Shown one piece after another: positions 1 to 64,000 of a stretch of DNA of 64,000 bases. Every line of letters starts with the position of its first letter. Positions within the stretch are counted from its first letter, which is position 1. The DNA is from Alphaproteobacteria bacterium. Lineage in GTDB: Bacteria > Pseudomonadota > Alphaproteobacteria > Rs-D84. A model generated the notes under the pieces. That model was not told where the DNA came from and searched no databases. It worked only from the letters and a program-made list of their open reading frames with translations. The stretch is taken from positions 4,783 to 68,782 of the forward strand of contig WRCA01000002.1 of the NCBI GenBank assembly GCA_009784275.1. The letters run 5' to 3'. A program made the position numbers and the translations under genes.

Positions 1-1190
1 TTTACGATCACCTGTTGCATCCAGGGCGTCCGCGCCAGCAGATGACGGCCGGTTTTATCCGGGCCTTCGACCAGGCAAGACATTGTTTTTCCAATACAGC
101 TTTCATTAAACTGGCGATTGTTTTCGGTCAGGATGTCATCCAGGATTTTTAAGCGTTGTTTTTTGACGCTTTCAGGAATCTGGTCTTTCATCAGCGCGGC
201 GGCCGTATGCGGACGGGGGCTGTATTTAAAGCTGTAGGAATTTATATATCCGATCTTTTGCGCGATATCGCAAGTCATTTCGAAATCGCTATCCGTTTCC
301 CCAGGAAAGCCGACGATAAAATCGCTGGAGATTTGAATGTCCGGTCGCACAGACCGCAGCTTATTAACAATATCTATATATAGATCCAGGTTATACGGGC
401 GATTCATTCTTGTCAATACATCAGGCGACCCGCTTTGTATAGGCATGTTTAAAAATGGCAAAAGTTTGGGCTCTGTTCCGAATAACGCAATCAAGTCATC
501 AGACATTTCAGTGGGATAGCTGGATGTGAATCTGATTCGTTTGATCGAATCAATTTTTGCCGTTTCCCGGATAAGATTTGCCAGTGAGTTTTTATATCCG
601 TTAACATTTTGCCCCAGAAAGCAAATCTCGATCGCACCATTGTCGGCGGCGTCAAGGACGTCGCGCATAACATCATCGAAGTCGCGTGATAATTCCCGGC
701 CGCGGGTGTATGGGACTATGCAATAAGTGCAGCAATGGTCACAGCCTTCTTGAATAGGAATATATGCAACCGCTGGCGATTCGGTACTGGGGGGCAGGGC
801 ATCGAATTTTTCAAGCCCGCTTAAGTCCACATTCAGCAAGCGTGCATCAGGGTTATCCAAAATTTCCGGCAACTTGTGATAGCTCTGCGGCCCCAGAACA
901 AAGTTTAATTCGGGAATCCGGCGGAAAGCATTTGCGCCTTCTTCGCGCGCGACACAGCCGACTATGCCGAACAAAGCATCAGGTTTTTTCCGATCGCGGA
1001 TACGCCCCAATTCCGAAAAGACTTTGTTGCTGGCTTTTTCGCGAACGGCGCAAGTATTAAGAATAATCAGGTCAGCCGTGGCAACGTTTTCGGTCTGTAT
1101 CAGGCCGCGCCCACACAGCATGGACACGATCCGTTGTCCGTCATAGACATTCATCTGACAACCAAAAGTTTTGATATAAAAGGTTGGCAT
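1..1190 (-). CDS. miaB: tRNA-i6A37 methylthiotransferase MiaB (radical SAM), N-terminal about 395 aa; C-terminus beyond window start
   Basis: Reverse-strand translation begins MPTFYIKTFGCQMNVYDG (MTTase N-domain), then IQEGCDHCCTYC radical-SAM Cys motif, then conserved MiaB blocks (FTSSYP, NMPIQSGS, FIVGFPGETD). Not in the ORF track because the stop lies outside the window. ATG at 1188-1190. Confidence 0.8.
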   Translation of the reverse strand, partial: MPTFYIKTFGCQMNVYDGQRIVSMLCGRGLIQTENVATADLIILNTCAVREKASNKVFSELGRIRDRKKPDALFGIVGCVAREEGANAFRRIPELNFVLGPQSYHKLPEILDNPDARLLNVDLSGLEKFDALPPSTESPAVAYIPIQEGCDHCCTYCIVPYTRGRELSRDFDDVMRDVLDAADNGAIEICFLGQNVNGYKNSLANLIRETAKIDSIKRIRFTSSYPTEMSDDLIALFGTEPKLLPFLNMPIQSGSPDVLTRMNRPYNLDLYIDIVNKLRSVRPDIQISSDFIVGFPGETDSDFEMTCDIAQKIGYINSYSFKYSPRPHTAAALMKDQIPESVKKQRLKILDDILTENNRQFNESCIGKTMSCLVEGPDKTGRHLLARTPWMQQVIV

Positions 1191-1544
1191 CTATCTGCGC
1201 CGCCCCAGTTTTTCGGCTACGAACTGGTTCAATCGCGTAACGCTGTAACTGGTATTTGCGATAGATTGTATATATCTCGAAAATCCTTCGGAAACCGCAT
1301 AAAGGCTAGAATTGGTATAAAATTTCTCGGAAAAGTCACCCCAGTGTTTTGCAAAGAACTTTTCTGGCTGATCCCTCAACAATTTAAAGTCTTCATAACT
1401 TAAATTTTGTTGGGAGTTATTACCCGAGATCCGGGAATACGGTTGTGTTTGATTGTTGCCTTTATTATTTTTCAAGGTTCCTTTTTTCTCTTGTCGTCTA
1501 ATTCTTTCCAAGGCTTTTCTTTTTTGATTTGTTGCCCTTGCCAT
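1191..1544 (-). CDS. hypothetical basic protein (117 aa), translationally coupled to miaB (TAGATG junction)
   Basis: ORF track; Lys/Arg-rich N-terminus; its stop codon abuts the miaB ATG. Confidence 0.4.
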   Translation of the reverse strand: MARATNQKRKALERIRRQEKKGTLKNNKGNNQTQPYSRISGNNSQQNLSYEDFKLLRDQPEKFFAKHWGDFSEKFYTNSSLYAVSEGFSRYIQSIANTSYSVTRLNQFVAEKLGRRR

Positions 1545-1587
1545 GTTTATTCCTTTTGGGTTGCTTCTCTCTCGCTTGTCCCTCTGG

Positions 1588-3066
1588 TTAAATTAGTTTT
1601 TCTTTCAAAATCTCATTCACCGCCGCAGGGTTGGCTTTGCCGCCAGTCGCTTTCATAACCGCGCCGACAAAGAATCCCAGCATGCCTGTCTTGCCGGACT
1701 TATATTCTGCGACCTGGGCGGCGTTTGCGGCCAAGACCTCTGCGACTGCTTTTTCAATCGCGCCGGTATCCGTGATTTGCTTCATGCCGAATCGGTCTGC
1801 GATTTCTTTCGGGTTGCCTTTTTCGCCATCTAACATCTTGATAAAGATGTCTTTTGCTTGTTTTCCATTAATCTCTGCCGCGGCAATCATGTCGACGAGT
1901 TCCGACAGGTCGGCCGGTTTCATTTCAAATTCTGGATGAGCAAACAGTTCGCTTATCATCCAATTTGCCACAGGCTTTGCGCGGGCAGGTTTGTCCCCAA
2001 CCGCGGATTCAAACCATTTGGAGACCTCGACCGATTCGGTAAGTCGCGCGGCATCATATGCATTCAGGCCCAATTCGCCCATATACCGCGCACGCTTTGC
2101 GGCCGGCAGTTCAGGCATTGTCTCTCGGATTTTTTCTATCTGATCGTCCGTAATAATTAATGGCAGTAAGTCCGGATCTGGGAAATAACGATAATCCAGC
2201 GCGTCTTCTTTCGACCGCATAACGCTGGTTGTGCCGCGATCTTGGTTAAAGCGCATCGTATCTTGGGAAACTTCGTCGCCCGATTCATAAATTTCGATTT
2301 GACGACGGGCTTCGAACTCAATTGCAGTTTTAATAAATTTAAAGCTGACCATGTTCTTGGTTTCAGTACGGGTGCGGAATCCTGTTTCGCCGACCTTACG
2401 AACCGATACATTCACATCGGCGCGCATAGAACCTTCTTCCATATTTGCATTGCTGACACCAGTTGCGCGAGCAATTTCACGAATTTGACGCAGATAGCGC
2501 TCCGCTTCGTCCGGGGAGGTTATATAGGAATTATTTTCAGGATTCTTTATATCCAGGAATGTCACGATTTCAAGTAAGCAGACACCGCTGCGGTTTAAGT
2601 CCACAAAAGTTTTATTTGGATGTTTGTCATGAAAACTTTTTCCTGCGTCTTGTTCCATATGCGCGCGTTCAATCAAGATTTTTTTCACGCTGCCGTTATC
2701 TGATTCGATTTCGAGCCATCCGCGACCGACAACTGGCGGTTCTTCTGCTGGCTGGGAAATCTGATAGCCTTGGGGCAGGTCGGGGTAAAAATACTGCTTG
2801 CGCGCAAAGATACTACGCTTGGAAATTTCTGCATTGATTGCCAAGCCAAACCGAATTGCTTGGTTTACGCATTCGCGATTAAGCGTGGGCAGCATTCCCG
2901 GCATCGCGGCATCAACAAATGAAACCTGGGTATTTGGCGCAACAGTCGGGTTATAGTCGGCAGACGCGCCGCTGAATAATTTCGAATGCGACAGAACTTC
3001 GATATGGGTTTCCAGCCCAATAACCAATTCCCAGTCACCTGTTTTGCCTTTGATTATGTATGTCAT
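1588..3066 (-). CDS. gatB: Asp-tRNA(Asn)/Glu-tRNA(Gln) amidotransferase subunit B
   Basis: 492 aa; N-terminal WELVIGLETHIEL-like block, YFYPDLPQGYQISQ, and a C-terminal GatB/YqeY-type domain. Confidence 0.93.
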   Translation of the reverse strand: MTYIIKGKTGDWELVIGLETHIEVLSHSKLFSGASADYNPTVAPNTQVSFVDAAMPGMLPTLNRECVNQAIRFGLAINAEISKRSIFARKQYFYPDLPQGYQISQPAEEPPVVGRGWLEIESDNGSVKKILIERAHMEQDAGKSFHDKHPNKTFVDLNRSGVCLLEIVTFLDIKNPENNSYITSPDEAERYLRQIREIARATGVSNANMEEGSMRADVNVSVRKVGETGFRTRTETKNMVSFKFIKTAIEFEARRQIEIYESGDEVSQDTMRFNQDRGTTSVMRSKEDALDYRYFPDPDLLPLIITDDQIEKIRETMPELPAAKRARYMGELGLNAYDAARLTESVEVSKWFESAVGDKPARAKPVANWMISELFAHPEFEMKPADLSELVDMIAAAEINGKQAKDIFIKMLDGEKGNPKEIADRFGMKQITDTGAIEKAVAEVLAANAAQVAEYKSGKTGMLGFFVGAVMKATGGKANPAAVNEILKEKLI

Positions 3067-3713
3067 TATTTCCCCGCCTTTATTTCTTTATATTTTTTCA
3101 CGATTTCCGGAATTATGCTTTCGTAAGGATAGTCGTGCCCGTTTACGCGACATTCAGCCTCTAGATATTTTATCCTGACGCCCGCCGCCGCATAGACTTT
3201 ATAGCAATCGGCATATTCTTTCGGCAAAATACAGTCGCCAATTCCCGCAACCCAGATTATAGGGGTGCCGGTGAATTTTATATCCCGCTGAATCAGGAAC
3301 GCTGGGTCTTGACCGCAAAGAGATATCACGCACTTAACAGGCTGATGCTGCAAGGCCATGCGCGCCGCTTGATCCGCGCCTTGGGAATGACCCGCGAAAA
3401 TAACATCGGACCAATCAAGATTCAGACGTTTTAATTCTTTTTTCGTTTCCTGGATTATATGCTGCGCGGATGCTGGCAGCTCTGCCAACGCTTTCTTTAT
3501 GGCTGCTGGCGTGGCTTTATAAACGCCGTTTTCAGCCACCGGGACATCATGCCACATAAATCCGCCGCGCGGCCGGCTGCCCGGATGTGGCGCGTCGATA
3601 TTCAACAAGTGCACGTCCAAGGCATTCACCAACTCCGTGCGAAATTTAGTATCACGATTATGGTCGTAACAAAATCCGGCAAGCCAAACAAGTAGCGGTT
3701 TTTTATAGGCCAT
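3066..3713 (-). CDS. alpha/beta-hydrolase, phospholipase/carboxylesterase-family esterase
   Basis: 215 aa; nucleophile elbow GHSQG (FAGHSQGADQAA) and a late His; stop overlaps the gatB start (TAATG). Confidence 0.75.
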   Translation of the reverse strand: MAYKKPLLVWLAGFCYDHNRDTKFRTELVNALDVHLLNIDAPHPGSRPRGGFMWHDVPVAENGVYKATPAAIKKALAELPASAQHIIQETKKELKRLNLDWSDVIFAGHSQGADQAARMALQHQPVKCVISLCGQDPAFLIQRDIKFTGTPIIWVAGIGDCILPKEYADCYKVYAAAGVRIKYLEAECRVNGHDYPYESIIPEIVKKYKEIKAGK

Positions 3714-3714
3714 T

Positions 3715-4296
3715 TTATTTTACCCCTCTTAAATTTTCGAAAAAGTTTTTATGCGTTGCGCCAAACCAAAGGGTTTCTTGTTTTTTGCTTTCCACGAAGG
3801 CCTGCGCAGCTTTTGCGGCCTTTTTCTGCTGAAACGGCCCAGGAAAGAAATCCGTCGATATTATCAATATCTGGAATCCGTTTAATTCTCGTAATAATCT
3901 GCACTGTTTCTTCGACACCGGGCTTTCTGCAAGCAAATCGTCGGAATGCTTATTCGCATATGCTGTTTTGATACCGGAACCTCCGATTAATATATGGAGG
4001 TCGTTCGGAAAGGCTTCATAAATTTTAAATGCTTTCAAAATTATATCTTGCCAGCCATATCCTTTAATTCCGTAATTATCTTTTTCTTTGAAGTAGTCTT
4101 TCTTACAGCCTATATGCACCGGCCGGAAATTTGCATGATCATCTTTGCTGGCCAAATGATTTAAATATTCATAAATCTTTTTTGCAAAAGCTTCATCCGC
4201 GCCACGGTCGTTCTGAACCCAAACAAGCTGTTGATCGCGGTCGCGCGCAAGTGTTGCTGCCTGTTTTAAGTCATAAAATTGTTCCAATATAAGCAT
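3715..4296 (-). CDS. hypothetical protein (193 aa), possible Rossmann-like nucleotide-binding fold (GGSG loop)
   Basis: ORF with gene-like codon usage, packed between the NUDIX and esterase genes (3-nt and 1-nt gaps); no recognisable family by eye. Confidence 0.55.
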   Translation of the reverse strand: MLILEQFYDLKQAATLARDRDQQLVWVQNDRGADEAFAKKIYEYLNHLASKDDHANFRPVHIGCKKDYFKEKDNYGIKGYGWQDIILKAFKIYEAFPNDLHILIGGSGIKTAYANKHSDDLLAESPVSKKQCRLLRELNGFQILIISTDFFPGPFQQKKAAKAAQAFVESKKQETLWFGATHKNFFENLRGVK

Positions 4297-4299
4297 GAT

Positions 4300-4923
4300 T
4301 TATTCTTTTGTCAGTCCCATTAATATTTGCTCTGCCTTTTGGCCGTATTTGTTATAGATGTCTTCGTCTCCGACGAGCGTGAAGTCTTGTCCGCCGACCG
4401 TGATGTTCTGTATCTCGCGACCATCGAATTCCAATGCTGGAATTGAACCAATAGGCTTACGGGCAAACGCGATAAATTCTTCCAGGTCTATTGCAACTAT
4501 GCTGTCCACTTCTCCGTCAGTGAATTTAAAGTCTGATAATTCCCCCGCATAAGACGCGTAATAGACATTCGCAAATACTCGATCAAGGAATGGCTTGCCA
4601 TCAGTTTTTGTAAAGTCACCAATCCATACAGTTTCATAAAGGTGTTTCGGATTATCTGCTTTAACACCGATTTCTTGTGCAATTTCACGGCGGAAAGCGT
4701 CTTCTAAACTTTCACCGGCGGAGACATGCCCGCTGGCAGTTGTATATAATTTACCTGGGTTGCTGTCCAATTTGCGGGATCGCCGCTGAAATAACAGCTT
4801 TCCGTTCCAGACCAGCCAACAATGAACAGTCTTATGCCACAGGCCCATCGCGTGCACTACATTTCTGTCCGCAGTGCCAATATGTCGACGGTTTGCGTCA
4901 TAAACATCCAGCATTTCTGTCAT
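4300..4923 (-). CDS. NUDIX hydrolase
   Basis: Nudix box GHVSAGESLEDAFRREIAQEIGV (GX5EX7REUXEEXGU). Confidence 0.85.
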   Translation of the reverse strand: MTEMLDVYDANRRHIGTADRNVVHAMGLWHKTVHCWLVWNGKLLFQRRSRKLDSNPGKLYTTASGHVSAGESLEDAFRREIAQEIGVKADNPKHLYETVWIGDFTKTDGKPFLDRVFANVYYASYAGELSDFKFTDGEVDSIVAIDLEEFIAFARKPIGSIPALEFDGREIQNITVGGQDFTLVGDEDIYNKYGQKAEQILMGLTKE

Positions 4924-5747
4924 GCAACGCTCCTTGTTTTATCCCAACCGTTGCATGCGATATCCACCATCTTACGGGCATGGAGTGTTGTGGCATCGTA
5001 TACTTTGATAGCCTTTGAATCTCGGAAATCGATAAAGCTGGGCAAGGTATACAGATATTGAAATTCTTTATTTTCATCTACCTTGCAATTTGGTGGGATC
5101 AGTTTTTTTACCTCTCCACAGCCATAAACGACCCCTTTGGCGCCAGCATGCATTAATCTGGAAACAATCCTGATAAACTCGTCCCTGGAGTTAGAATTTA
5201 TTTTTCCCAACTTTAATTCGGTTAATATGATTTTGTTCATAAGCTCTATATCTTCATCGCTGGGCACGATTACATTTACGCCCCAGGCTTTGAGCTTGTC
5301 CTTGAAAAAATCCCAAGTCATTATTTTTTTAGTAGCCAGCAAACCCACGGTTTTATTGTCGTCTTTTTTAGCGGTCTCTGCCGTGACCGTTGCGGCATTC
5401 AATACAGGAAGGCCAACTTTATATTCAACCTCGTCCGCATAGATATGCGGCAAGTTAGGGGTAAGGTTGATGAAATCTGCGCCCATGTCTTTCAACTGCT
5501 TTGCAGTATCGATTATTGTATTGCGCCATTGGTTGTCTTTAGAAAGCAAATCTGTTTGCAACCATTCGTTTACTCTGTTTTCAGGCAAATGCGCCAGTCT
5601 GTATCCCATGTTATGATTTTGGGAATATTTCGCGCTAAAGTACGTGCCAGCCAGATTCATGAACTCATCTGTTGATTTCGCAGACAACGCGCCTATGATT
5701 CCCGGGGTTAAGATTTGTGTTTCTAGAAGAGATCGCATTTTATTCAC
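4920..5747 (-). CDS. Asp/Glu/hydantoin racemase-family protein (aspartate-racemase-like)
   Basis: 275 aa; two-Cys architecture typical of the family (N-terminal ILTPGIIGALSAKST block; second catalytic-region YGCGEV); overlaps the gatA stop by 8 nt and the NUDIX start by 4 nt. Confidence 0.65.
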   Translation of the reverse strand: MNKMRSLLETQILTPGIIGALSAKSTDEFMNLAGTYFSAKYSQNHNMGYRLAHLPENRVNEWLQTDLLSKDNQWRNTIIDTAKQLKDMGADFINLTPNLPHIYADEVEYKVGLPVLNAATVTAETAKKDDNKTVGLLATKKIMTWDFFKDKLKAWGVNVIVPSDEDIELMNKIILTELKLGKINSNSRDEFIRIVSRLMHAGAKGVVYGCGEVKKLIPPNCKVDENKEFQYLYTLPSFIDFRDSKAIKVYDATTLHARKMVDIACNGWDKTRSVA

Positions 5748-7212
5748 CCATTATTGTTGTCGGCCTGTTGTCCAGGGCGGCAAAGGCTTCGATATGTTTC
5801 GCCAATTGTAGCACGCGCTTGTCATCAAATCTGCGGCCTACGGTTTGCAGTCCCAATGGCAAGCCATTCTCTGCGCGTCCTGCGGGAACACTGCATGCAG
5901 GCAATCCTGCTAGATTCATTGGAACAGCAAACAAATCCAAAGCATATGATTCCAGCGGAGTTAATTTATCTGATTGGGGGAATGCCGTACCCGCCGCCGC
6001 AGGGCAGACAATAAGATCGCATTTTTCAAATGCTGCGGAAAACGCATTGTCAATCATACGGCGAATGCGCGCGGCCTGCATAAAGTATACTTCGTACGAT
6101 TCGGATGACAGCACTGCAGTGCCAATAACCATTCGGCGCTGAACTTCTTCGCCAAATCCAGCCGCGCGGGTTTTCTTGTAAGTATCAATTAGGTCTTTAC
6201 CATCTACCCGCAAACCATATCGCATCCCATCATAACGGGCGAGGTTACTGCCGGCTTCTGCCGGCGCGATAATATAATATACTGCCAAAGCATCCAGGAT
6301 ATTTGGAATTGAAATTTCAATTATTTCCGCGCCGCCGGCTTTCAAATTTTCGATATGTTTTTCTTGTGTCGATTTCATATCAGCAGATATTTCGGCATTC
6401 TCGAATTCTTTCACGATTCCGATTTTAAGCCCGGTTAATGGAAGCGGCGTCAAGGTTTCAGTCAGCGAAGATGCGATTTCATCTGCTTGCGGTGCGCTGG
6501 TAGATTCCTTTGGATCGTGGCCGGCCATTGCGCTTAACATCAGCGCGGCGTCATCCACTGTACGCCCGACCGAACTGGGGGTATCGAGGCTGCTGGCAAA
6601 TGCGATACAACCAAACCGCGAACATATTCCATAGGTAGGCTTCATACAAACCAAGCCCGTGATAGACGCTGGAAATCGGCCGGAACCGCCGGAATCCGTG
6701 CTGGTCGCGACCAAGGCAAGTCCGCCCGCGACCGAAGACATTGTGCCGCTGGAACTTCCGCCTGGGGTTAAGCGACGCTCACGCTGATAAGGACTTATCG
6801 CCGGACCAAAATAACTTGTCGCGCCCGTCTGACCCATTGCAAATTCATCCAGATTAAGCTTGCCCAATAATACGCATCCTGCATCCGCCAGTTTTTGTGA
6901 AACTGTTGATTCATATTCTGGGATAAAATTTTCCAGCATGCGTGATGCGGCCGTAGTGCGGATTCCCTTGGTCGCAAACAAGTCTTTCATCCCAATCGGA
7001 ATTCCTTCTAGCGGACGCGCAGTGCCATTCGCATATCGCCGGTCGCTTTCCGCAGCGTCCGCCAATGCGCGCTCTGGTGTTACGGTGATATAGCAATTAA
7101 GCTCCTTTCCGAATTTTTCAATTCGGTCGAGATAAGCGCGGGTCAACTCTGTCGCGGTAATTTCTTTCGCGCGGAGTTTTTGCAGTGCTTGGGTAAGGGT
7201 AAGGTCAATCAT
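5740..7212 (-). CDS. gatA: Glu-tRNA(Gln)/Asp-tRNA(Asn) amidotransferase subunit A
   Basis: Amidase-signature GGSSSGT...; N-terminus MIDLTLTQALQKLRAKEITATEL typical of GatA. The ORF-track start at 7287 is probably an upstream in-frame extension. Confidence 0.93.
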   Translation of the reverse strand: MIDLTLTQALQKLRAKEITATELTRAYLDRIEKFGKELNCYITVTPERALADAAESDRRYANGTARPLEGIPIGMKDLFATKGIRTTAASRMLENFIPEYESTVSQKLADAGCVLLGKLNLDEFAMGQTGATSYFGPAISPYQRERRLTPGGSSSGTMSSVAGGLALVATSTDSGGSGRFPASITGLVCMKPTYGICSRFGCIAFASSLDTPSSVGRTVDDAALMLSAMAGHDPKESTSAPQADEIASSLTETLTPLPLTGLKIGIVKEFENAEISADMKSTQEKHIENLKAGGAEIIEISIPNILDALAVYYIIAPAEAGSNLARYDGMRYGLRVDGKDLIDTYKKTRAAGFGEEVQRRMVIGTAVLSSESYEVYFMQAARIRRMIDNAFSAAFEKCDLIVCPAAAGTAFPQSDKLTPLESYALDLFAVPMNLAGLPACSVPAGRAENGLPLGLQTVGRRFDDKRVLQLAKHIEAFAALDNRPTTIMGE

Positions 7213-7222
7213 GGCAAATCTT

Positions 7223-8047
7223 TTATTTCTTTTTCTTATTAGTATTGTTTGCCCGTAAGGCGTTGGTTTTAACTTTTTCAATATCAAATTTTTGTAACAG
7301 TATGTCGATTGGATTTCCTTTGAAAGCAGCCTCTTGCAAATTCATTGAAAGCATTATTGTGTCTATCATGTGATTTGGGAACGTTGCCAAAACTTTCTTT
7401 ATTTGTTCATCCGATTTGCCGGCTTTACGGGCTTCTTTAACAATACTGCTGATAGTTTCAATGACTTTTTTAGCAATTCTTTCACGTCCCCCGGCAAATG
7501 CGTTACGATACACTTCATCAAGCTTTTCATTATGAAGTTGCTGCCTTTTTGGCATCATGATTTCTTTGTGAAGAATATCCATAAAAATCATATATTTCTC
7601 ATGCACGCCAATGCGAGAGTTGAAAACCTTGCAATGAGGATTTTCAGGTGCCCAAAAAATAGATTTAATTGCTTTTTTAAATGATGTTTTCGGCATGTAA
7701 TTAGTAAACGCGTACTTCATAGCAATTAATATTGCATCGCGATGAGTGTCCAATGTTGAAAGATCCTGGCGCATCAAAATTTGTTTTACCGATTCTATAT
7801 CTCCGTTTTTAAGGAAGTCAGCAACTATTTCTTGGATAAATGGTTCAGAAGATAATTCTTTTACATGAGCCGGTGCGATGTTAATCTGCTTTATGGGCTT
7901 TGATCCTGGGATGATTGGTTTTGACCCCAAAGCTTTTCTCGCACGTTCTGCGATTTCATCGAACTGTTTCTCGTCAAATTGTGTAAGTTCGGATTTATCA
8001 ATCTTTGTAAGAGCGTCGGTATTCAAGGGCGTTACTGGAACTTTCAT
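7223..8047 (-). CDS. hypothetical protein (274 aa) with PGSKPI direct repeat and Lys-rich C-terminus
   Basis: ORF track; sits between gatC and gatA, 10 nt upstream of the gatA start; no recognisable motifs. Confidence 0.55.
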   Translation of the reverse strand: MKVPVTPLNTDALTKIDKSELTQFDEKQFDEIAERARKALGSKPIIPGSKPIKQINIAPAHVKELSSEPFIQEIVADFLKNGDIESVKQILMRQDLSTLDTHRDAILIAMKYAFTNYMPKTSFKKAIKSIFWAPENPHCKVFNSRIGVHEKYMIFMDILHKEIMMPKRQQLHNEKLDEVYRNAFAGGRERIAKKVIETISSIVKEARKAGKSDEQIKKVLATFPNHMIDTIMLSMNLQEAAFKGNPIDILLQKFDIEKVKTNALRANNTNKKKK

Positions 8048-8058
8048 TTTACATCCTT

Positions 8059-8508
8059 TTAACTTGCATCACGCAGTTTGTTCTGGGGCGATAAATCCCG
8101 CAGGGCGATTTTGAGTTTGCGTTTCGAACGCTCATGGTTTTCCATGACGGCGAATTTATATTTATCCGGGAATAAAATCGCGCCGATATTATATGCCATA
8201 ACCGGACATTTACACTCCCCAGCCAATAATTTATTAATACAGGCACTTAAAAAGAAATGGTTATTGTTAGATAGATCCATACCGCAATGAGATATTTTTA
8301 GGGAATTAAATGACGGGCTTAACTTCAAAAAATCTCCTTTGATGGAAATATCGAAATATCGCATGCAGCAGCGGGGCTTTAAAAAAGCAGGCATATTGTG
8401 CAGAATAGATGCTATTCTGACCAACCGATTAAATTGTTCATCCGTGGCAAAGTCCAATAAATAGTCGGTGTTCGAAATATCTTCAGTTTTTAAATATACT
8501 ATTTTCAT
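8059..8508 (-). CDS. hypothetical Cys-rich protein (about 150 aa; CC...HC...C...CxC pattern, possible metal-binding)
   Basis: ORF track 8059-8628 trimmed to the internal MKIVYL start, preceded by a purine-rich RBS 25 nt after the gatC stop. Confidence 0.45.
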   Translation of the reverse strand: MKIVYLKTEDISNTDYLLDFATDEQFNRLVRIASILHNMPAFLKPRCCMRYFDISIKGDFLKLSPSFNSLKISHCGMDLSNNNHFFLSACINKLLAGECKCPVMAYNIGAILFPDKYKFAVMENHERSKRKLKIALRDLSPQNKLRDAS

Positions 8509-8533
8509 TTTACGCTCTTTGAGGTTGCCTCTC

Positions 8534-8827
8534 TCACTCGTCAATGACTTTCGGCACGGCGAAATATCCACGGCTTTTGCCCGCGTCATCCGGGATGTTC
8601 GCCAGCACCGCATCACGCATATTCCCATCCGTTACCACATCTTCGCGCAGGGGCAGGGCATGTTCCACCGGCGTCAGCATCGGCCGAACACCCTTTGTAT
8701 CTATTTTTTGCAATTTATCAATCCAATCTATGATTGAATCAACTTTCATCTCTGCAAGTTTTTCATCCTCGATTTCTATCCTGATAAGATGGGCGAATTT
8801 TTGAAGCTGTGCTTTTGTGAATGACAT
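8534..8827 (-). CDS. gatC: Glu-tRNA(Gln) amidotransferase subunit C
   Basis: 97 aa; a C-terminal conserved GatC-like block (...VPKVIDE). Confidence 0.85.
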   Translation of the reverse strand: MSFTKAQLQKFAHLIRIEIEDEKLAEMKVDSIIDWIDKLQKIDTKGVRPMLTPVEHALPLREDVVTDGNMRDAVLANIPDDAGKSRGYFAVPKVIDE

Positions 8828-8876
8828 TGTTGCGTTCCATGTTTGCTATTTGCGGAATTATGGCTATAATCATACT

Positions 8877-9317
8877 ATGATATTGCCAGAATTCAAGGAT
8901 TTTGTAGCGTCTTTGCCGTCCCATGGGGGGCGCCTTTTGGGCATAGATTGGGGGTCAAAGCGGATGGGGCTGGCTGTATCCGACGACCTGCAGGATTTCG
9001 CATTCCCGCGCGCAAATATATTAAGCAAAGATGTTATGGAGCAGATTGTTGAAATCGTTGTTGCCGAAAAAATTGTTGGCATTATCCTGGGCTTGCCGAC
9101 GCACGAAGACGGAACCGATTCGGATACCACGCGGCAAGTGCGGAACTTCGCTGAAAAATTGGCGGTAACAGTGGCAACGCCAATAGGATTCATCGACGAA
9201 AAATTCACCAGCTGGGAAGCGAACGAAAGGAACCCCCGCGCAAAACTTCTTGATAAACATGCGGCTGCGATAATACTTCAAGATGCTATTTCCATGATTA
9301 AAAAGGTAAAGCGATGA
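8877..9317 (+). CDS. ruvX: Holliday-junction-resolvase-like RuvX/YqgF (pre-16S rRNA nuclease)
   Basis: LLGIDWGSKRMGLAVSD N-terminal RNase-H-like motif; start taken at MILPEF. Confidence 0.8.
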   Translation: MILPEFKDFVASLPSHGGRLLGIDWGSKRMGLAVSDDLQDFAFPRANILSKDVMEQIVEIVVAEKIVGIILGLPTHEDGTDSDTTRQVRNFAEKLAVTVATPIGFIDEKFTSWEANERNPRAKLLDKHAAAIILQDAISMIKKVKR

Positions 9318-10270
9318 GTAAAGAAAAGATTGATTTATTGGTTCGGAAGATCACAGCCGCAAAGTCCATTCTGATTTTTGGGCATAAAAATCCTGATGGC
9401 GACTCGTTGGCCTCTGTATTGGGATTGCGTCATTTAATCGCTGACAATTTCGGCAAGACCGCTGACATCATTTATGATGGAAATTTACCGATAAGCTATG
9501 ATTTCTTACCCGGGCGCATGGATTTTGTATATGCCGAAAAATTGCCGGACAAGAAATACGATTTGGTTATTATTTCGGATACCGGCTCCTTTGTTCAGCT
9601 AGATTCGATGCAGCAAAAATTCTTTGATTCCGCGACGAATACAATAAAAATCGACCATCATAAGACTATGGATCTTTTGGCGGATGTCGATATTGTCGAT
9701 ACCGATGCTTCATCCGTGTGCGAAATAATTTATGAGATCGCCCATGCTGCAAAATGGAAGATCAATGCTGATGCCGCTACGTGCCTTTACTCTGGGATTT
9801 ATACCGACGCCCAGGGATTTTCTTTTATAGATGACAGCAAGCCCCTGTTAATTGCAGCGGCTTTGGTCGATTTGGGCGCCAAGCCTCGCAGTATTTCCGA
9901 AGGATTGAAAGTTGCAACACGCGGCGACATAATGGCCCAGGCAGAGGTTTTGGCAGACGCGGAGTTCTTTTATAACGGACAGTTGGCTGTGGCAAGTATT
10001 CCAAAGGCGCTTTATAAAAATCTAGATTCGGGTGAGACGGAAATCGTCTTGTTCCTGCGTCGAATCAGGGGCGTGGAATGTATCGCCATTTTAAAGGAAG
10101 CACATCCGGAAGAAATCAGGGTTTCTTTGCGGTCGGGAAAAATCTCGGTCAGGGAAATTGCAGAAAGCTTTGGCGGTGGTGGACATGACTTGTCTGCTGG
10201 TATGAAAATTTTTGCCAATTTGCCGAAAGCGAAAAAAATAATCGTCGAATCTTTCAAGGGGATTTTATAA
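9314..10270 (+). CDS. nrnA: DHH/DHHA1 phosphoesterase (NrnA-like oligoribonuclease / pAp phosphatase)
   Basis: GHKNPDGDS, DHH (IDHHKT) and C-terminal GGGGH DHHA1 motifs. Confidence 0.8.
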   Translation: MSKEKIDLLVRKITAAKSILIFGHKNPDGDSLASVLGLRHLIADNFGKTADIIYDGNLPISYDFLPGRMDFVYAEKLPDKKYDLVIISDTGSFVQLDSMQQKFFDSATNTIKIDHHKTMDLLADVDIVDTDASSVCEIIYEIAHAAKWKINADAATCLYSGIYTDAQGFSFIDDSKPLLIAAALVDLGAKPRSISEGLKVATRGDIMAQAEVLADAEFFYNGQLAVASIPKALYKNLDSGETEIVLFLRRIRGVECIAILKEAHPEEIRVSLRSGKISVREIAESFGGGGHDLSAGMKIFANLPKAKKIIVESFKGIL

Positions 10271-10272
10271 CT

Positions 10273-11322
10273 CTAAAATAGCAATCTAAGTCGCAGACCA
10301 ATATCTACAATGTTTAAAGTTCCACTTTCTCGCCAGTCCGGCAAATGCTGTCTGCCGGTGCCATCGGCCGGCTTTTCCGAGCCAGGAAGGGGAATTTGCT
10401 CTGTTCCTGTTGCTATGTACTCGGTTTGAGACAAGAATATGCCGCTGGTTTCCACACGTCCCAGATTCGCCCAGCGAACGAAAAAGTCCAACAATAATCT
10501 TTCATCCAAACTATATGTGGCCCCGCCTTCAAACATGTAGACCGTATTTTTAGTCGACTTACCCAAATGACGCGCAAAAATATCGGTTATTGCAGTTACT
10601 GTTCCAGGCGACGGAGTAGTGCCTTCTACGCCCGGCATTCTATAAAAATTCCCGTCATGGACTACATAATCCGAAATAGTATTTTTTCCTATACCGATTC
10701 CGGCCCCGATATACGGGCGCAACTTGGCATTCTGCAAGTATTGGATAATGTGATCCAAATTATAATAAACATTGACCATGTTCGCATTGCTTGAAACATC
10801 TCCGCCTATTAACCGAACCGGAATATAACCATCGGCCCACCAGTGTTCTGCCGTCATAACCGTTCTCGGCATGAATATATTGAAGTATCGCAGGTGTGAA
10901 ACATCAACACGAAGATAATCGGTTATCTCCGCGCCGATCGAGAACTGAATCGCCGTTGCGCCATCGTCTTGGAACTCCGATTTTTTGAATGATCCGGGCG
11001 CTATCCATGCCCAATGCTGATCCGTATAATTCGCCTTCATCCCGCCGTTGATCTGTATGGTTTTTCCCAATGAAAATCCGGCATAGAACGGCCTCGTCTT
11101 TTTCGCGTTATCGCTGGTTTTATCATCATCGCTTGCGGACGGATGGCACCATATGAATTCTCCGTTGAAGGTTCCGCACCGCACCCAATCAGTTGGGACA
11201 ATATTCTTGGGACATGGTTCTACGCCCCCATACGGCTTTTGACACCAGTTATTCGCACGGGCAGGAACAGACAGCAACATGAAAAAAATAAAACCTGTGA
11301 AAACTTTGATTTTTATGGACAT
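10273..11322 (-). CDS. outer-membrane beta-barrel protein (signal peptide; C-terminal ...LRLRLLF)
   Basis: N-terminal signal peptide, alternating amphipathic strands, terminal aromatic residue. Confidence 0.55.
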   Translation of the reverse strand: MSIKIKVFTGFIFFMLLSVPARANNWCQKPYGGVEPCPKNIVPTDWVRCGTFNGEFIWCHPSASDDDKTSDNAKKTRPFYAGFSLGKTIQINGGMKANYTDQHWAWIAPGSFKKSEFQDDGATAIQFSIGAEITDYLRVDVSHLRYFNIFMPRTVMTAEHWWADGYIPVRLIGGDVSSNANMVNVYYNLDHIIQYLQNAKLRPYIGAGIGIGKNTISDYVVHDGNFYRMPGVEGTTPSPGTVTAITDIFARHLGKSTKNTVYMFEGGATYSLDERLLLDFFVRWANLGRVETSGIFLSQTEYIATGTEQIPLPGSEKPADGTGRQHLPDWRESGTLNIVDIGLRLRLLF

Positions 11323-11388
11323 TTTTTCCTCCGCCTTTGTATTGATGATATTATAGACTGCTCTGCAAGGGCAAGAGGAAAAGAGAGG

Positions 11389-12327
11389 TTAAACTTTATT
11401 CGTGCTACGCATGATATCTTTTATTTCGTCCACATAAAGCTGTGTCATTTTTTCGCGGGCTGCGCCAAGTGGTTTGCGTGGGTCAAAATCGCTGGGGACC
11501 TTGCCCAGCTGTGTCCGCACGGCGGCCATCCATGCCAAACGCGCGTCCGAATCGATATTCACTTTGCATATATTCAGCCTAACCGCTTTGCGAATTTGCT
11601 CGGCCGGAATGCCCATCGCGCCCTTTATCTTTCCACCATTTGCATTTATTTCGGATATAAACTCTTGTGGAATTGTTGAAGCGCCATGCAAGACCAGCGG
11701 AAAATCCGGCAGAAGTTTTGCAATTTTTTTCAGAATATCGAAACGCAATTCTTCCGATTCATTATGTCTTTTATAAGCCCCATGACTGGTGCCAATTGCA
11801 ACCGCCAAGGAATCACAGCCTGTTTTGCGGACGAATTTCACAACATCATCAGGATTTGTATAAACGGTTTCATCCGCATGAACATCATCTTCTATGCCGG
11901 CCAGCGCGCCTAGCTCGGCCTCTACACTGACGCCATATTTATGCGCATATGTTACGACGCGTTTTGTTAATTTGATATTTTCTTCAAAGGGCAGGGCGCT
12001 GCCGTCAATCATCACGCTGGAAAATCCCAGATTAATCGCCTCCTTGCAGCTTTCATATGTATGCCCATGATCAAGGTGTAATGCGATTTGTTTGCCGTCC
12101 AACTTTGCCCCCAAAATCATTCCCATCAGCAATTCGCCGCCAATATATTTCAAGGCCGATTCGCTGATCCCAAGTATCACAGGGCTGCGTGCTTGGGATG
12201 CAGCCACCATAATCGATTGCAGGCTTTCCATATTATAAAAATTGAATGCCGGAATGGCGTACCCGCCCAAAAGCGCGGATTTCAGCATTTTTTCAGTACC
12301 CACAAGGCCAAATTTTTTGTACTTCAT
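11389..12327 (-). CDS. fbaA: fructose-bisphosphate aldolase, class II
   Basis: 312 aa; the characteristic HLDHG metal-binding motif plus conserved class II FBA blocks throughout. Confidence 0.85.
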   Translation of the reverse strand: MKYKKFGLVGTEKMLKSALLGGYAIPAFNFYNMESLQSIMVAASQARSPVILGISESALKYIGGELLMGMILGAKLDGKQIALHLDHGHTYESCKEAINLGFSSVMIDGSALPFEENIKLTKRVVTYAHKYGVSVEAELGALAGIEDDVHADETVYTNPDDVVKFVRKTGCDSLAVAIGTSHGAYKRHNESEELRFDILKKIAKLLPDFPLVLHGASTIPQEFISEINANGGKIKGAMGIPAEQIRKAVRLNICKVNIDSDARLAWMAAVRTQLGKVPSDFDPRKPLGAAREKMTQLYVDEIKDIMRSTNKV

Positions 12328-12423
12328 AAATGTAATTATATCATAAAAGCAGCTGAAAATAAAACCTTGACAATGGAAAATTATGTTCTACTATTTTGTC
12401 AATTACCAAAAAAGGAATTACTC

Positions 12424-12729
12424 ATGAAAAAATCAATTTTGGCTTTGTCTGTTATCGCTTTGCTGGCAGGCTGCTCTCATACTCACTATTCCAAGTCTGA
12501 AAAATATGTTCAGAGCTATGATGATTGTGTCGTAACAACCAGCGAATATGGCGTTGTTGCGAAAAAGAACGTCAATGAAAAATCTCGCACTGTTCATCCA
12601 AACACCGCTTGCGCCGAGCTGACGGCAAAACCGGCCACGAAGACTGTTTATTCCGAACCGACCGTCCGCACTGTGAAACGCGTTTATCTGCGCAGCGGCT
12701 GCCCGACTTCTTATGGTTCTTGGTGCTAA
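12424..12729 (+). CDS. small lipoprotein (LAGC lipobox)
   Basis: MKKSILALSVIALLAGCSH...; TTGACA-N17-TACTAT promoter about 40 nt upstream; followed by a terminator hairpin. Confidence 0.55.
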   Translation: MKKSILALSVIALLAGCSHTHYSKSEKYVQSYDDCVVTTSEYGVVAKKNVNEKSRTVHPNTACAELTAKPATKTVYSEPTVRTVKRVYLRSGCPTSYGSWC

Positions 12730-12731
12730 TT

Positions 12732-12759
12732 AAAAAATCCCGCGAAAGCGGGATTTTTT
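12732..12759. terminator. bidirectional intrinsic terminator AAAAAATCCCGC-GAAA-GCGGGATTTTTT
   Basis: Perfect 7-bp GC-rich stem flanked by an A-tract and a T-tract; lies between convergent genes. Confidence 0.8.
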
Positions 12760-14773
12760 ATATATCTAAATCTTTCACAAACTTTGCATGTTCGGTTATG
12801 AACTTAAATCGGAACTCTGGCTTTTTGCCCATTAATTCCGAAACCAGGGTGCGCGTTTTTTCCGCGTCTTCCGCGCCTTCCTCCGTTTTTGGCGGCAATT
12901 CCACACGTATCAAGCGGCGTGTCTTTGGATTCATTGTGGTTTCTTTCAACTGATTTGGCATCATTTCACCAAGTCCTTTGAACCGGCTGATTTCTACCTT
13001 TTTGCCTTTGAATTTCCCGGTGCGTAATGCTTCCAATTCTTCATCACTATCAACATAAATCGATTCGGTTCCTGCAGTGACTTTATATAATGGGGGGCAG
13101 GACAGGTACAGGTGTCCGTTATGAATTAGCTGTGGCATAATATTATAGAAATTCGCCATCAGCAGGGAGGCTATGTGGCTGCCATCAACGTCCGCATCGG
13201 TCATGATAATAATTTTTTCATAGCGCAATTTCGATTCGTCCCAGTCTTTCGCAGTGCCCGCGCCGATAACATCGATTAACTCGTTCATCTCTTTATTATC
13301 GGCCAATTTTTCAGACGAATTAGAAATTACATTCAAGACTTTTCCGCGAAGGGGCATAATTGCTTGGATTGCGCGATCGCGCGCTTGCTTTGCGGTGCCG
13401 CCCGCAGATTCACCTTCGACTATAAACAGTTCCGTTCCCGCAACTCCGTGCTTGCCACAATCTGCTAGTTTATGCGGCATGCGCGCGCGCTTTGTTGGCG
13501 TTTTGCGCGCGATATCTTTGACCTGTTTTGTTTTGATACGCGCCGCCGCCAGATTATTTACGAACTCCAACAACGCGGTCGCAGTTTTCGGGTCAGATGC
13601 CAAAAACATTTCCCATGGATCGGAAAGAGCTTTTTCCACATATCGCGCAACTTCGGGATTAGACAGCTTTTCTTTTGTCTGACCCAGGAACTGCGGAGTC
13701 TTATAGAATACGCTGACAATGGCGCAGGCCGAATCGAATACATCATCGGCGGTGATTAATGCAGCAGACTTGTTATTAATTTTTTCGCCGTAATTCTTCA
13801 AACCTTTTGTAATTGCGGTGCGAAAACCCGATTCGTGTGTGCCGCCGTCAATTGTCGCGATGGTGTTGCAATAACTGGCAAAGAATCCATCATCAGACGC
13901 TGCGCCATTTTCATCGGTCAAAACTGTTAATGCCCATTCTACACGTCCCGAATCGTCCGGGAATTCTACCGTTCCGCTGAAAAGCTTTGGCAGCAGGCGC
14001 GGCTTTGTCGCGGTTTTTTGTTCCAGAAAGTCTGCAACCCCGTTCGGATAATAGAAAGTTTCAGTCGCGGGCAGGTTCATGTCTTCGGTCAATAACGACG
14101 TGTCGCATTTCCATTCAATCTTTACGCCGCGTGTCAAGAAAGCCTTTGCTCGTGCCATACGATAAATCTTTACCGGCTTGAATGCGGCCGCGGCGCCGAA
14201 AATCTGATCGTCCAAGGTAAAGCGCACGGTTGTGCCATGCTCCTTGGTAGCTTCACCCTTTATTAATGGTGAAATAGTCTTCCCGCGGGAAAATTCCTGG
14301 GTCCAAAAATATCCATCGCGCGCCACACGTACAATTGTATGCGCCGCCAAGGCATTAACAACCGCGGCACCGACGCCATGCAAACCGCCCGATGTCTTAT
14401 AAACATTATTGTCGAATTTGCCGCCGGAATGCAGCATTGCGAATATGATTTCCAGCGCGGATTTGCCCGGATATTTAGGATGTTCATCAATCGGGGCACC
14501 GCGACCGTCGTCAGAAATTTCTATTGTCTTGTTATCTATTAAACTGACTGTGATTTTCTTGGCAAAGCCGGCAACGGCTTCGTCCACCGCATTATCCAGA
14601 ATTTCGGTCGGCAAGTGGTGCCAAGCCTTTTCATCTGTGCCGCCGATATACATTCCGGGGCGCAGACGTACAGGCTCCAGCCCTTCAAGGACTTGGATAT
14701 CAGACGCATTATAAGAGTTAGAGGTTTTTGGTGCCACGGCGGGCAGGGTAGCTGAAAATAAAAAAGATTTCAA
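12758..14773 (-). CDS. parE: type IIA topoisomerase ATPase subunit, topoisomerase IV subunit B-like (671 aa)
   Basis: GHKL ATPase, Toprim EGDSAGG, PLRGKVLNV, (I/L)MTDADVDGSHI; the length fits ParE rather than GyrB (about 800 aa). Confidence 0.75.
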   Translation of the reverse strand: MKSFLFSATLPAVAPKTSNSYNASDIQVLEGLEPVRLRPGMYIGGTDEKAWHHLPTEILDNAVDEAVAGFAKKITVSLIDNKTIEISDDGRGAPIDEHPKYPGKSALEIIFAMLHSGGKFDNNVYKTSGGLHGVGAAVVNALAAHTIVRVARDGYFWTQEFSRGKTISPLIKGEATKEHGTTVRFTLDDQIFGAAAAFKPVKIYRMARAKAFLTRGVKIEWKCDTSLLTEDMNLPATETFYYPNGVADFLEQKTATKPRLLPKLFSGTVEFPDDSGRVEWALTVLTDENGAASDDGFFASYCNTIATIDGGTHESGFRTAITKGLKNYGEKINNKSAALITADDVFDSACAIVSVFYKTPQFLGQTKEKLSNPEVARYVEKALSDPWEMFLASDPKTATALLEFVNNLAAARIKTKQVKDIARKTPTKRARMPHKLADCGKHGVAGTELFIVEGESAGGTAKQARDRAIQAIMPLRGKVLNVISNSSEKLADNKEMNELIDVIGAGTAKDWDESKLRYEKIIIMTDADVDGSHIASLLMANFYNIMPQLIHNGHLYLSCPPLYKVTAGTESIYVDSDEELEALRTGKFKGKKVEISRFKGLGEMMPNQLKETTMNPKTRRLIRVELPPKTEEGAEDAEKTRTLVSELMGKKPEFRFKFITEHAKFVKDLDI

Positions 14774-14790
14774 GTGGCTTGATATAACCG

Positions 14791-14843
14791 CTTGACAAAA
14801 TAATTGACAAATAATGTTATTATGTTATAGTCCATCCGAATCG
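14791..14843 (+). promoter_or_regulatory. sigma70-type promoter (TTGACA-16-TATAGT) plus conserved initial-transcribed block CCATCCGAATCGA
   Basis: Read from sequence; about 80% identical to the 15214-15267 module. Hand-indexed coordinates may be off by 1 nt. Confidence 0.6.
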
Positions 14844-14859
14844 AAACAAGGATATTAAA

Positions 14860-15150
14860 ATGAAAGTCTGGCAAAATGCTCCGAAGTGGGCGAAAAATGT
14901 TATCACTTATGGCACAACCTTTATTGTAAGCGCGGGCATAACCATCGCTGTTTATGAAATTAAGCTCGCCAATGCGATAAAAGAACAGAGAAAGGAAGCC
15001 TCTTGGAATTTTAATGCGCATTGCGAAGATGACGTAAGCCGCGAATTATCAATGAAGTATTGGGGCGAATACCACAAAAATCTGGCCGCCATTAAAGCAT
15101 TAAAACAACAGAGCTGTTTTAATTATGGCAAACAAATGGGTGAAGATTAG
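14860..15150 (+). CDS. small membrane protein (96 aa, one TM)
   Basis: ORF track; hydrophobic segment TYGTTFIVSAGITIAVY; own promoter and own terminator (15185-15208). Confidence 0.5.
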   Translation: MKVWQNAPKWAKNVITYGTTFIVSAGITIAVYEIKLANAIKEQRKEASWNFNAHCEDDVSRELSMKYWGEYHKNLAAIKALKQQSCFNYGKQMGED

Positions 15151-15184
15151 TATTCGTTTTTACTTGCCGTTTATTATCCGACAC

Positions 15185-15208
15185 AAATCCCCTGCAGAGG
15201 GGATTTTT
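15185..15208 (+). terminator. intrinsic terminator AAATCCCCTGCAGAGGGGATTTTT
   Basis: Hairpin plus T-tract. Confidence 0.7.
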
Positions 15209-15213
15209 ATTCT

Positions 15214-15267
15214 TTGACAAAAATTATGGACAAATAAATTTATAATGCTATTATCCATCCGAATCGA
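15214..15267 (+). promoter_or_regulatory. sigma70-type promoter (TGGACA-16-TATTAT) plus the same conserved CCATCCGAATCGA leader block
   Basis: Read from sequence; paralogous to the 14791-14843 module. Confidence 0.6.
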
Positions 15268-15285
15268 GACAAAAAAGGAAAAAAT

Positions 15286-15759
15286 ATGCAAAATAACACA
15301 AAAGCAATCGTCGAATTAAACGAGAATACGCTGTATGAAAAAATCAAGGCAATAACATGCGATAAACTTAATCGGGATGAAAAAGAAGTTGATCTTGATA
15401 AAAGCTTCGTAAATGATCTGGGGGCGGATTCTTTGGATACAGTAGAGCTTTTGATGGTATTTGAACATGAATTTAAATTAAAGATTCCTGAAGATGTGCA
15501 AGAAAGAATCAGTACGGTTGGTGATGCTTTTAAATATATTGCCAATGGTTTGGGTATAAAACTTACTGGAAAATTAACAGGCGACTATCGCGGTAAAAGC
15601 CCCAATGTAACCGGAACAGCTGTCACAAACAATACCCCGAAAACTACGCCAGAAGTTGTATCTTCCGTAAAACCTGAAGAAACGATTGCAAAAGTGGAAA
15701 AAATTAAGAAAAATCGTTTTGGTTTGAACTTTAAAAACTTATTCGGAAGAAAAAAATAA
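15286..15759 (+). CDS. acyl carrier protein paralog with a roughly 70-aa Lys/Thr-rich C-terminal extension
   Basis: [19 protein letters not shown] phosphopantetheine-attachment motif; 157 aa versus 93 aa for the canonical acpP at 59126. Confidence 0.7.
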
Positions 15760-15786
15760 AAAATCCCGCCAATCGGCGGGATTTTT
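15759..15786. terminator. intrinsic terminator AAAAATCCCGCC-AATC-GGCGGGATTTTT
   Basis: Hairpin plus T-tract. Confidence 0.75.
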
Positions 15787-15832
15787 GATGGGGCTTGATT
15801 TTTACCTGCACTTCATTATATTCTAGGACACC

Positions 15833-16966
15833 ATGAATAAAAATCCTTATGAAATTCTGGGCGTTGCAAAAGATGCCAATGAGGCGGATATTAAAAAGGC
15901 TTATCACAAGCTGGTTATGAAATATCATCCTGATAAAAATCCCGGCGACAAATCTGCAGAAGAAAAATTCAAAGAAGTTAATAACGCTTTCGAGATTCTA
16001 AAAGATCCGCAAAAGCGCGCCGCATACGATCAATTCGGCTCTGCCGCGTTTGCCGGGGGCAATGGTGCGTCTGCTGGCGGAAACCCATTCGGAAATATGG
16101 GCGGCGGAGAATTCCACTTCAACATGGGCGGCGGGAATATGGAAGATATCCTGCGCGAGGCAATGAAGTCTTTCGGGTTTGCCGGTGGAATGGATGATTT
16201 CGGTATGGGCGGCGGCGCACGTGGCGCTCGCGCCGAGGCTTCGCATGCTGGACGTGATTTGTTGCATGATGTTGTGATTTCATTGCGCGATGCTTATTTC
16301 GGAAAGATGGAAACAATTAAATTCACAACTAATGTCGCGTGCGAAAAGTGCGGTGGACATGGCACCGCGGACGCCAAGGAAGCACCCATTTGCAAAACTT
16401 GCCGTGGCGGCGGCACTGTGCGTTCTCGTCGTGGATTATTCTTATCTGAATCCGTATGTCCCGACTGCCAAGGACTGGGGCGCAAGATTTCAAAAAAATG
16501 TCAGGCTTGCGAAGGACTGGGCGTTGTTGGCAAGCGCCGCGAAATCAAAGTTGAAATTCCAGCGGGTGTCTCTGACGGCACTCGTTTGCGTTTACGCGGA
16601 CAGGGCGAGGCTGGTATTCTGGGCGGACCAACGGGTGATTTCTATGTAGATATTCATATTCAACCGGACCAAAGATTCGAACGATTCGGTGAAGATTTAT
16701 TAATGCGCAAAGCCATTCCGTTTGCGACCCTTGCGCTGGGTGGAGAAATCGAAGTCGAAACAATCGATGACAAAAAAATTAGCGTAAAGATTCCGGCAGG
16801 AACCCAGATTGGTGAAAGACTACGGGTTCGCGGCCGCGGAATGCCGTCCGGCGACCTGTATATCGAAATTGCAACAGAAATTCCGACGAAGTTAACGGAT
16901 AAGCAAAAAAAAGCTTTGGAAGAATTTGCGGGCTCGACCGGCAAGAAAAAACGTGGGTGGCTTTAA
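15833..16966 (+). CDS. dnaJ: molecular chaperone DnaJ
   Basis: J-domain with HPD, G/F-rich linker, four CxxCxGxG zinc-finger repeats; no dnaK adjacent. Confidence 0.93.
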   Translation: MNKNPYEILGVAKDANEADIKKAYHKLVMKYHPDKNPGDKSAEEKFKEVNNAFEILKDPQKRAAYDQFGSAAFAGGNGASAGGNPFGNMGGGEFHFNMGGGNMEDILREAMKSFGFAGGMDDFGMGGGARGARAEASHAGRDLLHDVVISLRDAYFGKMETIKFTTNVACEKCGGHGTADAKEAPICKTCRGGGTVRSRRGLFLSESVCPDCQGLGRKISKKCQACEGLGVVGKRREIKVEIPAGVSDGTRLRLRGQGEAGILGGPTGDFYVDIHIQPDQRFERFGEDLLMRKAIPFATLALGGEIEVETIDDKKISVKIPAGTQIGERLRVRGRGMPSGDLYIEIATEIPTKLTDKQKKALEEFAGSTGKKKRGWL

Positions 16967-18024
16967 TCCCCTTCCTTTTCAGGAATTTCGCCGTTGGCGG
17001 AAAGAAGCACTGCTATCCATCTGGTTCTGTCGAACTGCGCCGTGATTATAAATGTTCCAACCAGCAAAGGCACACTGAAGAACGCCCCCGCCGCGCCCCA
17101 CAACATTCCCCAAAATACCAAGTTCACCAGAATTGCCAATGTCGACAGGTTTAATGTTCTTCCCGTCAGCCTCGGTTCCAACAAATTGGAAAATACTATT
17201 TGCAGAGTTATTAAACCTGTTGCAACCAATATCGGAGTGTTCAGCGCGCTGGCGGTAGCCAACGAATACAATATAGGTAATGTGACCGCTATGATAGATC
17301 CGAATGTCGGTATATAATTCATTATGAATATGATAAACGCCCAGACGCTTGCGAATTCTACATTCATATAACTTAACCACAGATAAGAGCATATCGCAGT
17401 CGCCGCCGAGATAAATGTTTTCATAAACATGTATTTTTTCATATTCTCGTCGATGCTGTTCAGGATAAAGCGCATTTTATTAAACTGTTTTTTCTCTGGG
17501 AATAATGATGACAGCTTTTTACCGAATGTACTTTGCTCTATAAACATAAACAAGATATAGATCAGAACTAATCCCAAGACCATCGTCGCGCCCGCAGCGC
17601 TGGATCCGATCGATGCAGCGATGGTTGTAAAGTCTGGCAAGTGATCAGGGTTTATTGTAAAACCAAACGAATTTGAAAGATAATTCAGCAGCAGATGAAT
17701 CTGAAACTGGATTTCAGGCAAGCGAGCGCTTAACTGCACCGCCATCGGGCGAATTTGGGTAATAAAGGCATAGACCAGTCCGCCGATAGTTGCGAAAGAC
17801 AATAAAAGCGCCAGCCCGTCAAAAAGACGGCAAGTTAATGGCGACATAACGCTGGAAAATTTTGTTAGCTTGCATTCTCTGCTGAACGGCATGATTTTTC
17901 TGTAATAAGCCGAAATCGCGTTTATCAAATACCACAAAAATCCCGCAATCAACAAAGGTACGAAGATCGCCCGCCCGACAAACAGCAGGAATAAAATCCC
18001 AAGAAAGATCATTAATCCATTCAT
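16963..18024 (-). CDS. AI-2E family transporter (PerM/UPF0118)
   Basis: 353 aa polytopic membrane protein with a characteristic family block (LLEPRLTGRTLNLS...). Confidence 0.7.
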   Translation of the reverse strand: MNGLMIFLGILFLLFVGRAIFVPLLIAGFLWYLINAISAYYRKIMPFSRECKLTKFSSVMSPLTCRLFDGLALLLSFATIGGLVYAFITQIRPMAVQLSARLPEIQFQIHLLLNYLSNSFGFTINPDHLPDFTTIAASIGSSAAGATMVLGLVLIYILFMFIEQSTFGKKLSSLFPEKKQFNKMRFILNSIDENMKKYMFMKTFISAATAICSYLWLSYMNVEFASVWAFIIFIMNYIPTFGSIIAVTLPILYSLATASALNTPILVATGLITLQIVFSNLLEPRLTGRTLNLSTLAILVNLVFWGMLWGAAGAFFSVPLLVGTFIITAQFDRTRWIAVLLSANGEIPEKEGD

Positions 18025-18941
18025 TCGTTATTTGTGGTTTCAGTGATTGTTATTTGCTCTTGAAGTACTTGCACTTTTGGTTTTGGTGTCATCGCCGCTG
18101 ACCAAATCAGCGCGACTATTACCCCGATATTCAGCGCGACTGCAAAGGTGGCATACCAAGTGCCGACATTATCACGCAGCTTTTTCCACATCACAAAGCC
18201 CAGCATCAATATCAAGGATACGACCGCGAATCCGACAGCCATTCTTATGCTGTTCATCATTACCAGGGCATCTACTATTATTATCGCCGAAAAAGCGATG
18301 ATCGTATTGCGTCCGCTTGCCACTATCCAGTCGCCCAGCTTGTTCAATAATTTTGATTTCATGCCGATGGCTTGATTTTTATTCTTTCCATCTTTAATCA
18401 AAAAGCCAGGGTACCAGAACAAGCTGATACCGAACGGTATGGACCACAGCAGTTTCCAGCGTGGAACGCCTTGCATCCGCGCGCGGCAATAGATTGATTT
18501 CAGAAACAGAACCCAGATCGCGGAAAGGAAAATCAGTAATAATAATGCGATCGCGCCCAGGAATATCAACTGGTTTAATGATCCATTATGGACAGACAAA
18601 GCGATCAATCCCGCCACTGCCATCAAGGCTATTGATAATACGCCTTGGGTGATATTCAGTATGGCAAAGCTTTTCTGATCCAAATTATCATCCGGCGTCC
18701 AGCGTATTAATTTGTAAAGACTGAATGCCCCGCCGATAGATAATAATAGGAATATAAAGCGCGGTGCCCAGATAAAGGAATATATGGATTTTGCGCTGAA
18801 AAGCAAGTTCGCCAGTACCAGCACCAAGGCAAAAATGACAACGAACAACCCAGTAAATTTCATCGGGGCGTTAAAAAGCCAATTACTTAATGTGGAAGGC
18901 GCGGCTACCTTTTCGGTTTTCTTGATTATTTTTTTTGGCAT
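18021..18941 (-). CDS. hypothetical polytopic membrane protein (306 aa)
   Basis: ORF track; six or more hydrophobic helices; sits where sufD/sufS would be expected. Confidence 0.5.
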   Translation of the reverse strand: MPKKIIKKTEKVAAPSTLSNWLFNAPMKFTGLFVVIFALVLVLANLLFSAKSIYSFIWAPRFIFLLLSIGGAFSLYKLIRWTPDDNLDQKSFAILNITQGVLSIALMAVAGLIALSVHNGSLNQLIFLGAIALLLLIFLSAIWVLFLKSIYCRARMQGVPRWKLLWSIPFGISLFWYPGFLIKDGKNKNQAIGMKSKLLNKLGDWIVASGRNTIIAFSAIIIVDALVMMNSIRMAVGFAVVSLILMLGFVMWKKLRDNVGTWYATFAVALNIGVIVALIWSAAMTPKPKVQVLQEQITITETTNNE

Positions 18942-18965
18942 GACAAATCCTTTTTTATGGCTTCT

Positions 18966-19643
18966 TTATTCTATCATAATTTTGCCATTTGACAAAGTCG
19001 AGATTGCGGTTGGCGCGATTAATTCCGTGAATTTCTCTTGGTGAGATATAAATAGGAATGTTGTCTTTGTCATCTCGTTAATAACCTGTGCGAACAGCTT
19101 TTGCGCGGTGGCGTCTGCGCCTGAATCAGGCTCGTCCAGAATCGCCAGTTTCGGCTGCGTCATTAATAATCGCAAAAACATCAATCGCTTGCGCTCGCCC
19201 CCGCTGAAGCCCACATTAATGCTGCGGTTAAGCCATTCTTTTGGGATATCCAATCTTTCACGCGCAGCTTCTAATTTTTCCAGGAACTCCGCCATAGACA
19301 TGTTTTTGCCAGTTTGAAAATGCGTATGCGCGGCCAGCGAATGCTTTAGAAAGCTTACAACTGTTAGCCCTGGAATTTCCGGCACATTCTGCGCACCGAT
19401 AAAAATACCAAGTAAAGCTCTTGTTGTGGCATTTTCATTCGTTATGTCACGACCTTCAAAAATTATCTGGCCGGATTCGATTTTATAATCCGGATTTCCG
19501 GCGATAGTCTGCGCAAGGGTGGTCTTGCCGCTGCCATTTCGGCCACGAAGCAGATGCCGTGTCCCGTTCACGATTTCCAGATCAATATCATGCAGCAGGA
19601 TTTTCCCACCGAATGAGACAGTAAGGTTTTGTATTTTTAACAT
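18966..19643 (-). CDS. sufC: Fe-S cluster assembly ATPase SufC
   Basis: ABC ATPase with Walker A GRNGSGKTT and LSGGE signature; immediately downstream of sufB. Confidence 0.8.
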   Translation of the reverse strand: MLKIQNLTVSFGGKILLHDIDLEIVNGTRHLLRGRNGSGKTTLAQTIAGNPDYKIESGQIIFEGRDITNENATTRALLGIFIGAQNVPEIPGLTVVSFLKHSLAAHTHFQTGKNMSMAEFLEKLEAARERLDIPKEWLNRSINVGFSGGERKRLMFLRLLMTQPKLAILDEPDSGADATAQKLFAQVINEMTKTTFLFISHQEKFTELIAPTAISTLSNGKIMIE

Positions 19644-20932
19644 TTTAACGCCATTTGTATAAGTTGCTTTGATTCTACCAGGAATTCCATCGGCAGGCGT
19701 TGCAGCACTGGCGACGCCATTCCGCCGACAATCAATGCCGTTGCTTCGTCTTCCGGTATGCCGGACTGCGCCAGATAGAGCAGGGCGGAAGCATCGATTG
19801 CGCCTGTTGTTGCTTCCCAGCTTTGGTCATTTTCCCCATTGCCATGAATTATTGTTGGCAAGGTATTAAGTACAGCTGAATTTCCAATCATACGGCTGTC
19901 GCACTTTGCCGCACTTTTTGCACTATGTGTTTTCGGTGAGAATGACACAAGCGAGCGAAAAGTCTGCTGTGAATTTTCCATCGCAATTCCATAGGATACT
20001 ATATTGGAGCTCGTGCTATCTCCGATATGAATCATTTTTGTGCCGGTATCGGCTTGTTGTGTGCCGCGGGTAATGCCCAGTGAATAAAAGTCTGACTGTG
20101 CGTCATCGCCCGCCAAAATTGTCGACGGATATTTCCAAGTCTTTGCGCTGCCGATTTCTACCTGTGTCCAGAATAATTTTGCATTCTTGTCACACCGTCC
20201 ACGTTTTGTTACAAAGTTATAAATATTTTGCGCCCAATTTTGTACCGTCGCATATTTTACCAATGCATTGTCATGCGCGATAATTTCAACCACTCCGCTG
20301 TGCAGCTGGTGATTTGGGCGGCGCGGCGCGCTGCATCCCTCCAGATAAGATAATTCTGCGCCTTCATCGGCAATAATAAGGGTACGTTCAAACTGGCCGA
20401 TTTTCGCAGTTTCTATACGAAAATAAGACGCCAGATCAATCGGGCATTTGGTATTTTTGGGAATGTAAACAAAGGTTCCATCTGAAAATACTGCCGCATT
20501 TAATGCCGCGAAAAAATTATCTGTGTTGGACACTACCGTTCCCAGATATTTTTTTATTAACTCGGGATGTTTTTCGACTGCTTCGGAAAAAGGCAGGAAT
20601 ATAATGCCCAGTTTTTCCAACTCCGCGGTATAGCTGGTATGCACGCTGCGGCTGTCTATCACCGTATCTGTCGCCATTCCCATCAGCGCTTTTTTTTCAA
20701 TTTCAGGCAAACCCATCGCATCATAGACTTTTTCCAAATCGGAATTATCAATCGGCGCGGATTCTTTGTAATAATTTAACGAGTTATAATCGATCGGGTC
20801 ATAATCTATTTCGCCCCAATGCGGTTCCTTCATCTTTTGCCAGGCCGCAAAGGCCGCAAGACGCCAATCGGTCAACCACTTTGGTTCGGAACGTTTTTGG
20901 GAAATATCCAAGATTGTTTGTTTTGATAACAT
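19637..20932 (-). CDS. sufB: Fe-S cluster assembly scaffold SufB
   Basis: 431 aa; conserved SufB/SufD-family C-terminal beta-helix region. Confidence 0.8.
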   Translation of the reverse strand: MLSKQTILDISQKRSEPKWLTDWRLAAFAAWQKMKEPHWGEIDYDPIDYNSLNYYKESAPIDNSDLEKVYDAMGLPEIEKKALMGMATDTVIDSRSVHTSYTAELEKLGIIFLPFSEAVEKHPELIKKYLGTVVSNTDNFFAALNAAVFSDGTFVYIPKNTKCPIDLASYFRIETAKIGQFERTLIIADEGAELSYLEGCSAPRRPNHQLHSGVVEIIAHDNALVKYATVQNWAQNIYNFVTKRGRCDKNAKLFWTQVEIGSAKTWKYPSTILAGDDAQSDFYSLGITRGTQQADTGTKMIHIGDSTSSNIVSYGIAMENSQQTFRSLVSFSPKTHSAKSAAKCDSRMIGNSAVLNTLPTIIHGNGENDQSWEATTGAIDASALLYLAQSGIPEDEATALIVGGMASPVLQRLPMEFLVESKQLIQMALKC

Positions 20933-20935
20933 TCT

Positions 20936-21460
20936 CTAGTTATTGGCGGCCAGTTGTTTCGCCTGCGCCAGCAGAGTCATCGTTTGCCCCAGCAATCCGT
21001 CCGAGAAAGTTGCCGCCAGCAATCCATCTGAATCTGCCGTTGCCAAGTAAGTTAAAAACTTCGATGCATGATCCGAATAGCTGTCCGTTGCGCGCGCGAC
21101 AGTTGAATCCAATTTTATCGCTTGGCGAATTTGTTCCAGTATGTATGGATTTGCGGCATACTCATCCATCAGTCCGCCCGCCCACTGCCAAAGTGGATGT
21201 TCCGGTGTTTGTCGTGGTGTAACGTTTGCGGCCTTGGCGATTGGGATTAAATGTTGCAGCAGGTCTTGATAGATTATTTCTGCGTTCTGGGCAACGGCAT
21301 TTGTTGCCGCGCGAGATTTCAGCGCGCTTTGCATTTTTCCAATCGCGGCGGTCTGCAGCGCCAGTTTTGTATTTAGTGCGTTTATCTTGCGCAAGGTGAT
21401 CACGATTAAAATCGCTGATAGAAATCCGACCGCAGCTGCGAGTATTGAAAATATGTCCAT
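20936..21460 (-). CDS. hypothetical membrane-anchored protein (174 aa; N-terminal TM, Ala/Gln-rich helical periplasmic part)
   Basis: ORF track; divergent from the pilus-module promoter. Confidence 0.45.
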   Translation of the reverse strand: MDIFSILAAAVGFLSAILIVITLRKINALNTKLALQTAAIGKMQSALKSRAATNAVAQNAEIIYQDLLQHLIPIAKAANVTPRQTPEHPLWQWAGGLMDEYAANPYILEQIRQAIKLDSTVARATDSYSDHASKFLTYLATADSDGLLAATFSDGLLGQTMTLLAQAKQLAANN

Positions 21461-21534
21461 ATTGAAACCCTTTTGCTCGATTTTAACACAAATTTTCTTA
21501 ATCGCAAATAACTAGCGACAAGACACTTTAAGCC

Positions 21535-21564
21535 TTGACGGCGATTCGCACAAATTGCTATAAT
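21535..21564 (+). promoter_or_regulatory. sigma70 promoter TTGACG-18-TATAAT
   Basis: Read directly; about 30 nt upstream of the 21597 start with AAGGAAGG RBS. Confidence 0.65.
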
Positions 21565-21596
21565 TAGTTCAGTTATAAGGTTGCAAAGGAAGGATT

Positions 21597-22418
21597 ATGT
21601 TCCGAAAGTTCTTAATTTTCGCGCTTTTCGCGACAGCGTGCGGTTATGTTTTTGCGTCAGAATATGCGCCAGTATGGCCCGCCCCAGGCGATGAAGCGGA
21701 TATTCAGGTCATTAATGTCCCGATGGATTTCGATCCGGCCAGTGGTGTCGGAAACGAATTTTATTCAGATGATGCGGATAATGTTCGCATAGTTTCAAAG
21801 ATTGGCGCAGACTTGGTTGTTGAAAATAATTTCAATATGGCCGGCCGCGGCGAAGGCTTTTGGTCCGGCGGCGCTGATTTGACCCAGATATACCAAGCAC
21901 CTCCCGGATTCAATATGTATGAAGGTCAGGCAGAAATGCCGTTGATGCATGCCGAAATGATGGAAGATGATGGCGGTGCGGTTTTGGCTATGTCCCGATC
22001 CGACAGGGATAGAAGAAGCGCGAGAAGTCTTGATGCCGCAGGTGTGTATGCTGGCGGCAGGGCATCATCCGGCATGTTTATAGGGTCAAGCGATTCCGGT
22101 GATGATTTTGAATTCGAAGTCGAAGATTCTGCGGACCTTGGCAAAGCCGGCGCGGCAAAAGATCAGGTGCGCAGCTGGGTTGTTGCATCAGGACAGACTT
22201 TGCGGTCAGTTCTGCAAGAATGGTGTGATAAAGAAGGCTGGGATTTGGTGTGGAATACCGCGCGCGAATATCCAATTGCCGCATCTGCTGTGTTCAAAGG
22301 ACGCTTTATGGATGTATCAAGCGCATTGGTACGCAACTTCAGCCGCGCTGATCCCATTCCGTATGCAAAGTTTTACAAAGGCAACCGCGTTCTAGTTGTA
22401 ACAACTAATGAAGAATAA
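21597..22418 (+). CDS. secreted protein with TcpQ-like C-terminal domain (putative secretin partner/pilotin)
   Basis: Signal peptide; acidic low-complexity middle; C-terminal VASGQTLRSVLQEWCDKEGWDLVWN block reminiscent of the TcpQ/BfpG family; immediately upstream of the secretin. Confidence 0.5.
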   Translation: MFRKFLIFALFATACGYVFASEYAPVWPAPGDEADIQVINVPMDFDPASGVGNEFYSDDADNVRIVSKIGADLVVENNFNMAGRGEGFWSGGADLTQIYQAPPGFNMYEGQAEMPLMHAEMMEDDGGAVLAMSRSDRDRRSARSLDAAGVYAGGRASSGMFIGSSDSGDDFEFEVEDSADLGKAGAAKDQVRSWVVASGQTLRSVLQEWCDKEGWDLVWNTAREYPIAASAVFKGRFMDVSSALVRNFSRADPIPYAKFYKGNRVLVVTTNEE

Positions 22419-22452
22419 TAAATAGCCTGTGGTCAAAAGCTGGGAGAGATAA

Positions 22453-24009
22453 ATGAAAAAATTATTAAAACCAAGTTTACTTACTTTGGGCTTTGGGCTT
22501 TTGGCAGTGAGTTTGCTTTTTGGTTGCGCGAAAAAAGAAAGCGCGCAAGTCGCGGCAACTGTGGATCAAGATTTTATAAATGCTCATGAAGCTTTCGAGT
22601 TGTCCAAAGGTCCAAAAGCGCGGGTTTCCAATGATACGATTTCCACCAGCGAAGGCGTATGGTTGGGCAACAGGTCGACCATATTAGAACATAGAAATAA
22701 TCTGCCTGCGGAATTTGAAGACGATACAGGAATTACGATCATGCTGACCGAGCCTGTATCCTTGCAAGTCTTAGCCAATAATATTTATTCCATAACCGGA
22801 ATTCCGGTGAAAATAGACAGCCAAATAAACGCGGAAAAATTAAAGAAGACCATGGGGGTCGCTTATACAGGCAGGCTGTCGGGGCTGATGACCCAGGTTG
22901 CGACTGACTTGGATTTGCTGTGGTACTATGACAAAAGCAGCATTGTGTTTTATGAAACCGAAACGAAAACATTCACGCTTTTTGCGCTGGGGACGGATGT
23001 AAGTTATCAATCCAGCGTTCGCACGGAAGATGGTAATCAAGTTTCTCTGGAATCTAACTTGCGCGAATGGGAAGAAGTTGAGCACACATTGGAATCCATC
23101 ATAGGTGGCAACGGTGATGCGAAATTTACTGTATCACGCTCTTTGGGAACAATCACGGTTACGGCGCCCCCGTCGGTTCAAGCGCGTGTGGGCGACTATA
23201 TTAACAAACAGAACAAACGCTTGTCACAATTGGTGGCCATTGATGTAAAAGTTTTACAAGTATCGATTCAAAATTCATCGGCGTTTGGGTTGAACCTGGG
23301 CGCAGCGATCAGCACGGTTTCGGGATTGAATGTTGTGGCCAGTCCGACGACCCCGGTCAGCTCTCCGGAAGTAAGCGCGTTAAGTGTTGCGGTTCTTGCA
23401 ACCAGCGGCAGCTTGTCCAATCTTGATGGCAGCCGCGCACTGATAGAAGCATTGGCAAAGCAGGGCAAGATTTCCCTTGTCACGAATGTCGGCGTAACAA
23501 CCCGCAATAATCGTATCGCACCTGTATCAAATACTCGCAGCACCGGATATATCAAACGATTCGAATCGCGTAACTTTACTACGGTTGAATCCAGTACCGT
23601 TGATCAGGCTGATTTGGAAACAGGATTCTCGATGCAGCTGCAGCCGAATATATTGGAAAATGGAAAGATTCTGTTGCTTTTCAGAATGAGCGTGCGCGAG
23701 CTGATAGCGATGGGAACAACTAGAATCGGCGAAGTGACATTGCAATTACCTGATGTGGAAGAACGCAGCTTTATGCAGGAAGTTGTTATGGAATCCGGAC
23801 AGATGCTTGTGTTGTCGGGCTTTGAAAGACAAACGAATAATGATCAACGCTATGGGCTGGGTGATCCGAACTTTATGGCGTTGTCTGGGTCACGCGAATC
23901 CAGCAGCAATCGTGATGTGCTGGTTGTGATGTTGACGCCGCAAGTGCTTGTTTCCCCGATGGATGCTGAAAGAAGTATACAGCAACACTGGGGCGCCCCG
24001 CTTAATTAG
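22453..24009 (+). CDS. lipoprotein secretin (type IVb pilus / T2SS-type outer-membrane channel)
   Basis: Lipobox LLFGCAK; C-terminal secretin domain (VAIDVKVLQVS...; VLVVMLTPQVLV). Confidence 0.8.
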   Translation: MKKLLKPSLLTLGFGLLAVSLLFGCAKKESAQVAATVDQDFINAHEAFELSKGPKARVSNDTISTSEGVWLGNRSTILEHRNNLPAEFEDDTGITIMLTEPVSLQVLANNIYSITGIPVKIDSQINAEKLKKTMGVAYTGRLSGLMTQVATDLDLLWYYDKSSIVFYETETKTFTLFALGTDVSYQSSVRTEDGNQVSLESNLREWEEVEHTLESIIGGNGDAKFTVSRSLGTITVTAPPSVQARVGDYINKQNKRLSQLVAIDVKVLQVSIQNSSAFGLNLGAAISTVSGLNVVASPTTPVSSPEVSALSVAVLATSGSLSNLDGSRALIEALAKQGKISLVTNVGVTTRNNRIAPVSNTRSTGYIKRFESRNFTTVESSTVDQADLETGFSMQLQPNILENGKILLLFRMSVRELIAMGTTRIGEVTLQLPDVEERSFMQEVVMESGQMLVLSGFERQTNNDQRYGLGDPNFMALSGSRESSSNRDVLVVMLTPQVLVSPMDAERSIQQHWGAPLN

Positions 24010-24032
24010 TGATTTTCAAATCGGAACGCATT

Positions 24033-24091
24033 GCGCGGATTAACGGGGGCTCATGTACGCTTTTGTACACTACGCCCCCGCTAATCCGCGC
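24033..24091. repeat. 18-bp imperfect inverted repeat (GCGCGGATTAACGGGGGC / GCCCCCGCTAATCCGCGC) with nested 5-bp mini-hairpin in a 23-nt loop
   Basis: Read from sequence; 17/18 complementary; no downstream T-tract. Confidence 0.7.
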
Positions 24092-24141
24092 AGTCGGCAC
24101 AATTAATAAGAATGATTTAATTTTTTAGAAAGGAGAAAACT

Positions 24142-24615
24142 ATGTTTTACAAAATCGGATTTTTTGTTTTATTAGCAATCGTTATTGCGGGGGTATTTGT
24201 ATTTATACGCAGCAATCCTATGAAAAACGAGGGCGCGGCCAGCTGGACGGAATTCTATTCCAATGCGCCCGAGGAAACTATGAAGTTCCTTTCCGACAAT
24301 TTCGGAATCAAATCTGAAAAATTTGCCGACGGGGCAGAGAACAATGGTATGGATTATTTCAGCTTGAAAGCAAAAGGTCAATTTTGGCCGTTCGCCGGTG
24401 TCATGGATAATACTAAATTGCCAGTCGAAGGAAAAGTACCGCCGCATACAATGGTTTATTTGACTGTGAAAGATTATGATGCCACTCATGCGAAGATTGT
24501 TGCCGCTGGGGCGAAACCATTATTGGAAAGTCAATATGCGGCCGGTATGAAGTTCGGAATTTATGAAATTCCTGGTGGATTAACAATCGGTGTCGCACAA
24601 TATGGTGTGAAATAA
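24142..24615 (+). CDS. membrane-anchored VOC/glyoxalase-fold-like protein (157 aa)
   Basis: N-terminal TM; C-terminal MVYLTVKDYDATHAKIVAAGAKPL... beta-alpha-beta-beta-beta-like pattern. Confidence 0.45.
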   Translation: MFYKIGFFVLLAIVIAGVFVFIRSNPMKNEGAASWTEFYSNAPEETMKFLSDNFGIKSEKFADGAENNGMDYFSLKAKGQFWPFAGVMDNTKLPVEGKVPPHTMVYLTVKDYDATHAKIVAAGAKPLLESQYAAGMKFGIYEIPGGLTIGVAQYGVK

Positions 24616-24708
24616 AAACCGCGTCTGGGGGCGTAATTTTTATATTTTCATATTTTATTGTATTTTTTACTTGGAGTTTTTTCCTTTTTGTAATAAAATA
24701 ATCTCGTT

Positions 24709-25206
24709 ATGAGAGAGGAATTTTCACGTAAGTTCGCAATTTGTTTTGTTTCAGGCGCATTATTCGCGATGCCGTCTTTTGCGGACGAACCCCTCAAGGT
24801 TGCAAGCAAGCAATATGTTGATAGCATAGTGACGGTTTTGTCACAGCAACCGGATTGGAATCAGACAAATATAGGCAAACGCGATTATATAAAGAACAAG
24901 CCGACACTGGGCACCGCATCCGCTGCTGATACTTCTGACTTTGCAACTGTGACCCAGGGTACAAAGGCTGACACTGCGGTTCAGCCCGCGGCATTAAATA
25001 ATTATATTCCCATCTCGCAAAAAGCTGCTGCAAACGGGGTTGCATCGCTGGATGTTGGTACGAAAGTTCCGATTGCGCAGTTGCCAACAGGCACCAGCGC
25101 CACAACCATCGCAATGGGGAATGATTCCAGGTTCGATGCCGTGCCGACTTCGCAGCCTGTTGGCACCGCCCCCAGTGGATACGCTTGGATTTATTTGGAG
25201 TTATAA
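24709..25206 (+). CDS. secreted protein with phage-tail-fibre motifs (165 aa)
   Basis: Signal peptide ...AMPSFADE; motifs KRDYIKNKPTLG and ASLDVGTKVPIAQLP that resemble the YNDLxxKP and GKIPxxQLP blocks of phage tail fibres. Confidence 0.6.
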   Translation: MREEFSRKFAICFVSGALFAMPSFADEPLKVASKQYVDSIVTVLSQQPDWNQTNIGKRDYIKNKPTLGTASAADTSDFATVTQGTKADTAVQPAALNNYIPISQKAAANGVASLDVGTKVPIAQLPTGTSATTIAMGNDSRFDAVPTSQPVGTAPSGYAWIYLEL

Positions 25207-25230
25207 CAACCGTCGCATATGTGGCGATTT

Positions 25231-26085
25231 TTAATCAAGGGTTGCGTTTGCAAGACTGCCCGATCTTTTGAAAGCTTCTAATACATCTGCAGAAAGGGTA
25301 AATGATGGGACAGCATCAACTGCTGTCGCCGTAAATGTCGGTGTTCCGCCGCTGGTTTCAGTGCGCCCTTTCGAGAAAATACATGATTCGAAGTCAACTT
25401 GCGATGAAGAAATTCCCCCGCACTCTATGAAAGCAGACGCTGGGATTTTCAAGATAGTTCCGGCTGGTGCAAACGGTACCGCAGATACAGAAAGGGTTGG
25501 GGTGGTCGTCGGTGTTGTTGCTATACTTTCACAACCTGTCTTGGCGGAGTTCAATTTATAACCGCCTTTGCAGTCAAAGCTCCAGCAACCTGAACCGCGC
25601 CTTTCTGTCGCATTCGCCGGGAGACTTGCGACCGAGCTTGATACATCGTTGCACAATACCCTTTTCCCTTTCCATAAAGTAAAGCGGCTCATCCTGGGGC
25701 TGCATTCGCAACACTTCGCGACATAGGGGAATCGTAAATGCTCCGTTTGGTTAAGCTCATGCAGAATTTTATTGGGATTAGAAACAATCTGGCCACGGAT
25801 ACATTTAATTTCATCATTATTATATCTAGTTGTATAAAATTCAGTAGTTTTTGTTACCCCACCCATCATACTGTTATCTTTATCCGCAGCGATCACATCG
25901 AAGTTTTGACCCGTATGCATTATATTTCCATCTTCAAATCCGCCGCAGTATGAAAAACTTGTGCATACTGTAAGATCATTCTTTATGCTTATCAAATCGG
26001 AAGGAGTCAAATTTCCCGCGCACATTCCATCCATCGGCGCAAGTGCCATTAAAATTAAGAATATCAGGAGTTTATTTTTTAACAT
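25231..26085 (-). CDS. secreted Cys-rich, Thr/Pro-linker protein (284 aa)
   Basis: Signal peptide; 17 Cys; TTPTTTPT linker. Confidence 0.5.
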   Translation of the reverse strand: MLKNKLLIFLILMALAPMDGMCAGNLTPSDLISIKNDLTVCTSFSYCGGFEDGNIMHTGQNFDVIAADKDNSMMGGVTKTTEFYTTRYNNDEIKCIRGQIVSNPNKILHELNQTEHLRFPYVAKCCECSPRMSRFTLWKGKRVLCNDVSSSVASLPANATERRGSGCWSFDCKGGYKLNSAKTGCESIATTPTTTPTLSVSAVPFAPAGTILKIPASAFIECGGISSSQVDFESCIFSKGRTETSGGTPTFTATAVDAVPSFTLSADVLEAFKRSGSLANATLD

Positions 26086-26184
26086 TTCCTCTTTCCACTG
26101 GGTTGATTATACAAACAAATAATTTTTCAGGCAATGAGATATGAGGCTTAATATTAAATATATAATATATCCGTCAAATAAAAT

Positions 26185-26213
26185 ACAGGGGCGAATTATC
26201 ATTCGCCCCTGTG
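26185..26213 (-). terminator. intrinsic terminator for rpsT (CACAGGGGCGAATGATAATTCGCCCCTGT + U-tract on the minus strand)
   Basis: Hairpin plus T-tract directly 3' of rpsT. Confidence 0.7.
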
Positions 26214-26226
26214 TGATTCAAATTTT

Positions 26227-26487
26227 TTATGCGATTTTATTTGCTTTTTTGGCCAGGCGCGAAACTTTGCGCGCTGCGCGCTTTTTCGGCATGACTTTGC
26301 CAGCCGCTTTCATCAATTTGCTTTCCGCTGCGCGGGTTGCGGCAATCGCCACCGCTTTATCGCCGCTATCAATTGCCTTAACCGCTTTTTTTATCGCGGT
26401 TTTTGTGGCGCTGCGGCGCGCGGTATTAACCGCGTTTTTCTTTTCCGTTACCAGAATTCTTTTTTTAGATGACTTATGATTTGCCAT
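26227..26487 (-). CDS. rpsT: 30S ribosomal protein S20
   Basis: 86 aa, MANHKSSKKR..., Lys/Ala-rich. Confidence 0.9.
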   Translation of the reverse strand: MANHKSSKKRILVTEKKNAVNTARRSATKTAIKKAVKAIDSGDKAVAIAATRAAESKLMKAAGKVMPKKRAARKVSRLAKKANKIA

Positions 26488-26552
26488 AGTTTTTGTCCTT
26501 TTAATTATTGCAAGATTGGTGCTATTCTATATTCAATAAAGGAGAAAATCAA

Positions 26553-27209
26553 ATGATTTATGTGATTTTATTGGCGGCCGCTTATCTTTTGGGCAGCATC
26601 CCGTTCGGGTGGCTGATGGTGTGGCTGATGGGTAAAGGAGATATTCGCAAAGTTGGCACCAGTGGGGGAACCGGCGCGACAAATGTCGCCCGTGTTATAG
26701 GAATGCCGGGATTTTTATCAGTTTTCGCACTGGATATGGCCAAGACTGTTGCTGCGGTTTTATTGGGCGCTCACTTTGGGACACCCGCGTTTGGCGCTTT
26801 GTGCGGATTTGTTTCAATTGTCGGGCATTGCTTTCCCATTTGGCTTAAATTTAAAGGCGGAAAAGGTAACGCTAGCATGTTTGGTGTTTTATTGGCGGTA
26901 AATCCAGTCATGTTTGTTGTGGTCGGAATTGAATGGTTGATGGTTGCAATAGCTACAAAGTATTCCAGCCTGGGCGCGCTTGTCGGATTCCTGATAATGC
27001 CAGTTCTGGGCTTTGCAATGAGTTTCAAGATTGGTTTGATTTTTATCGCGATCGCGGTACTGTGCTTTTGGACACATCGCGAAAATATACAAAGATTGCT
27101 GAATGGCACGGAGTCAAAAATTCAAATGAATGTAAAAAAGCTGGCGATCGCGCTGGTTCTGATTGGATTATTGGCTTTGGGGCTGATCGTGGTATTCAAT
27201 GTTTTGTGA
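26553..27209 (+). CDS. plsY: glycerol-3-phosphate acyltransferase PlsY
   Basis: LGSIPFGWL...GSGxxGATNV motifs. Confidence 0.88.
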   Translation: MIYVILLAAAYLLGSIPFGWLMVWLMGKGDIRKVGTSGGTGATNVARVIGMPGFLSVFALDMAKTVAAVLLGAHFGTPAFGALCGFVSIVGHCFPIWLKFKGGKGNASMFGVLLAVNPVMFVVVGIEWLMVAIATKYSSLGALVGFLIMPVLGFAMSFKIGLIFIAIAVLCFWTHRENIQRLLNGTESKIQMNVKKLAIALVLIGLLALGLIVVFNVL

Positions 27210-28221
27210 AGCGCTTTTTCATAAACTCTTGATATTGAGGACGCCGGGTATCGGGCCTGTGAAGTATGCGCAGCTGCTCGAACGATTCGGATCCGTCGCA
27301 CTCGCAGTTGAATCGTTGCGCGCGGATCAGGCGCTTGTTGATTCTGTTCGGAGAGAGATGGATTTAGCGCAGCAACTGGGCATCATATATATATGTGATG
27401 ATCAACCAGAGTATCCGAAACTATTAAAGAATATAAAAAATCATCCGCCTGTTATTTCCGTGCGCGGAAATACTAATGCTTTGCGAAAGCCTGCGGTTGG
27501 AATTGTTGGCACGCGGCATGCCACTGCTGCTGGGATGCGATTCGTGCACGAGCTTGCATGCGGATTCGCATCGCACGGATACACGGTTGTATCAGGCATG
27601 GCCATGGGAACCGATACAGCGGCGCATAACGGTGCCTTGGCCGCACATGGTAACGAAAACACTATTGCTGTGTTGGCGGCAGGGGTTGATTATATATGGC
27701 CACTTGAAAATGAAAGGTTGTATCACTATATACTGGAACGCGGAGCAGTAGTCAGCGAAATGCCCGTGGGCAGCAAGCCGATCGCGAACAATTTTATCCA
27801 ACGCAACAGATGGGTTGCGGGAATTTCCGAAAAACTAATACTGGGGGAAGCAGATTTAAAATCAGGCAGCATGGCGACTGCCGAATTTGCACATGATTAC
27901 GGGCGTCCGGTCTTTGCAATACCCGGTCATCCATCCGATGCGCGTTCGTCAGGGCCGAATCGACTGATAAAACAGGGCAAAGCGATCCTTTGCGGAGGGA
28001 TTTTTGATTTTTTTGACGATGAAATGCAAAAACCGAAACCAAAAGCGCAAGAATCAAAAACTGAAAATCATGTGCTGGATAAGATTGGAAATATACCTGT
28101 GTCGGAATCTGTATTGACGGAACTTGTCAAAAAAGATATAGCAGAGATAAAACGAGAATTGGTAGTATTAGAACTGGCTGGAAAAATCAAAAAACTTGAC
28201 GCCGGATATGTGAAAATTTAA
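27199..28221 (+). CDS. dprA: DNA processing protein DprA (Smf)
   Basis: GIVGTRHATAAGMRF..., GxAxGxDxxAH Rossmann motifs. Confidence 0.85.
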   Translation: MFCEALFHKLLILRTPGIGPVKYAQLLERFGSVALAVESLRADQALVDSVRREMDLAQQLGIIYICDDQPEYPKLLKNIKNHPPVISVRGNTNALRKPAVGIVGTRHATAAGMRFVHELACGFASHGYTVVSGMAMGTDTAAHNGALAAHGNENTIAVLAAGVDYIWPLENERLYHYILERGAVVSEMPVGSKPIANNFIQRNRWVAGISEKLILGEADLKSGSMATAEFAHDYGRPVFAIPGHPSDARSSGPNRLIKQGKAILCGGIFDFFDDEMQKPKPKAQESKTENHVLDKIGNIPVSESVLTELVKKDIAEIKRELVVLELAGKIKKLDAGYVKI

Positions 28222-28410
28222 TCTTTCATATGTCTATACAGTGTCTATACATGCGGCAGAAAACCGGGTAAAAACCGAATCGGACGCAAGAAAAAAAATT
28301 TGAAAAAATCCCTTAAAAAAATTTGCTATTGGTTTTTTTTGCGATAACTTCCTTGTCGTAAGAATGTGTTTGACCAAAATCTCTTTCAATGGAAGGAAAG
28401 GAGGATTGTG

Positions 28411-29688
28411 ATGCGGGTAGCAGTGCAGACAAGAACGTCGGTAACTCCGGCGATTATAAGAGAGCTTGTCGCAGCAAAAATGCCGCCCGCCGCATTTGAA
28501 TCCTGGATCGCCCCTTTGAAAATTTCTGTCTTTGAAAATACCCTTAATATAATCGCGCAAAATCAATTCTCTGCAGACTTTATCAAAAGAACTTATCTTA
28601 ATATTTTGGAATCGGTTGCGGGCGAATGCGGGCTGTTTTTGTTCGTCGGCGTCGGACGCGCGACGCAGACAGTCGATGCGTCTGTTAATGATAATGCTAT
28701 GGCTGAATTTCATCTGGCAAAAAATTCTCCTGCATCTGCTGGCTTTGATGATTTCATTGTTTCAGAAGAAAATTCTTTTGCTGTATCGGCGGCGAAAAAA
28801 TTGGCATCCGGCGCGGTTAATTTTTCTCCGCTGTTTATATATGGTGCGCCGGGATCGGGAAAAACATTGCTGGCAAATTGCATTGATTCATCGACATCTG
28901 CGCGGACTTTGATGATGACTGGTGCGCGGTTTGTTTCAGAATTTTTGCGGGCTATAAACGAAAGGTCAGTTTTTGCATTCAAAGACTTATGCCGTAATTG
29001 CGATATGTTTATCATGGATGATATGCAAGCATTGGCGGGCAAGCGCGCTTGTATGGATGAATTTTTATCATTGCTTATGGATTTGATAAAAGACGGAACG
29101 AATGTCGTTCTGACGGCGAATGCCGCGCCCGGTGCGTTGGGTGGGTTTGATCGCCGTATGCAGTCTGTCTTTGCAAGTGGTTTGGTTGTTGATCTGGCGC
29201 TGCCTTCAAAAGCTGTTCGCCATACGATGTTGCTGCGCGCAGGCGTGCCATTGGATGTTGCGGATGATTTGGCACCGCGTGTTTCGGCAAATGGACATTT
29301 AATTGCGGGTGTTGCAAAAAAGATTGCGGCTTATACAGAATTAATGGGAAGTGGAATTAATGCAGAAATCGCGGGATCTTTGCTGGCGGATACATTGCAA
29401 AAAAATAAAACTCCGCTGTCGATGGTCCGCGCTATGTGTGAAAAAATGGGTGTCTCTTTTGATGAAGTGTGTTCTGCATCACGCATGCGTGCAGTTGTGC
29501 GGTCCCGTCAGATAATGATGTTCGCGTTAAAGTCGACAACGAAATTGTCGCTGGCGGAAATAGGACGCTTGATCGGAGATCGCGATCATGCAACTGTGTT
29601 ATACGGAATTGCACAGATTGAAAGGTCGCGTAAAACGGATCTGATGTTGAATGCAGAAATCGACCAGATGATAATTGAATGTAAATAA
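28411..29688 (+). CDS. dnaA: chromosomal replication initiator DnaA (divergent)
   Basis: N-terminal ESWIAPL / FSADFIKRTYLN, Walker A GAPGSGKTLL, Walker B MDDMQ, sensor/box VII region, C-terminal DHATVLYG DNA-binding signature; GGAGG RBS before the ATG at 28411. Confidence 0.8.
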   Translation: MRVAVQTRTSVTPAIIRELVAAKMPPAAFESWIAPLKISVFENTLNIIAQNQFSADFIKRTYLNILESVAGECGLFLFVGVGRATQTVDASVNDNAMAEFHLAKNSPASAGFDDFIVSEENSFAVSAAKKLASGAVNFSPLFIYGAPGSGKTLLANCIDSSTSARTLMMTGARFVSEFLRAINERSVFAFKDLCRNCDMFIMDDMQALAGKRACMDEFLSLLMDLIKDGTNVVLTANAAPGALGGFDRRMQSVFASGLVVDLALPSKAVRHTMLLRAGVPLDVADDLAPRVSANGHLIAGVAKKIAAYTELMGSGINAEIAGSLLADTLQKNKTPLSMVRAMCEKMGVSFDEVCSASRMRAVVRSRQIMMFALKSTTKLSLAEIGRLIGDRDHATVLYGIAQIERSRKTDLMLNAEIDQMIIECK

Positions 29689-29716
29689 AAATCGCCGCGT
29701 TCGCGGCGATTTTTAT
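29687..29716. terminator. bidirectional terminator AAAAATCGCCGCG-TT-CGCGGCGATTTTT
   Basis: Between convergent dnaA and pgsA. Confidence 0.8.
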
Positions 29717-30306
29717 TTCTTAATTTTCTTTTTAAAGTCCAGTGTGTAATTTACCGCTGACCACAGGCTGGTGCCCATTGCAATCCACAGTCCATATATT
29801 GCGATAAACGGCAGTATATAGATAATGAACATTATTATGCGGCTGGTCATCCCTGGTGTTAATGAAGAACCCAACGCGAACATAAACAAGAATGCGCCAA
29901 TGGCAATAACTTGCAAAGTGTTCTTTATTTTAACCAGCGAAAAGCGCGGGTTCGGAACAGGCAGTCCAACTTTCTGATCCCCCAAGGCTTCGCGAAGGCC
30001 GCTGACATAAATCTCACGTCCTATCATCAAAAGCGCCGGTACGAACACAAACCAGGCATGCAGCATGACGGATATCATAACCAGCATGTTCACGACCAAG
30101 AACTTATCAGCGATATGATCAAGCACTGCGCCGACCTTGCTGACGACTTTGTATTTTTTTGCAAGCCAGCCATCAAAGAAATCGCTGATAGCTGCCAATG
30201 TAAATACAATAAATGCCAGCCAGTACATTTGATACATCAGCATCGGAACAATGGCAAACGCTGCCAGAATTCTGAATATTGATAAAGAGTTTACGAATGT
30301 CTTCAT
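29713..30306 (-). CDS. pgsA: CDP-diacylglycerol--glycerol-3-phosphate 3-phosphatidyltransferase
   Basis: CDP-alcohol phosphatidyltransferase motif DFFDGWLAKK...GAVLDHIADK. Confidence 0.85.
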   Translation of the reverse strand: MKTFVNSLSIFRILAAFAIVPMLMYQMYWLAFIVFTLAAISDFFDGWLAKKYKVVSKVGAVLDHIADKFLVVNMLVMISVMLHAWFVFVPALLMIGREIYVSGLREALGDQKVGLPVPNPRFSLVKIKNTLQVIAIGAFLFMFALGSSLTPGMTSRIIMFIIYILPFIAIYGLWIAMGTSLWSAVNYTLDFKKKIKK

Positions 30307-30447
30307 CTTTTTTCTCCTGTGTTAGAAGTTTGTTGCAACAGAACGATGCATCCTCACGACGCGCATTACGATTTTTTGCTTACGCCGCAAAAAACCTAAT
30401 GCTTATACGCTCGGATTCATTTTGAATCCTTTTTTTGTGCCCTGTAA

Positions 30448-30984
30448 TTATATCACTTTTTTGTATCTTTTTATACTATCCATTATTATTTTGTCGGCTT
30501 TTTCACGGTTGCCCCATCCGATGACTTTTGACCAAGATTTTGGCTCCAGGTCTTTGTAGTGTTGAAAGAAGTATTCAATCTTGGCCTTTAAAATCGGTGG
30601 CAGTTGGTCGATGAAATGGGAGTTTGTATGAAATGGGTCAACTTTGTCCGTTGGAACGCAGATAATCTTCTCGTCTCCGCCGGCATTGTCTTTCATCAAT
30701 AGAACTCCGATTGGGCGAACTTCAATTAAAACTCCGGGACGCAAAGCGGCGTTGCAGACAACTACGCAGTCAAGCGGATCGCCATCATCACCCAACGTTC
30801 CGGGGAAATAACCATAGTTCGCGGGATAGGCCAGGGGAGTGTGCAAGATTCTATCAACGCGCAGCAAGCCGGTTTCTTTATCAATTTCATATTTCACAGT
30901 TCCATTTTCCGGTACTTCAATAATAGCGGTCATAATTTTCGGCGGCTTTGCCCCCGGCGATAATTTTTCGATTGGCATTCTCAT
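30448..30984 (-). CDS. ppa: inorganic pyrophosphatase
   Basis: Family I PPase blocks (EIPxGS, KYEIDKETG, DGDPLD). Confidence 0.9.
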   Translation of the reverse strand: MRMPIEKLSPGAKPPKIMTAIIEVPENGTVKYEIDKETGLLRVDRILHTPLAYPANYGYFPGTLGDDGDPLDCVVVCNAALRPGVLIEVRPIGVLLMKDNAGGDEKIICVPTDKVDPFHTNSHFIDQLPPILKAKIEYFFQHYKDLEPKSWSKVIGWGNREKADKIIMDSIKRYKKVI

Positions 30985-31135
30985 TCCTTTTTATTGCTCA
31001 CCCCCAGGATATCACAAAAAATATGCGAATCGTAGGGGCGGGAAACCTTCTGGCTTTTGTTTGTAAAACGTCTTGACAAATATATTATGTAGTTTACAAT
31101 CCTAAAAATATTATTTGTCAATAAGGAATTCTGGT

Positions 31136-31453
31136 ATGTCAAAATTCAAATGCACTCATTGCGGAGATTGCTGCACTCTGGCCCCGTTCGAGGAAGTGGA
31201 AAAAGACAGAGTTTTAAGGTTTTATAATATAGAATTTGTGCGGTCGGCGACCCCTGGCGGACATATATTTTATTTATTGAAAGCCGCTGTTGAGACATCC
31301 AGGTGTCCTTTTTTCGTAAAAAATGAAAATGGCTGGGGCAAGTGCGAAATTTATGACATCAGGCCGAAAATTTGCCGAGGATTCGGGAAAGGCCCAAAAG
31401 ATATGTCTTGCCCGCATATCAAAAGATCCAATAAAAGAAATTTTCAGAAATAA
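31136..31453 (+). CDS. YkgJ/UPF0153-family Cys-cluster protein (CxxCxxCC)
   Basis: MSKFKCTHCGDCCT... plus a second Cys cluster; TTGACA-16-TACAAT promoter at 31073-31100. Confidence 0.6.
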   Translation: MSKFKCTHCGDCCTLAPFEEVEKDRVLRFYNIEFVRSATPGGHIFYLLKAAVETSRCPFFVKNENGWGKCEIYDIRPKICRGFGKGPKDMSCPHIKRSNKRNFQK

Positions 31454-31565
31454 AGTCCGCCGTTTGGCGGTTTTTTCTTTTCGCTTATGCAATCAATATT
31501 TCTGTCAAACAACTTGACGAATTAAAATATTATGCTATATTTTAGGCACACAAAAAGAGTTATTT

Positions 31566-31937
31566 ATGAATCACGAAGATACTATTTGTAATGGTTGTTT
31601 AAATGCGAAAATACCTAGATTTGGCTGTGGCGCGAAACTTGGTTATTCATGCGGATATAATTTCAGAAACTTGTCTGAATCCAAACTGTCCTGTACTGAT
31701 AAAAAGATTTACCTCGGGACGTCGTCATATTGTAACTATGGCGGCGGGCATTTTGGCAATTTTAAAAATAATTTTCCAGAGCCTTGTGTTAATTGTCAAT
31801 CAAACCAATATTCTGCCGGCCCGGGCGAAGACCGGATTGATTATCATGACTGTGTGCATCCGGAAGTAACTTTCTTCATGATAGAAGACCTGAAGGCAGG
31901 GCGTTTGGAAATATGTCCGTTTCAGAGCGTAAAATAA
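31566..31937 (+). CDS. hypothetical Cys-rich small protein (123 aa, 14 Cys)
   Basis: ORF track. Confidence 0.45.
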   Translation: MNHEDTICNGCLNAKIPRFGCGAKLGYSCGYNFRNLSESKLSCTDKKIYLGTSSYCNYGGGHFGNFKNNFPEPCVNCQSNQYSAGPGEDRIDYHDCVHPEVTFFMIEDLKAGRLEICPFQSVK

Positions 31938-31947
31938 GGATACGAAG

Positions 31948-32319
31948 ATGAGATATAATTCGCCTGAAGAAAAAGTAACAAAGAGAATAAGAAATTGGGG
32001 CGTGGGATTATTTGCCACCGGTGTCATTGCATTTTTTGTTGCGATCGGGCTTGATATAGTCGGCCAGCAAAATGAGATGGATGCGAAACTTGCAAAATTA
32101 GAAACGGGCGTTTCTGACGGTATGTTCTTGAGGGGGGTAGAAGACTCATTTGATATCGCTTATAGAGAAGATATGAAAAAAGTAGCTAAAAATTTATCTG
32201 AAAAATCTGAAAAGCAAAGAACTGCCGCATTGTGGACTTTGTATTCAAGCCTTTTTCTGATGGGCACGGGCGGGACAGGGCTTTTTATCGCACATCAACG
32301 CAAAAAGAATGGGATGTAG
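31948..32319 (+). CDS. hypothetical membrane protein (2 TM)
   Basis: ORF track; hydrophobic helices. Confidence 0.45.
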   Translation: MRYNSPEEKVTKRIRNWGVGLFATGVIAFFVAIGLDIVGQQNEMDAKLAKLETGVSDGMFLRGVEDSFDIAYREDMKKVAKNLSEKSEKQRTAALWTLYSSLFLMGTGGTGLFIAHQRKKNGM

Positions 32320-32323
32320 GGAA

Positions 32324-32611
32324 ATGAAGAATTTTAAAAATTATGCACTTATCTTATTCGCCAGCTTGATTATGTCGGGTTGTGCTGATTTATGTAAAAA
32401 TCTAGATACATCAATAAAAGTCGAAGAAGAAGCATATAACGATTATAAAGAGAGCTATGAAATGCTGATGGGTGAAAAAGCAGCAACTAATAATCCAAGA
32501 ATGATACAATTTTATGATGGACAAGCTAAAAACGCTGAATTCCAAATGAAACAAGCACGAGAAAATATAAGAGCATTTAAGAAAACGAAAAAAGATTGCA
32601 ACTGTAAATAA
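32324..32611 (+). CDS. small lipoprotein (IMSGCAD lipobox), ends ...KKDCNCK
   Basis: ORF track trimmed to MKNFKNYALILFASLIMSGC. Confidence 0.45.
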   Translation: MKNFKNYALILFASLIMSGCADLCKNLDTSIKVEEEAYNDYKESYEMLMGEKAATNNPRMIQFYDGQAKNAEFQMKQARENIRAFKKTKKDCNCK

Positions 32612-32623
32612 AAAAGGTAGATC

Positions 32624-32908
32624 ATGAAAAACAGAAATTTGGTTAATAATGTGAAGAGTTTTGTATTGCTTACATTAATCGATGCAGCAGCGCTTGTTCC
32701 GGTTATTTTATTTCCTTGTAATGGTGCTATATCAAAAGGTGCGCTTATTGCGCTTTGCATAGGAACTCCGTTAGTTTCCGGTGCTATGACGCAAGGACTT
32801 ATTTCAATTGGGGGTTTAACTGACACTGTTGCTTCGGGGTTTGATGCTGTTTTTATAAACCCTGTAAAAAAACTGGCTAATAAAATTTATAGCGGAAAGC
32901 CGAGATAA
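32624..32908 (+). CDS. small membrane protein (94 aa)
   Basis: ORF track; two or three hydrophobic helices. Confidence 0.45.
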   Translation: MKNRNLVNNVKSFVLLTLIDAAALVPVILFPCNGAISKGALIALCIGTPLVSGAMTQGLISIGGLTDTVASGFDAVFINPVKKLANKIYSGKPR

Positions 32909-32936
32909 AAAATCCCGCTTTCGCGGGATTTTTTAC
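32906..32936. terminator. bidirectional terminator AAAAAATCCCGC-TTTC-GCGGGATTTTTT
   Basis: Between convergent genes. Confidence 0.8.
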
Positions 32937-34051
32937 ATTCTTATTGGCATCAAGACATACAATGAATCCGTTTTCTTTTCCTTGGACTTCATAATAGTCG
33001 GGCTTAACGGATCTTGCATTTCGATTTGGAACTTGTCCCCTTCGACCTGGGCCGCGATATCCAGCAAGAACTTTACATTAAACGCAATCGCAAATGTTTC
33101 ATCGCCATTGTATTCAACATCTATTTCTTGTGTCGCAGCGCCGGCATCCGGGCTGGATGCGCTGATAACCAATTTGTTCATAGAAAATTCCAATACTACG
33201 GACTTTGTTCTATCCTGGCTGGCAACCGATACCAAGTCAACCGCGGATACGAACTGCTTTCTGTCCAAGATCGCGATTTTATCATTACCTTTTGGAATCA
33301 CCACGCGGTAGTTCGGATACTGCGCATCGACCAACTTGCTGGTAAGCGTTGCGCTGCCCACTGTAAAACGTGCCTTGGTATCCGACAATTCAACCGTGAC
33401 ATCATCAACTGTTGCGTCTTCCAGCAATTTCGAAAGTTCCCCGATGACGCGGCGTGGCAGAATTACAGATGGCATTTCGGCAGAACCCTCTGGCGCCGGC
33501 ATCAAGCACATAGCCATACGCTGGGAGTCTGTTGCAACCGCCGTAAGCATTTTGTTTTTGCCTTCTTCGGTTATGTGAAAATAAATTCCGCCCAAGTGAT
33601 AACGCACATCATCGGTTGGGATCGCGAATTTCGTTTGGTTAATCAGATGCGCCAGGTCGCCAGTTGTCATCTGGAACTTTGTTGTCAGATTTGCATTCGC
33701 CATCATCGGGAAGTTTTCCGCCGGCAATGTTGGCAGTCTGAACACTGCGCGTCCGCTGGACACAACCAGCTGGTCGCCCGCTTGTTTGAACTTTATTTCC
33801 GAATCTTCGGGCAGCTTGCGCGCGATATCATACAGCATCTGCACAGGTACCGTGATTTTTCCAGGCAGTGTGATATCCGCCGCGACATGTTCTATCAATT
33901 CCAGGTCGACATTGGTCGCAGACAGCACCAAATCATCTTTGACCTCTATCTTGACGTTCATCAAAATCGGCAGGGTTGCGCGCTTTTCAACAATAGACTG
34001 CATATGGCCGAGAGTCTTGATTAAAACCTGGCGAAATACTGAAAATTCCAT
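32933..34051 (-). CDS. dnaN: DNA polymerase III beta sliding clamp
   Basis: 372 aa, three-domain clamp pattern, N-terminal MEFSVFRQVLIKTL... Confidence 0.9.
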   Translation of the reverse strand: MEFSVFRQVLIKTLGHMQSIVEKRATLPILMNVKIEVKDDLVLSATNVDLELIEHVAADITLPGKITVPVQMLYDIARKLPEDSEIKFKQAGDQLVVSSGRAVFRLPTLPAENFPMMANANLTTKFQMTTGDLAHLINQTKFAIPTDDVRYHLGGIYFHITEEGKNKMLTAVATDSQRMAMCLMPAPEGSAEMPSVILPRRVIGELSKLLEDATVDDVTVELSDTKARFTVGSATLTSKLVDAQYPNYRVVIPKGNDKIAILDRKQFVSAVDLVSVASQDRTKSVVLEFSMNKLVISASSPDAGAATQEIDVEYNGDETFAIAFNVKFLLDIAAQVEGDKFQIEMQDPLSPTIMKSKEKKTDSLYVLMPIRM

Positions 34052-34145
34052 AACTAATTCCTTTATTTACTATATATCTGGGTGAAATTTTACAAAAATC
34101 GGCGATTCGGAGCAAGAGTAAAAAAACCGGCAAAAGCCGGATTTT

Positions 34146-35036
34146 TTATTTACGGTTCAAATACGCCACGGCGTCCATTGCGCAGTCGCATCCCGTCCCG
34201 ACCGCGGTCGCGATTTGCATCTTTAGCCCTGAACGGACATCGCCCGCAACAAACATGCCCGCTGGCAATTCTTCGGGGATTAATCGGCCAAGTTCATCAC
34301 GTTTTATAGATTCAGGCAGATAATCAGTATTTGCTTCGTGCCCAATCGCGACAAAGACCCCGTCGCAGTCGATTTTATCACCACCGGTCGTGGTTGCAAA
34401 TGTCACACCCGAATCGTCGCCGCCGACCTCTGCTAATTCGGTGTTCCACATAACGAATATATTCTCGGTTGCATTTACTCGGTCGATCAAGACTTTTTCT
34501 GCGCGCGCGAATGAATCCTTGCGATAAAGAATTTTGACAGATTTCGCAATATTCGCAAGATACAGCGCGTCGTTTAATGCCGAATTTCCACCGCCAATCA
34601 CCAAGATATTTCTGCCACTGTAAAAGAATCCATCGCAAGTCGCACAGTATGAAACCCCACGTCCCATAAATTCGCGGGTTCCTGCAATTTCAAGTTTCCG
34701 TGGGCTGGCGCCGGTCGCGATAATAACCGCGCGTGATTCATATTCTTTACCATCGTCTGTAATAACTGCAAATCCGGATTCTTTGTTTTTAATAACTTTT
34801 ACGCTGGCGAAAATAACCTTTGCGCCGAACATTTCGGCTTGGGATTTCATTTTTTCAGAAAGGGCTGCGCCGCTGCCCAAGAATCCCGGATAATTTTCCA
34901 ATTCCGCAATTGTCGACATTTGTCCGCCCAGGGTATTACCGCCCAGCACTAGGGTGCTTTTCCCGGCACGCGCGCAATACAAAGCCGCCGTTAATCCGCC
35001 AGGCCCGGAACCCAGAATTATAACATCATTCATCAT
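34146..35036 (-). CDS. trxB: thioredoxin reductase
   Basis: FAD motif GSGPGG; redox-active CATCDG. Confidence 0.9.
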   Translation of the reverse strand: MMNDVIILGSGPGGLTAALYCARAGKSTLVLGGNTLGGQMSTIAELENYPGFLGSGAALSEKMKSQAEMFGAKVIFASVKVIKNKESGFAVITDDGKEYESRAVIIATGASPRKLEIAGTREFMGRGVSYCATCDGFFYSGRNILVIGGGNSALNDALYLANIAKSVKILYRKDSFARAEKVLIDRVNATENIFVMWNTELAEVGGDDSGVTFATTTGGDKIDCDGVFVAIGHEANTDYLPESIKRDELGRLIPEELPAGMFVAGDVRSGLKMQIATAVGTGCDCAMDAVAYLNRK

Positions 35037-35157
35037 TTTCCCTTTATTAGCTGAAAGAGCATAGCAGAAAAAAAGAAGGGGGAAAAGGGAAAAGAAAATA
35101 ATTTGACAAATTATGGGGTTTGTTTAAAATGAACAAGATTTTTTAAAGGAAAAGTTA

Positions 35158-35409
35158 ATGCTTCATATTGATCCGAGAGATAAACTTGTAAATAAAAAAG
35201 TATTTCACGCATGGCTGGTTGTTGCTGGTGTTGTTGTGATGGCTATTTTATATCGATTATGCGACCGCAATGGCCTTTTACCAAAAGAAAACGAAGACAG
35301 AATGCATAATTCCGATACAAATTCAACAGGACAAGATAGTGTCAGCAAAGAAACTACCCAACCATTCGATTACTCGCAATTTTTTGGAGAGCTTGGGAAA
35401 AGTAGGTAA
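35158..35409 (+). CDS. small hypothetical membrane protein (83 aa)
   Basis: ORF track; TTGACA-16-TAAAAT promoter upstream; terminator downstream. Confidence 0.4.
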   Translation: MLHIDPRDKLVNKKVFHAWLVVAGVVVMAILYRLCDRNGLLPKENEDRMHNSDTNSTGQDSVSKETTQPFDYSQFFGELGKSR

Positions 35410-35436
35410 AAAAACCCGCGAAAGCGGGATTTTTTA
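35408..35436. terminator. bidirectional terminator AAAAAAACCCGC-GAAA-GCGGGATTTTTT
   Basis: Between convergent genes. Confidence 0.8.
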
Positions 35437-36000
35437 TTTTGCACGCTCTACATACTCCAGCGTTTCGGTATTAACCACTATCTTTTCGCCCATTTCAACA
35501 AAGACTGGAACCGAGACGCGAACGCCATTATCCAAGATCGCGGGCTTGCCGCCGCCGGCCGCAGTTTGGCCTTTTAATGCAGGCTCGGTTTCTTCCACGA
35601 TTGCAATTACTGTTTTCGGTAACGAAATTGAAACCGGGTGGCCTTCGACAAAATTTGCCTTTACCTTCATTTCAGGCTGCAAAAATTTTACCTGTTCGCC
35701 CAATGCGTCATTCGGCATTGTAAATTGTTCATAATCATTAAGGTTCATAAAGTACGAATCGGTGCCATCGCTGTACAAAAACTGGCATTCGATATCCTCG
35801 ACCATCAATTTCTCAACTTTATCTTCTGAACGCCAACGGTCGCCGCCTTTGTTCCCAGTATCGATATCACGCAAGTCTGCCTGGACGAACGCGCCGCCTT
35901 TACCAGGTTTGACTTTTGTTATCGATGTTATGGAATACCTTTTGCCATTGTGGGAAATAACCCAACCCACGCGCATGTCATTTGCGGAATAACTTGCCAT
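35434..36000 (-). CDS. efp: elongation factor P
   Basis: 188 aa, KPGKGGAFV (conserved Lys loop). Confidence 0.9.
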   Translation of the reverse strand: MASYSANDMRVGWVISHNGKRYSITSITKVKPGKGGAFVQADLRDIDTGNKGGDRWRSEDKVEKLMVEDIECQFLYSDGTDSYFMNLNDYEQFTMPNDALGEQVKFLQPEMKVKANFVEGHPVSISLPKTVIAIVEETEPALKGQTAAGGGKPAILDNGVRVSVPVFVEMGEKIVVNTETLEYVERAK

Positions 36001-36051
36001 ATTAACACCTCTTGTTGTAACCCGCGGATTATAAAGAAAAATAGCGGCTTG

Positions 36052-37452
36052 TCAATGAAAGTGCGCGTAAATCTTTTGCGCGACAGCTTTTGAAATTCCA
36101 GGCGCACGCGCCAAATCAGCCGGCGAAGAATCCGCAATTTGCCGGACAGACCCGAAATGATGCAGCAAAGCCCGTTTGCGCGCAGCGCCAATTCCTTCGA
36201 TTTCATCCAATGCACTGGTAATTGCAGACTTTGCACGTGTGCGACGATGAAATGAAATTGCAAACCTGTGCGCCTCATCACGGACGCGGCGCAGCAGCAG
36301 AAAAATCGGAGAATCTTTGGACAAGTTTCGTTCTATCTTGCCATCTGGCATAATAAAGTGCTCGTCCCCGTCACGGACTTCGCCCTTGGTAATTCCCAGC
36401 ACGATAACCGAATCGTCCAGGACTTTTTTTGCGATATTCCATTGGGCTTTGCCGCCGTCGACAATGACCAGACCGGATGCTTTGCTGCGTTTTAAAAACT
36501 CTTCCATCATGCTGATGTCATTACCGGCACGAGCATTATCACGCAGCTTGAAATGCCTGTATTCGGATTTTATAAATCCAGTGCGGTCAAAGACCACCAT
36601 CGCGCCAACTGGATTTTTCCCAAACAAGTGCGAATTATCAAAAACTGAAACCCGTTCAATCTTGAACCCCAGCCAGTTTTCCAGCGCATCAAATGATTTC
36701 ATCCAATCGGGGCCTGGGTTTTTATCCGAACGTTTGCCACTTTTTATAGTTGCTGACAAGTCAGAAATTTTATCGCGCAACTCTGCGGCCAATTCATAAT
36801 TCATTTGATTGCTGGCGGCGGTCATTTGTTCAGATAATTCTTTTACCGCCGACTGGGTATCGCCAGATAAAATCTTTCGGGCAAGTTTTACATTCTGGTC
36901 ATAAGTGCCTTTATCTTTATTTATACACGGCGCGGAACATCTGCCGATTTGATGCAGCAGGCAAGGGCGCGCGCGGTTATTCATAAATGAATCCGTGCAA
37001 GTTCTTACTTGGCAGACTTTTTGGATTTGCTTTATTGCGCTGTTCAGTGCACTGACCGAAGGATAAGGGCCGAATACATCTTTTTTCTGAACGGGACGTG
37101 CGCGGAATTTCACAAGGTGTGGAAATTCATGCCCCGTCAGCATCAGCATCGGGTACATTTTGCCATCTGTCAGAATAATATTATATTTCGGCTTTTGGGT
37201 TTTTATCAAATGCTCTTCCAAAACCAGCGCATCAGATTCAGTAGCCGTTGTTGTCCATTCCACGCGCGCGACCAGGCTGCGCATCACCCTTTTATGCCAT
37301 TCCAATTTAGATATGTCATTATATTGTTTCAGCCGAGCGTTCAAATTCTTGGCCTTGCCGACGTACAACAACATTCCATCGGCGTCATACATAAGATAGA
37401 CACCCGGTGCTTTGGGACTATTTTCAATAAGGCTTGAGAATTGAATAATCAT
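36052..37452 (-). CDS. uvrC: excinuclease ABC subunit C, compact form (466 aa)
   Basis: N-terminal GIY-YIG (GVYLMYD...YVGKAKNL), Cys cluster, UVR-like helical hairpin (YELAAELRDKI), C-terminal EndoV-like and HhH (IEGIGAARKRALL). Confidence 0.75.
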   Translation of the reverse strand: MIIQFSSLIENSPKAPGVYLMYDADGMLLYVGKAKNLNARLKQYNDISKLEWHKRVMRSLVARVEWTTTATESDALVLEEHLIKTQKPKYNIILTDGKMYPMLMLTGHEFPHLVKFRARPVQKKDVFGPYPSVSALNSAIKQIQKVCQVRTCTDSFMNNRARPCLLHQIGRCSAPCINKDKGTYDQNVKLARKILSGDTQSAVKELSEQMTAASNQMNYELAAELRDKISDLSATIKSGKRSDKNPGPDWMKSFDALENWLGFKIERVSVFDNSHLFGKNPVGAMVVFDRTGFIKSEYRHFKLRDNARAGNDISMMEEFLKRSKASGLVIVDGGKAQWNIAKKVLDDSVIVLGITKGEVRDGDEHFIMPDGKIERNLSKDSPIFLLLRRVRDEAHRFAISFHRRTRAKSAITSALDEIEGIGAARKRALLHHFGSVRQIADSSPADLARAPGISKAVAQKIYAHFH

Positions 37453-37499
37453 AATAATTATGATACAATTCGGAAAGAAAAAAGCAAATGGGGATTAAA

Positions 37500-37982
37500 A
37501 TGAAGTTTATAAATCAAGAAAGTGGGCGCAGCATGATCGAAATGCTGGGGGTTTTGGCAATTATGGGTGTTATTACAGTCGGCGCGATTACTATGATTTC
37601 TGCCGCTATGCGCAGCCAAAAGCGAACCGCATTACAGGACGAGGTAGCGCAGCTGGTCACAGGCGTGCGAACTATACTCGGCGAATATGATGATTTTTCC
37701 AATTTGGATAATGCCACGATTTTTGCAGCGGTTGGGATGTCTGACAAGAATCCTTATGGCGGAAAATATTCGCTGATGGTTAACCCCAGCAATACGCGGC
37801 AGTTTATTTTGACCATAGATGGTTTGAGTTCTTCTGACTGCAAATATTTCCAGGCAAAGGCTTGGTCTGATTCTGTCGGTTTTGCAATGTCTGGCGGTCG
37901 TACAGGCGGCGCTGTTGCCATGCCGAACGATTGCGGTGGCGCCAGCGGTCAGAATGCTGTACAAATAACTTATGGCGAATAA
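37500..37982 (+). CDS. type IV pilin / pseudopilin (prepilin with class III signal peptide)
   Basis: Short basic leader ending in G, then RSMIEMLGVLAIMGVITVGAI with Glu at +5; two C-terminal Cys (D-region). Confidence 0.65.
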   Translation: MKFINQESGRSMIEMLGVLAIMGVITVGAITMISAAMRSQKRTALQDEVAQLVTGVRTILGEYDDFSNLDNATIFAAVGMSDKNPYGGKYSLMVNPSNTRQFILTIDGLSSSDCKYFQAKAWSDSVGFAMSGGRTGGAVAMPNDCGGASGQNAVQITYGE

Positions 37983-38952
37983 TCAGACTGTTTCACAGAC
38001 CGAAGATGGCATCCGTCTGAAAAGATGGGTAAAGCGACACTATCCGAAATTATCGGATGGCGAATTTCACAAGCTGTGCAGGTCGGGTCAGTTGCGGGTA
38101 AATTCTGCCCGATGCCGTGGGGATGAAATTCTGCATTCCGGCGATGCTTTGCGTCTGCCGCCATTCATGGAACCCCTGCAGCAGGAAGCGGGCGGAAAAA
38201 AGCAAGAAACAGGCGACAGGTTTTCGCTGGGGGATTTGGAAAAGCTGCGCAAAAGGATCATTCATGATGATCCGGATATAGTTGCTTTTGACAAACCTGC
38301 GGGTTTGGCGGTTCAGGGTGGCACGGGGATAAAAAAATCGCTTGATAAAATGGCGGCGGCGTTGTTCCCTTATGATACTGTTCTGCCGGTTCATCGGCTG
38401 GACAAGGAAACCAGCGGCGTAATCGTGTTCGCCAAGAATCAACGCGCGGCGCAACATTTGGCTTCGGAATTTCAAAACAAATCCGCAGTGAAAGAATATA
38501 TTGCTTTATTGCGCGGCGCGCCAGCGCAAAAGCGCGGCGTGATAGACAACTTTATAGTGAAAGGAAAAGTTTTATCGGAAAAAGAGGCGGAAGAGTTTCG
38601 TCGTGAAACGGGAACCAGACCGCAGAGGGCGATAACTAATTATGAAATTCTGGGTCGGTTGCCTGGAATTTTATCATGGGTTCGATTCAGTCCTCAAACC
38701 GGGCGAACACATCAGCTGCGCTTGCATTCGGCTTTCTCGCTGAACGCGCCGATCGTGGGCGATTCTATTTATGGGGTTGGGGGAAGTATAATGGATCCCA
38801 CATTGGAATCCATCATATCGACGAATAAATTATTTTTATTCGCGCAAAGATTGTCTTTTCGTCATCCAAAGACAAAGAAAACGATAACAATTCATGCGCA
38901 GATGCCGGACTTTATGACAGGGGTCGCGAAATTTTTGGAGTTTAAGTCTTGA
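37972..38952 (+). CDS. RluA-family pseudouridine synthase (RluC/RluD-like) with S4 domain
   Basis: HRLDKETSGVIVFAKN catalytic motif; N-terminal S4-like region. Confidence 0.8.
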   Translation: MANNQTVSQTEDGIRLKRWVKRHYPKLSDGEFHKLCRSGQLRVNSARCRGDEILHSGDALRLPPFMEPLQQEAGGKKQETGDRFSLGDLEKLRKRIIHDDPDIVAFDKPAGLAVQGGTGIKKSLDKMAAALFPYDTVLPVHRLDKETSGVIVFAKNQRAAQHLASEFQNKSAVKEYIALLRGAPAQKRGVIDNFIVKGKVLSEKEAEEFRRETGTRPQRAITNYEILGRLPGILSWVRFSPQTGRTHQLRLHSAFSLNAPIVGDSIYGVGGSIMDPTLESIISTNKLFLFAQRLSFRHPKTKKTITIHAQMPDFMTGVAKFLEFKS

Positions 38953-41042
38953 TAAGAATGTTATTCCGAGGACATCTTTTTTTCAGGATTGCGCGAATAT
39001 GCGCCATGTTCTTTATCGGGCTGGCCGTGTCGATGGCCATTGCGCTGTCCCAGGTTGATTTGGAAACTTTGCGCGGACAAGTTGTTTCCACACTTAATCG
39101 CGCCACTGGAATGCCGGTAGAGGTTCGGGGCAATATCAAATGGAAATTTTCTTTGACCCCGACCATTGCTTTATCCGATGTCGTGGTTCAATCAAAAGAC
39201 TGGGCGAAGAATAAGGAAGGCGTCCAAATAGATACTGTGGAAGTGAAAATCAATTTGTTGTCCATATTCAGCAGCTCTGCAACTATTCGCAATTTGGTCC
39301 TGATAAATCCGATGGTTTACTTGGAAGAAAATTCCAAGGGTGAATATTCTTTGTCGTCTTCGCGCTCTACAAGCATTGCGACGGAAAATGGCACGCCGGC
39401 AAAATTTCCCTTTGATACGGATTGGGGAATCGATTCCATTCGGGTGGAAAACGCGAAGTTCGTATTTATAGATGCATCCGGCGAGACGGAGTTCAACTTG
39501 AAGGGGGCTTTGTTAAAATACAAAAGAAACGATGATTTTATAGAGTATGGCGGACAGGTTACGATTGACGGAAACGATTATTCCTTTATCACAACTTTAT
39601 CTCCGCTGGATACAGAACGCAGGGTGTATCCTGTTCGCATAGCCATTGCCAGCAGGTTGATGCCGGTCACCGCGCACATTGCGCTGGAGCAGACCAGCAA
39701 GTTGCCCATAGATTTCAGGATCCGGGGAAATATTTCGGACATTCACGCCATCTTAAAATTCTGGGAACCCGATATTCCGAAAATTGCGCCGATGACGATA
39801 AATCTTGCCGGCGGCATGGGTCAGCAAGGAAGGATAACTTTGCATCAGTCAACGATTTCATTTGGCAAAAGTGATCTTACTGTTTCAGGGACTTATATAT
39901 GGAGCGGTAGAAAACCAAATATTACATTAAATCTGAAGTCAAAAAGGTTTATTCTGGGCGAAGTATTTCCAGAACTATATGGCGGCGTAAGAACACCATG
40001 GAAACGCCCTAACCGTGAACTTAATGTATTTAAAGATACGCCATTGTATTCGCATTATCTAAACCTTGCCAATGCGGACGTTTCGCTTAACTTTGCCCGA
40101 TTGGATATATACCGAAATCTTTCAGCTGAAAACATAGATGCAAATGTAACAGTAAGAGATGGGTCTGTTTCTGCGCGTACAGAAGCAACGTTTGCCAAAG
40201 GACGCATCAAAGGTGTCGTTTCTGCATATGACGACAATGGCGTTCTTGTTGCAAAAGGAGCAGGAAGAGGACAGCGCATTGTTACTGGAGAAATTCTAAA
40301 AGCCATAGGCGAAAACAATGTTATCAGGGATTTGCCTACTAATTTCGAGTTTTATCTGCAGGGCAGGGGACGCGACTTATCCGCGCTGATGGCATCTGTA
40401 ACAGGACCTATTTATATTTATTCGGTAGGAGGGGGAATTGCTTTGCCCGATGCTGCTGCATATATATTGGGCGCAGACTTTTTGACTTCAGTTCGACATA
40501 GTGTTCAAGATATGGTAACCAGCAGGGACAGGTATGACCGAATAGCGATATCTTGCGCCGTTGTTAACTTGAAGATTCGCGAAGGCGTTACCGAAACAGA
40601 ACGCGGTGTTGCTATGCAATCCAACACAGTTAACATGCGTCTTGCGGGAACTGCAGATTTGGGAAATGAAACTATAAATGCTTCGATTGTGTCGACGCCG
40701 GTCAGGGGATTGAAAATAAGTTTTTCTGGTAATATAGTAAACGCTATGGAATTCACTGGGAATATGGCAGAACCTGACTTTAGGATAAATGGCAGAAATT
40801 TGGCAGGACGCGCGCTGACCGCGACGGGAATAGGGTTGTTGTTGGCGCCATTTACAGGCGGGCTTAGCTTGGTTGCTGGCGCAGGTGTCGGATTTTTGGC
40901 TGGGGACTTGCTGACTAATTGGCTGGCGGATGACAATCCATGCAGGACCGCATCATCAGAACGTGGGGCACCATCCATAAAAGGAGATCCAGAATTTTTA
41001 GGCAGGCCTGTTAGCGAGTTGATTGAAGAAATGGGGATTTAG
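38949..41042 (+). CDS. AsmA-family protein (outer-membrane biogenesis / lipid transport-like)
   Basis: 697 aa, N-terminal TM anchor then a long beta-rich repetitive region typical of the AsmA/TamB-like family. Confidence 0.55.
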   Translation: MIRMLFRGHLFFRIARICAMFFIGLAVSMAIALSQVDLETLRGQVVSTLNRATGMPVEVRGNIKWKFSLTPTIALSDVVVQSKDWAKNKEGVQIDTVEVKINLLSIFSSSATIRNLVLINPMVYLEENSKGEYSLSSSRSTSIATENGTPAKFPFDTDWGIDSIRVENAKFVFIDASGETEFNLKGALLKYKRNDDFIEYGGQVTIDGNDYSFITTLSPLDTERRVYPVRIAIASRLMPVTAHIALEQTSKLPIDFRIRGNISDIHAILKFWEPDIPKIAPMTINLAGGMGQQGRITLHQSTISFGKSDLTVSGTYIWSGRKPNITLNLKSKRFILGEVFPELYGGVRTPWKRPNRELNVFKDTPLYSHYLNLANADVSLNFARLDIYRNLSAENIDANVTVRDGSVSARTEATFAKGRIKGVVSAYDDNGVLVAKGAGRGQRIVTGEILKAIGENNVIRDLPTNFEFYLQGRGRDLSALMASVTGPIYIYSVGGGIALPDAAAYILGADFLTSVRHSVQDMVTSRDRYDRIAISCAVVNLKIREGVTETERGVAMQSNTVNMRLAGTADLGNETINASIVSTPVRGLKISFSGNIVNAMEFTGNMAEPDFRINGRNLAGRALTATGIGLLLAPFTGGLSLVAGAGVGFLAGDLLTNWLADDNPCRTASSERGAPSIKGDPEFLGRPVSELIEEMGI

Positions 41043-41044
41043 TA

Positions 41045-41827
41045 ATGGATTTTTTTATACATCATCTTATTAATATATTGCAAGTTGTGCTTATAGCCAT
41101 TGCGTGCTGGCTGTTTTACAAGCGTTTTATCAAGAATACAAATTCCGAAAGATTAGTGCGCGGTATTTTGGGTTTGGTTGTGCTGTGGTTGTCCAGCTGG
41201 TTATTCTTGTATCTGAAACTGGGGATATTGGGCGAGTTCACAAGACTGATCGCTATAGTTTTGTCCATAGGGACGGTTGTCGTATTTCAGCCAGAGCTCC
41301 GCAAGTTTTTCGCAATGATGGGGCATATGAGATTCCTTCGGATTTTGTTTTCCCCCAGCGCTACGTCGGATGCTGCGACCAAGGCAAAAATTCAGCATGA
41401 TTTGGATGAAATAGTAAGCTCTGTGGCATATATGTCCAAAAGACATACCGGTGCGTTGATTGTATTTCGTAACGAATTTGATGGGACAATTGAAAACCTG
41501 GGCACGAAAATAAATGCTGAAATTTCCAGCGAATTAATCTTAACGATATTCTTTGATAAAACACCACTGCATGATGGCGCGATGATTATAGGAGGAGGAC
41601 ATATCTTGTACGCGGGCGCTGTATTGCCATTAACACAGAAAAGCGATTTAAACTGGCGATATGGCACGCGCCATCGCGCCGCAATCGGAATGTCCGAGGC
41701 AAGCGATTCAGTCGTGCTGGTCGTATCGGAAGAAACAGGAACAATCTCTATCGCCGAAAATGGCAAGCTGACAAAGTATGATGATATGAAAAAACTGAAG
41801 GCAAGACTGGAAAAAGCGATTAATTAG
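41045..41827 (+). CDS. cdaA: diadenylate cyclase CdaA (c-di-AMP synthase)
   Basis: Three N-terminal TM helices, then a DAC domain with DGA (LHDGAMII) and RHRAA motifs. Confidence 0.85.
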   Translation: MDFFIHHLINILQVVLIAIACWLFYKRFIKNTNSERLVRGILGLVVLWLSSWLFLYLKLGILGEFTRLIAIVLSIGTVVVFQPELRKFFAMMGHMRFLRILFSPSATSDAATKAKIQHDLDEIVSSVAYMSKRHTGALIVFRNEFDGTIENLGTKINAEISSELILTIFFDKTPLHDGAMIIGGGHILYAGAVLPLTQKSDLNWRYGTRHRAAIGMSEASDSVVLVVSEETGTISIAENGKLTKYDDMKKLKARLEKAIN

Positions 41828-41947
41828 TAATTAATAACTATAATTAAATTGCGCGTTTGCGCAATTTTTTTTATCAAAATATAACATTGACAAAAGGAGG
41901 GATTTGTTTATTATGTACAACATAAGTATAAGAAAGGTTGAAAAATA

Positions 41948-42400
41948 ATGTTTAGAAAATCAGTCACTATTCCCGCAGCTGCGATTAAGGTTAAAGGCAG
42001 GGATATTCCAATCGAAATGAAGAAGTGGTTTGATGTAAAATTTGCGGATCATGGGATTGCGTTAAAGAAAGTTTGTATAATGCCTATTTCTAAAGATGCC
42101 CCGCATGCAGGCGATATTGCGACAGATTTGGTATATGATAAATATGGCACGAAGTATGCTATATCACTTGGGTGGATGAAGAAAAACAGAAAGGGAAGGC
42201 CTGTTTACCCTATGAAGTATCTCAAGAATGTGCAAGATAGCCTCGTTTGGATTATTATAAATAATTTACGCAAAGAAGATGGTGAAGAAGTGGTTAATCC
42301 CCAGAAGTATTTGGATGAATTAAACTTTCTTTTCAAAATGCGCTCTTGGTTGCCAGGCGTAGTGTACCCAGTAGTAAAAGAAGCATTAAAAGTAAAATAA
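41948..42400 (+). CDS. hypothetical protein (150 aa)
   Basis: ORF track; TTGACA-16-TATTAT promoter at about 41889-41916; terminator follows. Confidence 0.45.
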   Translation: MFRKSVTIPAAAIKVKGRDIPIEMKKWFDVKFADHGIALKKVCIMPISKDAPHAGDIATDLVYDKYGTKYAISLGWMKKNRKGRPVYPMKYLKNVQDSLVWIIINNLRKEDGEEVVNPQKYLDELNFLFKMRSWLPGVVYPVVKEALKVK

Positions 42401-42426
42401 AATCTCGCGCAAGCGAGATTTTTTAT
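42398..42426. terminator. bidirectional terminator AAAATCTCGCGC-AA-GCGAGATTTTTT
   Basis: Between convergent genes. Confidence 0.75.
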
Positions 42427-43133
42427 GCGCTGTGGCGTCCTATTGCCTCTGCGATTTCTGCCATTGATGCTGTGCTGGGCAGCAGGGGTTCGAACCATAC
42501 ATTCGCGGTGCCCGATTTCATTTTTCCCCGCTTTGGCCAATAGAGTCCCGAATCTGTACCAACCGGCAAAATCGGCAATTTCAAATTTTCCGCAATAAAT
42601 AATAATCCGCGTCTTAACTTGACCCCTGCGCCAGGTTTTACCCTTGTGCCTTCCGGGAAGATGATGAGTATCATGCCTTGCTTTATTTTTTCCGCAACGC
42701 TATCGGCCAGCTTTTGCATATTGGTCGCGCCCTTTGCACGATTAACAGGCAACATTCCAGCCCTCCAGAAAGCCCAGCCATAGACCGGAATCCACATCAA
42801 TTCCCGCTTTATAATAAAAAAACAATTCGGCAGGTGTTTTGCCAAGACCGCAATTTCCAAAATAGACATGTGTTTTGCCGCGACAATTGCCTTTCCATCC
42901 GCACGTGTATAATTGCTGGGCATAATCGGAATTCCGTCTTCGCTGATCGCAGGATAATGAATCTGATATTTTATTCCGGCGATTATACGAACCAACCAAA
43001 GTACCCCCATCGCGCACCAAGCAACCATGCGCCTCATAAATGATCCCCCCAATGGCAAAGCAATCAAAATAAGCGGTACCCACAGAATAAACCACAGGCC
43101 AAGGCAGATGTTAAAAAATATAGTCTTCAGCAT
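42423..43133 (-). CDS. plsC: lysophospholipid (1-acyl-glycerol-3-phosphate) acyltransferase family
   Basis: Membrane anchor; acyltransferase blocks including FPEGTR. Confidence 0.75.
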   Translation of the reverse strand: MLKTIFFNICLGLWFILWVPLILIALPLGGSFMRRMVAWCAMGVLWLVRIIAGIKYQIHYPAISEDGIPIMPSNYTRADGKAIVAAKHMSILEIAVLAKHLPNCFFIIKRELMWIPVYGWAFWRAGMLPVNRAKGATNMQKLADSVAEKIKQGMILIIFPEGTRVKPGAGVKLRRGLLFIAENLKLPILPVGTDSGLYWPKRGKMKSGTANVWFEPLLPSTASMAEIAEAIGRHSA

Positions 43134-43147
43134 TTTCTATGTATCCA

Positions 43148-44458
43148 TTACGGCAATTTAGGCGACCATGTTGGCTCCAGCCCGTTAACATTATCCGGCA
43201 GTTTTATATCATAAACATTCTGCCCCATTATATCCACGCTGCGAATATGGCTGACACGCTCTGTATCATCTTGCTTTTCCGTTTCATAATAAACAAGGCG
43301 ACGGGATCCGGGCGCCCAAGATGGCGTTTCCATAAACCAACCGCCAGCCAAGATTTTCTCGTTCTTGCCACGCGGAGACATTACACCTATATAAAAGGTA
43401 TCATCCGCTATCTTGGTAAATGCGATGTAGTTTCCGTCTGGCGACCATGCTGGCGTAGCATAGCGTCCTGAACCGAATGTAATACGGCTTTCAGACAGAT
43501 TACCCAGATCCAGTACGTGAATCTGCTGGGTACCCGATTTGTTTGAATTAAATACAAGCCGTTTGCCATCTGGAGAATACGAAGGCGAAGTATCAATTAC
43601 ATCACCAAAGGTCAACTGGCGCAGTTTGTTTGTCTCCAAGTCGAGCTCATACAGGTTTGTGCTTCCATTTTTCACCAGTGACAAAGCTACCTTTGTTCCA
43701 TCCGGCGAAAAGCGCGGCGCAAAAGTCATACCGCCAAATTGCCCCAGTCGCCTTTGCGCGCCTGTATTCAAATCCAGCGACCAGACCATCGGGTCATCAT
43801 CGCGATAAGACAAGAACACAATCGTTTGCATGTTCGGCGAAAAGTGCGGCGACATCACCATACTTTTCCCGTCCGAAATATAGCGGAATCCAAATCCGTC
43901 GCTGTCCATGATGGCCAGTCTTTTTGTACGGTTCCTCATATCCCCGGTTTCTGTTGTCATAACTATTTGGGTGTCGAAATATCCGACTTCACCGGTCAGG
44001 CGCTCGTAAATAGCATCTGCCATAATATGCGCCAGGCGGCGGGCTGATTTTTTAGGCGCGACCAAAACTTGCGCTTCGATTTGCTCCTTTCCATTTATAT
44101 CCCAGACATAGAATTGCAGCTTGTATTTTCCATCACCATCGTCGGATAATTTGGCTTGTACCAAAACTTGCGCCTTTATCGCCATCCAATCACTAAACCG
44201 GGGCATATCATCCATCTTTACATGTTGGGGATGGGCGCTTAATTTTATTATTCGGAACAACCCGGTTGACTTTAAGTCGTTCTCAACGACTTCGCGCAGC
44301 ATTTCAGCAGTCTTGGCGTCAGCCTTGGCCGCATCGAATTTTTGAATAGCAATCGGCACAGGCGAAACATTGCCAGCGATAATATCGACTTTTAATTCTG
44401 CATGCGCCCACAAAGGCAAAAGACAAAAACAAACAGATAAGAGTAATTTTTTTAACAT
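43148..44458 (-). CDS. tolB: Tol-Pal system periplasmic beta-propeller protein TolB
   Basis: Signal peptide, TolB N-domain, repeated PxWSPDG propeller blades; start trimmed to MLKKLLL. Confidence 0.88.
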   Translation of the reverse strand: MLKKLLLSVCFCLLPLWAHAELKVDIIAGNVSPVPIAIQKFDAAKADAKTAEMLREVVENDLKSTGLFRIIKLSAHPQHVKMDDMPRFSDWMAIKAQVLVQAKLSDDGDGKYKLQFYVWDINGKEQIEAQVLVAPKKSARRLAHIMADAIYERLTGEVGYFDTQIVMTTETGDMRNRTKRLAIMDSDGFGFRYISDGKSMVMSPHFSPNMQTIVFLSYRDDDPMVWSLDLNTGAQRRLGQFGGMTFAPRFSPDGTKVALSLVKNGSTNLYELDLETNKLRQLTFGDVIDTSPSYSPDGKRLVFNSNKSGTQQIHVLDLGNLSESRITFGSGRYATPAWSPDGNYIAFTKIADDTFYIGVMSPRGKNEKILAGGWFMETPSWAPGSRRLVYYETEKQDDTERVSHIRSVDIMGQNVYDIKLPDNVNGLEPTWSPKLP

Positions 44459-44518
44459 ATGGTTTCCTTTCCTTGGCTTGGAGATTTTATTAGGTAGAGA
44501 CGGAAAAAGCAACTTTTA

Positions 44519-44962
44519 TTATGGGCACCATCCGCCGCGCTTTCCACCGCCGTATGGCACCGCTAGCTTCTCTTTCAACATTATAGTGCTGACGTCAACG
44601 CCGTCCGACATTTTCACATATGCATCAATTCGACCAAGATACTTGTCATCTTTTATACTGGAAAGCCAGATGGTAGAGCCCTCTGGTAAAAGTTCCATCA
44701 ATCTATCACGTGCCAAGAATGCGCGCTGGATTTCCGATTCGCATTCTCCATGAATTTCCGGTGCGTCGATGCCGAGTATTCTAACACGTACGGAAACTTG
44801 AACATCATTTTCTAATTTCACAATCGCGGCAAAAGTATCACCATCAATGACATAGCCGGAAATAGCCTCTACAGATACCGCCGAATGCGCGTTTGCGCAA
44901 ATAGAAATTAGCAGAAAGCAAGATACAAATAATTTTTTCAGCATGGGTTTTATTTTATTCAA
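44519..44962 (-). CDS. secreted staphylococcal-nuclease-like thermonuclease
   Basis: Signal peptide; SNase motifs RILGIDAPE..., KYLGRIDAYV. Confidence 0.7.
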   Translation of the reverse strand: MNKIKPMLKKLFVSCFLLISICANAHSAVSVEAISGYVIDGDTFAAIVKLENDVQVSVRVRILGIDAPEIHGECESEIQRAFLARDRLMELLPEGSTIWLSSIKDDKYLGRIDAYVKMSDGVDVSTIMLKEKLAVPYGGGKRGGWCP

Positions 44963-44982
44963 CCGGGCAAGAAAAAAGAAGT

Positions 44983-45011
44983 AAAAAATCCCGCGTGTGC
45001 GGGATTATTTT
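44983..45011. terminator. terminator AAAAAATCCCGC-GTGT-GCGGGATTATTTTT
   Basis: Downstream of the giant fibre gene. Confidence 0.7.
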
Positions 45012-48000
45012 TATCTGGTAATCAGTTCCCAGAAGAAACCCTTTGGCGCCGTCGATGGAGTATACGCGCAGTTTGCAGTACTAGGAGGAGTGGTGCCAGG
45101 AATATAACCAATTCCAAGTCCAGTTGAGGGAAGATTAGGACAATATTGTCCATAGTTCAATGAACATGATACGTTGTTTCCATCGCATGCAAAGGGAACC
45201 TTTGGTATAAGACCATTCGAACCACCATTACCTGCCGAGGTTTCAGCAGTCGCAACTGGTGGAACAAATCCAATCGCTTGCCAGTTGGTTCCATCGTAAA
45301 TAAACTCATAAACAGCAGCGTTTAATGGATTGTTTGCGCTAACTGCAGCGTCATTTACAAATATGGGTCTGGCGGTAAGATTGACGCCACTGGCGGTAAC
45401 ATTTAAGGTTGCAGCAGCAGTCGCGGTGCTATGAATCTTCGCAACCACGCGTCTGCCAGTTGCCAGAGAAGGTATGATCTTTGATGTGGCAAGAGTATAT
45501 GTTGGTGCAGTTCCAAGAGTAGTTCCGTCAAGGTAGTTGAATATTGGATCGCTTTCTGGCATCAGCTCCCAAGCGGCCCCGTTATATACGAAATTATAAG
45601 TTTGTCCTGCACGCAACAGACCCGCTGCAATCGGGGCAGACCCCATATACTGAATTGTTTTTGCACCAGTGATGTTATTTATATTAATTGTTGATCCGCC
45701 GGTATTTGTATTGATGAATGTTGCTACTAGATGGGAACCTTTGGTCAGCATATCAGCGGTGAAATTTGTGAATCCATTTGCTGTCAAAGCGTAACTGTTT
45801 GTGCCGGATGCTGTTCCAGTAAATACGTTATCAGCAGTACCAATTATTTTGGCATTCCAATTAGTTCCATCATATGTAAATGAATATGTCGTACCTGCTA
45901 TCAATAAATTTGTAGTGCTTATAGCTGCCCCATTTTGAAATACCGGTCTGGGGGTTTGTCCACCTACGGATAAAGTTGTAGCGGCAGAAGAATTAGCATG
46001 CAGGGTAGCGAATACAACGGCACCCGATACCTGATCATTTGCGGTGAAGGCCGGGGCAAGAAAACTGGGAGAGCCGGTCGCAATAGTAAGCGCAGTGGCT
46101 GATCCGCCAGTTAATATTCCATTGAATGCCCTGGTAAGATCAGGCTTGTTAAGCAAATCATTATAACTTCCCGTCTTTGAAACTTGATGAAGTGTAATAT
46201 TACCACTCATCAATTCACCAGCACTGGGGGTTTGAGTACCTGTTGCATTAGTAATCAAAGTACCTGCTGGACCAATTGCACCTTGGTTTCCCTGGTTACC
46301 TTGCTGGCCGTTTGTACCAGCTGCGCCCTGATTGCCTTGCTGACCGTTCGTACCAGCTGTACCTTGATTACCTTGTTGACCATTAGTTCCAGCAGTACCT
46401 TGATTCCCTTGATTACCCTGGTTTCCTTGTTGTCCATTCGTACCGGCCGTACCCTGATTACCTTGATGGCCTTGATTACCTTGTTGTCCATTGGTTCCGG
46501 CAGTGCCCTGATTTCCTTGGTGACCCTGGAAGCCCTGGTTACCTTGATTCCCTTGTTGACCGTTGGTTCCGGCAGTACCTTGATTTCCCTGCTGTCCATT
46601 CGTGCCAGCTGTTCCCTGATTACCCTGGTGCCCTTGATTTCCCTGCTGTCCATTCGTGCCAGCTGTTCCTTGATTCCCTTGATGGCCCTGGAAGCCTTGA
46701 TTTCCCTGGTTACCCTGTTGACCATTCGTACCGGCCGTACCCTGATTACCTTGCTGTCCATTCGTACCGGCTGTGCCCTGATTTCCTTGATTGCCTTGGT
46801 TCCCCTGTTGTCCATTAGTTCCAGCAGTACCTTGATTCCCTTGATTCCCCTGGTTTCCTTGTTGTCCATTCGTACCGGCCGTACCCTGATTACCTTGATG
46901 TCCTTGATTACCTTGATGTCCTTGATTACCTTGTTGTCCATTGGTTCCTGCAGTCCCCTGATTCCCCTGTTGACCGTTTGTGCCGGCTGTACCTTGATTA
47001 CCTTGACTTCCTTGGTTGCCTTGCTGTCCATTAGTACCTGCGGTACCCTGATTTCCTTGGTGTCCCTGGAAACCCTGGTTGCCCTGATTCCCTTGCTGAC
47101 CGTTGGTTCCTGCTGTTCCTTGATTGCCTTGATGTCCTTGGAATCCCTGGTTGCCCTGATTACCCTGTTGGCCGTTGGTTCCTGCTGTTCCTTGATTCCC
47201 TTGATGGCCCTGGAAACCTTGGTTACCCTGTTGTCCATTAGTACCGGCTATACCTTGGTTCCCTTGCTGGCCGTTAGTACCGGCTGCACCTTGGTCTCCT
47301 TGGTTGCCTTGCGGACCATAAGAACCGTTGCCGTAAATTGTGACTGTGCCATCAGAAGCAGATGTGACAGTTACTGCCCCTGTACCTTTAATTTGGTTAG
47401 CAGATGTTACATTTCCACTTTCCACATGATTTAAATATGGATCGGTTGTAGCCCTGTTTACCAGAGCATTTGGGCCGGTAGTGGTATCAGTAAAAACAGA
47501 TATAGAACCATTTACAAGTTCTACATTCCCAGGTGTCCATAAGGTTATGCCAGGTTGATCGGCAATGAATCTGTATACTCGCCCATCTGTATAACGTACC
47601 AAGTCTCCAATAAAATAGTCTGATGTTATACTGAAAGCAGGAACATTTGTAGTGTCAAGTTTTTTCGCATGCCAACGTTTTGTTGTGGCGTCATATGTAA
47701 ACGAATATTTAGAGCCTGGGACTAATGGATTTGATGGGCTAACAGTTGATCCATTTTGGAATATGTTATATGAGTCGGTGTTATTGACATTCAACATGAG
47801 ACCTGACCAGAGACTTCCAGGAGGCATTGCGTGCAATGTAGCAAATACGACGGTTCCGTGCACAAGGTCATCTGCGGTAAAAGTCGGGTAAGTTATTAAG
47901 CTGTAGGACGGCAGAGTTCCGCTTGTTTTGTCCCCATTGAATGCCCTTGGCGCTGGGGGGCCGATGACAAGCGAGACATGTGCCATATCCCAAGCGCCGG

Positions 48001-48286
48001 CCGGATGCGCAGTAGTAAACCTATATACGCTTCCATTATAGACAACATGATCGCCAACAGCATATGCTGTGCCGGTAGAGAAATTAGGAACCCCAGTAAT
48101 TTTTTGACCTGACCCATCTGTCGCATATATTGCAATATTACCAACATTTGCTTGAGAGGTTCCAGATACGCTTGTTTTTCTCTCCACATAATTCATAGAT
48201 GTAATAATGTCAGTACCCGCCGAAAGTGCCGGCGTCGAAAACAACGCAATAATCAGCGCCGATATGCTGACTTTAGAGGCTTTCAT
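45011..48286 (-). CDS. giant secreted collagen-like / phage-tail-fibre-like protein (1091 aa)
   Basis: Signal peptide; about 117 Gly-X-Y triplets (GTAGTNGQQGNQG...); SYNDLLNKPDL tail-fibre motif; four copies of a roughly 70-aa domain ending Y(S/N/E)F(T/V/I)Y(D/N)G(T/A)(N/A)W; Cys-rich C-terminal tail. Confidence 0.8.
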   Translation of the reverse strand: MKASKVSISALIIALFSTPALSAGTDIITSMNYVERKTSVSGTSQANVGNIAIYATDGSGQKITGVPNFSTGTAYAVGDHVVYNGSVYRFTTAHPAGAWDMAHVSLVIGPPAPRAFNGDKTSGTLPSYSLITYPTFTADDLVHGTVVFATLHAMPPGSLWSGLMLNVNNTDSYNIFQNGSTVSPSNPLVPGSKYSFTYDATTKRWHAKKLDTTNVPAFSITSDYFIGDLVRYTDGRVYRFIADQPGITLWTPGNVELVNGSISVFTDTTTGPNALVNRATTDPYLNHVESGNVTSANQIKGTGAVTVTSASDGTVTIYGNGSYGPQGNQGDQGAAGTNGQQGNQGIAGTNGQQGNQGFQGHQGNQGTAGTNGQQGNQGNQGFQGHQGNQGTAGTNGQQGNQGNQGFQGHQGNQGTAGTNGQQGNQGSQGNQGTAGTNGQQGNQGTAGTNGQQGNQGHQGNQGHQGNQGTAGTNGQQGNQGNQGNQGTAGTNGQQGNQGNQGNQGTAGTNGQQGNQGTAGTNGQQGNQGNQGFQGHQGNQGTAGTNGQQGNQGHQGNQGTAGTNGQQGNQGTAGTNGQQGNQGNQGFQGHQGNQGTAGTNGQQGNQGHQGNQGTAGTNGQQGNQGNQGNQGTAGTNGQQGNQGTAGTNGQQGNQGAAGTNGQQGNQGNQGAIGPAGTLITNATGTQTPSAGELMSGNITLHQVSKTGSYNDLLNKPDLTRAFNGILTGGSATALTIATGSPSFLAPAFTANDQVSGAVVFATLHANSSAATTLSVGGQTPRPVFQNGAAISTTNLLIAGTTYSFTYDGTNWNAKIIGTADNVFTGTASGTNSYALTANGFTNFTADMLTKGSHLVATFINTNTGGSTININNITGAKTIQYMGSAPIAAGLLRAGQTYNFVYNGAAWELMPESDPIFNYLDGTTLGTAPTYTLATSKIIPSLATGRRVVAKIHSTATAAATLNVTASGVNLTARPIFVNDAAVSANNPLNAAVYEFIYDGTNWQAIGFVPPVATAETSAGNGGSNGLIPKVPFACDGNNVSCSLNYGQYCPNLPSTGLGIGYIPGTTPPSTANCAYTPSTAPKGFFWELITR
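46259..47314. repeat. near-perfect tandem DNA repeats (units of about 45-63 nt) encoding the Gly-X-Y collagen-like region
   Basis: Repeated units such as ggttaccttgattcccttgatggccctggaagccttgatttccctg are visible by eye; they generate long spurious antisense ORFs. Confidence 0.8.
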
Positions 48287-48436
48287 AGAGATTTTCTTTC
48301 CTACTTTTATTCCTATTTCCCGATTCTATCACAAATCTTCGAATCGTGTCTAGTGCAAAAAGAAGTCAAGCAGCAAAAACATGTATTTTTTAGGTGGGTG
48401 GACGTCCTTGCCAGTAACAGGTATGGGCACAAAAAA

Positions 48437-48468
48437 TAAATCCCGCATTTGCGGGATTTATTTTTTTT
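48437..48468. terminator. bidirectional terminator AAATCCCGC-ATTT-GCGGGATTTATTTTTTTT
   Basis: Between the promoter region of the giant gene and the 3' end of the RHH gene. Confidence 0.7.
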
Positions 48469-48685
48469 CTTCTTCTATGTTCGCAAGGGAAAATAAAACA
48501 GAGGATATTAAAGACTGATAGGGGACATGTTGCTTTTCAGCTAATTCTTTTATGCGGGTCAATATTTCTTCCGGAATTCGCATATTGATAACACAATTCG
48601 ATTTATTAAAGGCACGATAGGCAGCATACTCTTTTAACAGAGCTTCTATGTTCATCACAAAAATCTGCTGCATTACATTTGGCAT
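48458..48685 (-). CDS. BrnA-like ribbon-helix-helix antitoxin-family protein (75 aa), apparently orphan
   Basis: RIPEEILTRIKELAEKQHVPYQSLISSVL resembles the BrnA C-terminal region; no BrnT-like ORF adjacent. Confidence 0.45.
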   Translation of the reverse strand: MPNVMQQIFVMNIEALLKEYAAYRAFNKSNCVINMRIPEEILTRIKELAEKQHVPYQSLISSVLFSLANIEEEKK

Positions 48686-48886
48686 ATTTTGTCCTTACGT
48701 CCTGCAATACCGGCGCATATACTGGCAACTATACCATTGTATTTACACTTGTCAATACATTTGTGATGTCAGCTGTAATGGCGTGTGTAATGACCTACGT
48801 AAAGACAAGTGTATGCATAATAATGTTTGACAAACCGCGGGATAGGTGTAAGATTCTGGGAATAAAATTTATCAAGGGCTTGTAAA

Positions 48887-49621
48887 ATGTACTTTTTCCC
48901 AAAACGACATGCAAGGGCAGTTTTTCATGGTGAGCTGATCATGCCGTTTGGTCATATGACTCATGAACAATTAGTGGTATGTGTGGAAGAAGAACTGGCC
49001 GGAGAAGATCCTAATTACCAATTTGGGGATCTTTTTGAAGAAGCTTATGCCATTCAAGTTCTGCATGTTTTCAAGTATATTATTATGATTTCATTTGATA
49101 TTGCCGAAGACTATGAAATTTCCCTGAATAACTGGACGACAATAGCCGCTGAATTTTTGTGCGCGAAATATCTTGATTCCCTGGGGGGATATATGTTCCA
49201 GCGAACTTTTTCCGATGCTTTCAAGCTCGCGCTGGATAACTGGGAACGCATGTTGGAAGAATCCGAAGATTATGAAGAATTTGAATCTGATAAAATCCAA
49301 ATGGTTTCGCTAAAATCGGGAACTCGTAAACAATACAAAACATTAAATTGCAAAGATTGTCAGGTATTTGGGGCATGTAATCGCAAAAAGCCCAAGGATT
49401 GTGACTTTATCAATGCGGTTGAGAATAAGATCGGCGCTAAAAATATGATCAAGGCGCCGGAAGTCATCAATCGCCAAGATAATAAATTTTTAAAGAAAGA
49501 AGTAAATGTTTCGATGAACCCAAATGCGCTTAACAATGAAATGTTAAGAAAAGAGCTGGAAGGGGTTTGGAATTATTTTTATGCAAATAAAGTAGCAAGT
49601 AATAATCAGAATAAAAAATAG
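48887..49621 (+). CDS. hypothetical protein (244 aa, acidic)
   Basis: ORF track. Confidence 0.4.
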   Translation: MYFFPKRHARAVFHGELIMPFGHMTHEQLVVCVEEELAGEDPNYQFGDLFEEAYAIQVLHVFKYIIMISFDIAEDYEISLNNWTTIAAEFLCAKYLDSLGGYMFQRTFSDAFKLALDNWERMLEESEDYEEFESDKIQMVSLKSGTRKQYKTLNCKDCQVFGACNRKKPKDCDFINAVENKIGAKNMIKAPEVINRQDNKFLKKEVNVSMNPNALNNEMLRKELEGVWNYFYANKVASNNQNKK

Positions 49622-49642
49622 CCACTGATATGTGGCTTTTTT

Positions 49643-50170
49643 TTATGCCTTTTTTTCAAAGCCAAGAATTGTTGCGACATATTTAAGATATTCCAGTCCC
49701 CAGCGCGACAGCCTTTCAGAAGGAGGCATTTTCTGTAATCTGACGGGGCAGGGGATTACGGTCGCTTTTGGCATTTGCCGTTTTATCAGCAATAACGATC
49801 TGTTCATATGATCTTCGGTTGTGACGACTATGATTCGTTTTAGATTTTTTTCCCTTGCGATTTTTCGCACGGCCAATGCATTTTCGAAAGTGGATTTCGA
49901 ATCGATTTCTATATGAACCCGGCTTTTTACTTCTGTCGGGATCAGCGCGGCGTATTCATGGCCGCCAACGCCTATGATTTGCAATTTTCTATCCGCATGA
50001 TTTTCTAACAGGTTCATCGCATAAGGAATCCGTCTGATATCGCCGGTCAAGACAAACAAGGTATCATCCCCGCGCACTCTTGCGCAATTATTAGGCGTCG
50101 CTAACTTGAATGCGACTGCGCCGGCGGCAATAACAAGCAGGATCAGTAAAGATGGAGTAAGAAGTTTCAC
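49643..50170 (-). CDS. SanA/YdcF (DUF218) family membrane-anchored protein
   Basis: N-terminal TM; DUF218-like blocks (LTGDIRR...; SKSTFENA). Confidence 0.65.
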   Translation of the reverse strand: MKLLTPSLLILLVIAAGAVAFKLATPNNCARVRGDDTLFVLTGDIRRIPYAMNLLENHADRKLQIIGVGGHEYAALIPTEVKSRVHIEIDSKSTFENALAVRKIAREKNLKRIIVVTTEDHMNRSLLLIKRQMPKATVIPCPVRLQKMPPSERLSRWGLEYLKYVATILGFEKKA

Positions 50171-50292
50171 GATGCCATTTTAGAAAATAATCCCGCCGGA
50201 TTGAAAGATGTTTTTTACTGACCCGAATAAAATAAAGTTGCGGAAAAATATTTCTATTTGATTTTCTGGATTCGAGGAATAAAATCAGTCAG

Positions 50293-50970
50293 ATGATTAA
50301 AACCGCAAAAATTAAAAAGTTTTCAGCAAACGCGCTATGCGCGCTGATTCCATCGCGCAAGTGTCGACAAAAAGCTCGTGCTGCGATTTGCCAAAAGTCA
50401 ATTGAGGAAGCAAAGCCCATTAATTCTCGTCCAGGGTTTTTTCTGCAGCCACACAATGTGGGAAAATATTCTTACTATAATGCTGGCTTGACATGCTTGA
50501 GCCCTGATACAAAAATCGGAAAATATTGCTCCATAGCTGCCGATGTTGCATTGGGACCGAGCCAGCACAACAAGGAATTTCTAACAACTTCTCCGGTCGC
50601 CGTCAAGTCAGGATTCATGAATTTTCCCATGCCCAGTTTCAAAGGATTTAAAGGCAATGGGTATTCTCCTGCGCCGGTTATCGTTGGAAATGATGTCTGG
50701 ATAGGCCGGTGTGCCACGATAATGGACGGGATTAAAATCGGGGATGGCGCAATAATCGGCGCAAACGCCGTGGTAACGAAAGATGTGCCGCCCTATGCGA
50801 TTGTTGGCGGGGTTCCGGCAAGAATTATTAAATACAGGTTTGATAAGAAAACGATTCGTGAATTGCTGGAATTAAAATGGTGGGATTTAGAAGATTCAGT
50901 CGTTGCGACTTTGCCATTGAATGATGTTAAGCAGGCGATAGCTATGCTGAAAGAAATTCGCGGCTGCTAG
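50293..50970 (+). CDS. hexapeptide-repeat acetyltransferase (xenobiotic/CatB-Vat-like)
   Basis: Left-handed beta-helix hexapeptide repeats (IGDGAIIGANAVVTKDVPPYAIVGGVPARIIKYRF). Confidence 0.75.
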   Translation: MIKTAKIKKFSANALCALIPSRKCRQKARAAICQKSIEEAKPINSRPGFFLQPHNVGKYSYYNAGLTCLSPDTKIGKYCSIAADVALGPSQHNKEFLTTSPVAVKSGFMNFPMPSFKGFKGNGYSPAPVIVGNDVWIGRCATIMDGIKIGDGAIIGANAVVTKDVPPYAIVGGVPARIIKYRFDKKTIRELLELKWWDLEDSVVATLPLNDVKQAIAMLKEIRGC

Positions 50971-51815
50971 CTTCCCAGAATTTTCATCGTAGTGCGGTGC
51001 GCCAAGAATGCCGTCAGAACAACCATACCGATCGCCAGCACAACAATCGCAACCCAACCGCCGATCGGGATTCCCATCTGGGCCATCAATCCGATTCGTG
51101 TTCCTTGTGCCATCGCCATAATCAGGATCAGCATAGGTGTCGCCAATAACAGCCCGATACATGATGCAATTGCGCCGATTTTTAATAAGCGGCTGCGTAC
51201 TTCCCGCGCAACAAACGAATCGTTCGCACCGACCTGGGTCAGTATTTCCAATTCGCGCTTGTGCAGCATCGTTATATTTCTGGTGATATATAAAATGCAT
51301 AATGCTATTGCGCCCAAGACCATCAGCATTACCAATGCCGAAATGGTCATAATTTGCCAACCAGCCTTGGTGATATTTTTTGCGCCTGCTGCGTGTGTTA
51401 TAAACCTGACATTTGAAATTCCGCGCACTTGTTCCCCGAAAGTACTGGCGCTTGATTTTTTGTTAAATTCAACCTCTATCACTTTTGGCAAATATGCGGA
51501 CAAGGCATCGTTGCTGCCCAGCCATGGACGCAGCATTTTTTCTACTTCCGAATCAGGCAAGACTTGCGCGGATTTTATAGCGCGCTTGTTATCATCAATC
51601 AGTTTCGTTACCGCCGCCGAATCACCATTGGGCAGAATCTGAATCGTTGCAAAAGTATCCCAACGCGAATTCCATTTACCCACGCCGTTGCCAATTCCGA
51701 TTGTAATGCCCAGCGCCAAAATTGCCAAGAACGATAGCAGCGCCAACAAACCCGCCAAAAAAAGCATCTGGTCGCGGACGAAAGAAAACACCAAAGGACT
51801 TTTGCGCATAATCAC
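50967..51815 (-). CDS. ftsX: cell-division ABC transporter permease FtsX
   Basis: Four TM topology with a large periplasmic loop; downstream of ftsE. Confidence 0.8.
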   Translation of the reverse strand: MIMRKSPLVFSFVRDQMLFLAGLLALLSFLAILALGITIGIGNGVGKWNSRWDTFATIQILPNGDSAAVTKLIDDNKRAIKSAQVLPDSEVEKMLRPWLGSNDALSAYLPKVIEVEFNKKSSASTFGEQVRGISNVRFITHAAGAKNITKAGWQIMTISALVMLMVLGAIALCILYITRNITMLHKRELEILTQVGANDSFVAREVRSRLLKIGAIASCIGLLLATPMLILIMAMAQGTRIGLMAQMGIPIGGWVAIVVLAIGMVVLTAFLAHRTTMKILGS

Positions 51816-52633
51816 TTTTCATCCCCCGCGATTTTCGAGAATTGATTTTCCAAATCCAGCGAGAGCTTTGAAAAATAATTTTCTGGTTTTTTGCGCCCGG
51901 GATCGGCCGCGTTTGTCTTCAGTGTGCGTGCGCGTACAGGTTCTTCCCCGGTTGGATTATTTTGAAACATTACGTGCTTGTCTGCGACCAAGATTTTTGG
52001 GAACTTATAAGTCTCTATCAGCTTTGTGCTGTGTGTCGCCAGTATTATTGTTGTCCCAAAGTTTTTATTCATCTGCAAAAATAATTCCATCAGGCGCGCT
52101 GCCGAATCGTCGTCCAGGTTTCCAGTCGGTTCGTCCGCCAGCAAGATTTCAGGCTGAGTAATAATTGCGCGTGCAACCGAGACTCTTTGCTGTTGACCAC
52201 CGGAAAGGTTTAATGGTTTTTGATTTGCGTATTGCGCCAGCCCGACCCATTCCAGAGTTTTCGCCACCAGCTTTTTCACATATTTTTCATCCGCGCCGCG
52301 AACACGTAAGGGCAGGGCGATATTATCAAAAACTGACAAGTGTGATATCAGAGAGTATTCTTGAAATACGATCGCCATCTTGCGACGAAGGGCGGTGATA
52401 TCATCGCGTGACATACCGGCAGTAGTTTTCCCGAACAGTTTAATTTGTCCGCGCGATTGAGGATGCAGATGATAAATCAAACGCAATAGGGTCGTTTTTC
52501 CCGCGCCGCTGGCGCCAGTTAAAAAGTAAAACGCACCACCGCTGATATTGAAAGATACATCAGAAAGGACTTCGCGTCCGCCTTCATAGCGTGCGGCTAC
52601 ATTAGCAAAAGAAATGATTGTCCCCGTTTCCAT
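51812..52633 (-). CDS. ftsE: cell-division ABC transporter ATPase FtsE (with about 45-aa C-terminal extension)
   Basis: Walker A GASGAGKTT, LSGGQQQRV, Walker B LLADEP. Confidence 0.88.
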   Translation of the reverse strand: METGTIISFANVAARYEGGREVLSDVSFNISGGAFYFLTGASGAGKTTLLRLIYHLHPQSRGQIKLFGKTTAGMSRDDITALRRKMAIVFQEYSLISHLSVFDNIALPLRVRGADEKYVKKLVAKTLEWVGLAQYANQKPLNLSGGQQQRVSVARAIITQPEILLADEPTGNLDDDSAARLMELFLQMNKNFGTTIILATHSTKLIETYKFPKILVADKHVMFQNNPTGEEPVRARTLKTNAADPGRKKPENYFSKLSLDLENQFSKIAGDEK

Positions 52634-52674
52634 GTCTAGATTATAGAAAGTCGCCGGTCGTTAGTCAATAGTCG

Positions 52675-52884
52675 TTAGTCTTTTATTTCCACGAACCGCG
52701 GGCAGTTTATCCCAGGACGGACGATTTGGTCGGACCAATTTTTAGTCGGGCGAACCCAAATGCTGCCGTCTGATAATTCTTTATAAACAACCAGGTCTTC
52801 CAAGGTTTCGCAGTCTTTGGCAATATAAAGAACCTGGACTTCGATACCTTTGAAATGTCGATATTTCGCGCCGATTTTTACCAT
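52675..52884 (-). CDS. DUF1653-like small protein (69 aa)
   Basis: YRHFKGIEVQV... pattern. Confidence 0.5.
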   Translation of the reverse strand: MVKIGAKYRHFKGIEVQVLYIAKDCETLEDLVVYKELSDGSIWVRPTKNWSDQIVRPGINCPRFVEIKD

Positions 52885-53321
52885 TTTATGGAACCTTTCT
52901 TTACACTGAATTCTTTATAGAACTTATAATCCTCCGGAGTGAATTCCAATATGGAAAAGTCTCCGCCGTCTTTGCCATCCGGATAATACATTTTCCAAGA
53001 ATCGTCCCAAAGCGCATCTTTGGTCGCATCATCTATAATTTCTTTGACATGACCGGTTAACAGCAATCCATTAAAGCTGTCGTCATAGCAATAAATTGAT
53101 GCGGCGGGATTCTTACGAATTTGCCCGATTTTGTCAGAGCTAGTATTAGTAATAAATAACAGCCGGTCGTCTTTTTTGAAAAGGGGGACCAAGTGTGGCG
53201 CGATGTTTCCATTACGGATATTAATCAGTGCGCGCATTACTGGTGTGCCTGTATTATCAATGGTGCTTAACATTACAATCGTTCGCGCGTCTATGAATTT
53301 AATTATTTCTTGTTTAGTCAT
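52878..53321 (-). CDS. pyridoxamine-5-phosphate-oxidase-like FMN-binding split-barrel protein
   Basis: 147 aa general-stress-protein-26-like pattern. Confidence 0.6.
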   Translation of the reverse strand: MTKQEIIKFIDARTIVMLSTIDNTGTPVMRALINIRNGNIAPHLVPLFKKDDRLLFITNTSSDKIGQIRKNPAASIYCYDDSFNGLLLTGHVKEIIDDATKDALWDDSWKMYYPDGKDGGDFSILEFTPEDYKFYKEFSVKKGSIKW

Positions 53322-53655
53322 CTTCTAACTCCTTTTCGATTCCCGCCAGTAATGCATCTATGCGTTCTGATTTTTCCAAAGTATCGTCGTATACGAATCG
53401 TAAGTCTGGGACATATTTTTGATCCATGCGCTGCGCCAGCTCGAACCGAATCGTATTTTTTTCCGCATCCAAGCGTTTCTGCATATCACGCGCGCCTTGC
53501 CAGTAGAGGCGTACAAACTGCAGTCCGCCATGAGATTCCGCGCCGACCAAGGTTACAGGGATTTCGCGCTCCCGCAGAATTTCCGCAACCAAGGCCTGAA
53601 CTTTGGCCTCTATGCGATCCGCACGCGCAAAAGATTTATTGTTTTGTTTTTTCAT
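53314..53655 (-). CDS. rbfA: ribosome-binding factor A
   Basis: 113 aa; RIEAKVQALVAEIL...VPDLRFVYDDTLEKSERIDALL matches RbfA conserved blocks. Confidence 0.7.
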   Translation of the reverse strand: MKKQNNKSFARADRIEAKVQALVAEILREREIPVTLVGAESHGGLQFVRLYWQGARDMQKRLDAEKNTIRFELAQRMDQKYVPDLRFVYDDTLEKSERIDALLAGIEKELEDD

Positions 53656-54239
53656 TTGTTTTTGTATTTTATTGCAGATTTGGTGCGTCTGCGTTTGCCA
53701 TTTACTTCATCAAGTATTTGTTCCGGAGTTTTTCGTCCGCTCCAACGCTTTTTCCTTGTCGGAAAATTGCTGGCAAGTTTTACATTATCACCTATGGCTT
53801 CTTTGACCGAATGTTCTTCAATATTACTTATTTCATAATCTTCAGTTCTTAAATAATGAAGGGCCTCTGACGGAGCACTCGTCCATTCGTGGGCAGCTTC
53901 CCCAATAAAGTAGAGGTTTATTGTTTTCTTATTGCAAAATTTTATTATCGTTTTGACGGTTTTAGGCGACAGTATCTGAAAATTTTTGATTATTATGTCA
54001 CCGGAGAATTTCGGCCCCAGAGTTTTTTCCAAATATTCATCTGAAATATCGGCATTGGCATAATTAACTGTATAATCACATGCGTTTTTTATAGACGCTG
54101 TTCCAGGGTATATGACTATCGGATTTGATCTGCCCAGTTTGTTTTCTTTATATTCTTGATCCAAGGTTTCGAGAAGGTTTTTAATATAATGCTCGATGGC
54201 TTTGAGGTTATTGCTAATCTTTACAATTATATTTGCCAT
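53652..54239 (-). CDS. hypothetical protein (195 aa) with basic C-terminal tail
   Basis: ORF track; overlaps the rbfA start. Confidence 0.4.
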   Translation of the reverse strand: MANIIVKISNNLKAIEHYIKNLLETLDQEYKENKLGRSNPIVIYPGTASIKNACDYTVNYANADISDEYLEKTLGPKFSGDIIIKNFQILSPKTVKTIIKFCNKKTINLYFIGEAAHEWTSAPSEALHYLRTEDYEISNIEEHSVKEAIGDNVKLASNFPTRKKRWSGRKTPEQILDEVNGKRRRTKSAIKYKNK

Positions 54240-54296
54240 AATAGGAATCCTTTTTGCGCTTTACTCTCCCATATAGATTATTATATACTGGCGTTC

Positions 54297-54869
54297 ATGA
54301 AACTTCAAGACTATCTTCTAAAGAAATCTTCCCATCCGGCAATTGTTTGGATAGTGGGTATTTTGACCATGTTCGAGAGTATTTTCCTATTTGTTCCACC
54401 CGAAGTCTTTATGACGCCGCCAATAGTCGCGGATAAAAAGCGCGCAGTACCGGTAGTCATTGCCGCAAGTATCGGCTCCCTCATCGGTGGCGCAATTTCT
54501 TATTTAATTGGAATGTGGGTTTTCAGTACCGTAGGTCTTTGGATTATAAATACATTCACAGGACCAGAACAATTTGCCATCGCCCAAGCAATGTTTGCGA
54601 AATATGGGATGCTTATAATATTCTTGTCAGCGTTTTCACCGGTGCCATATAAGTTGCTTGCGATGTGTGCCGGATTTTTGGGTTTTCCTGCTTTGCTGTT
54701 CTTGGGATTGTCAGGAATTTTCCGCACGGCCAGGTTTGCGATTGTCGGATTCTTGCTGTGGCGGTTTCAAGCACAAGCAAATGCAATCGTAAGAAAATAT
54801 TTCTGGCCTTTGACCATATTGGCGATACTGGTCGCAATATCAGGTATATTCTTATTGTTTTTATTTTGA
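54297..54869 (+). CDS. YqaA/DedA-like small membrane protein
   Basis: Four TM; PPEVFM motif region. Confidence 0.55.
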   Translation: MKLQDYLLKKSSHPAIVWIVGILTMFESIFLFVPPEVFMTPPIVADKKRAVPVVIAASIGSLIGGAISYLIGMWVFSTVGLWIINTFTGPEQFAIAQAMFAKYGMLIIFLSAFSPVPYKLLAMCAGFLGFPALLFLGLSGIFRTARFAIVGFLLWRFQAQANAIVRKYFWPLTILAILVAISGIFLLFLF

Positions 54870-54933
54870 TTTTTATGATTTTTATCACTTGAATCATTCC
54901 AAATACTAGTATACTATTGCCGCGAAAAAGGAA

Positions 54934-55158
54934 GTGGCCATGAGTCAATGCACAGGCGATTGTGAAAATTGTAAAAATGTTCCCGGGTCCACCAGTCCGG
55001 TGCAAGTCTACAATATTAAGTCCGGACTGAAAGACGTAGCAACTGTATTAGCTATTTTAGCTTTATATGTCGGATTTGTCGCAGCTTGGACTAACTGGGA
55101 TAAGCGTAAAGAAGAAAACAAGAATATAAACAAAATAGAAAACGTAAAACAACAATGA
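54934..55158 (+). CDS. small Cys-containing membrane protein (74 aa)
   Basis: ORF track; CxxxCxxC N-terminus plus one TM. Confidence 0.35.
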   Translation: MAMSQCTGDCENCKNVPGSTSPVQVYNIKSGLKDVATVLAILALYVGFVAAWTNWDKRKEENKNINKIENVKQQ

Positions 55159-55190
55159 ATCAAAAAAATGACAAAAAGAGGTGAATAGAA

Positions 55191-55352
55191 ATGAAAAAGA
55201 ATAAAATTGAAATTAATTTATCTAACGAGTTATTAAAAAAACTACTTATGGTAATAGGGACACTTGCGTTTGCCCTCGGGTGTATCAGTTGTAATAAAGA
55301 CAATGTACAAAAGCAGATAAAAGAAAAAATATGCAATGAAAGACAACATTAG
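55191..55352 (+). CDS. putative mini-lipoprotein (53 aa, FALGC lipobox) overlapping the lepA start
   Basis: Hand-translated: [53 protein letters not shown]; AGAGGTG RBS. Below the ORF-track length cut-off. Confidence 0.3.
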
Positions 55353-57129
55353 AAATTTTGCAATTATTGCTCATATCGATCATGGAAAGTCGACTTTGTC
55401 TGACCGGATTATCGAATACTGTGGTGGGTTGGAATCGCGCGAGATGAAGGCACAAGTCTTGGACAGCATGGATATCGAACGCGAACGCGGAATTACAATC
55501 AAAGCGCAAACCGTTCGCCTTAACTACAAAGCGAAAGATGGTCATACATATCAATTGAATTTGATGGATACGCCCGGGCATGTGGACTTTACTTATGAAG
55601 TATCGCGGTCGTTGGCGGCATGCGAAGGCGCGCTGTTACTGGTGGATGCTACGCAGGGCGTTCAAGCGCAGACTTTGGCAAATGCCTATCTGGCGATTGA
55701 TAATGATTTAGAAATTCTTCCCGTGCTGAACAAGATTGATTTGCCTTCCAGCGATGTTTGTTCCACACGTGATCAGATTGCGGATGTTATTGGGCTGGAT
55801 GCGTGCGACGCGCTGTGTGTTTCTGGAAAAACGGGTGAGGGCGTATCAGAGTTACTGGAAACAATAGTGCAGAAATTACCAGCGCCGCATGGAAATGTGA
55901 ATGCGCCGACACGGGCGCTGTTGGTGGATTCTTGGTATGATTCTTATTTGGGCGTTGTGGTCTTGGTGCGCGTGGTCGATGGCGCGTTAAAGCGTGGGCA
56001 AAAAATTAAATTCATTGCAACCGGTGCGGAATATAATATTGATAAAATCGGATACTTTACGCCGAAAATGGTGAATGTCGATACTCTGCACGCGGGCGAA
56101 GTCGGATTTATTATCACAGGCATGAAGACGATTCATGATTGTAAAGTCGGTGACACCATAACAGATTCAAGGGCGGAAAATATTCCTCCATTACCGGGAT
56201 TCAAGCCATCCATTCCTGTTGTGTTTTCTTCATTCTTTCCGGTAGAAGCGGATGATTATCCGACGTTGCGTGACAGCGCGGAAAAATTAGCGCTGAATGA
56301 TGCCAGCTTTGTATTCACTGTGGAAAAGTCATCTGCGCTGGGATTCGGATTACGCTGCGGGTTCCTTGGTCTGCTGCATATGGAGATTATTTCGGAGCGT
56401 TTAAGCCGAGAGTTTAATCTTAATCTTATTAATACGATTCCATCGGTGTTGTATAAATTGCACTTGCGTGGCGGAGAAATTATCGACTTGGAGAATCCCG
56501 CCGACATGCCTGATCCGGGGCGGATCGATTTTATCCAAGAACCTTGGGTGCGCGCGACAATCATGCTGCCAGAACAATACATTGGCGGCATTATGGCGCT
56601 GTGTTCGGAACGCCGAGGGATTCAGGAAAATATGAGCTATGTTGGGCGGCGCGCGGTTTTGACTTATCGTCTGCCACTGGCAGAAATAGTATTTGATTTT
56701 TATGATCGCGTGAAGTCATTAACATCCGGATATGCAAGTTTTGATTATGTGCTGGATGGATATGAAACCAGCGACCTTGTAAAAGTTTCTGTTTTGGTGA
56801 ATGAGGAAGTTGTAGAGCCTTTGTCATTCTTGTGCCATCGCAGTTTTGCGGAAAAGCGCGGCCGTCAGATTGTAGAAAAATTGAAGGATTTAATTCCTCG
56901 GCATCAATTCAAGATTCCTCTGCAGGCGGCGATCGGCGGAAAGATAATTGCGCGCGAAACCATCGCGGCATATCGTAAAGACGTAACAGCAAAATGCTAT
57001 GGCGGGGATATTTCCCGCAAACGTAAATTGTTGGAAAAACAAAAAGAAGGCAAAAAGCGCTTGCGTTCATTCGGCAATGTCGAAATCCCGCAAACCGCGT
57101 TTATAAATGCTTTGAAGGTTGGAGATTAA
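55336..57129 (+). CDS. lepA: elongation factor 4 (LepA)
   Basis: 597 aa; N-terminal [18 protein letters not shown]-domain and LepA C-terminal domain. Confidence 0.95.
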
Positions 57130-57595
57130 ATATATAGGGGGGAATATATATGAAACAAAAGGAAAAAAAGTGGGAATCGTAAGAATCATAAAGGCCGCAG
57201 TAAATTACTATCACGCAGAATCAAAATATCTTGATGCCTCAAGCAATTTGGAAAATGCCCGCCGTAAGATAATAGCCCCGATTGAAATAGTTAACGGGGA
57301 AGACTTTAATCGCTATAAGTCCGGAAATCATGACCGGCGCAAATATTACTTTTGCAAATATCCGATTTGTCATAAAGAGCTTTGGACTGTCGGGGATCAG
57401 GAAGCGTTCCATTTTAATCGTCATGATCTTGTTTGTGGAAATTTTGAAGACGGGAAGCCTTGTGAAAATAAAGATTGTGTAACTCGTCAAAAAGACAACC
57501 ATAAATATCAGACATGTTACAGCAATTATACCGCGGCCAAGACGCACAAGCAGAGATGCTGGAAGGCTATATTTACCAGAAACCCGAAAAAATAA
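57119..57595 (+). CDS. hypothetical Cys-rich protein, paralog A (ends [12 protein letters not shown])
   Basis: ORF track; the true start may be GTG at about 57169. Confidence 0.5.
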
Positions 57596-57607
57596 GAGGG
57601 ATAAAGG

Positions 57608-58009
57608 ATGAAATTTATAGAAACCATAAAAGACTACTTTTCCGCAAGGACCGCTTATCAGATCGCTTTGGGCAAGTTGGTAATTGCTGGTTATGAAATA
57701 AGAGGGTATCAGGACGTTTCCGAAGAAGAATTCAGAAGCTATAAGTCCAGAAAACAAAAACGAGATCATTGCATACATGTCGTTAATTATATAGAGGATA
57801 AGGATGATGGGGAATATAGGTGGTTTGAATCTCACGAATTGTTTTGCTACTGTGAAAATTTTGAGGGCAAGAAATTGTGTAAAGATAAAGAGTGCCCAGG
57901 CCATAAAAACTATCGTAGACACCACAGATGTTACAACAATTATATCAAGGCCGAGAAACACATGAAAGAATGCTGGAAGGCTATATTTACCAGAAATCCG
58001 AAAAAGTAA
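57608..58009 (+). CDS. hypothetical Cys-rich protein, paralog B (ends [12 protein letters not shown])
   Basis: ORF track; AGAGGG RBS. Confidence 0.5.
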   Translation: MKFIETIKDYFSARTAYQIALGKLVIAGYEIRGYQDVSEEEFRSYKSRKQKRDHCIHVVNYIEDKDDGEYRWFESHELFCYCENFEGKKLCKDKECPGHKNYRRHHRCYNNYIKAEKHMKECWKAIFTRNPKK

Positions 58010-58011
58010 GA

Positions 58012-59013
58012 ATGTCGCATCAATTTTTCTTTTCACCGCATATTATTGGAAGCTTGCCTGTGCCAGCGACTGGCTTTGATGTGGTGCAAGATATTGCAGA
58101 ACCACGCTTGCGCTTGTATATAACTTCGCGCGGGATTAAGACTTTTTTTACACGCAAGCGGGTTCGCGGGCGCGACGTTCGTATAATTATCGGCCGCTTT
58201 CCTGATGTTTCCGTAGAAGATGCCCGTAATGCGGTTTCGGAAAAGATCGCGGAATCCGCCGCACCGGTTAAAGTTCGCCGCAATCGTATCGTTTTCGACA
58301 GATTATTTGCCATTTATCTTTCCCGCAAAGTCAACAGGACCGAAGAAAGCCTGATGAAACTGAAACGCACCGCATCGCGTCATTGGGCATCCTTGATGCA
58401 GCGAGAAGTTGCAGATATCACTTCGGATGATCTGGCAGCGATACATGAAAAGATTTCCGAAACTGCTGGCATTGCGACCGCAAACCGCATGCTGGAAATT
58501 TTAAAGAGCATGTTCAAGTTTGCAATAGAGCAGGGACATATAACCAAAAATCCTGCTGCCGATCTGGAGAAATTTACCGAAAATCGCCGTCATCGTGATT
58601 TAACCAATGAAGAGTTTTCGCGTCTTATGAACGCCATCAAGAAAGAAAAGAATTATACTCTACGCTCGGCTTTCCTGATGCTGGTATTTGGGTTTGCCCC
58701 AAAGTCTGCTATTTTTGCCATGCGCTGGCGAGATTTTGATTTTAACAGTGATACCTGGCTGGATCGTCCCCTGTCCGACCCGGCGGTTGTATTATTGCGG
58801 AATGTTCCTCAATCTGGAACTTGGGTGTTCCCCAGTCGCGGACGGCACCTGACTGATCCGCGCAAGGCTTGGGCGGGTCTGGTGCGCAAGGCTGGCTTAT
58901 TGGATGTTCAAATGAACGATATTTACAAGCATTTATCCCGAAATCTTGCTTGGTCCGCCGATCGGGAGCAATTAAGGGCGAATATGAACGAGGTAATTGA
59001 CCATTTGTTATAA
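58012..59013 (+). pseudogene. tyrosine recombinase/integrase remnant (N-terminal SAM-like plus partial catalytic domain, truncated before the Tyr nucleophile)
   Basis: Integrase-like blocks (LTNEEFSRL, WRDFDF, VFPS, HxxR) present; Box I Arg replaced (GFAPK); the ORF ends about 20 aa before the expected catalytic Tyr. Confidence 0.5.
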
Positions 59014-59027
59014 TTTGTTATAAAACT

Positions 59028-59057
59028 TGACATGGGGGGCGGCAGAGTGGTATCTTA
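59028..59057 (+). promoter_or_regulatory. sigma70 promoter TTGACA-18-TATCTT for acpP
   Basis: Read from sequence. Confidence 0.55.
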
Positions 59058-59125
59058 TTCAAAGTCGCCCAAAAAAGATCAGATAAAAAGGGCACAAAAA
59101 ATTTAACTCTAACAAAGGATAAGAA

Positions 59126-59407
59126 ATGAGTACTTTTGACAAAGTTCAAGCGATAATAGTCGAAAAATTAGGCGTTCCAAAAGAAAAGGTCACCATGGAC
59201 GCAGAATTTATCGCAGACTTGGGCGCAGACTCGCTGGATACGGTCGAATTCATTATGGACGTTGAGAAAGAATTCAATATCACAATTCCAGATGATGCCG
59301 CTGCAAAGATGAAAAAGGTTAAAGATGCCGTCGACTATATCGATGCACATTCAAAGCCTGCTGGCGGTGCGAAAGCGCCGGAAGCAAAACCTGCTGCAAA
59401 AAAATAA
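59126..59407 (+). CDS. acpP: acyl carrier protein
   Basis: [10 protein letters not shown] motif; adjacent to fabF; Ala/Lys-rich C-terminal tail. Confidence 0.9.
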   Translation: MSTFDKVQAIIVEKLGVPKEKVTMDAEFIADLGADSLDTVEFIMDVEKEFNITIPDDAAAKMKKVKDAVDYIDAHSKPAGGAKAPEAKPAAKK

Positions 59408-59438
59408 AAAATCCCGCAAAAGCGGGATTTAATTTTTT
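59405..59438. terminator. bidirectional terminator AAAAAATCCCGC-AAAA-GCGGGATTTAATTTTTT
   Basis: Between convergent genes. Confidence 0.75.
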
Positions 59439-60092
59439 CTAGCGGAAATAAAGTCCCCCGCAAATTCCCCACACAAACAAGTTATGTCCGGAATATGTAA
59501 TAGAAGAATTGTCTTTTTTTCCATCAATCGCCATCCCAACATTCGTCGATAGGCCGATAAATAGGGCCGGCACTTCGCTGCTTTTCGGATTAATAATGAA
59601 TTTAAGATCAACAGGGATTGATAGTTGGTTTCTGTTACCAGCTTTTCCGATTTCTTTTGTATTTGATATAAACCGCCTGATCCCAGCGCCAGTGCTGATA
59701 TCTATCGCAATTATTTTGCCAAAGCCAAATTGCAATGCAGCCATCGGAACGAATTCTATGTACATGCCGTCAGTGTATCCCTCGCCAAAACTTCCGTCCG
59801 GGCAGGTAAAAGATGAAAATTCTGATCTGCTTCCAAAGCCGACTCTGCCGGCCAGGCCCCAATCAATATCGAACTTTCCTTTGCTTTTAGCGTTGACGTA
59901 ATAAATAGTTTCCAGCCGACCGGCGGTTTCTGACTTATTTTTATTTGTTTTGCCGAACAGCATTGATGGTCCGAAACAAAAGCCGGATTCTTTTCCTTTG
60001 AAAGGTTTTACATTTTGCGCATCCGCTTTCTTTGGGGCAAAGCTGAACAATACGATGAATGCCATTAATAAGGCTTTTTCAAAATTTTTCAT
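59439..60092 (-). CDS. outer-membrane beta-barrel protein (OmpW/OmpA-like small barrel)
   Basis: Signal peptide ...KKADA; amphipathic strands; ends GGLYFR. Confidence 0.5.
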   Translation of the reverse strand: MKNFEKALLMAFIVLFSFAPKKADAQNVKPFKGKESGFCFGPSMLFGKTNKNKSETAGRLETIYYVNAKSKGKFDIDWGLAGRVGFGSRSEFSSFTCPDGSFGEGYTDGMYIEFVPMAALQFGFGKIIAIDISTGAGIRRFISNTKEIGKAGNRNQLSIPVDLKFIINPKSSEVPALFIGLSTNVGMAIDGKKDNSSITYSGHNLFVWGICGGLYFR

Positions 60093-60209
60093 GATTGATA
60101 TAATATCCAAAATAATTAATTTGTCAATATTAATTTGATCTTTTACAAACTATTTGCGGGGCTGATATTTTCTGATAGTATTTGCGTAAGACCAATAAAC
60201 GGAGTTTTC

Positions 60210-61451
60210 ATGACACGCAGAGTAGTCATCACAGGCATGGGAATAGTGTCCCCTAACGGCACAGGAATAGACCATGCTTGGAAAAATATAGTCGCCGGTA
60301 AGTCCGGCATAGGCCTGATATCCACAATCGATGTTTCTGATATGCCATCGAAAATCGGCGGAGAGCCAACACTCGGCAAAGAACCAGGCGAATGCGATTT
60401 TGATAAAGTTGCAGATGCGAAAGAACAACGCAGATCGGATAAATCCATATTATATGCGCTGGTGGCTGCAGACGAAGCTTTGCACGATGCGGGCGACTTG
60501 GGCGATCCCGAACGCATAGGCGTTTGCATTGGAGGTGGAATTGGTGGGCTGCAGACCATTTATGATGCTTGTATGGAGCTGGATAAAGAAGGTCCGCGCC
60601 GTATAAATCCATTTTTTATCCCCAGTGCTTTGATTAACATGGCGGCCGGACAAGTTTCCATTAAATACGGATTCAAAGGCCCGAATATTTCCATCGTAAC
60701 TGCTTGCGCGACAGGAACTCATTCGATTGGCGAAGGCGCGCGTTTGATTATGCATGGCGACGCCGATGTGATGGTTTGCGGCGGAACCGAAGCAGGGATA
60801 TGTCGAATCGGACTGGCAGGATTTTGCGCTATGCGCGCTTTATCGACACGAAATGATGACCCGGCAGGCGCATCCCGGCCTTGGGACAAAGGGCGCGATG
60901 GATTTGTAATTGCCGAAGGCGCAGGCGTTTTGGTCTTGGAAGAATATGAACATGCCAAAGCGCGTGGCGCAAAGATTTACGCCGAAGTTGCGGGTTATGG
61001 AATGTCCGGCGATGCGCATCATATCACAGCGCCGGCTGAAGGCGGCGAAGGCGGGCTTCGCGCGATGAAGGCGGCATTAAAGGACGCGAGTCTTTCGCCC
61101 GAATCAGTGGACTATATTAATGCGCATGGCACCAGCACAGGCCTTGGCGATGTTGGTGAATTAACTGCGGTGCAAACATTGTTTGGCAATTTGCCGGTTT
61201 CTATGTCCAGCACGAAGTCTATGACAGGACACTTGTTGGGCGCGGCGGGTGCAGTAGAGGCGATTTTCAGTGTTCTTGCCATTCGCGATCAAATTGTTCC
61301 ACCAACGATTAATTTGACGGATCCAGAAGACATGGTTGGGAATTTCGATTTGGTGCCGAATGTTGCGAAAAAGCGCAAGGTTGATATTGCGATCAGCAAT
61401 TCGTTTGGTTTTGGCGGCACAAACGCGAGTGTATTATTTAAGAAAGTTTAA
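60210..61451 (+). CDS. fabF: beta-ketoacyl-ACP synthase II
   Basis: Active-site Cys (SIVTACATG), His-His (NAHGTST, HLLGAAG), C-terminal GFGGTNASVLF. Confidence 0.93.
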   Translation: MTRRVVITGMGIVSPNGTGIDHAWKNIVAGKSGIGLISTIDVSDMPSKIGGEPTLGKEPGECDFDKVADAKEQRRSDKSILYALVAADEALHDAGDLGDPERIGVCIGGGIGGLQTIYDACMELDKEGPRRINPFFIPSALINMAAGQVSIKYGFKGPNISIVTACATGTHSIGEGARLIMHGDADVMVCGGTEAGICRIGLAGFCAMRALSTRNDDPAGASRPWDKGRDGFVIAEGAGVLVLEEYEHAKARGAKIYAEVAGYGMSGDAHHITAPAEGGEGGLRAMKAALKDASLSPESVDYINAHGTSTGLGDVGELTAVQTLFGNLPVSMSSTKSMTGHLLGAAGAVEAIFSVLAIRDQIVPPTINLTDPEDMVGNFDLVPNVAKKRKVDIAISNSFGFGGTNASVLFKKV

Positions 61452-61468
61452 AATTAAACTCTTTTACT

Positions 61469-61491
61469 ATCCCCCTTATGGGGGATTTTTT
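61469..61491 (+). terminator. terminator ATCCCCC-TTAT-GGGGGATTTTTT
   Basis: Hairpin plus T-tract after fabF. Confidence 0.75.
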
Positions 61492-61576
61492 GTTATTGAA
61501 TTAATTTTTTGTCATGATTATAATTCGGTTCTCTTCCCTCGGAAGAAACACTAAACCAGAATAAATAGGAACTATC

Positions 61577-61828
61577 ATGCCAAATGAAACTACTATGAAA
61601 ACAGATGAAATCAGTCTTGGTAAAGGATTTTCCCCATCTTCGCCAAAACCTATATTTTTTATCGAAGGACGTAAATATCGCGCGCAAACTAATTCGAGTC
61701 CAGCCAAGTTGTACGAAACGGATAAAGAAGCCCAGAAAACTTTTGCAGCGTATGAGAATCGGGTAGAAGTAAATGTAAAATTACGCAAAGATGTTCGTTC
61801 GCAGGATTGTGTTGTCAGGAAAAAATAA
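61577..61828 (+). CDS. small hypothetical protein (83 aa)
   Basis: ORF track only. Confidence 0.3.
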   Translation: MPNETTMKTDEISLGKGFSPSSPKPIFFIEGRKYRAQTNSSPAKLYETDKEAQKTFAAYENRVEVNVKLRKDVRSQDCVVRKK

Positions 61829-61892
61829 AACTGTAAAACTTTTATCAAATCCCTTGCGCCGGGGCACTCGGCGCATTATTATTGCCTTTGAC

Positions 61893-62885
61893 ATGAAGAA
61901 AAAAAAGAAAACTATTAACAAGCAGAAAAATTATTATTTTTTAACTGCTATTTTTTCCCTGTTAATTGTGCTGTCTGCCTTGTGGTTTGTCGGTTTTCAC
62001 AGCGGGGTAAGGGGACCTGTTTCTTTTCAGATCACCAATGGTGCAACTGTTGGCGGCATTGCTTCGCAGCTGAAGGGCAAGGGATGGATCAGTTCTGCCG
62101 ACACTTTCAAGGTTATGGTTATGGGATTTGGCGGGCGCGTCCAAGCCGGCGAATATGATTTGCCTCGGGGCGCCAGCACTTGGCGAATCGCAAGGATGTT
62201 CGCAACTGGCGACATCGCCAGCACGACTATCATTATTCCCGAAGGTCTTACTGTGCGGCAAATTGTTGGTGTTCTGAATGAAAATAAATTCTTGAAAGGC
62301 GAAGCGTTAAAGGTAGAGATCAAAGAAGGCGAATTATTTCCTGATACTTACACCGTTGCCAAAGGAACGCAGCGTGCAGCTGTGATAAAACTAATGCGTG
62401 ACAAGATGCAGGATATTCAGCGTGGCTGGGAAGCATCCGGTCGCCATGCGCCAAAGCCTTTGAAGAATTGGAATGAAGTCATAACACTGGCATCGATTGT
62501 TCAAAAAGAAACACCAAAAAAAGAAGAGATGCCGACCGTCGCATCTGTTTATCTTAACCGGCTGCGCGTGAATATGAGGCTGCAAGCCGATCCGACCGTT
62601 GTGTATGCGATAACAAATCGGATGGGCGATATGGAAGGCAAGGCGCTGCTGACAGAACATTTGCAGGTAGAGCATCCTTTTAATACTTACAGGAATTATG
62701 GTCTTCCGCCGGCGCCAATCGCAAACGTAGGACGCGAGGCAATTGCTGCGGTTTTAAATCCTGAAAAAACAGATTATTTATTTTTTGTGGCAGATGGCAC
62801 CGGGGGGCATAACTTCTCGGTCGATTACGAAGGGCACAAGGAAAATCGCGAAAAATGGCGTGAAATAAAGAAAAACAGGAAATAA
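61893..62885 (+). CDS. mltG: endolytic murein transglycosylase MltG (YceG family)
   Basis: N-terminal TM; YceG blocks; conserved position downstream of fabF. Confidence 0.8.
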   Translation: MKKKKKTINKQKNYYFLTAIFSLLIVLSALWFVGFHSGVRGPVSFQITNGATVGGIASQLKGKGWISSADTFKVMVMGFGGRVQAGEYDLPRGASTWRIARMFATGDIASTTIIIPEGLTVRQIVGVLNENKFLKGEALKVEIKEGELFPDTYTVAKGTQRAAVIKLMRDKMQDIQRGWEASGRHAPKPLKNWNEVITLASIVQKETPKKEEMPTVASVYLNRLRVNMRLQADPTVVYAITNRMGDMEGKALLTEHLQVEHPFNTYRNYGLPPAPIANVGREAIAAVLNPEKTDYLFFVADGTGGHNFSVDYEGHKENREKWREIKKNRK

Positions 62886-62887
62886 TT

Positions 62888-62910
62888 CCGCGTCAAAAGG
62901 CGCGGTTTTT
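62888..62910 (+). terminator. terminator CCGCG-TCAAAAGG-CGCGGTTTTT
   Basis: Hairpin plus T-tract after mltG. Confidence 0.6.
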
Positions 62911-63014
62911 AATGTTAAATAATATAAAAACTTGTCAAATTTTTCTTACTAGTCAGTTTGGATGAGGTCTTTTTTGTGATATAATGTATTGACACAAACT
63001 AGGGAAAATACATC

Positions 63015-63935
63015 ATGAAAAAAACTTTTTTAATAGCGCTGGGCGTTGGAATGTTTTCCTTGCCCATTGCCCATGTTTCTGCCGCAAATACTGTGACGAA
63101 AACTTATTCTGGCGAAGGGGTTAAGGTCATAAATAACTTTAATTTGGCCGCCGAACCGATTCGGCCTGCTGCCGTTTACGCTGCGCCAACGCCGGTCTAT
63201 GTTGCGCAACCTGTGCCGATGTATACGCAAGCTCCGCCGCCTTATGCCGTGCCAGTAGCTATTGATCAAGACGAAGTTCGTCCGGCAGTGATAAGACGGG
63301 TAGAGGAACCGGAACGCGACTGGTATGCTGCGATCAAATACGTTCATACTCTTGCGACATTTACTTCTACACATCATACGGACGGGGTTTACTGCGTAGG
63401 TGGAAAGTACTGTGTTGATCATTTCAATCTTGTGCCGATGATGGGATTCGCGTTGTCTGCTGGAACAGTATACGGCGATGATTGGCGGTTCGAATTGGAA
63501 GCAGGATATACAGGACAATATTCTGATTCCGACGAAGACGTGCGATTCGGAATTTCCGCGCCTTATTTGACGTTCAATGCTCTTTATAATTTCGGCGGTG
63601 CAAAAAATAGCGGATTTTATTTCGGACCGGGAATAGGATTTGCATTCCCAACGACCGAGATTACCGCGGGTGATACGCTGGTGCATTTCTTGCATAAAGA
63701 TTCGCGCAGGACTGTATTTTCTCCGATGTTGGCGGCGCTGGCCGGTTTCCAATGGAAATTCACCGAACAGTTCGCTTTGGATATCGGGTACAAGTTCTAT
63801 ACCTTCAGCGGAACGGAGCATTCGCGCGATTTCCAGATAACATTAACCCCGCCTACTACGTCGCATAAGTTTACGAATAAGACAGGTTGGTTGGTAAATA
63901 ATGCGTTCAGCATCGGGTTGAGGTATTACTTCTAG
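63015..63935 (+). CDS. outer-membrane beta-barrel protein/porin-like (signal peptide; ends ...GLRYYF)
   Basis: Signal peptide ...AHVSAAN; C-terminal aromatic; extended -10 (TGTGATATAAT) promoter upstream. Confidence 0.55.
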   Translation: MKKTFLIALGVGMFSLPIAHVSAANTVTKTYSGEGVKVINNFNLAAEPIRPAAVYAAPTPVYVAQPVPMYTQAPPPYAVPVAIDQDEVRPAVIRRVEEPERDWYAAIKYVHTLATFTSTHHTDGVYCVGGKYCVDHFNLVPMMGFALSAGTVYGDDWRFELEAGYTGQYSDSDEDVRFGISAPYLTFNALYNFGGAKNSGFYFGPGIGFAFPTTEITAGDTLVHFLHKDSRRTVFSPMLAALAGFQWKFTEQFALDIGYKFYTFSGTEHSRDFQITLTPPTTSHKFTNKTGWLVNNAFSIGLRYYF

Positions 63936-64000
63936 CGAATAGCTATTTTATGAGAGAGAGAATTGAGATTTTTTATTAAATCTTTATCGATACTAGCTAT

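Follow-up and report, generated by a model that had tools for sequence, protein, structure and literature searches.

The gatA-gatB interval of a termite-gut Rs-D84 alphaproteobacterium as a probable lineage-specific variable operon slot

Background

Variable genes, designated X, Y and Z, have been described between gatA and gatB of Caulobacter, Brevundimonas and Phenylobacterium (Ash et al. 2014, PMC4221894). In the alphaproteobacterial gatCAB cluster of Caulobacter K31 and its relatives these unrelated genes, one or two in number, vary among close relatives, some of which have none, and gatA and gatB of K31 are reported to use different promoters (PMC4221894). Genomes of the order Rs-D84, which includes 'Candidatus Enterousia' and other gut MAGs, are smaller than 1 Mb (PMC12306168).

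The DNA analyzed here (the window, 64,000 nt) is from a member of the same order, a termite-gut relative of 'Ca. Enterousia'; the gatB genes of the Enterousia-type loci, whose clade is the sister of the window's subclade, are 74-78% identical to that of the window. The two kinds of locus have the same flanks, with ruvX and a DHH-family gene upstream in divergent orientation, and share a Cys-rich protein family encoded between gatC and gatA. They differ in the gatA/gatB interval, which in the Enterousia loci is occupied by a 76-nt antisense tRNA-Phe(GAA) (60 of 60 Enterousia-type loci with both genes) and by no protein genes, with the exception of L061 and L072, where an uncharacterised gene of 172-174 aa is found. 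In the window the same interval is filled with four small, tightly packed protein genes, which the preliminary description called foreign enzymes and proposed as a possible single module.

Results and discussion

Organization of the gat region

All nine ORFs of the region are encoded on the minus strand in the order gatC, ORF149, ORF274, gatA, a racemase-like gene, a Nudix hydrolase gene, a gene for a 193-aa orphan, an esterase gene and gatB. The gat run is thus interrupted twice, by two ORFs between gatC and gatA and by four genes between gatA and gatB. The first gene, gatC (8534..8827; PF02686, E 3e-14), shares 74-82% identity with its counterparts in the nearest relatives. The start of gatA (5740..7212, 490 aa; PF01425, E 9e-126) at ATG 7212 is the one used in public gene calls, and the product is 79% identical to that of the nearest relative (dN/dS 0.081); gatB (1588..3066, 492 aa; PF02934, E 5e-103, and PF02637, E 8e-41) reaches 89%. 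Order and strand of the four wedged genes, as well as their assignment to the racemase family, the Nudix family, a 193-aa protein of no known family and an esterase, were borne out by the ORFs, the Pfam and NCBIfam matches and the catalytic triad of the esterase.

Spacing at each junction from gatA to gatB, as read from the sequence, is -4 to +3 nt: a 4-nt overlap (ATGA) joins the racemase-like and Nudix genes, gaps of 3 nt and 1 nt follow on either side of the 193-aa gene, and the esterase stop overlaps the gatB start by 1 nt (TAATG), all as originally noted. The 8-nt overlap proposed for gatA and the racemase-like gene assumes initiation at GTG 5747, a less likely start. The gene most likely begins at ATG 5738, 1 nt past the gatA stop, in agreement with public calls (272 aa); this start yields the junction ...GGGG(G/T)GAATAAAATG, as in relatives in which gatB or the Nudix gene follows gatA.

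When a tight junction is defined as a downstream start lying -12 to +20 nt from the upstream stop, 24 of the 47 same-strand adjacent pairs in the whole window are tight, and so are 17 of 40 with the gat run excluded. The seven consecutive tight junctions of the gat run form the longest such series in the window, but tight spacing is the norm of this compact genome and nothing peculiar to the gat cluster. A sigma-70-like site (8896->8869) is placed about 40 nt upstream of gatC, although promoter-like sites of the region are no commoner than chance; internal terminator or promoter signals above chance, repeats and RNA families were not found in the gat region. Judging by the spacing, the whole gatC-to-gatB region is most likely a single transcript, with translation presumably coupled across the junctions. 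Compact co-orientation makes co-transcription with gatCAB likely, a weaker form of the view that the architecture forces co-expression with the amidotransferase. In this the inserts of the window, which lack intergenic space, differ from the arrangement in K31, as they do in number and in identity.

Content of the slot in relatives

Outgroups (Rhodospirillales, Acetobacter and two deeper termite MAGs) keep gatA next to gatB with gaps of 3-42 nt, confirming that the two genes are normally adjacent. Among close relatives at least seven different contents were found upstream of gatB. The nearest relative, L012, carries gatA–Ser-hydrolase–Nudix–esterase–gatB: a Ser-hydrolase stands at the racemase-like position, the 193-aa and racemase-like genes are absent, and the Nudix gene abuts the esterase gene with a 4-nt overlap. 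The others comprise Nudix–CutA1–esterase–gatB (L093), gatA–u106–Ser-hydrolase–CutA1–gatB (L013), Ser-hydrolase–CutA1–193-aa (L005), esterase–methyltransferase–u168–gatB (L092), gatA–Nudix–gatB (L041) and an empty slot with gatA and gatB adjacent (L074). Only the Nudix and esterase genes recur among the four inserts, and the full set of four was found in no relative examined.

Because close relatives hold different gene mixes at this place, we regard gatA|gatB as a lineage-specific variable slot, and since these mixes change, the single-pathway reading tied to Gln/Asn-tRNA synthesis was dropped; the slot neighbours being lineage-specific is essentially the outcome that the preliminary description had itself named as refuting. 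The presence of tRNA-Phe in all Enterousia-type loci, a sister clade, indicates that the split of gatA from gatB is old and that gatB is able to work uncoupled from gatA. The order of the shared genes (Ser-hydrolase, Nudix, CutA1, 193-aa, esterase) is constant across loci, which could reflect a larger ancestral array followed by differential loss instead of repeated gain; an ancestral joint function would then be conceivable.

Unlike K31, the window has a second variable slot. Across loci, gatC and gatA are separated by 5 to 2055 nt, and in Enterousia-type loci the gap often contains a clade-specific Cys-rich family to which ORF149 (8059..8508, minus strand, 149 aa) belongs: it matches an HMM made from 33 ORFs of the 39-member family (E 2e-9), which has the C-terminal motif G-x-C-K...LFP-x-KYK. 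ORF274 (7223..8047, minus strand, 274 aa) is called as a gene on public contigs. Neither ORF was matched in Pfam, NCBIfam, PADLOC or PHROG searches; their GC contents are 0.378 (ORF149) and 0.366 (ORF274), and that of the remainder of the window is 0.466±0.018.

The recurrent genes: Nudix and esterase

The Nudix protein (4300..4923, minus strand, 207 aa; PF00293, E 4e-13) retains the box G-x5-E-x7-REIAQEIGV, intact save for one Glu->Gln change. Its top matches, E. coli YfcD (2fkb, E 7e-8) and type-1 IPP isomerase (IDI, E ~1e-5), place it in the YfcD/IDI-like branch; the similarity covers the N-terminal half, in which the Nudix box lies. It differs in carrying about 55 additional C-terminal residues and scores far under the YfcD and IDI equivalog cut-offs (54 against 127 and 48 against 152). 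At what we take to be the position of the IDI catalytic Cys, it has Ser (TASGH). Orthologues upstream of gatB are 76% (L012) and 72% (L093) identical, and the L041 Nudix protein is a 31-37% relative with the N-terminus MTEM-DV in common.

The esterase (3066..3713, minus strand, 215 aa) is an alpha/beta-hydrolase of carboxylesterase/thioesterase type with sub-threshold PF00561 and PF02230 matches and a GHSQG/Asp/His triad. Its family has only eight members among 5.8 billion proteins, and G108-H-S110-x-G112, D160 and H193 are invariant in 8 of 8 homologues. It resembles the phospholipase/carboxylesterase family (PF02230, acyl-protein-thioesterase-like) in size (~210 aa), the GHSxG elbow and the invariant Asp and His; a PF02230 assignment is precomputed for four of the eight homologues, whereas the window protein stays under the Pfam cut-off (17.5 against 23). 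The gene adjoins gatB upstream in L012 and L093 and lies two genes upstream in L092. Members away from gat genes (L010, L094) neighbour a 2-hydroxyacid dehydrogenase or PFOR.

Both genes resemble the rest of the window in composition and evolve under constraint close to that on gatA (dN/dS 0.089 for Nudix, 0.096 for the esterase). Their products are probably hydrolases that either have a general house-cleaning role or act on lipids or esters.

The restricted genes: racemase-like and 193-aa orphan

The racemase-like protein (4920..5738, minus strand; PF01177, E 1e-17) is homologous over its whole length to Asp/Glu racemases such as Pyrococcus aspartate racemase (1jfl) and E. coli YgeA (5hqt), and exceeds the NCBIfam cut-off for TIGR00035 (118 bits; cut-off 93.1); its top PDB match is 3ojc (E 2e-25). 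It shares with the family the second catalytic Cys207 (GCxE) and the invariant Asn (Asn95) and His of the first motif. It departs from it in the Pro that precedes Asn95, where the family has the catalytic Cys or Thr, in GAL replacing the GGM motif and in a 23-aa insertion after Cys207. It probably no longer functions as a two-base racemase. Among 5.8 billion proteins, identity to the top non-self homologue is 29-34%, and the gene is confined to this population, with no orthologue in relatives. Its GC content of 0.422 is 2.4 SD below the window mean and its codon-usage score the lowest of the operon.

The 193-aa orphan (3715..4296, minus strand) gave no Pfam or NCBIfam match. Only two other members of its family were found among 5.8 billion proteins (58% and 53% identity), and no further relatives in a representative library of 1.84 billion; they are encoded beside CutA1 and in another, unrelated setting, the third for this family, and the gene has no orthologue in relatives. 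The three members share 71 invariant positions, DLHILIG-x-SGIK among them. GC content is 0.400, 3.7 SD below the window mean. Weak, sub-threshold similarity over about 70-90 residues links the protein to RpiB/LacAB (PF02502, E 0.041; PDB 6mu0, E 0.018): ILI-G-x-SGI...ANK aligns with ILICGTGVG...ANK. Structure prediction, suggested earlier as a check, was carried out, but the AlphaFold models are of low confidence (pLDDT 51 and 48); the alternating beta/alpha elements they predict would be compatible with this fold. The catalytic base of RpiB is the Cys of the ICGTG motif, and in that column the three members have Gly, Ser or Gln; the Asp-His motif that we take to mark the RpiB N-terminus is absent. 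Membership of RpiB/LacAB is thus a candidate assignment, not an established one.

The label 'foreign' holds for the two compositionally deviant genes, racemase-like and 193-aa, and not for the Nudix and esterase genes, which are old residents.

Alternative explanations

A cooperating pair, in which Nudix and esterase act together (the esterase might, for instance, remove an ester from a substrate whose nucleotide-diphosphate part the Nudix enzyme then cleaves, or the reverse) and are kept next to gatB for reasons of expression while the other genes are incidental, seems to us unlikely as the main explanation. The window, L012 and L093 all have both genes upstream of gatB, L012 as direct overlapping neighbours, and the two have similar dN/dS values of ~0.09. 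Yet they are split by the 193-aa gene in the window and by CutA1 in L093, Nudix is alone in L041, the esterase lacks an adjacent Nudix gene in L092, L010 and L094, and shared ancestry may explain co-occurrence in three closely related lineages.

Block insertion by site-specific recombination, as in an integron-like cassette array or genomic islet, perhaps at tRNA-Phe, is very unlikely. tRNA genes are classical integration sites and one occupies the Enterousia slot, the inserts are promoterless, co-oriented and variable like cassettes, and two of them have a higher AT content than the remainder of the window; against this, searches for integrase, transposase and attC-like or flanking repeats found none, the slot of the window has no tRNA remnant, PHROG and PADLOC gave generic domains only, Nudix and esterase match the window in composition, and the 0-3 nt between genes leave no space for recombination sites.

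A dedicated four-gene pathway for metabolite repair or small-molecule modification, co-expressed with the tRNA-dependent amidotransferase, is the least probable reading and is largely refuted by synteny: common strand, junctions of -4 to +3 nt, purifying selection on a Nudix-esterase pair present in three lineages and four enzyme-like or nucleotide/sugar-phosphate-binding-like folds speak for it, but tight junctions are the genomic norm, the set is found in no relative and the nearest lacks two genes, the slot is empty in L074 and outgroups and holds a tRNA gene in Enterousia, the 193-aa and esterase families have other neighbours elsewhere, and the racemase-like catalytic position is Pro.

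Conclusions

The gatA|gatB interval is probably a lineage-specific variable operon slot with hitchhiker genes, not the site of a pathway in which four enzymes are linked to tRNA amidation. Small promoterless genes, mostly of hydrolase type, would gather, be swapped and get lost there in the termite-gut Rs-D84 lineage, and the gatC|gatA junction would behave in the same way. The inserts would hitchhike on an essential operon and its promoter, be translated through the stop/start-abutting junctions usual for a compact genome, and be functionally independent of each other and of the amidotransferase. Nudix and esterase would be old, constrained residents of the slot, and the racemase-like and 193-aa genes recent, lineage-restricted additions. 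Given joint recurrence in three lineages and strong constraint, Nudix and esterase may still be functionally linked to each other or to gatB expression. Variable inserts between gatA and gatB are already known from Caulobacter (PMC4221894), and the locus would be an ordinary case of genes being accreted and turned over within an operon, in which the two orphan proteins are minor curiosities.

Organization of the gatCAB region

Nine co-oriented ORFs extend from gatC to gatB on the minus strand of the window (1588-8827). The products of gatC (8534-8827, 97 aa; PF02686), gatA (5740-7212, 490 aa; PF01425) and gatB (1588-3066, 492 aa; PF02934 and PF02637) contain the GatC, amidase and GatB_N plus YqeY-like domains, all with scores far above the Pfam cut-offs. 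The three genes lack the direct adjacency of a canonical contiguous gatCAB. The distance of 1324 nt between gatC and gatA accommodates two ORFs without a library match, a Cys-rich one (ORF149; 8059-8508, minus strand, 149 aa) and one of 274 aa (ORF274; 7223-8047, minus strand). The distance of 2676 nt between gatA and gatB is filled by four ORFs, all on the minus strand: a racemase-like gene (4920-5738, 272 aa; PF01177), a Nudix gene (4300-4923, 207 aa; PF00293), an ORF of 193 aa without a family match (3715-4296) and an esterase gene (3066-3713, 215 aa) with sub-threshold alpha/beta-hydrolase matches. Metagenome contigs and one NCBI MAG, 'Alphaproteobacteria bacterium' (locus tags FWE50_), encode the same proteins. 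No tRNA genes were detected by ARAGORN in the full 64-kb window.

Four of the tight junctions pointed out in the preliminary description can be read in the sequence: the racemase-like/Nudix overlap (ATGA), the 3-nt gap between Nudix and the 193-aa ORF, the 1-nt gap between the latter and the esterase gene, and the overlap of the esterase stop with the gatB start (TAATG). The 8-nt overlap proposed for gatA and the racemase-like gene depends on the start codon; it is obtained with GTG at 5747, whereas the public gene calls start at ATG 5738, 1 nt past the gatA stop (272 aa). The ATG 5738 start recreates the junction GGGG(G/T)GAATAAAATG, which is used in relatives for whichever gene comes after gatA (gatB in locus L074, Nudix in locus L041). 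The arrangement TAA-A-ATG (stop, one base, start) is repeated on the minus strand at 5736-5742 (gatA/racemase-like), 3711-3717 (193-aa/esterase) and 8045-8051 (ORF149/ORF274), and in relatives the same junction serves different downstream genes. ATGAC is the start of several downstream genes and provides the upstream gene with a TGA stop in the +1 frame.

Gene content between gatA and gatB in relatives

Relatives were collected by a genome scan anchored on gatB; gatC, gatA and gatB were located in every locus and the gaps between them were measured. By gatB identity the window is closest to MAGs of uncultured gut bacteria (89% for L012, isolate Nt197P3bin125; 84% for L013; 82% for L074), and the names of several of these mark them as termite-gut bins. 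A group of about 60 MAGs of the 'Candidatus Enterousia' type, obtained from rumen and from the guts of horses, chickens and humans, follows at 72-78%. Enterousia is a member of the uncultured order Rs-D84, whose genomes are reduced, mostly below 1 Mb (PMC12306168). In a neighbour-joining tree of GatA+GatB, with Rhodospirillales and Acetobacter as the outgroup, the pair formed by the window and L012 groups with the pair L013 and L074 as sister to the Enterousia clade, and L073 and L041 form deeper branches. The L074 contig (CAYJAG010000028.1) is probably mis-binned: it carries the label 'uncultured Muribaculaceae bacterium', but its gat genes share 73-82% identity with the alphaproteobacterial genes of the window.

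The distance between gatA and gatB is 3-42 nt in the outgroups and in L073 and L076, two deep-branching MAGs from termites. The Enterousia-type loci have a gap of 138-667 nt, and in all those holding both genes (60/60) a tRNA-Phe(GAA) gene is encoded there on the opposite strand, some 55 nt upstream of gatB (e.g. L016:8869-8944, minus relative to gatB). Since this antisense tRNA lies between the two genes, their translational coupling is impossible in the Enterousia clade, and gatB evidently has no need to be coupled to gatA. In two Enterousia-type loci (L061:877-1401 and L072:8340-8858) an extra ORF of 172-174 aa, of unknown function, is located between gatA and the antisense tRNA.

In the subclade of the window the slot holds no tRNA, and no tRNA-Phe remnant was found in the window; forward-strand protein genes occupy it instead, in a set that is different in each lineage. 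In place of the racemase-like – Nudix – 193-aa – esterase order of the window, L012 has a Ser-hydrolase (PF06821), Nudix (76% identity) and esterase (79%), and in L013 the slot holds an unknown 106-aa protein, a Ser-hydrolase-like protein and CutA1. L074 is empty, with the gatA stop and the gatB start 1 nt apart. Elsewhere the slot holds Nudix (72%), CutA1 and esterase (74%) before gatB (L093), the C-terminus of a Ser-hydrolase, CutA1 and a homolog of the 193-aa protein (58%) (L005), or esterase (81%), a SAM methyltransferase and an unknown 168-aa protein before gatB, with a divergent gene upstream (L092). A single 165-aa Nudix, sharing the N-terminus MTEM-DV with that of the window, is present in L041. 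At least seven distinct slot contents were thus recorded, and the full set of four genes occurs in no locus besides the window. The preliminary description had suggested that the four genes could be a metabolite-repair or small-molecule-modification module tied to Gln/Asn-tRNA synthesis, and had itself named synteny in relatives as the comparison that could refute it; on that comparison the proposal fails.

Interruption of gatCAB operons by lineage-specific genes is an already known phenomenon: variable genes X, Y and Z have been described between gatA and gatB in Caulobacter, Brevundimonas and Phenylobacterium (PMC4221894). Among the more distant alphaproteobacterial loci compared here, Micavibrio-like and related MAGs (L084:7726-8965 and L086:7759-8960) carry in this junction two homologous Cys-containing proteins of about 190-230 aa, apparently secreted and without a Pfam match, and L085 carries a GIY-YIG domain protein.

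The gatC-gatA gap is also variable (5-2055 nt across loci). In the Enterousia clade it is occupied by members of a clade-specific Cys-rich family (about 140 aa; C-terminal motif G-K-C-K...LFP-x-KYK), encoded singly or in tandem with up to four copies (e.g. L058:6577-7389). This family is present in many Rs-D84 genomes and had no match in Pfam, NCBIfam, PADLOC or PHROG. ORF149 of the window is a member of this family (hmmsearch E 2e-9). No family was detected for ORF274, which has a very low GC content (0.366 vs 0.466 for the window).

Properties of the inserted genes

Of the inserts of the window, one is an orphan and the others add new members to enzyme superfamilies already known. The Nudix protein scores 49.9 bits with PF00293 (cut-off 21.1), and its Nudix box, G-HVSAG-E-SLEDAFR-REIAQEIGV, departs from the reference pattern GX5EX7REUXEEXGU at one residue, the leading Glu of the EE pair being replaced by Gln, and is otherwise intact. 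Its closest characterized relatives are YfcD and type-1 IPP isomerase; assignment to either equivalog was rejected, as the scores were far under the cut-offs (54.5 vs 127 for PRK03759 and 47.8 vs 152 for PRK15393). The esterase has the triad and GxSxG elbow of PF02230-type alpha/beta hydrolases (G108-H-S110-Q-G112, D160 and H193), invariant in 8/8 members of its family, the only eight among 5.8 billion proteins; the window protein itself does not reach the Pfam cut-off. Away from the gat genes, members of this family adjoin a 2-hydroxyacid dehydrogenase (L010) and PFOR (L094). When the window is compared with L012, the dN/dS values of Nudix (0.089) and the esterase (0.096) are close to those of gatA (0.081) and gatC (0.096), with dS saturated in all four comparisons, and the GC contents of the Nudix (0.454) and esterase (0.488) genes are in line with the window background (0.466±0.018). 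Both are real genes under constraint, and a functional pairing of the two is possible, though not likely.

The racemase-like protein exceeds the curated cut-offs of its families (TIGR00035, 118 bits vs 93.1; PF01177, 64.6 bits vs 31). Among 5.8 billion proteins it was found in this population alone, the best non-self homolog being 29-34% identical. At the first catalytic position, where the family has Cys (Pyrococcus type) or Thr (YgeA type), it has Pro94, in a gap-free alignment anchored by the invariant G86-A-D-F-I90, N95 and H98. Cys207, the second catalytic residue, is kept and is followed by a 23-aa insertion. The protein thus lacks the acid/base pair (Cys/Cys, or Thr/Cys as in YgeA-like members), and since only Cys207 is retained, a two-base racemase mechanism is unlikely for the protein as it stands.

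The family of the 193-aa protein has two other members, 58% and 53% identical to it, the third being encoded in yet another gene context, in L006. An exhaustive search of 1.84 billion representative proteins with a profile of the family added no true member, the one new match, P0004, being a repeat-protein artefact aligned in 11 short stretches, and no homologs were found on metagenome contigs by a protein-pattern scan or with a degenerate DNA pattern for DLHILIGxSGIK. The idea that the protein is a decayed duplicate of the adjacent esterase was rejected (hhalign probability 1.2%). A weak, sub-threshold resemblance to RpiB/LacAB (PF02502, E 0.041, 14.3 bits vs 24.7; PDB 6mu0, E 0.018) is centred on ILIGGSGIK..ANK; the predicted structure models were too poor for a fold comparison, and no genuine RpiB sequence for a comparison profile was found in the fetched DNA. 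The Cys of the I-C-G-T-G motif is the catalytic base of RpiB; the three members of the 193-aa family have Gly, Ser or Gln in the aligned column. The 193-aa gene (GC 0.400) and the racemase-like gene (GC 0.422) are both AT-richer than the background (0.466±0.018), which fits recent acquisition or relaxed constraint.

Proposed expression and turnover of the slot genes

From ORF149 to gatB all genes are co-oriented with spacers of 0-11 nt, the counts of internal promoter-like and terminator-like signals in the operon are at or below shuffle expectation, and gatC is preceded by a divergent intergenic region. The simplest interpretation would be a single transcript driven by a promoter ahead of gatC, with each gene translated from a Shine-Dalgarno-like sequence of its own that lies in the 3' end of the gene before it; such sequences were read ahead of Nudix (AAGGAG), the esterase gene (AGAGGGG) and gatB (AAGGCGGGG). 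Tight packing is usual in this genome: of the 47 pairs of same-strand neighbours in the window, 24 have the downstream start at -12 to +20 nt from the upstream stop. The inserts thus resemble hitchhikers that an essential operon has taken up in a compact genome, and the slot genes have probably been gained, swapped and lost independently of one another.

Alternatively, the slot upstream of gatB in termite-gut Rs-D84 bacteria could be a small toolkit peculiar to the clade (Nudix, esterase, CutA1, Ser-hydrolase, a racemase-like protein with one catalytic base, and the 193-aa orphan) for a shared substrate class linked to aminoacyl-tRNA or to amino-acid/nucleotide damage control, its members being kept under the gat promoter for that reason and the 193-aa protein representing a new RpiB-like family with different chemistry; we regard this as very improbable. 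Descent from a single ancestral collinear array by loss only is compatible with the relative order of the shared slot genes across loci; it conflicts with L092, where the methyltransferase and the 168-aa ORF lie between the esterase gene and gatB, so that gains must occur too. An integron cassette array or integrative islet is very improbable: the operon has no integrase-like ORF, no flanking or inter-gene repeats or attC-like sites of note were found in 1000-9500, and the gaps of 0-3 nt leave no room for recombination sites between the four inserts. The same interval yielded no Rfam family of note. Anti-phage defence or prophage cargo can be dismissed, as PADLOC and PHROG gave generic Nudix and racemase-domain matches only. 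As to how independent gain, swapping and loss would proceed, we infer homologous recombination between the conserved gatA and gatB flanks, together with deletion.

The apparent four-gene module dissolves on comparison with a handful of relatives, which cautions that stop/start tightness in an essential operon is alone no sign of a pathway, above all in a compact genome. This locus clearly exemplifies gene turnover in a fixed slot among the reduced-genome Rs-D84 gut symbionts, the slot of the sister clade being occupied by an antisense tRNA-Phe. Two proteins of very narrow distribution also come to light here: the 193-aa orphan, and a racemase-like protein in which a catalytic residue is substituted. 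Each may serve as a study case for recent gene birth or neofunctionalisation.

Follow-up and report, generated by a model that had tools for sequence, protein, structure and literature searches.

Two copies of a promoter-leader module of ~58 nt lie between parE and dnaJ in the 64,000-nt stretch of DNA analyzed here (the window), one in front of an orphan small gene, ORF96, and the other in front of a gene for a second acyl carrier protein (ACP), ACP157. We consider it probable, at roughly 0.7, that the two copies are paralogous and stem from a local duplication of a promoter together with its 5′ untranslated region (5′UTR), that is, from promoter reuse or promoter capture. In the series of events that would best explain the locus, the parE-dnaJ spacer of this lineage gained a low-GC insert of ~1 kb in which the parE-proximal module (copy 1) was the resident one, and a copy of that module (copy 2; ~58–70 nt in this explanation) was placed before a horizontally acquired, Bacteroidota-like ACP gene that would otherwise have had neither a promoter nor a ribosome-binding context that an alphaproteobacterium could use. 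Transcription from what would be a strong promoter probably begins ~7 nt past the −10 element, within a block shared by both copies, and each unit would end at its own intrinsic terminator. We infer the direction of the duplication, the horizontal origin of the ACP gene, and the activity of the promoters from the DNA sequence.

Copy 1 spans positions 14792–14849 and copy 2 positions 15214–15272, both on the plus strand, as delimited by sequence inspection, motif search, and self-alignment. Each opens with a TTGACAAA box (at 14792 and 15214, respectively, with a 1-nt indel between the copies) and continues into a near-consensus σ70 promoter with an extended −10 element (TGn). In copy 1, a 16-nt spacer separates the TTGACA −35 element (14804–14809) from the TATAGT −10 element (14826–14831), with the TG at 14823–14824; there follow the 18-nt block CCATCCGAATCGAAACAA (14832–14849), the Shine-Dalgarno (SD) sequence AAGGA (14848–14852), and the ATG at 14860. 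Copy 2 combines a TGGACA −35 element (15227–15232), again a 16-nt spacer, and a TATTAT −10 element (15249–15254; TG at 15246–15247) with the block CCATCCGAATCGAGACAA (15255–15272), the SD sequence AAGGA (15275–15279), and the ATG at 15286. The 18-nt block has the consensus CCATCCGAATCGA(A/G)ACAA, is identical between the copies at 17 of 18 positions, and starts with CCATCCG, which is G+C-rich against A+T-rich surroundings. It is predicted to consist of a discriminator, CCATCC, and the first ~12 transcribed nucleotides: at the customary distance of 6–8 nt from the −10 element, the transcriptional start site would be G14838 or A14839 in copy 1 and G15261 or A15262 in copy 2. Leaders beginning at these predicted sites are ~22–25 nt long and A-rich, with AAGGA placed 7 nt before the ATG. 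If copy 2 derives from copy 1, the shared block would amount to the discriminator, the initial transcribed sequence, and the start of the 5′UTR, inherited together by copying.

An earlier reading made from the sequence alone (the sequence-only reading) had described two consecutive cassettes with ~80% identical promoters and leaders, and alignment of the window with itself bears this out: an ungapped 53-nt match of 83% identity joins 14797–14849 to 15220–15272, and blastn within the window assigns it an E-value of 2e-4. As that reading also held, the conservation runs through the leader and not into the coding sequence, for the DNA similarity of the two units ends before the ATGs and the proteins are unrelated, with no BLASTP alignment between ORF96 and ACP157 at E ≤ 100. 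Nor had a third copy been seen in the window, and here motif, blastn, and profile searches agree that the 64-kb window contains none; the other ~9.6 kb of the 73.6-kb contig likewise lacks one. Searching the window for the 18-mer with up to three mismatches returned just the two sites, compared to an expectation of 0.14, and two or more sites were present in 0 of 100 shuffles. These figures bear on the proposal that the similarity is a by-product of chance acting on a generic strong promoter type. Promoters of the form TTGACAA(A/T)-16-TAnnAT are indeed common in this organism, with ~10 other sites in the window, and this general form explains the hexamer identities (11/12). However, the spacer and the 18-nt block are both absent from those ~10 promoters, and the 18-mer counts and the blastn E-value effectively refute coincidence as the source of the match. 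Since the form is generic in the organism, the specific signal lies mainly in the spacer and the 18-nt block.

By layout, each of the two units is monocistronic and consists of its own promoter, one gene, and its own intrinsic terminator, all in plus-strand orientation. Both of the terminators called in the sequence-only reading were recovered. The terminator of the ORF96 unit (15185–15210, +) is a 9-bp stem (hairpin 15185–15206) followed by a T-run, and that of the ACP157 unit (15756–15789) is a bidirectional hairpin (15759–15786) found as an inverted repeat. ORF96 (14860–15150, +) encodes a 96-aa orphan protein, which NCBI lists as hypothetical in an alphaproteobacterial metagenome-assembled genome (MAG). 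It has no match in Pfam or NCBIfam, and a search of 5.8 billion proteins for homologues returned only ORF96 itself. Its description as a membrane protein is plausible but borderline, as it rests on one borderline hydrophobic segment (residues 14–32) at which the hydropathy peaks at 1.58.

The second unit encodes ACP157 (157 aa; 15286–15759, +), an acyl carrier protein by both of its hallmarks, a PP-binding fold and a DSL motif for serine attachment. Its ACP domain covers residues 17–87, contains an intact DSLD serine motif, and scores 48 bits with PF00550, 91 bits with TIGR00517 (cut-off, 70.45), and 94 bits with NF002151 (cut-off, 92); PF00550 was likewise above its cut-off. A 70-aa C-terminal extension follows that has a counterpart in none of the protein matches, and full-length ACP157 is unique. 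The earlier label of ACP paralog was correct, since a canonical acpP-fabF pair also lies in the window at 59126–61451 (acpP, 93 aa, 59126–59407, +; fabF, 60135–61451), which makes ACP157 an extra copy. The promoter and leader of the canonical acpP are unrelated to the duplicated module.

We infer that the ACP157 gene was horizontally acquired because it looks foreign in three respects: its ACP domain shares 45% identity with the AcpP native to this genome and 76–81% with Bacteroidota-like AcpP proteins, and its GC content is low (34.8% vs. 43.3% for the canonical acpP). The closer proteins come from acpP-fabF-rnc loci on other contigs of the same metagenome series. This synteny and the TAnnTTTG promoter motif are typical of Bacteroidota. 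Motifs of the TAnnTTTG type were found upstream of acpP in two of the three closest ACP loci (L006 and L008) and were not clear in the upstream region of the third (L007), and it is from these promoter motifs together with the synteny that the closest loci appear Bacteroidota-like. The best partial matches of ACP157 were canonical acpP-fabF loci of other organisms, and the module motif was absent from them.

Both units lie in the region between parE and dnaJ (14738–15832), where the boundaries of the insert can be recognized by comparison with related genomes. To the left, parE, which encodes topoisomerase IV subunit B (12758–14737, −; Pfam GyrB, Toprim, and HATPase_c), probably starts at the GTG at 14737, giving a protein of 659 aa; the longest open reading frame (ORF) extends to a TTG at 14773, and the ParE proteins of relatives, whose 5′ gene ends we aligned, measure 658–659 aa. 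To the right, dnaJ (15833–16966, +; identified by Pfam) is preceded by a promoter of σ32-like form, GGCTTGATTTTT-N-CATTATATT (15792–15822, +), that is kept upstream of dnaJ in relatives and marks the right edge of the insert. A putative left remnant of the ancestral spacer, TTTCAAGTGGCTTGAT (14768–14783, +), was identified from a repeat and by comparison with relatives whose spacers are uninterrupted (L015, L093, and others). The repeat in question, GGCTTGAT, corresponds to the −35 portion of the dnaJ promoter that relatives share; it occurs at 14776–14783 and recurs at 15792–15799, so that it brackets the insert.

In 72 of the 82 loci of relatives, parE and dnaJ are divergent and adjacent at a distance of 79–167 bp, and in the other 10 they are separated by inserts of 463–1297 bp (loci L090 and L094 being counted separately); several of the insert-bearing loci are from termite guts. 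The insert in the window is ~1 kb long and has a GC content of 35.9%, compared to 47.8% for parE and 49.3% for dnaJ. Judging from the short spacers of the relatives, this low GC content, and the bracketing GGCTTGAT sequences, the two units are a lineage-specific insertion at a variable spot. The window ParE is 80–86% identical to ParE proteins from MAGs of termite and vertebrate guts that bear the labels Candidatus Enterousia, Alphaproteobacteria, or Rickettsiales, the best match in the GTDB representative set being 86%; this ParE scan supplied 80 loci for comparison. Even the closest relatives differ in the content of the spacer: L091 (ParE 93% identical) has an insert with one 229-aa orphan gene, L092 (88%) has an insert with one 83-aa orphan gene, and L093 (87%) has no insert. 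The ORFs of the ten inserts differ, and none has a credible Pfam match. Two ORFs in the L017 insert had looked ACP-like by eye and were dropped for want of Pfam support. The contig recurs in five termite-gut metagenome assemblies, which are identical over 14700–15900 and offered no strain polymorphism to compare. As a separate observation, the region just upstream of parE (~150 aligned columns) is 75% identical between the window and locus L014 and 68% identical between the window and L091, though parE itself is nearer to that of L091, which hints that the immediate flank of the island has a history of its own or has undergone recombination.

We searched the window and ~1 Mb of relatives' DNA with a profile built from copy 1, copy 2, and a similar sequence in L014. 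The profile matched these three sites only, plus, weakly, the corresponding parE-proximal site of L091; elsewhere in the relatives' DNA, fuzzy and profile searches gave just chance matches in coding regions. The L014 module, TAGACAAAATATC TTGACA-16-TATCGT TCGTCCGAAACGAACAAAGGAT, precedes an unrelated 86-aa ORF, and the orthologous promoter in L091 precedes the 229-aa orphan gene. Since both orthologues occupy the same parE-proximal position, copy 1 would be the resident promoter, orthologous by position, and copy 2 would be the extra one. Duplication of a promoter cassette was one of the explanations put forward in the sequence-only reading, and it is supported by the lineage-specific insert, by the orthologues of copy 1 with their unrelated cargo, and by the foreign-looking ACP gene.

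The other explanation offered there, a shared cis-regulatory element, gained no support from RNA structure, Rfam, symmetry, or further copies in the 73.6-kb contig and ~1 Mb of relatives' DNA, and the block on which it centers is less conserved in the orthologues than the −35 to −10 region. In its DNA form, the 18-nt block would be an operator, at which a transcription factor bound across the discriminator and +1 co-regulates ORF96 and ACP157 and possibly a wider regulon. The comparison of the two copies gives this proposal some footing: they agree at 17 of 18 block positions and at 21 of 28 positions in the −35 to −10 region (38/46 in total), the block overlaps the predicted start site, which is a classical position for a repressor, and the adjacent units could be functionally linked. 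The clustering of mismatches in the −35 to −10 region (7/28, compared to 1/18 in the block) could reflect selection or gene conversion acting on the block, but the extra conservation of the block falls short of significance (Fisher p = 0.12; binomial p = 0.04). Repeat analysis and inspection revealed no dyad or internal direct repeat within the block, the 73.6-kb contig holds no further copy of it, and no regulator gene was found in or beside the insert. The orthologous promoters point the same way. Copy 1 matches the L014 promoter at 23 of 28 positions from −35 to −10 and at 13 of 18 in the block (36/46 in total), copy 2 matches it at 20/28 and 12/18, and copy 1 matches the L091 promoter at ~20/28 and ~10/18 (~30/46 in total; hand count). 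Since across species the block is kept no better than the −35 to −10 region, it does not appear to be under special long-term constraint, and we consider an operator unlikely.

The discriminators differ as well, being TCGTCCG in L014 and TAATGCG in L091. In the window copies, the stretch from the −10 element to the predicted +1, CCATCCG, recalls the G+C-rich discriminators of ppGpp/DksA-sensitive rRNA and ribosomal protein promoters; the likeness is one of sequence alone. Two other resemblances were noted by eye and rejected, as neither is common to both copies: a CtrA-box-like TAAT-N7-TAAT is found in copy 1 only, and a DnaA-box-like TTATCCATC is found in copy 2 only.

The block might instead act after transcription, as a site for a small RNA or an RNA-binding protein or as part of a structure that controls translation, a proposal for which the extension of the conservation into the transcribed leader speaks. 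The ACAAGGAT context in copy 1 may also bear a loose likeness to GGA-type protein-binding motifs. Nevertheless, the predicted leaders are just ~22–25 nt long, and when they were folded with and without the discriminator, the minimum free energies lay between −4.1 and 0 kcal/mol and the z-scores relative to shuffles between 0.0 and 0.7, showing no structure beyond that of the shuffled sequences. No Rfam family matched the leaders, either at the gathering threshold over the whole window or at E ≤ 1 over 14700–15900, and all sub-threshold Rfam matches fell on the terminator at 15759–15786. With z-scores near 0, no match to a curated family, and a block that is not conserved in the orthologues, we regard a post-transcriptional element as very improbable.

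Local duplication, which we prefer, also has to be weighed against the possibility of a mobile repeat: the module could be one of many dispersed, promoter-bearing copies in the genome, of the Correia, ERIC, REPIN, or another mobile-promoter type, and may be swapped between co-resident species along with orphan gene cassettes. Promoter-bearing repeats of the MITE or REP type have terminal inverted repeats and many dispersed copies. The module resembles them in being short, non-coding, and predicted to provide promoter activity for different genes; three unrelated genes stand behind it (ORF96, ACP157, and the 86-aa ORF of L014), the parE-dnaJ spacer is hypervariable, and the greater similarity of the DNA upstream of parE to L014 than to L091 (75% vs. 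68%) hints at recombination. Within the 73.6-kb contig, the module is present in two local copies, both inside one insert, and repeat analysis around its 58 nt revealed neither terminal inverted repeats nor a target-site duplication; the duplication breakpoints carry no signature that would point to a mechanism. The module was not found elsewhere in the ~1 Mb of relatives' DNA, and the insert had no match in plasmid and phage collections. A scan of JGI metagenome contigs, a collection without the window organism, for the pattern TATNNTYCRTCCGAAWCGARMMAA returned L014's own contig and one chance match, which falls within the coding sequence of a long ORF; the contig concerned (L089) is unrelated. 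Taken together, a mobile repeat seems quite improbable.

A bolder reading would make the parE-dnaJ spacer of termite-gut Enterousia-like alphaproteobacteria a hot spot for cassettes, with a portable module (the two window copies and that of L014) whose block is kept by selection. We give it little credence. If it were true, it would describe a recombinase-less, self-promoting cassette system in which orphan small-gene cassettes are gained, lost, and swapped among co-resident species, the module moves along with them or is redistributed among them, and the block, as an operator or start-site setting common to the copies, co-regulates any cargo. The consecutive small, unrelated, and often orphan genes at a hypervariable spot are also reminiscent of integron cassettes. 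Such cassettes carry an attC site at the 3′ end, lie near intI and attI, and are usually promoterless. The two units differ on each of these counts: they have their own promoters and Rho-independent terminators, nothing but a GC hairpin and a T-run closes each of them at the 3′ side, and no attC-like site, intI, or attI accompanies them. The sole integrase-like ORF in the window (57928–59013) is 43 kb from the insert, and the neighbors of the units are the housekeeping genes parE and dnaJ.

Local duplication of the promoter and leader would make the locus one more example of an event already known, and nothing points to a new regulatory mechanism. The value of the case is illustrative rather than conceptual: it looks like a clean case, from nature, in which a gene gained horizontally may have been made expressible, through what appears to be the copying of a neighboring native promoter, start site, and ribosome-binding leader, and it singles out the space between parE and dnaJ as a place where orphan small genes vary within an uncultured gut lineage. 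Pairs of upstream regions with at least 80% identity in front of unrelated genes are documented and common according to a survey of promoter reuse, or putative mobile promoters, where most families are described as simple pairs of ~80–100% identity (Matus-Garcia, Nijveen and van Passel, NAR 2012; summarized in PMC3575422). The present pair matches that description in its identity of at least 80% over at least 50 nt (here, 83% over 53 nt), its non-homologous genes, and the absence of a known mobile element. It differs in that the copies are adjacent, 423 bp apart within one insert, rather than dispersed, and in that the match takes in the −10 element, the predicted start site, and the 5′UTR. 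The interval compared in the survey was −150 to −50 relative to the start codon (PMC3575422), whereas the match here covers −63 to −11 in one unit and −66 to −14 in the other, so that ~14–17 nt fall within that interval; the discrepancy reflects how the survey was designed and has no biological meaning. Promoter capture that activates silent or horizontally acquired genes has also been observed experimentally, often with IS elements or tandem amplification; examples are ldhB in Lactococcus and the amplification of cit in the long-term evolution experiment with E. coli (both cited in PMC3575422). Unlike those events, the one proposed here is deduced from sequence, and no IS element is present; the likeness lies in a resident promoter copied in front of a gene that lacked a suitable one, which in this locus would be the foreign-looking ACP gene.

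The spacer between parE and dnaJ (window 14738-15832) proved to be hypervariable within the clade when 82 loci of relatives were compared. It measures 79-167 bp in 72 of the 82 loci, and the 10 others, several of them from termite guts, carry inserts of 463-1297 bp between the two genes. ORF content differs from one insert-bearing relative to the next, and none of the ORFs in these inserts matched a Pfam family. The loci listed for the variable spacer are the window itself and, among the relatives, L010, L011, L014, L017, L022, L039, L053, L091, and L092. The parE-dnaJ loci of L039 and L053, as well as those of L044 and L081, come from GTDB records whose titles read "uncultured Muribaculaceae bacterium" or "Bacteroides fragilis." Their ParE proteins are 80-81% identical to the alphaproteobacterial ParE of the window, and the records look like mislabelled or mis-binned assemblies.

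Both L014 and L091 carry an orthologue of copy 1, the parE-proximal promoter-leader module (14792-14849), at the same position, and we compared their flanks with the window. Over the first ~150 aligned columns, which cover the parE 5′ end and upstream sequence (window about 14738-14800), L014 is closer to the window than L091 (75% vs. 68% identity), but the order flips in the remainder of parE (about 72% for L014 and about 80% for L091). A recombination tract carrying the island, located at the parE 5′ end and upstream, is possible.

The longest parE ORF encodes 671 aa from a TTG at 14773. Because the ParE proteins of relatives are 658-659 aa long and their alignment begins at the GVAPKT... 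region, the GTG at 14737 is the likelier start. Read on the opposite strand, the TTGACAAA boxes of copy 1 are TTGTCA, and a divergent parE promoter probably overlaps them. On the other side of the insert, dnaJ is preceded by a promoter of the form CTTGATTTTT-N(12-14)-(C/T)ATTATAT, at 15792-15822 in the window, that is conserved across at least 45 of 86 loci and resembles the sigma-32 (RpoH) promoters of alphaproteobacteria. Several relatives (L017, L053) have an inserted gene whose terminator hairpin overlaps the CTTGAT element of this promoter.

ACP157 (15286-15759), an acyl carrier protein additional to the genome's own AcpP (59126-59407), shares 45% identity with the latter and 76-81% with AcpP from acpP-fabF-rnc loci with Bacteroidota-type upstream motifs. 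Its C-terminal extension of 70 aa is unique and ends in a basic tail. The ACP157 gene was probably acquired horizontally.

Directly upstream of the canonical acpP lies an integrase-like ORF (57928-59013) with Arm-DNA-bind_3 and Phage_int_M domains. No catalytic-domain match was found in this ORF, and no tRNA genes were found across the whole 64-kb window; possible readings of the ORF are a degraded integrase and the remnant of an island. Elsewhere in this small gut alphaproteobacterium, TcpQ-like and secretin genes of a pilus or secretion apparatus adjoin at 21597-24009.

Follow-up and report, generated by a model that had tools for sequence, protein, structure and literature searches.

What is a secretin of the kind that serves type IVb pili doing among the housekeeping genes of a bacterium with a small genome: is it the outer-membrane end of a pilus, a port for DNA, an exporter of neighbouring proteins, or a pore that has lost its motor? 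The gene in question, together with that of a putative periplasmic partner directly upstream of it, lies in a 64,000-nucleotide stretch of DNA (the window) from a 73.6-kb contig of an uncultured alphaproteobacterium of the order Rs-D84, a relative of Ca. Enterousia. Members of Rs-D84 (Ca. Enterousia and its relatives) have genomes of less than 1 Mb, lack nucleotide biosynthesis and standard transporters, and are predicted to depend on partner organisms (PMC12306168). The same genome survey lists type IV pili for another lineage and not for Rs-D84 (PMC12306168), and our literature search found no published report of pili or secretins in Rs-D84. The initial annotation of the window had described the two genes as a type IVb-pilus-like outer-membrane module, belonging either to a dispersed type IV pilus or competence apparatus or to a secretin repurposed for export of the fibre proteins encoded next to it. 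Our analysis upholds the module and favours the dispersed pilus: with a probability of roughly 0.7, the pair forms the outer-membrane part of a type IVb-class pilus system that is dispersed in the genome and vertically inherited.

Both open reading frames were recovered as they had been described, except that the gap between them measures 34 nt and not the 35 nt claimed; the features discussed below are collected in Table 1.

Table 1. Features of the secretin locus and the pilin gene, in positions of the window.
Feature	Coordinates	Strand	Basis
Sigma-70-type promoter-like site, TTGACG-18 nt-TATAAT, with extended -10 TG	21535..21564	+	11/12 positions match
Ribosome-binding site AAGGAAGG, 3 nt gap to ATG of the TcpQ-like gene	21586..21593	+	Sequence reading
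TcpQ/BfpG-like periplasmic secretin partner, 273 aa	21597..22418	+	Pfam TcpQ, PDB profile match, Foldseek
Lineage-specific N-terminal module of the TcpQ-like protein; motifs VWPxPG, IRIVSKIGADLVVENN, WSGGA, EMPLMHxEMLEDDGG	21669..22001	+	Clade alignment
BfpB/TcpC/PilN-type lipoprotein secretin, 518 aa	22453..24009	+	Pfam Secretin, TIGR02520, PDB match
Long G+C-rich hairpin, 18 nt past the secretin stop, no U-tract	24027..24096	+	RNA folding
Type IV pilin gene, 160 aa; prepilin motif SG/RSMIEMLGVLAIMG, Glu at +5, two conserved Cys	37500..37982	+	Motif, clade profile

The secretin is laid out approximately as a lipobox ending at Cys25, an LG region (26-80), N0 (85-170), N3 (171-262), the secretin domain (263-499) and a conserved tail (500-518). 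Pfam Secretin (PF00263) matched residues 333-499 with an E-value of 7.5e-14, the protein aligned to BfpB residues 146-528, and the best NCBIfam family was TIGR02520 (PilN-family type IVB secretin), whose score of 243.2 bits lies below the trusted cutoff of 287.65, with MshL next at 90 bits. [quoted passage not shown] By its TIGR02520 score the protein is a divergent member of the PilN family. Its N-terminus, MKKLLKPSLLTLGFGLLAVSLLFGC, ends in the lipobox LLFGC from which a lipoprotein had been proposed; Cys25 proved invariant in 21/21 relatives, G24 is at least 90% conserved among 21 relatives, and in the alignment with a plasmid PilN-family secretin the G-C of the two proteins coincides. Lipidation would be expected at Cys25.

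Secretin residues 36-120 align to BfpB 13-97, and in this alignment BfpB I46-Y47-I48-G49 falls on V69-W70-L71-G72 of the Rs-D84 secretin; W70, L71 and G72 do not vary within the clade. That BfpB linker is essential for BfpG binding (PMC12531336), and its counterpart points to a putative LG domain with a candidate partner-binding motif. The protein as a whole is colinear with BfpB and PilN and holds no extra domains: the model predicts an N0-like fold for residues 85-170 or so (pLDDT 65-82), and N3 follows it directly, with no sign of N1/N2. A hairpin-like segment at about residues 182-203 of N3 aligns to the corresponding BfpB region, although it is shorter, and its predicted strands (187-190 and 196-199) are of low confidence. 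The AlphaFold2 model of the secretin, built from a 21-sequence alignment, had a mean pLDDT of 39.6 and was left out of the fold search; because the AlphaFold models were poor overall, what we say of LG and N3 structure comes from the alignment alone.

Four parts make up the second protein: residues 1-20 are a signal peptide, about 25-135 an N-terminal module, about 136-188 a variable linker and about 189-270 a TcpQ/N0-like domain. The TcpQ/BfpG-like C-terminal block that had been proposed was borne out by Pfam TcpQ (PF10671), which matched residues 192-270 over 79 of its 80 model positions (1-79) with an E-value of 1.1e-18 and 67.5 bits against a cutoff of 27, and by the clade profile, whose sole match in the PDB was the BfpG chain of the same complex, 9u5s_R (E 4.7e-18). 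Foldseek, given the predicted C-terminal domain, also returned 9u5s_R as its top match (probability 1.00, TMt 0.72). The AlphaFold model of this protein had a mean pLDDT of 44.0 and was usable only for residues 190-270; within these, residues 192-268 are predicted to run beta-alpha-beta-beta-alpha-beta-beta (pLDDT 63-80), and the domain is thus predicted to have an N0-like fold. In the hydrophobic signal peptide the cleavage context around A20 is invariant, whereas most relatives have Ala in place of Cys15; because Cys15 is unconserved and A20 invariant, we regard the protein as a substrate of signal peptidase I and rejected the idea that it is a lipoprotein.

The N-terminal module of this protein is specific to the lineage, and its motifs are conserved in the clade. 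It has no Pfam or NCBIfam match, and neither BfpG nor the TcpQ-family protein of Methylovorus contains it. Searched against 1.84 billion representative proteins, it matched only 32 clusters. Ten of the matches were scanned, and the seven of 255-579 aa that had a Pfam match all bear a TcpQ domain at the C-terminus; matches to three giant repeat proteins (1416-1812 aa), whose Pfam matches are cadherin-like or pentapeptide-type in two cases and absent in the third, we dismissed since they look like repeat or composition matches. At 273 aa here and 255-579 aa in its relatives, the protein exceeds the roughly 115-185 aa of a small single-domain partner.

How closely, then, does the pair resemble systems that are known? 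Compared with BfpB-BfpG the likeness is in architecture. Both secretins are lipoproteins with an LG region, N0, N3 and secretin domain and without N1/N2, IYIG in BfpB standing where VWLG stands here, and both partners are Sec-exported non-lipoproteins with an N0-like TcpQ-family domain. In contrast, identity is low, the N3 hairpin region is shorter in the Rs-D84 secretin, which also carries an invariant 19-aa C-terminal tail, and BfpG consists of one domain, about 115 aa long, whereas the partner here adds a conserved N-terminal module and linker. BfpB forms a 17-mer, and a multimer of comparable kind may be supposed here by analogy; the bfp genes form a plasmid-borne 14-gene operon, whereas those of Rs-D84 are chromosomal core genes. 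With the V. cholerae TCP system the likeness is drawn from the TcpQ-family domain (PF10671) and from the pilin considered below, TCP being encoded in a pathogenicity-island operon and the Rs-D84 genes being dispersed among housekeeping genes.

The closest annotated relatives of the secretin are PilN-family proteins on conjugative plasmids (25-33% identity). One of these, from the R64/ICE-type thin-pilus system of Methylovorus pMsip01, aligns end to end with the Rs-D84 secretin at 29% identity and is encoded in the same order, with a TcpQ-family gene directly upstream of it. On pMsip01, however, the pair belongs to a complete plasmid type IVb operon and is followed immediately by the genes for PilO2, PilP, an ATPase, a platform protein, a pilin, PilM and PilV, none of which is found near the pair here. 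With T2SS GspD/HxcQ and Tad RcpA/CpaC the secretin has the superfamily C-terminal domain in common, but it gave no NCBIfam match to the GspD or Tad families at E-values up to 1, its alignment leaves no room for N1/N2, and its partner is of TcpQ type and not a pilotin or TadD. HxcQ is also self-piloting via lipidation. The labels “GspD/PulD” and “CpaC” that secretin homologues carry at JGI are generic.

A promoter had been claimed upstream of the two genes, and the promoter-like site listed in Table 1 is the best-scoring within 20900-26200 and has counterparts in related loci: a TATAAT box ends 31-44 nt upstream of the ATG in 73/77 of them, and at least 10/12 positions are matched in 69/77, compared with 1.9% of random 130-nt windows. 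The site would be expected to act as a promoter. In most related loci a AGGAAAGGAAG-type motif stands ahead of the start codon, and the gap between the two genes has a median of 32 nt across 79 loci. That they form a bicistronic operon is part of our best explanation of the locus. The hairpin beyond the secretin gene folds at -46.9 kcal/mol (z-score -5.9; 0/200 shuffles folded as well), and it was not called by the terminator scan; it is probably a transcript end or an mRNA stabiliser. The idea that it might be a dispersed repeat element was rejected, as it is unique within the window.

The pair occupies the same position in 79/80 related genomes, taken at species level, the TcpQ-like gene being present in 79/80 and the secretin gene in 80/80. 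The conserved order is the suf operon, the TcpQ-like and secretin genes, a variable spacer, and rpsT-plsY-dprA-dnaA, with rpsT on the opposite strand, and both pair and synteny are kept in one more divergent relative. The spacer between secretin and rpsT ranges from less than 100 nt to about 4.6 kb among 80 loci. Mean identity across the related loci is 73% for SufB, 72% for the secretin, 62% for DprA and 56% for DnaA, and the G+C content is unremarkable. We take the pair to be a vertically inherited core trait of Rs-D84, and this too is part of the best explanation.

If there is a pilus, what is its subunit? The solitary pilin gene reported at 37500 is present, 13.5 kb from the pair, and is the only open reading frame with a prepilin motif within the window. 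Across the clade its product shows 63-88% identity, and the N-terminus does not vary; the leader varies from 8 to 26 aa, the mature protein has about 150 aa, and Glu5 and the Cys pair are conserved. The gene keeps its context (uvrC / pilin-rluD-AsmA), and homologues elsewhere lie in the same housekeeping context. The best PDB match of the clade profile was TcpA (8uhf_A, E 3.1e-7, residues 3-144), with which it shares the globular motifs KNPYGG/KNPFIG and DGLxxxxC; TcpA, however, has 199 aa, and the mature pilin here begins with Arg at +1. It is this clade-wide conservation, with TcpA as the best solved-structure match, that favours a dispersed type IV pilus. Against that reading we count that the protein does not reach the length of the classical type IVb pilins and that its sequence varies unusually little for a subunit exposed on a fibre. 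The pilin is probably the fibre subunit that uses the secretin, and its passage would then be through this particular channel.

Where is the motor? The initial annotation had stated that no assembly ATPase or platform lies adjacent to the pair. We likewise found neither of them on the 73.6-kb contig, both of its ends included, or in 93 related loci (1.72 Mb), nor did this DNA yield a prepilin peptidase or a PilO/PilP-type protein. A Walker-A regular expression for GspE-type ATPases matched only SufC over the related loci, tblastn with the complete plasmid type IVb gene set against the 1.72 Mb found only TcpQ and PilN homologues, and in the left part of the window, as in one rearranged locus (L024), Pfam searches turned up nothing but housekeeping genes. 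Nowhere on the contig or in the 93 loci does the secretin share a single operon with ATPase, platform and peptidase, as it normally does in a complete type IVb system. The missing motor genes speak against our reading, and so do the genome survey that lists no type IV pili for Rs-D84 (PMC12306168), the PilN-family score below the trusted cutoff and the low overall quality of the AlphaFold models.

Our reading of the pair draws on homology, domain layout, synteny and conservation, and from these we infer stoichiometry, protein-protein interaction, passage of the pilus and biological role. By analogy with BfpB-BfpG, the lipidated secretin would target itself to the outer membrane via its N-terminal LG domain, with no separate pilotin, and would assemble there into a large gated multimeric channel. 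The TcpQ/BfpG-like protein, once exported by Sec, would bind the LG region around V69-W70-L71-G72 and form a hoop round the N3 ring, so stabilising the multimer. A fibre of the TcpA-like pilin, built by inner-membrane components encoded elsewhere, would pass through the channel. The most likely role of such a module is to attach the cell to a partner or host, and it might in addition transport DNA or protein.

Could the same machine instead have DNA uptake as its main job, a short competence pseudopilus drawing DNA in through the secretin, for transformation or to salvage nucleotides that the cell cannot make? We consider this unlikely. The dprA gene that had been noted at 27199 is present, about 3 kb downstream of the pair, and the linkage is kept in 61/80 loci; the lineage is without nucleotide biosynthesis and standard transporters (PMC12306168). 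The high conservation of the pilin is as expected of a non-exposed pseudopilus, the pilin has weak ComGE and GspH matches, and the secretin has a weak HofQ match (E 7.6e-4). However, dprA belongs to a housekeeping block, plsY-dprA-dnaA, parted from the pair by rpsT and the variable spacer, and it is widespread in non-competent bacteria. Furthermore, neither ComEC nor ComEA was found on the contig, and the secretin and its partner are specifically of the BfpB/TcpC/PilN type and not of the PilQ/HofQ type.

Did the secretin-TcpQ complex instead lose its motor altogether, to persist as a relic or as a gated pore repurposed for uptake or exchange of macromolecules with a partner cell? The absence of motor genes from the contig and the 93 related loci would fit, as would the survey, which lists no type IV pili for Rs-D84 and reports that standard transporters are missing (PMC12306168), and so would the very strong conservation of the pair and the presence of the lineage-specific module on the TcpQ-like protein. 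Against it stands the conserved prepilin, whose intact cleavage motif and Glu5 imply a peptidase and an assembly system. Moreover, no secretin is known to open without a substrate machine, and the DNA inspected is about 8% of a genome of about 0.9 Mb. We therefore hold an orphan pore to be improbable. An equally speculative extension, to which we give little credence, is that a BfpB/BfpG-type complex has been uncoupled from its motor, with the N-terminal module as a new periplasmic adaptor, to become the main large outer-membrane conduit for DNA or other macromolecules taken from partner cells.

The proposal that the secretin works in the manner of a T2SS or of TCP, exporting soluble or fibre proteins like the tail-fibre-like ones encoded beside it, fares worse and seems to us very unlikely. 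Secretion of soluble factors (TcpF) does occur in type IVb systems such as TCP, the genes downstream of the pair encode proteins with signal peptides, and the product of 24709-25206 contains repeats resembling those of phage tail fibres (phrog_1446, E 9e-10). But the downstream open reading frames of 157, 165 and 284 aa have homologues in 3, 10 and 0 of the 80 loci, respectively, against 79-80/80 for the pair, and because they vary so between genomes the fibre genes are unlikely to be dedicated cargo and were rejected as such. The strong hairpin separates them from the secretin gene, and the secretin itself is without a GspD-type match or any sign of N1/N2. Finally, recent acquisition of the pair as a thin-pilus fragment of a conjugative plasmid or ICE, or as a pIV-type secretin of filamentous phage, is scarcely credible and was rejected: its closest annotated relatives are on conjugative plasmids and a hotspot of variable genes lies directly downstream, but its chromosomal place, with the suf operon on one side and rpsT/dnaA on the other, is shared by about 80 species and the divergent relative, identity to plasmid PilN is as low as given above, the G+C content is ordinary, and neither the secretin nor the TcpQ-like protein has a PHROG match.

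We conclude that a dispersed type IVb-class pilus accounts best for the pair. Type IVb machinery is usually regarded as accessory, moving horizontally as single operons among pathogens and plasmids; the Rs-D84 genes indicate that it can also pass down vertically, its genes scattered among those for housekeeping. With its extension, the TcpQ-like protein is a natural variation on the architecture recently solved for BfpB-BfpG. Rs-D84 are widespread uncultured gut Alphaproteobacteria that are predicted to live off other cells, and the secretin, its ring partner and the TcpA-like pilin, all of them syntenic core genes, provide a testable candidate for their apparatus of attachment or uptake.

Both proteins of the pair, a TcpQ-like protein and the lipoprotein secretin encoded next to it, match just one PDB entry when compared with all chain sequences: 9u5s, a cryo-EM structure that shows BfpB and BfpG, the secretin and ring partner of the bundle-forming pilus of enteropathogenic E. 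coli. The secretin aligns with BfpB over residues 36-120 and 132-499 (E 3.9e-42), and a profile of the TcpQ-like protein built from its Rs-D84 relatives (the clade) matches the BfpG chain (E 4.7e-18). In Pfam the secretin matches Secretin (PF00263, E 7.5e-14), and its best NCBIfam model is TIGR02520 (PilN-family type IVB pilus outer-membrane protein) at 243 bits, short of the trusted cutoff (287.65), followed by MshL (90 bits) and T3SS and HofQ models (18-31 bits); GspD and Tad models gave no match at E values up to 1. The partner matches TcpQ (PF10671, residues 192-270, E 1.1e-18). Its structural model is poor overall, and the C-terminal domain (residues 192-268, pLDDT 63-80), with the order beta-alpha-beta-beta-alpha-beta-beta, has BfpG as its top Foldseek match in the PDB (probability 1.00, TMt 0.72). 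The TcpQ/BfpG-like block, and with it the type IVb-pilus-like outer-membrane module, proposed in the initial annotation are thus borne out, and the pair is no new kind of machine. NCBI already names the TcpQ-like protein "toxin co-regulated pilus biosynthesis Q family protein", while homologues of the secretin are hypothetical proteins at NCBI and bear the generic JGI labels "GspD/PulD" or "CpaC".

In the BfpB class a lipidated N-terminal LG domain takes the place of pilotin and S domain, N0 and N3 are present without N1/N2 and with an additional N3 barrel, and the partner is bound by a region of two strands plus a linker, with Y47 and I48 conserved and essential; BfpG is an N0-like non-lipoprotein that forms a 17:17 ring around N3 (PMC12531336). 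The N-terminus of our secretin, MKKLLKPSLLTLGFGLLAVSLLFG-C25, is a lipobox, as the proposed lipoprotein signal peptide requires, and BfpB I46-Y47-I48-G49 aligns with its V69-W70-L71-G72; W70, L71, G72 and Cys25 are invariant within the clade. The AlphaFold model of the secretin is poor (pLDDT 39.6, the N0 region alone reaching ~65-82) and was therefore used for secondary structure only. The pair differs from its known counterparts in several ways. The secretin runs on past the ends of BfpB and PilN by an invariant, predicted helical tail of 19 residues (SPMDAERxIQQHWGAPLN), which might make an S-domain-like contact. The partner (255-579 aa among relatives) carries an export signal of the signal-peptidase-I type (A20 invariant, Cys15 not conserved), a conserved module of ~110 aa, a variable linker and the TcpQ domain; the N-terminal module is found in neither BfpG nor the TcpQ-family protein of the plasmid described below. 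This module (motifs VWPxPG, IRIVSKIGADLVVENN, WSGGA and EMPLMHxEMLEDDGG) is lineage-specific, with no match in Pfam or NCBIfam; among 1.84 billion representative proteins it matched no more than 32 clusters, and a C-terminal TcpQ domain was present in seven of the ten matches scanned with Pfam.

Gene order, a short gap, a conserved promoter-like site and a 3' hairpin point to a predicted self-contained bicistronic operon. Both ORFs had been placed correctly in the initial annotation, although the gap between them measures 34 nt (median 32 nt across loci) rather than 35 nt. The strong promoter claimed there corresponds to the top promoter-like match of the region; a TATAAT box ends 31-44 nt 5' of the TcpQ-like ATG in 73 of 77 loci, and at least 10 of 12 positions are matched in 69/77, compared with 1.9% of random 130-nt windows. 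The hairpin, which starts 18 nt 3' of the secretin stop (-46.9 kcal/mol, z-score -5.9), has no U-tract and no second copy within the window, and may mark a transcript end or stabilise the mRNA.

Coordinates of the pair and of other features of the window
Feature	Position	Strand	Details
174-aa ORF	20936-21460	-	first suf-operon gene, divergent from TcpQ-like gene
Promoter-like site	21535-21564		TTGACG-18-TATAAT, 11/12 positions, extended -10 TG
TcpQ-like ORF	21597-22418	+	273 aa
Secretin ORF	22453-24009	+	518 aa
Secretin C-terminal tail	23950-24006		residues 500-518
Variable hotspot	24010-26226		secretin to rpsT
Hairpin	24027-24096		70 nt
First hotspot ORF	24142-24615
Second hotspot ORF	24709-25206	+	165 aa, signal peptide
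Third hotspot ORF	25231-26085	-	284 aa, Cys-rich, secreted
Four small ORFs	31566-32908	same strand	123, 123, 100 and 94 aa (third 95 aa in ENA gene calls)
Pilin ORF	37500-37982	+	160 aa
1091-aa ORF	45011-48286	-	adjoins TolB and CopG-like antitoxin gene
Phage-integrase-like gene	57928-59013		weak Arm-DNA-bind_3 and Phage_int_M

Elsewhere in the window, the four small ORFs lie between a pyrophosphatase gene and dnaN and have no family matches (one is Cys-rich, two have membrane segments), the 1091-aa ORF has no match in precomputed Pfam, and the phage-integrase-like gene stands amid housekeeping genes of a very small genome.

An NCBI MAG that goes under the name "Alphaproteobacteria bacterium" (FWE50_01185) also encodes the pair proteins, more than 120 homologues share 70-80% identity with the secretin, and among GTDB species representatives 315 genomes encode a relative; 80 loci from these underlie our synteny counts. 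These come from Candidatus Enterousia spp. and unnamed Alphaproteobacteria or "Rickettsiales" MAGs of human, mouse, ruminant, bird and termite guts, and include two complete chromosomes (958,618 bp and 716,531 bp). Bins whose titles read "uncultured Muribaculaceae bacterium" or "Bacteroides fragilis" (L004-L006, L012, L021, L059, L071) have the same alphaproteobacterial synteny, which suggests that their taxonomic labels are wrong. One arrangement recurs in essentially all 80 loci and also in a more distant relative that was reached via the N-terminal module: AI-2E transporter, 306-aa ORF, sufC, sufB and 174-aa ORF on the minus strand; TcpQ-like gene and secretin gene on the plus strand; a variable spacer; then rpsT (minus) and plsY, dprA and dnaA (plus). 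The 174-aa protein, with one N-terminal membrane helix and no family match, is kept in 78/80. The secretin gene is present in all 80 loci and the TcpQ-like gene in 79, the sole exception being cut by a contig end. Mean identity to the window protein is 81% for GyrB, 77% for RpsT, 73% for SufB, 72% for the secretin, 62% for DprA, 56% for DnaA and 51% for the TcpQ-like protein. We rate the pair as a vertically inherited BfpB/BfpG-class module detached from other pilus genes, with a secretin whose sequence has diverged less than that of DnaA and a partner that carries a lineage-specific extension. The conserved synteny all but rules out an origin of the pair in a mobile element.

The suggestion that the secretin was repurposed for exporting the adjacent fibre proteins fared less well. 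From secretin to rpsT the spacer varies from <100 nt to ~4.6 kb across the 80 genomes, and the three ORFs within it have homologues in 3, 10 and 0 of 80 loci. The 165-aa protein, which has phage tail-fibre/minor-tail-like repeats (phrog_1446, E 9e-10) and could be a surface adhesin, is encoded in this variable hotspot and is thus not a conserved partner of the secretin; the 284-aa protein has no Pfam, NCBIfam or PHROG match. Just past the right end of the window, a 334-aa ORF shows a faint adenovirus-fibre match.

What would pass through such a channel? The pilin gene described as solitary is indeed the only ORF of the window with a prepilin motif, and is conserved across the clade in the context uvrC / pilin-rluD-AsmA. 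Its N-terminal sequence, SG/RSMIEMLGVLAIMG (Glu at +5), does not vary across the clade, two Cys residues are kept, and the clade profile has TcpA as its best match among solved structures (8uhf_A, E 3.1e-7), over residues 3-144 and so into the globular domain. The predicted +1 residue is a clade-invariant Arg (G/RSMIE), and the identity across the clade, 63-88%, is unusually high for a fibre subunit. Three type IVb-type components, pilin, secretin and secretin partner, are thus encoded here, though dispersed among housekeeping genes. The reported absence of an adjacent ATPase or platform extends further: neither an ATPase nor a platform protein, a peptidase or a homologue of PilO/PilP was found in the window, the whole 73.6-kb contig (ENA assembly ERZ27257304, contig k141_811847) or 93 loci (1.72 Mb), which together reach roughly 10% of any Rs-D84 genome. 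Methylovorus pMsip01, the closest annotated plasmid relative, likewise has a TcpQ-family gene directly 5' of a PilN-family secretin gene (29% identity end to end; G-C lipobox and GxWL motif in common), but there PilO2, PilP, ATPase, T2SS-F platform protein, pilin, PilM and PilV follow, whereas our pair, unlike known type IVb complexes, has no other type IVb component nearby. That the secretin is an orphan pore without a motor is nevertheless quite improbable, as the intact prepilin speaks against it.

Our results establish homology, architecture, synteny and conservation; the interaction of secretin and partner, their stoichiometry, pilus passage and the biological role are inferred. In the best-supported mechanism, the lipidated secretin would target itself to the outer membrane and multimerise into a large gated channel, the TcpQ/BfpG-like protein would bind the LG region and hoop the N3 ring, and a TcpA-like pilus, built by inner-membrane components not seen here, would go through the channel. 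Members of the order Rs-D84 have genomes <1 Mb, no respiratory chain, few standard transporters and no amino-acid, nucleotide or lipid biosynthesis, and are predicted obligate symbionts or parasites; the same study gives type IV pili for another lineage, not Rs-D84 (PMC12306168, 2025), and no pilus or secretin is described for Rs-D84 in the literature searched. The dependence on other cells predicted for these bacteria makes it most likely that the module serves to attach them to a partner or host. DNA uptake stays a live alternative, given the linkage to dprA, the inability of Rs-D84 to synthesise nucleotides and the strong conservation of the pilin, and a weaker one is that the module secretes soluble proteins. 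The pair provides a tangible starting point for asking how a gut lineage that is widespread, uncultured and reduced in genome might interact with other cells.
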